Assembly (NCBI GenBank): GCA_913043225.1
Contig: CAJWLU010000045.1
Location: 1-16,289, forward strand
DNA length: 16,289 nt
Source of the DNA: an uncultured Acidobacteriota bacterium
GTDB lineage: Bacteria > Acidobacteriota > Vicinamibacteria > Vicinamibacterales > UBA8438
Direction of reading: 5' to 3'
Positions 1 to 16,289 of the stretch are shown here, in pieces. Under the pieces are notes generated by a model. That model was given only the letters and a program-made list of their open reading frames with translations, was not told the DNA's origin and made no database searches. Within the stretch, counting starts at the first letter, position 1, and each line of letters begins with the position of its first letter. The position numbers and the translations under genes were made by a program.

Positions 1-42
1 GCCAGCGACGAGGACGATTACCCCGGTCGTTACCCAACTCAT
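1..42 (-). CDS. Possible 5' fragment of an exported/membrane protein running off the window
   Basis: ATG at 42 opens MSWVTTGVIVLVAG..., a hydrophobic signal-like stretch. Only 14 codons are visible and the true start could be slightly upstream. Confidence 0.3.
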   Translation of the reverse strand, partial: MSWVTTGVIVLVAG

Positions 43-93
43 GGCCACTGAAAACCAACACGGATGCACCAAAAAACGGAATGCGGTTCCTCC

Positions 94-462
94 TCAGTGA
101 TGAAAGCCACCCACAAGACCAAAATATTCGACCTCAAACCCTGCCTCAGCAGCCCAGTCCTTGAAGTTCTTTGACGCTGGGCCAAAGACGCACAGTCGCC
201 CACCATCGGTGCGTTCAAGCACCTTCCCAACGAACTGCCCGCCGGCGAATCTTTCGCCATGAACACGGCAGGCTTCTGAATCAAGGAAGGCCTCTAAAAA
301 GGTTACGCGCGTTTCATCATCGTTCACATAGACGTTGTACCTGAGAGTACCGGGCTCGCCTTCATCATTGAACGCAACCATGTCCCGAGCGAGCTCTCGC
401 ACTTCTTCTGCCTTACCGGGAATGATGTTCAATTCATAGACGAGTTGGAGCTGTTCGCTCAT
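94..462 (-). CDS. Antibiotic biosynthesis monooxygenase (ABM)-like / putative quinol monooxygenase, dimeric alpha/beta barrel, 122 aa
   Basis: Start reassigned to ATG at 462 (MSEQLQLVYEL), preceded by GGAGGG. The pattern I-PGK-EE...EPGTLRY-VY...E-F-DSEA---H is typical of ABM proteins. Confidence 0.8.
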   Translation of the reverse strand: MSEQLQLVYELNIIPGKAEEVRELARDMVAFNDEGEPGTLRYNVYVNDDETRVTFLEAFLDSEACRVHGERFAGGQFVGKVLERTDGGRLCVFGPASKNFKDWAAEAGFEVEYFGLVGGFHH

Positions 463-552
463 GTTCCCTCCGCCGTGTGTGTGCCTTGTCTCATTAGAGA
501 ACCAGGCGTTAGGCCTTGACGCTCTGCGGGCACACAATGCTCTTTTTCGATG

Positions 553-592
553 GCGTTGAGGGGAGGGAGCCGATACCCCCTCCCCCTAACGC
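553..592 (-). other. GC-rich stem-loop downstream of the DUF3303-like gene (possible terminator or stabilising hairpin)
   Basis: Minus strand GCGTTAGGGGGAGGGGG-TATCGG-CTCCCTCCCCTCAACGC pairs over about 16 bp with G-U pairs and one mismatch. There is no clean U-tract after it. Confidence 0.5.
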
Positions 593-638
593 TGCTACGT
601 TTACCGTGGACCGTCGACTCTCGCGACAGGGTGATTTG

Positions 639-929
639 CTAGAGTCCCAGCCCGGCCTTCACGACAGCTCTGGCCTCGTCATCGTCGAGCACCGGAGCGA
701 CGTCAATGTCCAGGATTTTGTTCCAGTTGAATGCCCATGCATGCACCGCTGCGGCATCATCGCTCTCGCAAATTGCGAGGCCAGATCCCTGGCCAAGATT
801 GTGCCATCGGCCGATGATGGTCACGCCGGCATGATCAGCAGCATGGTCCGCGTCAGACATTTGAGCAAAACCTTTGTAGCCTTCCTCTCGAACTCCGGGG
901 GCACTGGTCCAGCTGACTAGAAACTTCAT
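639..929 (-). CDS. DUF3303-family small protein, 96 aa
   Basis: ATG at 929 with a strong AAGGAGG RBS. MKFLVSW...GVTIIGRWH...G-AICESDDAAAVHAWAFNW...DIDVAPVLDDDEA matches the family pattern as I recall it. Confidence 0.8.
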   Translation of the reverse strand: MKFLVSWTSAPGVREEGYKGFAQMSDADHAADHAGVTIIGRWHNLGQGSGLAICESDDAAAVHAWAFNWNKILDIDVAPVLDDDEARAVVKAGLGL

Positions 930-1043
930 GTCGTCCTCCTTGGTTAATGAGAAGCAATTACCCGATCGTGGCCACATCAATACGCGGGACCGAAATCGAG
1001 ACACAATCAAGCGTACGCGATAGCCTCAGCACGTTGACGATCT

Positions 1044-1119
1044 CTGTGGCCTGGCTGAAGCCTTTTCGGCTAGCGTTGCCTCAGGGTCGTCTTCTAGCCG
1101 AAGGCAGTCGGTTCTACAG
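1044..1119 (+). other. Long imperfect intergenic inverted repeat
   Basis: Perfect core TTCGGCTAG (1065-1073) / CTAGCCGAA (1094-1102), extended outward by GCC/GGC, CTGGCTG/CAGTCGG and CTGTGG/CTACAG using G-U pairs on the + strand. Confidence 0.55.
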
Positions 1120-1611
1120 CTCTCTCCGCCGGCGACGCTGTGATGTACTTGGATCCTACTGCGGGCACGCGGGGGGCTCAATATCGAACAGGCGGCCCAG
1201 TCAAACCCTCACTCCCAGTCCGGCGTGGGAGGCGGAACGATTAAGCGACAGGTCTCCCTAGCCCGTCAGCCGTCCATCGAACGTGACGCTAGTTGCGACC
1301 CTGCTACTCGGAGCGACTATCGGGTTTGGTGCAGAGGCTTGCGCAAGGACCAGGTCACACAACAACAGCTTGGCGCCCAAGGTCGCCAGCAGAGCGGTGC
1401 GGAAGCTGGAACGTCGAGCTCGCTCTACCAGCGGTGTGTGGCGGCAAAGATCGCCACCTTAACCAAAGGCCGGCGCGTGCTCTCTCAACCCAGAGGCAGG
1501 TGCGTGGCGGAGCCCTAGCCGGGCCCCGCCCTCATGATCACGATGCGATCCCTAAACGTCAGTGCTGCGACGCAGACCACGCCTGGTCAGACCGCCAACA
1601 ACTGCTAGCGA

Positions 1612-2622
1612 TTACGGTCTCAGCTCACGGCCCAGGCGCTCCAGATTCCGCGCGCCGGCCAGAATTCCGTGGAGGCCAATGTTGCCTTCGTGGCAGGCGT
1701 ACTCGAAGAGCGGTCCGTCGGTTCGGCGGAACGGCATCATCACCGTATAGGGCTGGGTGTACACGGTCGGGTCGGTCACCGTGTATTCATAGGCCACCGT
1801 GTCCGGATCCAGGCGCGTCAGGCGCTCCACCAGATGCATATTGGTCGACGTCAGTCCACTACTGCCCCCAGCATACTGGGTGGTCTCGATGACCAGCGTC
1901 TCCCCGTCCCAGTGCGCCCGCGACACGCCGCTGCGCTGATCGAAGGGCGGCTTCGCGGCCTCCTCGGCTCCCGGCTCGGTGATCGGAATGATCCGCGCGT
2001 TGTGCACCATCTCGTTCAGGATGGCCACGTACCCGGGCGCCTGGAAGATCATCACGTTGTTGTTGTAGGCACTCGACCGCATCGGCGGACCGGCATTGAA
2101 TCCCATGATGCAGCGGTCGCCCGTGCTGCGATTCTCATAGGAGTTATAGGCCCGGGCCACTCGCTCCTCGCGGGTCAGCTGCGGCATATCCGAATTGGTG
2201 GACTGCGGCACCCGCTCCGGTAGCCGGCCGTTCGAGGGGTCGACAATGAGCGACGTTCGCTTGTCCGACGTCAGCTCGATGCCGCGCTCGTACCAGAACT
2301 CGTTGTAGGAGAGCACGCCGCCCTCAGCACGTGGCCGATAGCCTCCGGAGCCCCTCTCAGGATCGAACAGGTCGCGATTCTGCCTAGTCCGCTCAGATGC
2401 CTCGAATGCCGCAGCTGTTTCCGCGTCGAGTGTTTCCTGGTCGGCGAACTGCGACGGACGTTGGAACGGCGTGATGGTGCGGAAGGTGAAGATGCCGGAC
2501 ACGTCGGGTTGTCCATCCGGCGTCTGCATAGGCATGGTCCGGTCGGCCTCTTGTGCCACCACCACCGAAGCCAACCCTACTCCGATCAATCCGACGGCGC
2601 CGACGGCAAGCCACTTCTTCAT
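1612..2622 (-). CDS. Conserved secreted hypothetical protein (EYACHEGN-type, two Cys), 336 aa
   Basis: ATG at 2622 (MKKWLAVGAVGLIGVGLASVVVA-QE, Sec signal) with AAGGAG upstream. Motifs TPDGQPDVSG, RTSLIVDP, DRC, HWDGETLVIET, HLVERLTR and FEYACHEGN fit a widespread uncharacterised family. Confidence 0.85.
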   Translation of the reverse strand: MKKWLAVGAVGLIGVGLASVVVAQEADRTMPMQTPDGQPDVSGIFTFRTITPFQRPSQFADQETLDAETAAAFEASERTRQNRDLFDPERGSGGYRPRAEGGVLSYNEFWYERGIELTSDKRTSLIVDPSNGRLPERVPQSTNSDMPQLTREERVARAYNSYENRSTGDRCIMGFNAGPPMRSSAYNNNVMIFQAPGYVAILNEMVHNARIIPITEPGAEEAAKPPFDQRSGVSRAHWDGETLVIETTQYAGGSSGLTSTNMHLVERLTRLDPDTVAYEYTVTDPTVYTQPYTVMMPFRRTDGPLFEYACHEGNIGLHGILAGARNLERLGRELRP

Positions 2623-2661
2623 CACGGTGCTTCTCCTTCGTGTCCTGTCTGCCTGTCCCAC

Positions 2662-2690
2662 AGCGTAGACCCGGTCGCGCTCGTTCGCAA
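2662..2690 (-). promoter_or_regulatory. Candidate sigma70 promoter for the 1612..2622 gene
   Basis: TTGCGA-17 nt-TACGCT on the minus strand, about 40 nt upstream of the ATG. Confidence 0.4.
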
Positions 2691-2700
2691 GTCAAGACCC

Positions 2701-3792
2701 TTAAACGCCGTACCGGGCAACGGCGTCCTCGTCCCAATCCATGCCCACACCAGGTGTATCGGGTATCTGCAGCGAACCGTCCACTACCGGGTAGGGCTCT
2801 TTCAGAATCGGATCCGCCCAACTCTGCCACTCAAGCCAGTGCGCAGTCTCGGTCACCCGCATCACGTGGGCCCCGACTTCCGGATACAGGTGGGTCGACA
2901 TCGGCACACCCGCTGCGCCCGCGATGCCCGCCGCCCGAAGCCACCCGGTCACGCCGCCGATCCGCATAAAGTCTGGCATTACTAGGTCGCACGCCCGATG
3001 GACGATTGCCCGGTGCAGCGCCCTGGGACCGTAGAAGTTCTCACCGATCTGGAGTGGCGTCGACAGCTGCTCCCTCAGCGTCCGGTAGCCATCGAGATCG
3101 TCATAGACGATCGGCTCTTCGATCCAGCAGAGCCCGCGGTCGTCGATCTGATGGCAGCGGCGCATCGCCTGCTCCAAATCAAGGCTCTGGTTGTAGTCGA
3201 CCATCAACTCGACGTCCGGTCCGACCGCCTCGCGAACGCGATCCAGCGTCTCGAGGTCGTCCGCCGCCCGCTCGCGGCCGAGACGAAGCTTCAATGCCGA
3301 GAAGCCACCCTCTGCCACCAACTCGCTAGCCTCCTCGGCCACAGCCTTGGGCTCGAGCAGCCAGAGCCCGTTGCTGTTGTAGGCTCGGACTGGTCCGACC
3401 GTCCCCCCGAGCAGATCGCAGAGCGGCTGTTCCCGTACTTTCGCCGCGGCATCCCACGCGGCCATGTCGACCCCAGCCACGGCGATGGCCGCCATTCCTT
3501 CGTAACCGACAAAGTGCAGCGACTTCCTGGAGTCCTCGAACAGGTCCACCGGCGCCACGGGACGCCCCGACAGCAACTCACCAAGATCCTCAACGGCTGG
3601 AACTAGGTACCGCATAGTCTTCGCCGTGTAGGGACCAAGGTAGCTCCGTCCAACGACGCCCTGGTCCGTTTCGAGATCGATGAGAATCAGCGGCCACTCG
3701 TGAATGGTCGAGATCCGGATCACCACCGGTCTCGCCAACGGTACAAGCACCGGTCGTGCGCGGATGCGGCGAATGGTTAGCGGTGTCGACAT
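2701..3792 (-). CDS. Mandelate racemase/muconate lactonizing enzyme family (enolase superfamily), mandelate racemase subgroup
   Basis: Clear colinear similarity to P. putida MdlA as recalled: LILIDL-T--GVVGRSYL, DMAAWDA, MVDYNQSLD, WIEEP, GENF-GP, MPD-M-IGGVTGW, PMSTHL, AHWLE, IPD-PGVG. The catalytic KxK motif reads KLR. Confidence 0.93.
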   Translation of the reverse strand: MSTPLTIRRIRARPVLVPLARPVVIRISTIHEWPLILIDLETDQGVVGRSYLGPYTAKTMRYLVPAVEDLGELLSGRPVAPVDLFEDSRKSLHFVGYEGMAAIAVAGVDMAAWDAAAKVREQPLCDLLGGTVGPVRAYNSNGLWLLEPKAVAEEASELVAEGGFSALKLRLGRERAADDLETLDRVREAVGPDVELMVDYNQSLDLEQAMRRCHQIDDRGLCWIEEPIVYDDLDGYRTLREQLSTPLQIGENFYGPRALHRAIVHRACDLVMPDFMRIGGVTGWLRAAGIAGAAGVPMSTHLYPEVGAHVMRVTETAHWLEWQSWADPILKEPYPVVDGSLQIPDTPGVGMDWDEDAVARYGV

Positions 3793-3794
3793 AG

Positions 3795-4793
3795 TCAGGC
3801 CAGTAGTTCGAGCAACGCATCCGACACGGCATCCGGTCGGTGCGCGGGAAGGTCATGACCGGCACCCTCCACGAGACGCCGCGCGACCAGATTCGGGAAG
3901 CGACGCTGATCGCCGCTTGGATCAGACGACGGTCGACCGAACCCGCTGTCGAGACCACGGAGCACAATGGCCGGCACCGTGATCGGTGGACGCTCAGCCA
4001 ACCGGCCCTCGACCTCGAGAAAGCGCTCCTCTCCTGGCGCGTTGACGTGACGATGCCTATACGAATGGATAACGATGTCCACGAAGTCAGGATTATCGAA
4101 CGATGGGGCGGAGCGGTCGTACACCTCGTCGGTGTACTCCCAGCCGGGCGACCAGGTATCCCAAAGATACCGGACGATATCGTGCCGATTGCTTTCGAGG
4201 CCCACCCGACCGCGCTCGGTATTGAAATACCACTGGTACCAGAGCCGAGCCTCGCCCACCGCCCGACCTGGCCGGCCCGGCGTAACGGTGTTCTGTACCG
4301 AGTAGCCGCCGATCGCTACCTGCGCCCGCACGCGCTCCGGGTAGAGGATGGACGTGATGCACGCTGCCCGATTGCCCCAGTCGAATCCAGCCAGCGCGCA
4401 CTGGTCGATACCGAGGGCATCAGCGAAGTCGACCACATCCTGCGCGATGGCCGCCTGCTCGGCCATCCGGGGAGCATCGGGATCAAGAAATCGGGTCTGG
4501 CCATACCCGCGGAGATAGGGCACGAGTACCCGATGCCCCGCCGACACCAGTGGTTCTGGCACGCCGTCCCATGACCGGATGTCGTAGGGAAATCCGTGCA
4601 GAAGGATGATCGGAAACCCATCGACTGGACCATGCTCCTCGTATCCGATCTCCAGAACCGGAGTCCGCACGGTCCGCACCCTAGCCTGCATGGCCCACTC
4701 TCCAGACATGCTCCGCACTCGGGCGGACTCCGTACCTAGCGTGGCGGCAGTCACCGCACCTGCTTTCAGGAACTCTCGACGTGTTGCGGTCAT
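3795..4793 (-). CDS. Alpha/beta hydrolase, epoxide hydrolase-like, with twin-arginine leader
   Basis: TRREFLK Tat motif; LLHGFP oxyanion motif; GFDWG nucleophile Asp; WYQWYF and SYR tyrosines; GAGH catalytic His. Ends 2 nt before the next start codon. Confidence 0.9.
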   Translation of the reverse strand: MTATRREFLKAGAVTAATLGTESARVRSMSGEWAMQARVRTVRTPVLEIGYEEHGPVDGFPIILLHGFPYDIRSWDGVPEPLVSAGHRVLVPYLRGYGQTRFLDPDAPRMAEQAAIAQDVVDFADALGIDQCALAGFDWGNRAACITSILYPERVRAQVAIGGYSVQNTVTPGRPGRAVGEARLWYQWYFNTERGRVGLESNRHDIVRYLWDTWSPGWEYTDEVYDRSAPSFDNPDFVDIVIHSYRHRHVNAPGEERFLEVEGRLAERPPITVPAIVLRGLDSGFGRPSSDPSGDQRRFPNLVARRLVEGAGHDLPAHRPDAVSDALLELLA

Positions 4794-4817
4794 CCTCGCC
4801 CCTCGACCAATGGCCTC

Positions 4818-6461
4818 CTAGCCCCGTCGTAGAAGCTCGGTGGCGTAGAACGGCTCAAGGTCGTCAATCGCATCGAGGCCCTGACGGTCGACATCCCACT
4901 TGAACTGTCTAATCAACACTCGATCCCGCTCGAAGTCGACGAGTGTGAAACCGTGATCCTCGATGGGCGCTGCCGACTCTTCCACATCAAGATGGGCCGG
5001 CGGGGTAGCTCCGATCCCACGAACCACCGACGGGAAACCACGAATAGAGGTACCAATCGGGCCACTCAGCACCGCTGTCACCGGACGCGCGGCTAGGTTG
5101 ACACTTCCCGCGCGATGGAGGCGCCCCGTGCCGATGGCGTGCAAGTCGCCGCTAATGACCAGCGGTGCACGCTCGCGCTGAGTGCCTATCGCCTGGAGCA
5201 ACCTGTCGTGCTGGCGGAGCCACCCTTCCTGCCAGTACGGTTTCTCGACCGCGGTCGTGAGTTCGCCCCGCTCAGGGTCGAGGACATCCGGATACCACTC
5301 GCCCCACTTCCCCGCGCTCCAACCAAAGGGGTTCGAGGGCGCATGCACCAGATGGCGGGTCTCCTCGGTCCCGGTCCGATCCTTAAGCCATTGTTCGACC
5401 TGTCCGTCGAGGAACACTGCATTAGGCCCACCCAAGTTCATGGTGCGGCGGACGTCATAGAGCAGCACCTCGGCCAGATCGCCGTAGCGGACGGTGCCGA
5501 AGCTCTCGGAGACGTCACCACGGTCGAACGTGCCGGACCACGGCAGCCCCAACGGGCGCCGCGCGTCCGGAAGGAACTCGGGATAAAACAGCCGCTGTGT
5601 CGCGCGGGCCAGCTGCAACTGAAACCACGGTACCGGAAAACTGGCGATGAGGTCCGTGACCGCATCGTTCTCCCAATGGTCATGGTCATCCTGCAGGAAG
5701 AACACGGGCACCGACCGGAAATCGGCGCCATAAACTGGCACGAACTGCGGCGCAACGGCCGCCTTCATCGCCACCTCGTTGCTCTGACCGAATACCGACG
5801 CCGAGAAATCGAAATTCGATCGCCGTCCGCTCGCGCTCAGCTGCCCAGCGTTCTCACCCTGCCAGGTGTGCAGATCCCAATAAATGTGATCGCCATTGGC
5901 GACCGCCGCATCGGGGGCAAACGACAGCGCCCGCCGCAGTAGCCGGTTCCGGATGGCTGTGGGCAAGAACCCCTGGCGCTCTCCGATGCCCTCATAGCTA
6001 CCACTAGGACCACCGGCGCAGGTAAAGAACAGCATCCGAAACCGGTCCGGCTGGCTGTCTGGCGACGGAAACGTCGACAGCGGCCACGGTTCGCAGAGCG
6101 CACGCCCGCCTGCATCCGCGAGCGACAGCTCGTAGCGACGGCCCGGCTCGAGATTCCCGACATCGAACTGCCAGTACTCGCCGACGGTGTCGCTCATCTC
6201 ACCGTCGACCGAAGTCGAACCGACTTGTAGCCGAGGCGCCCGGGAATGCGGCTCACCGAAGGAGGCCTTCACGATGATGCGGGTGTCGCTGACCTGCGGC
6301 AGCAGATGGCGGACCGCCCCGACGTCCCAGTCCTGGACCGCGGGCGGGACGCCCTGCTCGGCCATTGCCTCGAGCGGTAGCCGGGAAAAGAACGCCGCGC
6401 CCATCGCGCCGGCGCTTTCCGCAAGGAATCGTCGACGATCGACGATTTGTCGGCGAGGCAT
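4818..6461 (-). CDS. Tat-exported PhoD-like (alkaline phosphatase D) metallophosphoesterase
   Basis: DRRRFLAE Tat motif, then in PhoD order FFTC, NGDHIYWD, QDDHD-WEN, YDVRR and SGDLH. Confidence 0.8.
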   Translation of the reverse strand: MPRRQIVDRRRFLAESAGAMGAAFFSRLPLEAMAEQGVPPAVQDWDVGAVRHLLPQVSDTRIIVKASFGEPHSRAPRLQVGSTSVDGEMSDTVGEYWQFDVGNLEPGRRYELSLADAGGRALCEPWPLSTFPSPDSQPDRFRMLFFTCAGGPSGSYEGIGERQGFLPTAIRNRLLRRALSFAPDAAVANGDHIYWDLHTWQGENAGQLSASGRRSNFDFSASVFGQSNEVAMKAAVAPQFVPVYGADFRSVPVFFLQDDHDHWENDAVTDLIASFPVPWFQLQLARATQRLFYPEFLPDARRPLGLPWSGTFDRGDVSESFGTVRYGDLAEVLLYDVRRTMNLGGPNAVFLDGQVEQWLKDRTGTEETRHLVHAPSNPFGWSAGKWGEWYPDVLDPERGELTTAVEKPYWQEGWLRQHDRLLQAIGTQRERAPLVISGDLHAIGTGRLHRAGSVNLAARPVTAVLSGPIGTSIRGFPSVVRGIGATPPAHLDVEESAAPIEDHGFTLVDFERDRVLIRQFKWDVDRQGLDAIDDLEPFYATELLRRG

Positions 6462-6466
6462 GGCGC

Positions 6467-6499
6467 GATTATACGCAGGTCTCGGGCCCGCGTATCATC
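6467..6499. promoter_or_regulatory. Symmetric divergent promoter region with two outward-facing -10 elements
   Basis: TATAAT on the minus strand (6468-6473), 6 nt before the ATG at 6461, and TATCAT on the plus strand (6493-6498). Arms GATTATACGC / GCGTATCATC form a 9/10 inverted repeat. Confidence 0.6.
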
Positions 6500-6526
6500 C
6501 GTTGGTACTCACTTCCAGGAGGACGC

Positions 6527-7075
6527 ATGCCAAGAATGGTTCGCCGCCCAGGACGAGGCATCCATAGCGCCACCGCCGTGCTGGGGGTCGCACTGCTACT
6601 AGCTTCGCCAACGGCAGTGCAGGACCGCCCCGCCGACGACATCCGCGACGTCATCGAGGGGACGTGGCGGCTGGTCGAATGGCACGTTGGTGACCGGGTG
6701 CTCCGCCCACCAGAAATGGAGGGTATGTGGATGGTCCACGACGGCTGGGTAATGGCCACCAGACACCGCCAGGGACAGGGCGACTTCGAGTCGACGGCCG
6801 GATACGGCTCCTACAGCTGGGATGCGACCGGGTGGACCTATGGTTACGAACGGTCGGAAGACCGCCGGGGCAGGTCCCCCGAGGATGCGCCCCTCCGCGT
6901 AACGGAGATTCCACAACGACGCTTCGCGATCACGAGCGAGGGCGACCACCTGATTCTCGAGGACGACGCCCAGACACTCCGCTGGGACTACGACATCCCG
7001 GGCGACACCTTCACGCTGATGGGCCGAAACCGCCGCGTCATCCGGGTCTACGCACGCATCACGGATCTACAGTGA
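6527..7075 (+). CDS. Exported lipocalin-like beta-barrel protein, 182 aa
   Basis: AGGAGG RBS before ATG at 6527; signal peptide (AVLGVALLLASPTA); IEGTWRLVEW and AGYGSY motifs resemble lipocalin-like domains. Confidence 0.7.
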   Translation: MPRMVRRPGRGIHSATAVLGVALLLASPTAVQDRPADDIRDVIEGTWRLVEWHVGDRVLRPPEMEGMWMVHDGWVMATRHRQGQGDFESTAGYGSYSWDATGWTYGYERSEDRRGRSPEDAPLRVTEIPQRRFAITSEGDHLILEDDAQTLRWDYDIPGDTFTLMGRNRRVIRVYARITDLQ

Positions 7076-8015
7076 TGATGGCGTCTTGCCAAGAGAAGAG
7101 CGCGCCATCGCCGGCGACCGCCCGCAAGACGTAGGTACCCGGCTGGTCGAAGGTGGCCGTCACCTCGTACTTACCGTCTTCAGGCACGGGAGGAAGCTCG
7201 AACGGCGGCGACCAGGGTGAATTCGCGTACGGCCTACTATCCTGCCAGGTCTTCATCTGGATAGGGTCGAACGTCACCTCCCCCTCGCCGCGATAGACAT
7301 ACCAGGAGAATCGGAGACCGTTGTTGTTTCCGGGCACGATCTGCCGCGGCGGCGTGTACGCCGGGTGCCGGTCCCGACGTGCCGAGCGCGGCCCCTGAGG
7401 CCGCAGGGTAACGCCGCTCTTGGTCGAAGACGGGATGCCGTCGTCATCGCTCGCCCAGGCCGTCAACATCAGTGGCTCCCCGACCCTGACCCGCCGCGGT
7501 TCGTCCGCATCGAGCCGCACTGCCGGCGGCTCGTTCCACTGCCAGTCCTTGCTGACCCCGCCCCGATTCGCCCCGACCTCTGTCGCGATCGTCTGCTTGT
7601 CGACGAGGTAGTCGGTGCGCAAAGACGCATAGGTCCGGTTCGTCTGTCCGTTCGCCGTGAGCGTCCAGACCAACTCCTTATCGCCAAAGTCGGCCGGCAC
7701 CACGATCTCGAAACGAAAGAGGTTACGCCGGGGCAAGAATCGGGCGGGCTGCCCCTGGTCCGGCCCGCCAGGCTCGATGTTGTTCAGTGGACCGACCGGT
7801 ACGTCCAGCACCTGCTCCCAGTTGTCGTTCATGTAGCCGAAGAACAGCGTATAGGTGCCGTCTCCGTTCTGCCACCAGCCTTCGAACGCCGGCCAAACGC
7901 CTTGGCCCCGCGAGTAGCTCGACTGTGCCGCGGCGTTCGCTGTCACGAGGAGCCCCAGACATAGCGCCCCGAGCGTCCTGACGCCACCGCCGGTGGTCGT
8001 CACCCTACTGGCCAC
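7059..8015 (-). CDS. Secreted hypothetical protein with probable C-terminal Ig/PKD-like domain; coupled to the upstream monooxygenase gene
   Basis: GTG at 8015 follows GGAGG and overlaps the upstream stop (GTG at 8003 is an alternative). Signal LGALCLGLLVTANAAA-Q; motifs PAFEGW, FFGYMNDN, GQP-RFLPRR, ELVWTLT; Ig-like NEPP-V...ASDDDG...ATFDQPGTYVLRAVAGDG...ITV. Confidence 0.8.
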   Translation of the reverse strand: MASRVTTTGGGVRTLGALCLGLLVTANAAAQSSYSRGQGVWPAFEGWWQNGDGTYTLFFGYMNDNWEQVLDVPVGPLNNIEPGGPDQGQPARFLPRRNLFRFEIVVPADFGDKELVWTLTANGQTNRTYASLRTDYLVDKQTIATEVGANRGGVSKDWQWNEPPAVRLDADEPRRVRVGEPLMLTAWASDDDGIPSSTKSGVTLRPQGPRSARRDRHPAYTPPRQIVPGNNNGLRFSWYVYRGEGEVTFDPIQMKTWQDSRPYANSPWSPPFELPPVPEDGKYEVTATFDQPGTYVLRAVAGDGALFSWQDAIITVDP

Positions 8016-9429
8016 CCTCGGCCTCCATCTGGGACGGAAACTCAGCCAGACACAGCGGACATCCAACCACGTAGTCGTTCTTTGTGAGGTTCAGACGTGT
8101 CCGGCGCGCCAACATCTCGCGCTCGAACTCCTCATCGGAGAGAGCAATGCCCTCACCCAGATCGATGAACATGTTCGCCACCGACCGGCGTCCTCCACCG
8201 CCCCAGTTCCGCGGGTCCGCCACATTTCGATTCGAGGGCGTGGTATCCATGAATCCGGTCAGGTGCAGGATGGTCCCTTCCGGAAGCAGGGGTGCGGCAT
8301 CGTCAGCATACACGTAGCTGCGCACCCAGTTGTGGTCGTAGCCCGCACAGGTCAGGGTCTCAATCTGGTGTCCCCAGATCGCTTCAAGACACATGCGGAT
8401 TCCGGGCGCGTGCATATGGGGCTCGAAGGTCAGGATCTTGGTGTTCTGCTGAAGCACGACATAGGCGTGAAGTTCCTGGTCCTTCATGGTTGGCTTCACC
8501 GAGATGTCGATGCCGTTTCCGGTGAACCGCCGCACCCACTGCACCTCAGGTTCGTAGCCGACCGGATGCAGCTTGAACGCGAACTCCAGATACGCCAGGG
8601 TATCTCGACCGTTCGAGTGGAGATGCGCGGTCTCGAGGTTGAGCACCGAATCGGCCGACAGAATCCGGCCTGCGTTGTCCGGGAAGATGTCGGCGTTTCG
8701 TCCCACCTCGTGCACCGGCCAGACCGTGGTCTTGTCGGAGGTGAAGGCGTCCGGGTCCTCGTCCTCGAGCGGGTGCGACGACCAGTTGAGGTGATGGAAG
8801 ACGAAGCGCCCGCCGACGGTGTTGCTTCCCCCCTCAGCCGGCACGTCGTTGACCTCGCGGATCTCGACCGCCGCGACATACCGATCCTCAGTGAGCCCCG
8901 TCGGGACCAGACCGACCGGCTCCCACCGATCGGCGCCGGTCGCGCGCACAAGAATCTCGGGCGACCGCAGCACCAGGTCAGGAGTCCCGATACGCCAAGC
9001 GTCCTCGTCCCCGTCGTTGAAGCGGGGCGGGGGCAGTTCGGCCGGATTGCCGCGCGGAGCGCCACTGTCGGCCCAGCGACCGATCATGTCGATCTCCTTG
9101 TCGCTGAGCGAGGGGTCGTCCTTGAAATGCTGGATGCCGATGTCCTTCTCGACGAACCACGGCGGCATCGCCCCGCGCTCATTCCGCAGCGCGGTACGCT
9201 GCTTGATCGCGCGGACCCACGGCCGGACTTCTTCGTAGGTCAGCAGCGACATCGGCGCAACGGAATTCGGCCGATGGCAATGCTGGCAACTCCGCTGGAG
9301 AATCGGAGCGATGTCGCGGGTAAAGGTGACGTCGGTCTGCGCCTGGGCCAACGCCCCAGGAACGATCAGGAGCGACAACGCTCCCGCCACAGTGACGGCC
9401 CGGACAACGACTCGACGGGGACTCTGCAT
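8005..9429 (-). CDS. Secreted cytochrome c / copper type II (PHM/DBH-like) monooxygenase fusion protein
   Basis: Signal peptide; TFTRDIAPILQRS-CQHCH heme c site with distal AMPPW Met; VFHH and AHLH (CuH-like His set); PHMH and distal ANMF (CuM-like His-x-His...Met); YDHNW; C-terminal CPLC. Confidence 0.8.
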   Translation of the reverse strand: MQSPRRVVVRAVTVAGALSLLIVPGALAQAQTDVTFTRDIAPILQRSCQHCHRPNSVAPMSLLTYEEVRPWVRAIKQRTALRNERGAMPPWFVEKDIGIQHFKDDPSLSDKEIDMIGRWADSGAPRGNPAELPPPRFNDGDEDAWRIGTPDLVLRSPEILVRATGADRWEPVGLVPTGLTEDRYVAAVEIREVNDVPAEGGSNTVGGRFVFHHLNWSSHPLEDEDPDAFTSDKTTVWPVHEVGRNADIFPDNAGRILSADSVLNLETAHLHSNGRDTLAYLEFAFKLHPVGYEPEVQWVRRFTGNGIDISVKPTMKDQELHAYVVLQQNTKILTFEPHMHAPGIRMCLEAIWGHQIETLTCAGYDHNWVRSYVYADDAAPLLPEGTILHLTGFMDTTPSNRNVADPRNWGGGGRRSVANMFIDLGEGIALSDEEFEREMLARRTRLNLTKNDYVVGCPLCLAEFPSQMEAEGGQ

Positions 9430-9476
9430 GGTGCACTCCCTCGAGAAGACTGGATTGTCAGCTTACCTAAGCGGCG

Positions 9477-9505
9477 ACGGTAGCATGCCCCCAGTGCACC
9501 GTCAA
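9477..9505 (-). promoter_or_regulatory. Candidate sigma70 promoter for the monooxygenase operon
   Basis: TTGACG-17 nt-TACCGT with a TGn extended -10 on the minus strand. Confidence 0.5.
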
Positions 9506-9542
9506 TCAACCCGGCATCAGCGCCGATCTCACCGTGCGCCGC

Positions 9543-9548
9543 TATAAT
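9543..9548 (+). promoter_or_regulatory. -10 element for the PQQ dehydrogenase operon
   Basis: Perfect TATAAT 33 nt upstream of ATG 9582 in GC-rich DNA; no recognisable -35. Confidence 0.5.
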
Positions 9549-9581
9549 CGAGCTACTCTTCGACTGCCGAAAGGACTACCC

Positions 9582-11507
9582 ATGCGCCCGTCCTTCGTTC
9601 GCCGTTCCCTGATTGGATTCCTGCTGTCGAGCGTCTTAGGTCTCGCTCCAGCCTCGGCCCAGGTCTCGTGGACCCACGTCGGTGCCGACGAAGGCAACAC
9701 ACGCGCGTCGGCCGCCGATCAAATCACTCCCGCCAACGTGGATCAGTTGCGTCAGGCCTGGAGCTGGCAGCCGGAGGACCGCCCCCGGCCGGAGTACGGC
9801 ACGACGCCAGGAAGCTTCACGAGCACGCCAATCATGATTGACGGCACCGTCTTCGTGAGCTCCAACTACAATCGGGTAGCTGCGCTGGACCCCGCAACCG
9901 GCGAGGAAAAGTGGGTCTTCGACCCTCGGGCGTACGAGGGCGGAATGCCGACGCTCGGTGGCGGCTTTCGACACCGTGGCGTTACGGTCTGGCGCGATGG
10001 CGACGACTTGCGCATCTTCCTTGCAAGCCGGTTCCGCCTGTTCTGTCTGGACGCAGCCACTGGTGAGGTCGTGCCCTCATTTGGCGAGGGGGGCATCGTC
10101 GATCTTAGTCGCGACCTAATCTGGTCGATCGAACAGAGCCACTTCGAGTTCAACGCCGCGCCGGTGATGTTCAAAGATCTCGTTATCGTCGGCAGCGCCG
10201 TCGGCGACCGGGTAATCTATCGCCGGACCCCACCAGGCGACGTCCGAGCGTACAACGCACATACGGGCGCGTTGGTCTGGAGCTTCCACACGATCCCCCA
10301 GGAGGGCGAGTTCGGTAGTCAGAGCTGGGAAAACGAGTCGTGGCGCTACACGGGCGCAACCAACGTCTGGGCCGGCGTGACCGTCGACGAAGCGAACGAG
10401 CGGGTCTATCTGCCCGTCGGGAACCCCACTAACAGCTACTACGGCGGCTCTCGTCTCGGCGACAACCTGTTTGCCGAGAGCATCGTGGCGCTCGACGCTA
10501 ACACCGGCGAGCGGGACTGGCACTTCCAGATCGTCCACCACGGCGTCTGGGACTACGACCTGCCGACTCAGCCGATGTTGATGTCAATTACCGTCGAGGG
10601 GCGTGACATCGACGCGATCGCGCAACTCACCAAGCAAGGACTGATCTTCACCTTCGATCGGCTCACCGGCGAACCTGTCTGGCCAATCGAAGAACGGGAA
10701 GTCCCTCAAAGCGACGTGCCGGGTGAGCGGACCGCGCCCACGCAGCCGTTTCCGACCCAGCCCCCAAACGTGCTGCCCCAAGCAGGGATGACCGGCGACG
10801 ATCTCTTCGACCTCACACCGGAGCTGGCCGCGGCTGCCCGTGAGGCGATGAACGGATTGCGCACCGGACCGCTGTACACCCCTCCAAGCCTGGAGGGCTC
10901 GCTCGTCCGTCCAGGCGGCGGGGGGGCGATCAACTGGGGCGGCGGCGCCTACGACCCCGACACCGGCTACCTCTACGTCAAAACCTCGAACATGCCGGCA
11001 GTCTTCACCCTGGCGAAGTTCGATCCTCAAACTACCCGGAACCCATTCGCTGACACCGACGACCCAGACTACGTCGGCTACGACACTGTCACCGGACGGC
11101 GGCCGACGTTCGAAGGCGGTCTACCGCTCAACCGCCCCCCCTACGCATACTTGGTAGCCGTCGATATGAACGCCGGCACGATCGCGTGGCGCGTGCCCTT
11201 CGGCCGTGGCAGCGACCGGATCCGGAACCATCCGGGACTGGCCGACGTCGAGGTGCCAGACCGGCTCGGCACCCCAGGCGCCCCGGGAGGGTTTGTTACG
11301 GCAGGTGGGCTCTATTTCGCAGGGGGCGGCGAAGACGCGTTGTATGCCTTCGACAAAGTGACCGGCGAGGAACTGTGGCATGGCGCGCTCATCGAGCGCT
11401 CGACGGCCACGCCGATGACCTACGAAACCGACGACGGACAGCAGTTTGTGCTAATCGCGACCGGCTCCGGCGCCAACCAGGAACTCGTCGCGTTCTCGTT
11501 GCCGTAA
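9582..11507 (+). CDS. Secreted PQQ-dependent dehydrogenase, glucose/quinate/shikimate dehydrogenase-like without membrane anchor, 641 aa
   Basis: AAGGA RBS and ATG at 9582; signal ASA-Q; DQITPANV, repeated ALD--TGE--W beta-propeller motifs, GSAVGD, PGDVRAY, VGNP, GDNLFAES, HHGVWDYDLP, PTQPFP, GGAINWGG, ATPMTY. Confidence 0.92.
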   Translation: MRPSFVRRSLIGFLLSSVLGLAPASAQVSWTHVGADEGNTRASAADQITPANVDQLRQAWSWQPEDRPRPEYGTTPGSFTSTPIMIDGTVFVSSNYNRVAALDPATGEEKWVFDPRAYEGGMPTLGGGFRHRGVTVWRDGDDLRIFLASRFRLFCLDAATGEVVPSFGEGGIVDLSRDLIWSIEQSHFEFNAAPVMFKDLVIVGSAVGDRVIYRRTPPGDVRAYNAHTGALVWSFHTIPQEGEFGSQSWENESWRYTGATNVWAGVTVDEANERVYLPVGNPTNSYYGGSRLGDNLFAESIVALDANTGERDWHFQIVHHGVWDYDLPTQPMLMSITVEGRDIDAIAQLTKQGLIFTFDRLTGEPVWPIEEREVPQSDVPGERTAPTQPFPTQPPNVLPQAGMTGDDLFDLTPELAAAAREAMNGLRTGPLYTPPSLEGSLVRPGGGGAINWGGGAYDPDTGYLYVKTSNMPAVFTLAKFDPQTTRNPFADTDDPDYVGYDTVTGRRPTFEGGLPLNRPPYAYLVAVDMNAGTIAWRVPFGRGSDRIRNHPGLADVEVPDRLGTPGAPGGFVTAGGLYFAGGGEDALYAFDKVTGEELWHGALIERSTATPMTYETDDGQQFVLIATGSGANQELVAFSLP

Positions 11508-11569
11508 GCCCGTACTTAGGTTCGGATTGGCGGTCGACTACCCTTGGTCGCCTGGAGGACGAACGCCCG

Positions 11570-13291
11570 ATGATCTCGCAGACCCGAATCGCCTACCTAT
11601 TCCTACTCGCCGCCAGCCTCAGCCTGGCGCCGCCCGTGGCGGCCCAGAACGTCGACTGGCGCCTGCACAACCTCGATCTCCATGGCAGCCGCTTCTCCGA
11701 AACCGACCAGATCACGCCGGAGAACGCGCACCTGCTGACGCCGCGCTGGTTGTTCCAGCACGGGGTCATCGACGGGGTCAGCAACCAGACCACCCCAGTG
11801 ATCGTCGATGGCGTCATGTACGTGACCGACTCCCGCGGGAGCGTGTACGCCGTCAACGCCAAGGACGGGCACCTGCTGTGGACCTATGACGTCACACAGC
11901 TGCTGGGTGGCGGTCGCCAGGAGGGTTACATCTTCCGCCACCGTGGCGTGACCTATGCCGATGGTGTGGTGTACAGCGCGGCCGGCTCATTCATGTTCGC
12001 ACTCGACGCCGAAACCGGCGATCCCATCGAGGGCTTTGGTGAGAACGGCCAGGCGTCGGTCATTCTGGATATCCTGAGGCTCCGCTATCCGGACACGGAG
12101 ACCGCCATCTCTATGGGCTACTGGTTCACCAGCGCCCCTCAAATTCATGAGGGTGTCTTGTACGTCGGGGCAACCCGGAGCGAGAGCATGATTCCGGGCG
12201 GGTACGTACTGGCCATCGACGCCAGGACCGGCGAGGTGCTCTGGCACTTCAACACCATCCCCCAGGACGAGAACGACCAGGGCTGGGACATCGCCGGCTC
12301 GACCTGGGTCGGCGGCGGCCGCAACGGCGGCGGCATCTGGGAAACCCCGTCAATCGATCCGGAACTGGGCCTCCTTTATATCGCCGTAGGCAACCCCTTC
12401 GGTGACAGCACCAAGCGGGGGGGCATGAATTTGTTCACCGATTCGATCGTGGCGCTGTCGCTCGAAAATGGTCAGATGGAGTGGTACTACCAGCAGGTGC
12501 ACCATGACGTCTGGGACTACGACAACGGCCAGCAACCGGTGCTGTTTGACATGGTGGTCGACGGCGAAGCGGTCAAGGCGTTGGCCCAAGCCAACAAGAA
12601 CAGCTGGCTCTACATCTTGAACCGCGAGACCGGCGAGCCGGTGCACCCCATTCCAGAGATGCCGGTCTCGACCGAAACCGACCGTGAAGGTGAACAGCCC
12701 TGGCCGACCCAGCCAATTCCCCACAAGGCAAACGGGGAGATGATGGAACCGGTGTCGCCAGTGGTCCCGACCGACATCGATCCTGAGCACCTCGCGGAAA
12801 ACACCGTCGTTCCGCAGTACACGCCGCTCGGCCCCAACCAGATCTTTGCACCCGGTATGGGCGGCGGCGCCAACTACGGTCCAATTGCCTATAGCGACGA
12901 CACCGGCCTGCTATACGTCAACGCCATCGACATGCCCTACAACGCTGGCCGTGGGCGACGGCCGAAGGGCTACTTCTCGGCGTACGACCCGACCACTGGC
13001 GAGCTCATCTGGCGGCAGATATTCGACGGCTACGGCCAGGCGGGCGCCGTCGTCACCAAGGGGGGCGTGGTCTTCGTCGGCGCCGGCAGCAATGAAGCCG
13101 GTTACTTCTACGCCTATGACGCGAAGACCGGTGAGGAGCTCTGGAAGTTCAACACCGGCTCCGGCATCTTCGCCTCACCCTCGGTCTACATGGTTGATGG
13201 GGAAGAGTTCATCACCGTCGCCTCGGGCGGCGGCTCTCGCGGCCGTCGAGGTGGCGACCTGATCCTGAGCTTCGCCCTGCCGCCACAGTAG
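11570..13291 (+). CDS. Secreted PQQ-dependent dehydrogenase (alcohol/sugar type, no vicinal disulfide), 573 aa
   Basis: GGAGG then ATG at 11570 (MISQTRIAYLFLLAASLSLAPPVAA-Q); SRFS--DQIT, TTPVIVDGVMY, GGGIW, VGNP, HHDVWDYD, ANKN, PWPTQP, GGANY, YAYDAKTGEELWKF. Confidence 0.92.
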   Translation: MISQTRIAYLFLLAASLSLAPPVAAQNVDWRLHNLDLHGSRFSETDQITPENAHLLTPRWLFQHGVIDGVSNQTTPVIVDGVMYVTDSRGSVYAVNAKDGHLLWTYDVTQLLGGGRQEGYIFRHRGVTYADGVVYSAAGSFMFALDAETGDPIEGFGENGQASVILDILRLRYPDTETAISMGYWFTSAPQIHEGVLYVGATRSESMIPGGYVLAIDARTGEVLWHFNTIPQDENDQGWDIAGSTWVGGGRNGGGIWETPSIDPELGLLYIAVGNPFGDSTKRGGMNLFTDSIVALSLENGQMEWYYQQVHHDVWDYDNGQQPVLFDMVVDGEAVKALAQANKNSWLYILNRETGEPVHPIPEMPVSTETDREGEQPWPTQPIPHKANGEMMEPVSPVVPTDIDPEHLAENTVVPQYTPLGPNQIFAPGMGGGANYGPIAYSDDTGLLYVNAIDMPYNAGRGRRPKGYFSAYDPTTGELIWRQIFDGYGQAGAVVTKGGVVFVGAGSNEAGYFYAYDAKTGEELWKFNTGSGIFASPSVYMVDGEEFITVASGGGSRGRRGGDLILSFALPPQ

Positions 13292-13296
13292 ACATC

Positions 13297-15063
13297 ATGC
13301 ACTCACCCAAGCTGCGTCTCGTTCCGTCGCTCGTCATCGCCCTCGCCCTCAGCGCGACGGCCTTGGCCCAGCCGCAGGCAGATGCGTCGAACGACACGTT
13401 CGTCCCCATAACCGACGCCATACTGCAAGCGCCCGCGCCTGAGGATTGGCTGATGTGGCGTCGTACGCTCGACGGCTGGGGGTACAGCCCACTCGACCAG
13501 ATCGACAGGAGCAACGTTGACGATCTACGAATGGTGTGGACCCGAGCCCTGAACAGCGGCAACCAGCAGGGCACCCCGCTCGCCTACCAGGGTGTCCTCT
13601 ACATGCCAAACCCGAATGACGTGATCCAGGCGCTCGACGGGGCAACGGGCAACCTTGTCTGGGAACATCGGCGAAACCTTCCGGACGACCTCAATGCACA
13701 CATGGGCGGGCTGGTCTCTACTAAACGCGCGATCGCGATTCATGGTCGATACATCCTCGACACCACGGGCGACGACTACCTGATGGCACTTGACGCGGTA
13801 ACTGGCGAGATGGCGTGGGAGACCCAGATCCTCGACTACACGGTCAATCCCGCGCTGCAGACCTCCGGCCCGATCGTGGCTAATGGCAAGGTCATTTCCG
13901 GCCGGAGCTGCCGCGGAACCGCCACCCCGGACGCCTGCGTGATCACCGCGCATGACGCCGTGACCGGGGAAGAGCTCTGGCGGCGCCGCACAGTGCCCGG
14001 CCCAGGCGAACCAGGCGACGAGACCTGGGGCAACGTGCCGTTCGAGGATCGTAAGCATGTCGGCACCTGGATGGTGCCCAGCTACGACCCCGAACTGAAC
14101 CTGATCTATATCGGCACGTCGGTTACCTCACCGGCACCAAAGTTCATGCTCGGTGGCGCCGACCTGGCGCACCTCTACCACAACTCAACGCTCGCGCTCG
14201 ACGCAGACACCGGCGAGATTGTTTGGTACTACCAACATCTGAACGACCACTGGGATCTCGACCATCCGTTCGAGCGCCTCCTGATCGACACGCAGGTGGC
14301 GCCGGACCCAGACGAGGTGAGCTGGATCAACCCACGACTCCAACCCGGAGAGACCCGAAAGGTCATGACCGGCATTCCGGGCAAGACCGGCGTCGTCTAT
14401 ACCCTGGACCGGGAAACGGGCGAGTTCCTCTGGGCCACTCCTACGGTCGCTCAGAACGTCATCAACGACATCGATGGCGCCACCGGCTCGGTGGCCGTGA
14501 ACGCCGAGGTGGTCTTCTCGGCGCTGGGACAGGAGCTGATGTCCTGCCCCAGTTGGGCGGGAGGGAAAGACTGGGAAGCAGGCGCTTACAGCCCGCTGAC
14601 CGGCCGAATGTACTACCCGCTCCGGAACGCTTGTCAACGGCTGCTGTCGACCCTGGAAGGGGGCATCACCACCTACGCGCTGGCGGCCCGCCACATCCTG
14701 ACGCCGGGCACCGACCAGCTGGGGACGGTGCGCGCCATCGCGGTCGACACAGGACGCACTGAATGGCTCTACGAGCAACGGGCCGCCACGATGTCATTGG
14801 TCGCTACCGGGGGCGGTCTACTCTTCGGAGGAGACACCAACGGCCGGTTCCGTGCGTTCGACCAGGACACGGGTGCCGTCCTCTGGGAGGTCAACCTCGG
14901 CTCACCGGTGAGCGGCTATCCCATCTCCTTCGCCGCCGATGGCCAGCAGTACATCGCTGTCAGTACCGGCACCTCCGGCAACGCATCGATCAACCTCCGC
15001 ATGACACCCGAGCTTCAGCCGAGCATGGGTAACAACCTGTTCGTGTTCGCCTTGCCTGACTAA
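13297..15063 (+). CDS. Secreted PQQ-dependent dehydrogenase (divergent alcohol/polyol type), 588 aa
   Basis: Signal ALA-Q; DWLMWRRT-DGWGYSPLDQI, GTPL, AHDAVTGEELWR, YDPELNLIY, DHWDLDHP, GKTG, GGKDW, TGGGLLFGGD, GYPISF-ADGQQYIAV. Starts 5 nt after the previous stop. Confidence 0.92.
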   Translation: MHSPKLRLVPSLVIALALSATALAQPQADASNDTFVPITDAILQAPAPEDWLMWRRTLDGWGYSPLDQIDRSNVDDLRMVWTRALNSGNQQGTPLAYQGVLYMPNPNDVIQALDGATGNLVWEHRRNLPDDLNAHMGGLVSTKRAIAIHGRYILDTTGDDYLMALDAVTGEMAWETQILDYTVNPALQTSGPIVANGKVISGRSCRGTATPDACVITAHDAVTGEELWRRRTVPGPGEPGDETWGNVPFEDRKHVGTWMVPSYDPELNLIYIGTSVTSPAPKFMLGGADLAHLYHNSTLALDADTGEIVWYYQHLNDHWDLDHPFERLLIDTQVAPDPDEVSWINPRLQPGETRKVMTGIPGKTGVVYTLDRETGEFLWATPTVAQNVINDIDGATGSVAVNAEVVFSALGQELMSCPSWAGGKDWEAGAYSPLTGRMYYPLRNACQRLLSTLEGGITTYALAARHILTPGTDQLGTVRAIAVDTGRTEWLYEQRAATMSLVATGGGLLFGGDTNGRFRAFDQDTGAVLWEVNLGSPVSGYPISFAADGQQYIAVSTGTSGNASINLRMTPELQPSMGNNLFVFALPD

Positions 15064-15349
15064 CCAGATCAACACCGGTCTCGGGGTTTCGGTGTCCGAC
15101 GCCATTTTCGCAGTCTGGACAAGCCCCGCGCATGTCGTCCCCACAACCGGGCCTCTCTGAGAAACGCCCTGGCACCGCATGCCAAGGTCAGCGGCGTCCC
15201 AGGCGCCAACCGGTACAGAGGGACCTGGTAGGCCCCTCTCAACCCCATCTTGGCGCTGCTGTCACGACCAAGCAGCGCGGGTCCGCAAGAGCCATCCAAT
15301 TAGAACGGCCGGCCTGTCCCTTACGCGAAAAACCTTTGTACAAGAATGT

Positions 15350-15388
15350 GGCCGCGCCGGAGAGCACTAGCACTCTCCAAGCGCGGCC
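15350..15388 (-). terminator. Probable terminator hairpin downstream of the TonB-dependent receptor
   Basis: Minus strand GGCCGCGC-T-TGGAGAG-(TGCTAGTG)-CTCTCCG-GCGCGGCC followed by ACATTCTTGT, 25 nt after the stop. The U-tract is weak. Confidence 0.55.
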
Positions 15389-15413
15389 GGTCATTGCGGA
15401 GCCCGAACGGGCT

Positions 15414-16289
15414 CTAGAAGAAGCGCATCGAGTAACCGAACTTAATGCCGCGTCCGATCTCTGGCGCCAGATCTTTGATGAACGAGGTGTGACTCCGATA
15501 AAGCTCGTTCGTCAGGTTGTACCCAGTCACGCTGACGATGTGCGCAACGTGGGGTCTGGCCCAGACATACGAGGCATTGAGGTTGACGACCGAATACCCG
15601 TCGGTCACCGTCTCTTCGCCGTACACGTTGTCCTGTCTGGCCGCGACAATCACCTCGGGACTGACCGTCAGTCCCTGATGCGTAAAGTCGACGCTGAAAG
15701 TCCCGCGAAGCGGCGGGATTCGTGGCAACGCTTCGTTCGTCGCGGTCAGCGCTGCATCGACAACGCCGACGCCCACATTGGCCCAGACCGCATCACCGAC
15801 ACGCATGCTGGCTTCTGCATCGAAGCCTTTGAATAGACTGTCGGCCTGGAGAAACTCACCTACCGGCAGACCGTCAGCCATGTCGCCGTCTAGCGAGATG
15901 AACACGAAGTTGTCGATGTTGTAGGCATAAGTATTGAAGCTCGCACGAGCCCGCGATGTCTGATACCGCAGGCTGACGTCGAGCGCGAGGCTCTGCTCAC
16001 TCTCGAGATTCGAATTCCCAACTTCAAAGGTAAGGCTGCCCACATGCGGACCGAAGTTATATAGCTCTTCGAGCGCCGGCGCCCGGTGTGAATGGGTCAA
16101 GTTCGCGACAAATGACCCGTTGCTGCCGATATCCGCCTGTAGTCCAGCAGACACCGACGCGCCGTTAAAATCACGTGCCCGCGCATCGGGGGCCTCCAGG
16201 TCGTCGTGGTCGTCGTGGTCGTCGTGGTCGTCGTGGTCGTCGTGGTCGTCGTGGTCGTCGTGGTCGTCGTGGTCGTCGTGGTCGTCGTG
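15414..16289 (-). CDS. TonB-dependent outer-membrane receptor, C-terminal part (ZnuD-like), 5' end outside the window
   Basis: Frame is open from the window end: (HDD)10-LEAPDARARDFNGASVSAG...; RAPALEELY-FGPH, GNSNLESEQS, LPRIPP, T-GY-VVNL, NLTNELYR-HTSFIKD-APE-GR; terminal Phe (YSMRFF). Confidence 0.92.
   Translation of the reverse strand, partial: HDDHDDHDDHDDHDDHDDHDDHDDHDDHDDLEAPDARARDFNGASVSAGLQADIGSNGSFVANLTHSHRAPALEELYNFGPHVGSLTFEVGNSNLESEQSLALDVSLRYQTSRARASFNTYAYNIDNFVFISLDGDMADGLPVGEFLQADSLFKGFDAEASMRVGDAVWANVGVGVVDAALTATNEALPRIPPLRGTFSVDFTHQGLTVSPEVIVAARQDNVYGEETVTDGYSVVNLNASYVWARPHVAHIVSVTGYNLTNELYRSHTSFIKDLAPEIGRGIKFGYSMRFF
16200..16289 (-). repeat. Perfect 9-bp tandem repeat (CACGACGAC)x10 encoding (His-Asp-Asp)10, truncated by the window end
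   Basis: Direct count: GTCGTCGTG x10 = 90 nt on the + strand, in frame with the receptor. Confidence 0.97.

Follow-up and report, generated by a model that had tools for sequence, protein, structure and literature searches.

Introduction

Are the three PQQ dehydrogenase genes at this locus dedicated electron sources for the haem-copper enzyme encoded divergently from them, or neighbours of some other kind? The initial annotation of the window, the whole 16,289-nucleotide stretch of Acidobacteriota DNA that was analysed, proposed a periplasmic redox module in which dehydrogenases lacking haem reduce the haem of a copper monooxygenase, and added the caveat that both families may simply be abundant and the adjacency due to chance. 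The features of the locus are listed in Table 1.

Table 1. Features of the locus, in window coordinates
Feature	Position	Strand	Details
PhoD-like metallophosphatase gene	4818-6461	-	Context block beyond the partner
Gene for 198-aa protein	6479-7075	+	Context block beyond the partner
Partner gene	7059-8015	-	318 aa; GTG start; predicted export
Haem c and PHM/DBH-type copper enzyme gene	8005-9429	-	474 aa; from ORF list; predicted haem domain, residues ~33-135, and two-copper core, residues ~148-435
CuM-type ligands	8170-8418	-	H338, H340, M420; 73/73 in alignment A2
CuH-type ligands	8623-8796	-	H212, H213, H269; 73/73 in alignment A2
CxxCH haem-binding motif	9274-9288	-	Residues 48-52 (C48, C51, H52); sole CxxCH in enzyme
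Divergent spacer	9430-9581	.	152 bp between enzyme and PQQ1 genes
Putative sigma-70-like promoter of enzyme-partner operon	9477-9505	-	-35 at 9505-9500; extended -10 ending at 9477
TATAAT hexamer ahead of PQQ1, putative -10	9543-9548	+	Also in same-genus relative
PQQ1, soluble glucose/quinate/shikimate-dehydrogenase-like quinoprotein	9582-11507	+	641 aa; no haem motif; D-x-D motif
PQQ2, alcohol-dehydrogenase-like quinoprotein	11570-13291	+	573 aa; no cysteine; D-x-D motif
PQQ3, sorbose/alcohol-dehydrogenase-like quinoprotein	13297-15063	+	588 aa; no haem motif

The haem-copper enzyme

The CxxCH motif lies near the N-terminus of a helical domain, as in class I mono-haem cytochromes c, and its two cysteines and histidine are kept in 71 of the 73 homologues in alignment A2. 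M60 and M88 are each kept in 72 of the 73, and either is a candidate distal haem ligand. With the window enzyme, Pfam returned only a sub-threshold cytochrome match; PF13442 was matched by 60/73 family members at E <=0.05.

The copper core was recognized at the level of the family. Neither PF01082 nor PF03712 matched the window enzyme or any of the 73 close members, and among 45 more distant members 26 matched PF01082 and five matched PF03712 at E <=0.01. PDB searches with the single sequence or with the close-family A2 alignment did not reach PHM; only the profile of the broader alignment A4 did so (PHM, E 3.3e-10; DBH, E 5.1e-9). In the profile alignment, the CuH-type ligands are in register with the His-His pair and third His of PHM and the CuM-type ligands with its His-x-His and Met, and all six, the CuM Met included, are also invariant in 45/45 of the more distant members. 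A structure model of the enzyme (pLDDT 83; Foldseek E 4e-10) matched DBH with Z 16.1 and an rmsd of 3.4 Å over 264 residues, and PHM with Z 15.8. The top 26 structural matches (VIA) were all DBH or PHM (Z 13.3-16.1), the next fold scored Z 8.0, and identity to PHM and DBH in the structural alignment was 10-12 %. As modelled, the core is a two jelly-roll PHM/DBH fold with complete CuH and CuM ligand sets. The monooxygenase label is supported because of the family profile and the fold, though Pfam is blind to the window enzyme, and the initially annotated fusion of a haem c domain to a copper monooxygenase core was thus recovered.

All five proteins of the locus begin with a basic and then a hydrophobic stretch, as judged by a hydropathy check and not a signal-peptide predictor. 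No later hydrophobic 19-mer above 1.2 was present in four of the five, and PQQ1 reaches 1.26. Export of the enzyme and its partner is therefore likely by hydropathy, and the secretion originally attributed to the fusion, the partner and the dehydrogenases stands on the same footing.

Peptide amidation by PHM together with PAL was considered and rejected. The Arg, Asn and Tyr residues of PHM, which we take to bind the peptidylglycine carboxylate, align with E336 (E in 46, Q in 26 and A in one of the 73), I422 and L424 of the enzyme, the family having Glu/Gln, Ile/Phe and Leu/Trp at these positions. A PAL-like gene adjoined none of the 19 enzyme modules in this genome, and among 136 loci of relatives 10 had a PAL-like ORF, named by eye, no more than 4.5 kb away. 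From the aligned residues and the gene neighbourhood, the substrate is probably not a glycine-extended peptide.

When 8000 candidates were scored, 7527 matched the enzyme family, and all 18 genomes examined from the same bacterial family contained it, with 9-48 matches per genome. The 19 paralogues in this genome are divergent (29-59 % identity). A literature search, with subscription journals mostly outside its scope, found no paper on the haem-fused family, which could be a major unrecognised route of organic-compound oxidation in Acidobacteriota.

The predicted Ig-fold partner

The GTG start of the partner gene, preceded at 6 nt by GGAGG, overlaps the stop of the enzyme gene by 11 nt. The two genes are adjacent in 116 of 129 loci (from a total of 136, those with short flanks being dropped and L050 and L080, which are near-identical to the window, excluded), and all 13 partner copies in this genome adjoin an enzyme gene. 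The partner is coupled to the enzyme as originally proposed, and the conserved unit is the enzyme plus its partner.

Two Ig-like beta-sandwich domains are predicted in the partner (residues ~37-135 and ~159-318; model pLDDT 87), the second of them PKD-like, and PKD was matched in 22 of 80 members of the partner family. A sequence search of the PDB gave no match below E 0.1, and the matching clusters in the Atlas were all unnamed, 19 % of the members of one of them containing PKD. Because the best fold match (Z 8.4) lies within the range of generic Ig sandwiches, no function was assigned from the fold. Within the unit, the partner probably serves a structural purpose or presents the substrate.

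The divergent spacer

The size of the head-to-head spacer is exactly that originally given. Promoter-like elements had been noted on both strands, and those on the minus strand are conserved: the arrangement TTGAC, 17 nt, TGnTAnnnT, directed toward the enzyme gene, is invariant in 12/12 aligned spacers, namely those of the window, a same-genus relative and 10 of 11 orthologues (L052 was left out). For the plus strand there is only the TATAAT, and no good -35 for it was seen by eye. A consensus promoter scan of the spacer gave 0 sites (shuffles, 1.5 +/- 1.2) and missed the conserved putative minus-strand promoter. One RNA run, an oligo-dT library in the form of contigs, matched 8 % of the sequence words; the matches are short, scattered and not identical to the window, give neither strand nor level, and were not taken into account.

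The PQQ dehydrogenases and their neighbours in this genome and in orthologous loci

The initial annotation of three tandem PQQ dehydrogenases without haem was upheld. PQQ1, PQQ2 and PQQ3 score 645, 365 and 211 bits, respectively, against PF01011 (cut-off 26.7), all have the propeller domain with the catalytic Asp, and a motif scan found no CxxCH in any of them. The D-x-D motif was found in all three (in PQQ3 by alignment) and in 52 of 62 parseable paralogues, out of 80 PQQ dehydrogenases in this genome, and is no proof of lanthanide use. PQQ1 scores 438 bits against TIGR03074, under the cut-off of 833, and the solved structures nearest to PQQ3 are 4CVB (E 1e-132), 9M2C, 7WMD and 4MH1. The genes are separated by gaps of 62 bp (PQQ1-PQQ2) and 5 bp (PQQ2-PQQ3). 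Their products fall into three different subfamilies, each with its own history.

In this genome, a PQQ gene adjoins 2 of the 19 enzyme genes, while the corresponding counts for control families are 17/88, 3/14, 1/18 and 0/32, and for adjacency of one PQQ gene to another 13/80. Enzyme-PQQ adjacency is, hence, not above chance here. Small stand-alone cytochromes c adjoin PQQ genes in 6 of 14 cases (Fisher p 0.047 vs the enzyme).

Orthologous loci give a mixed picture. PQQ1 is next to the enzyme only in this genus, and eight of nine PQQ1 orthologues, a count that excludes four matches at 53-57 % identity, had no enzyme in the 13-20 kb retrieved. PQQ2 is head-to-head with the enzyme in 10 of 11 orthologous loci, across orthologues 76-81 % identical, and generally occupies this position in the enzyme clade; among PQQ2 orthologues, 8/13 had no enzyme in the 16-20 kb retrieved. 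The PhoD-like and 198-aa genes travel with PQQ2 whether the enzyme pair is present or not. The 10/11 loci that keep PQQ2 are the same loci that keep at least one of the PhoD-like and 198-aa genes. In three genomes (G004, G011 and G018), PQQ2 is still found with the PhoD block, and other genes occupy the slot of the enzyme pair. From these comparisons, PQQ1 has taken over the place of PQQ2 at the shared spacer in this genus. The counts do not support a dedicated module containing three dehydrogenases, and most of the locus is explained by the original caveat, the abundance of both families.

PQQ genes near the enzyme in other genomes

The proposed check for neighbourhood enrichment, negative in this genome, gave a modest signal elsewhere that weakened once kin were merged. 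In 112 Vicinamibacteria-rich loci, PQQ density was 11.4 % near the enzyme vs 4.6 % at 4-8.5 kb, a 2.5-fold difference (sign-flip p 0.001 before kin were merged). With kin merged at 75, 70 and 65 % identity, p became 0.036, 0.083 and 0.30, and a control family tested in this way was enriched 1.4- to 2.1-fold. The near/far test used 112 of 136 loci and adjacency 114 of 125, loci with short flanks being dropped, and L050 and L080 were also left out of the former. In 40 phylum-wide regions, covering 12 of the 18 enzyme-bearing genomes, the densities were 4.8 % and 0.9 % (5.6-fold), and 50 of 53 enzyme genes in the phylum-wide set had no PQQ gene within 600 bp. Ten modules among 60 paralogue loci, hand-picked among 150 matches listed of 535, touch a PQQ gene vs 2 of 34 control genes, and in distant families three of nine partner-bearing modules have same-strand PQQ neighbours (L208, L209 and L213).

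The neighbouring dehydrogenases are diverse. The 27 PQQ genes concerned, found on either side and on either strand, form 21 groups at 60 % identity and 17 at 50 %. In four relatives (L155, L161, L166 and L186), the gene immediately upstream, in the same orientation, encodes a haem-bearing PQQ enzyme, and in other genomes the haem-bearing share among PQQ genes is 6/18 for those adjacent to the enzyme vs 2/42. This, and the small cytochromes that adjoin PQQ genes in this genome, weaken the earlier suggestion that haem-less dehydrogenases need the fused haem. The link between PQQ dehydrogenases and the enzyme is thus a looser one, a modest enrichment elsewhere that involves ~20 subfamilies and is weaker once kin are merged.

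Across the phylum, PQQ dehydrogenases occur in 12/18 enzyme-bearing genomes (12/17 without the unpublished G052) vs 9/63 others, with at most 20 and 14 candidates scored per genome, and all nine genomes with three or more enzymes also have them. Six of the 18 enzyme-bearing genomes had no PQQ match at 1e-40, G050 and G080 being uncertain.

A pqqC gene (TIGR02111, PF03070) was not found in this genome (G000, 96 % complete) nor in G001, G003, G009 and G015, which share the gene arrangement; of 31 genomes, six had a TIGR02111 match over the cut-off. By eye, no pqq genes lie beside the single PqqD match. PQQ scavenging by Vicinamibacteria has been reported (PMC12124388).

Proposed roles of the two units

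We favour, with moderate confidence, a reading of the locus as two divergent units: a conserved operon for the haem-copper enzyme and its Ig partner, likely a periplasmic O2-dependent monooxygenase fed by a shared cytochrome pool, and a piecemeal set of PQQ genes that likely does not supply dedicated donors. Export, metal and haem loading, activity, the electron path and the role of the partner are what we infer from the sequences. A periplasmic donor, perhaps a small cytochrome c fed by any of the ~80 quinoproteins or by the respiratory chain, would reduce the fused haem, which would hand electrons singly to CuH and then CuM, where O2 would be activated and a C-H bond of the substrate hydroxylated. 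The trio is not fixed in other genomes, and therefore its members would be at most some of several possible electron suppliers. It is plausible that PQQ dehydrogenases are replaceable suppliers, and the weak family-wide enrichment would arise because they are replaceable.

A quinoprotein without haem, PQQ2 being the most plausible, could dock at the fused haem and power the copper core in clade-specific pairs; such a dedicated direct chain appears unlikely. The position of PQQ2 in the orthologues, the local PQQ enrichment across the family and the LPMO precedents considered below are in keeping with it, and pairing clade by clade would likewise yield many PQQ subfamilies. However, the enzyme and PQQ genes point away from each other, each side with promoter elements of its own, most PQQ2 orthologues lack a nearby enzyme and in three genomes the PhoD block is kept without one, PQQ1 took the place of PQQ2 in this genus, no PQQ gene adjoins 17 of the 19 enzymes here, small cytochromes have a PQQ neighbour more often than the enzymes do, and neither this genome nor the four that share the arrangement yielded a pqqC match. 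The genes could instead be pathway neighbours, the enzyme hydroxylating a periplasmic substrate and a PQQ dehydrogenase oxidising the alcohol, with the two electrons possibly returning to the haem in a redox-neutral loop like that of methane monooxygenase with methanol dehydrogenase. This would explain the recurring but non-orthologous association, because each substrate would need its own dehydrogenase. It also fits the operon-like modules of distant families, with their PQQ neighbour on the same strand, and the way in which the two families have expanded together. We nevertheless consider it improbable, given that this genome has no PQQ enrichment, that the enrichment elsewhere loses significance with kin merged and is approached by a control family, and that PQQ1, PQQ2 and PQQ3 have separate histories. 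A narrower version would pair this enzyme clade with that of PQQ2 in a self-sufficient periplasmic loop, the enzyme's alcohol being oxidised by a lanthanide/PQQ dehydrogenase and the electrons going back via the fused haem to the two-copper site. This version is doubtful but conceivable; if it were true, Vicinamibacteria would run many clade-specific pairs that oxidise dissolved organics without ascorbate or NAD(P)H.

The enzyme may also not be a monooxygenase at all, but an electron sink, an oxidase or a peroxygenase that reoxidises periplasmic cytochromes via the copper site. The peptide-binding positions of PHM are not kept, identity to PHM and DBH is low, and one haem-copper oxidase subunit I was found in this genome vs ~80 quinoproteins. 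Against this, the six ligands, including the CuM Met, are invariant in both the close and the more distant members, and 19 divergent paralogues suggest substrate diversification over a single sink function; we regard this as very unlikely.

With the two-unit reading, the useful result is that the enzyme and Ig-fold partner are the conserved unit, and the PQQ dehydrogenases are candidate, interchangeable donors. PHM and DBH have been studied as ascorbate-fed animal enzymes, with roles in the synthesis of amidated hormones and noradrenaline, and the way in which electrons arrive at their two-copper site and pass across it has long been argued over. With a haem already in place, a soluble enzyme of this kind from bacteria would offer a handle for spectroscopy and a natural point at which a protein could deliver electrons.

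Comparison with known systems

PHM (the PAM core; PDB 1PHM, 1OPM, 1SDW and 6ALA) likewise consists of two jelly rolls (Z 14-16) with the same three-His CuH and His-His-Met CuM sites, and is secreted, as the enzyme likely is; it differs in that the enzyme has an N-terminal c-type haem domain and an Ig-fold partner gene. The N-terminal domain of DBH, a relative of tyramine beta-monooxygenase, is a DOMON domain. In the enzyme, cytochrome c occupies the place of this domain, and a protein would be the donor instead of ascorbate; DBH (PDB 4ZEL) is the best structural match.

The cited precedent for chemistry of the dehydrogenase-cytochrome-copper monooxygenase kind holds. In fungi, CcPDH, an AA12 PQQ dehydrogenase with an AA8 cytochrome, drives an LPMO via its cytochrome domain (PMC5960967), and the c-type cytochrome CjX183 of Cellvibrio reduces a bacterial LPMO (PMC8981238). 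The logic, outside the cytoplasm, would be shared. In the CcPDH and CjX183 systems, the cytochrome is separate from the monooxygenase and the LPMO is mononuclear, whereas the enzyme at this locus carries its haem domain on the same chain as a binuclear PHM-type core. A system of the PDH/CDH-LPMO type would keep one cognate dehydrogenase with the enzyme, and no such constant companion was found.

PQQ1-3 share the propeller and catalytic Asp of the eight-bladed PF01011 quinoproteins (QH-ADH, 1KB0/1YIQ; PedH, 6ZCW; 4CVB/4MH1/7WMD; the membrane glucose dehydrogenase of TIGR03074). They differ from the named bacterial quinoproteins in having no haem domain, membrane anchor or vicinal Cys pair, and score below the NCBIfam cut-offs of the named subfamilies. 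The second Asp, that of D-x-D, has been read as a lanthanide marker, and Acidobacteria are among the genomes with up to 70 PQQ enzymes (PMC11996626).

Organization of the locus

The initial annotation described a haem/copper gene and a coupled partner gene facing, across a spacer, three PQQ dehydrogenase genes lacking CxxCH. This anatomy stands, based on the gene coordinates, the PF01011 matches and a motif check of the three proteins, in which no CxxCH was found in PQQ1, PQQ2 or PQQ3. Judged by hydropathy, the haem/copper protein (the enzyme), the partner and PQQ1–3 all look exported. Promoter-like elements had been claimed on both strands of the spacer. Towards the enzyme gene, a predicted -35/extended -10 pair is invariant in 12/12 aligned spacers, but only a single TATAAT faces PQQ1 and a consensus promoter scan returned 0 sites.

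Features of the window and their positions
Feature	Position	Strand	Remarks
88-paralogue family gene	1612–2622	-	exported; no Pfam or NCBIfam match
Alpha/beta hydrolase and mandelate-racemase-like genes	2701–4793
PhoD-like gene	4818–6461	-	metallophosphatase; RR-containing N-terminus
198-aa gene	6479–7075	+	exported-looking; no family match
Partner gene	7059–8015	-	318 aa; start overlaps enzyme gene's stop by 11 nt
Enzyme gene	8005–9429	-	474 aa
Divergent spacer, enzyme gene to PQQ1			152 bp
PQQ1	9582–11507	+	PF01011
PQQ2	11570–13291	+	PF01011
PQQ3	13297–15063	+	PF01011
TonB-dependent receptor gene, 3' part	15414–16289	-	at contig end; His/Asp-rich repeat

The 198-aa gene, which is single copy in the genome, overlaps the end of the partner gene by 17 nt at its 3' end and was found in 8 of 11 orthologous loci. 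The best match of the TonB-dependent receptor, ZnuD, is sub-threshold. The window's own genome (G000) is 3.85 Mb and 96 % complete, and the named homologues are mostly from Vicinamibacterales or Acidobacteriota. One locus, L050, encodes proteins 98–100 % identical to the window's, and the proteobacterial class name in its record title disagrees with the other close relatives.

The enzyme is related to PHM and DBH

Searches of Pfam and NCBIfam with the enzyme gave only a weak cytochrome match. However, a family profile (45 members) matches the animal two-copper monooxygenases PHM (E 3.3e-10) and DBH (E 5.1e-9), and in the PHM/DBH profile alignment the His-His, His, His-x-His and Met ligands of the enzyme are in register. 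The enzyme model (pLDDT 83) consists of a helical domain (residues ~36–121) and a beta core, and only DBH or PHM entries head the list of its structural matches (Z 16.1, rmsd 3.4 Å over 264 residues), the first fold of any other kind appearing at Z 8.0. All 73 homologues retain H212, H213, H269, H338, H340 and M420, and 71 of these carry the haem motif. A fraction of the wider family is already recognised by PF03712, and a search of the mostly open-access literature found no description of the haem-fused bacterial family.

The peptidylglycine-binding positions of PHM are occupied in the enzyme by E336, I422 and L424 and, hence, peptide amidation is unlikely. A gene resembling PAL, the lyase partner of PHM, was found next to 0/19 enzyme modules within G000. 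A C-terminal CxxC (residues 457–460; window 8050–8061, minus strand) is present in 45 of the 73 close homologues and missing from the others.

The partner protein

The enzyme–partner pair is of interest in itself. Linkage of the two is tight: all 13 partner copies in G000 adjoin an enzyme gene, and the genes are adjacent in 116 of the 129 loci with enough flanking sequence. The partner is predicted to form two Ig-like sandwiches, the second PKD-like, and this fold points to no function. Distant family members are often without a partner, which is present for 9 of 53 enzyme genes in the phylum set. A clade of enzymes (64–70 % identity; L068–L070, L072–L078) has no adjacent partner gene, and in distant Acidobacteriota (L235, L228) as many as five enzyme paralogues without partners follow one another in tandem. 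Three long proteins (P0152, P0172 and P0237; 943–3944 aa) match parts of the partner many times over, which suggests that the partner's domains are also present as repeats in large exported proteins.

PQQ dehydrogenase genes near the enzyme

G000 encodes 19 enzymes and 80 PQQ dehydrogenases, and CxxCH occurs in 6 of the 82 PQQ matches above 100 bits. PQQ genes make up 3.9 % of the genome and roughly 10 % of the regions where enzymes, PQQ genes and a further exported family of 88 members cluster on the same contigs. Direct adjacency (a PQQ gene at 600 bp or less) was found for only 2/19 enzyme modules, both divergent, and for 13/80 PQQ genes with respect to one another. The neighbourhood enrichment that the initial annotation proposed to test across genomes was not seen within G000, where two control families exceed the enzyme (17/88 and 3/14), but two others do not (1/18 and 0/32). 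The 17/88 belong to the family represented at the left of the window, for which contact with a PQQ gene is commoner than for the enzyme. Of 14 small stand-alone cytochrome c genes taken as a positive control (picked from 50 matches, with frames not exceeding 360 aa), six adjoin a PQQ gene, five of these sharing its strand, and the haem-less quinoproteins of G000 therefore have other obvious acceptors. Small cytochromes that flank PQQ genes include G000:C1:170225 and C5:8231.

Outside the orthologue clade, 15/114 loci have an adjacent PQQ gene. Across genomes, PQQ coverage was 11.4 % for 0.3–2 kb versus 4.6 % for 4–8.5 kb from the enzyme (112 loci, orthologues included; p 0.001), but the signal weakened as kin were merged at 75, 70 and 65 % identity (p 0.036, 0.083 and 0.30). 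In the same test, 1.4- to 2.1-fold was obtained for a control family. At 60 paralogue loci, a PQQ gene adjoins 10 modules versus 2/34 control genes. In a distant set (12 genomes further removed, 40 regions, 53 enzyme genes), coverage was 4.8 % near versus 0.9 % far, and three of the enzyme genes have a PQQ gene in contact, each on the same strand and each among the nine with a partner. Among 81 genomes of the phylum, PQQ dehydrogenases occur in at least 12 of 18 enzyme-bearing versus at least 9 of 63 enzyme-less genomes, though kin in these counts are not independent and one PQQ-negative genome (G052) is unpublished. The family-wide signal runs against pure chance, though the window locus illustrates it only weakly.

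The neighbouring PQQ genes are not one subfamily (27 genes form 21 groups at 60 % identity), and lie on either side and either strand, spread over the enzyme tree. It had been argued that haem-less dehydrogenases need the haem of the enzyme. The reverse was found, as adjacent PQQ genes are more often haem-bearing (6/18 versus 2/42), though a single orthologous group accounts for four of the six, and the small cytochromes also speak against this argument. At L155, L161, L166 and L186, an orthologous haem-bearing PQQ dehydrogenase (75–84 % mutual identity) is directly upstream of the pair on the same strand; its nearest homologue in G000 is separated by 97 kb from the closest module. At L058, L061 and L100, in the clades nearest the window's enzyme, the pair has immediately downstream of it a PQQ enzyme that carries an N-terminal cytochrome c. 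Same-strand PQQ-partner-enzyme or enzyme-partner-PQQ orders occur in distant families (L208, L209 and L213), with the partner and PQQ profile matches abutting in L209.

History of the locus and the probable electron donor

A PQQ2 orthologue is the head-to-head neighbour in 10/11 orthologous loci (76–81 % identity), whereas PQQ1 is there in 0/11 and PQQ3 in two of the seven with long upstream sequence. As the same 10 loci retain the PhoD-like or 198-aa gene on the far side, the whole block is syntenic. In the reverse survey (13 PQQ2 orthologues from 12 relatives, with 16–20 kb fetched around each), three are directly beside the enzyme, one is beside it via PQQ1 and for one a distant enzyme paralogue is located 3.2 kb away. 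For the other eight no enzyme was found in the fetched sequence, though a genome-wide listing places a paralogue ~12.6 kb from one of them. In G004, G011 and G018, PQQ2 has remained with the PhoD block, and the slot of the pair is taken by a gene that looks ankyrin-like by eye. Among nine PQQ1 orthologues (67–92 %), only the same-genus one has the enzyme adjacent. From these neighbourhoods, the trio is a recent assembly and the older tie of PQQ2 is to the PhoD block. Since, in addition, only 2/19 modules touch a PQQ gene, the five-gene redox module of the initial annotation is not established. The block of PhoD-like, alpha/beta hydrolase and mandelate-racemase-like genes accompanies PQQ2 in relatives whether or not the enzyme pair is present.

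The fold, ligands, haem motif and partner coupling of the enzyme unit, along with a predicted promoter of its own, are demonstrated here. The enzyme would act as a periplasmic monooxygenase, with the haem as electron entry in place of ascorbate, reducing CuH, then CuM; O2 activation would be followed by C-H hydroxylation of the substrate. The donor is probably a shared cytochrome pool that the PQQ dehydrogenases help to reduce. LPMO (copper monooxygenase) systems give a precedent for copper monooxygenase chains fed by a dehydrogenase or cytochrome (PMC5960967, PMC8981238). A chain dedicated from PQQ2 to the enzyme would suit the 10 head-to-head loci, but is improbable when set against the 8/13 PQQ2 orthologues with no enzyme in the fetched sequence. 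Equally doubtful is a pathway loop in which the enzyme hydroxylates and a dehydrogenase then oxidises the product; the family-wide signal and the variety of the neighbouring PQQ genes would fit it, the absence of enrichment within G000 would not. An oxidase or sink role for the haem-copper protein is less likely still.

PQQ supply

No pqqC was found in G000, with its ~80 PQQ dehydrogenases, nor in G001, G003, G007, G009 or G015, and pqqC was above the cut-off in 6/31 genomes. PQQ scavenging by Vicinamibacteria is described in PMC12124388. Large PQQ dehydrogenase repertoires are known from Acidobacteria (PMC11996626, whose main text uses neither the word copper nor the word cytochrome). In G000, 52 of the 62 parsed PQQ paralogues include the D-x-D motif.
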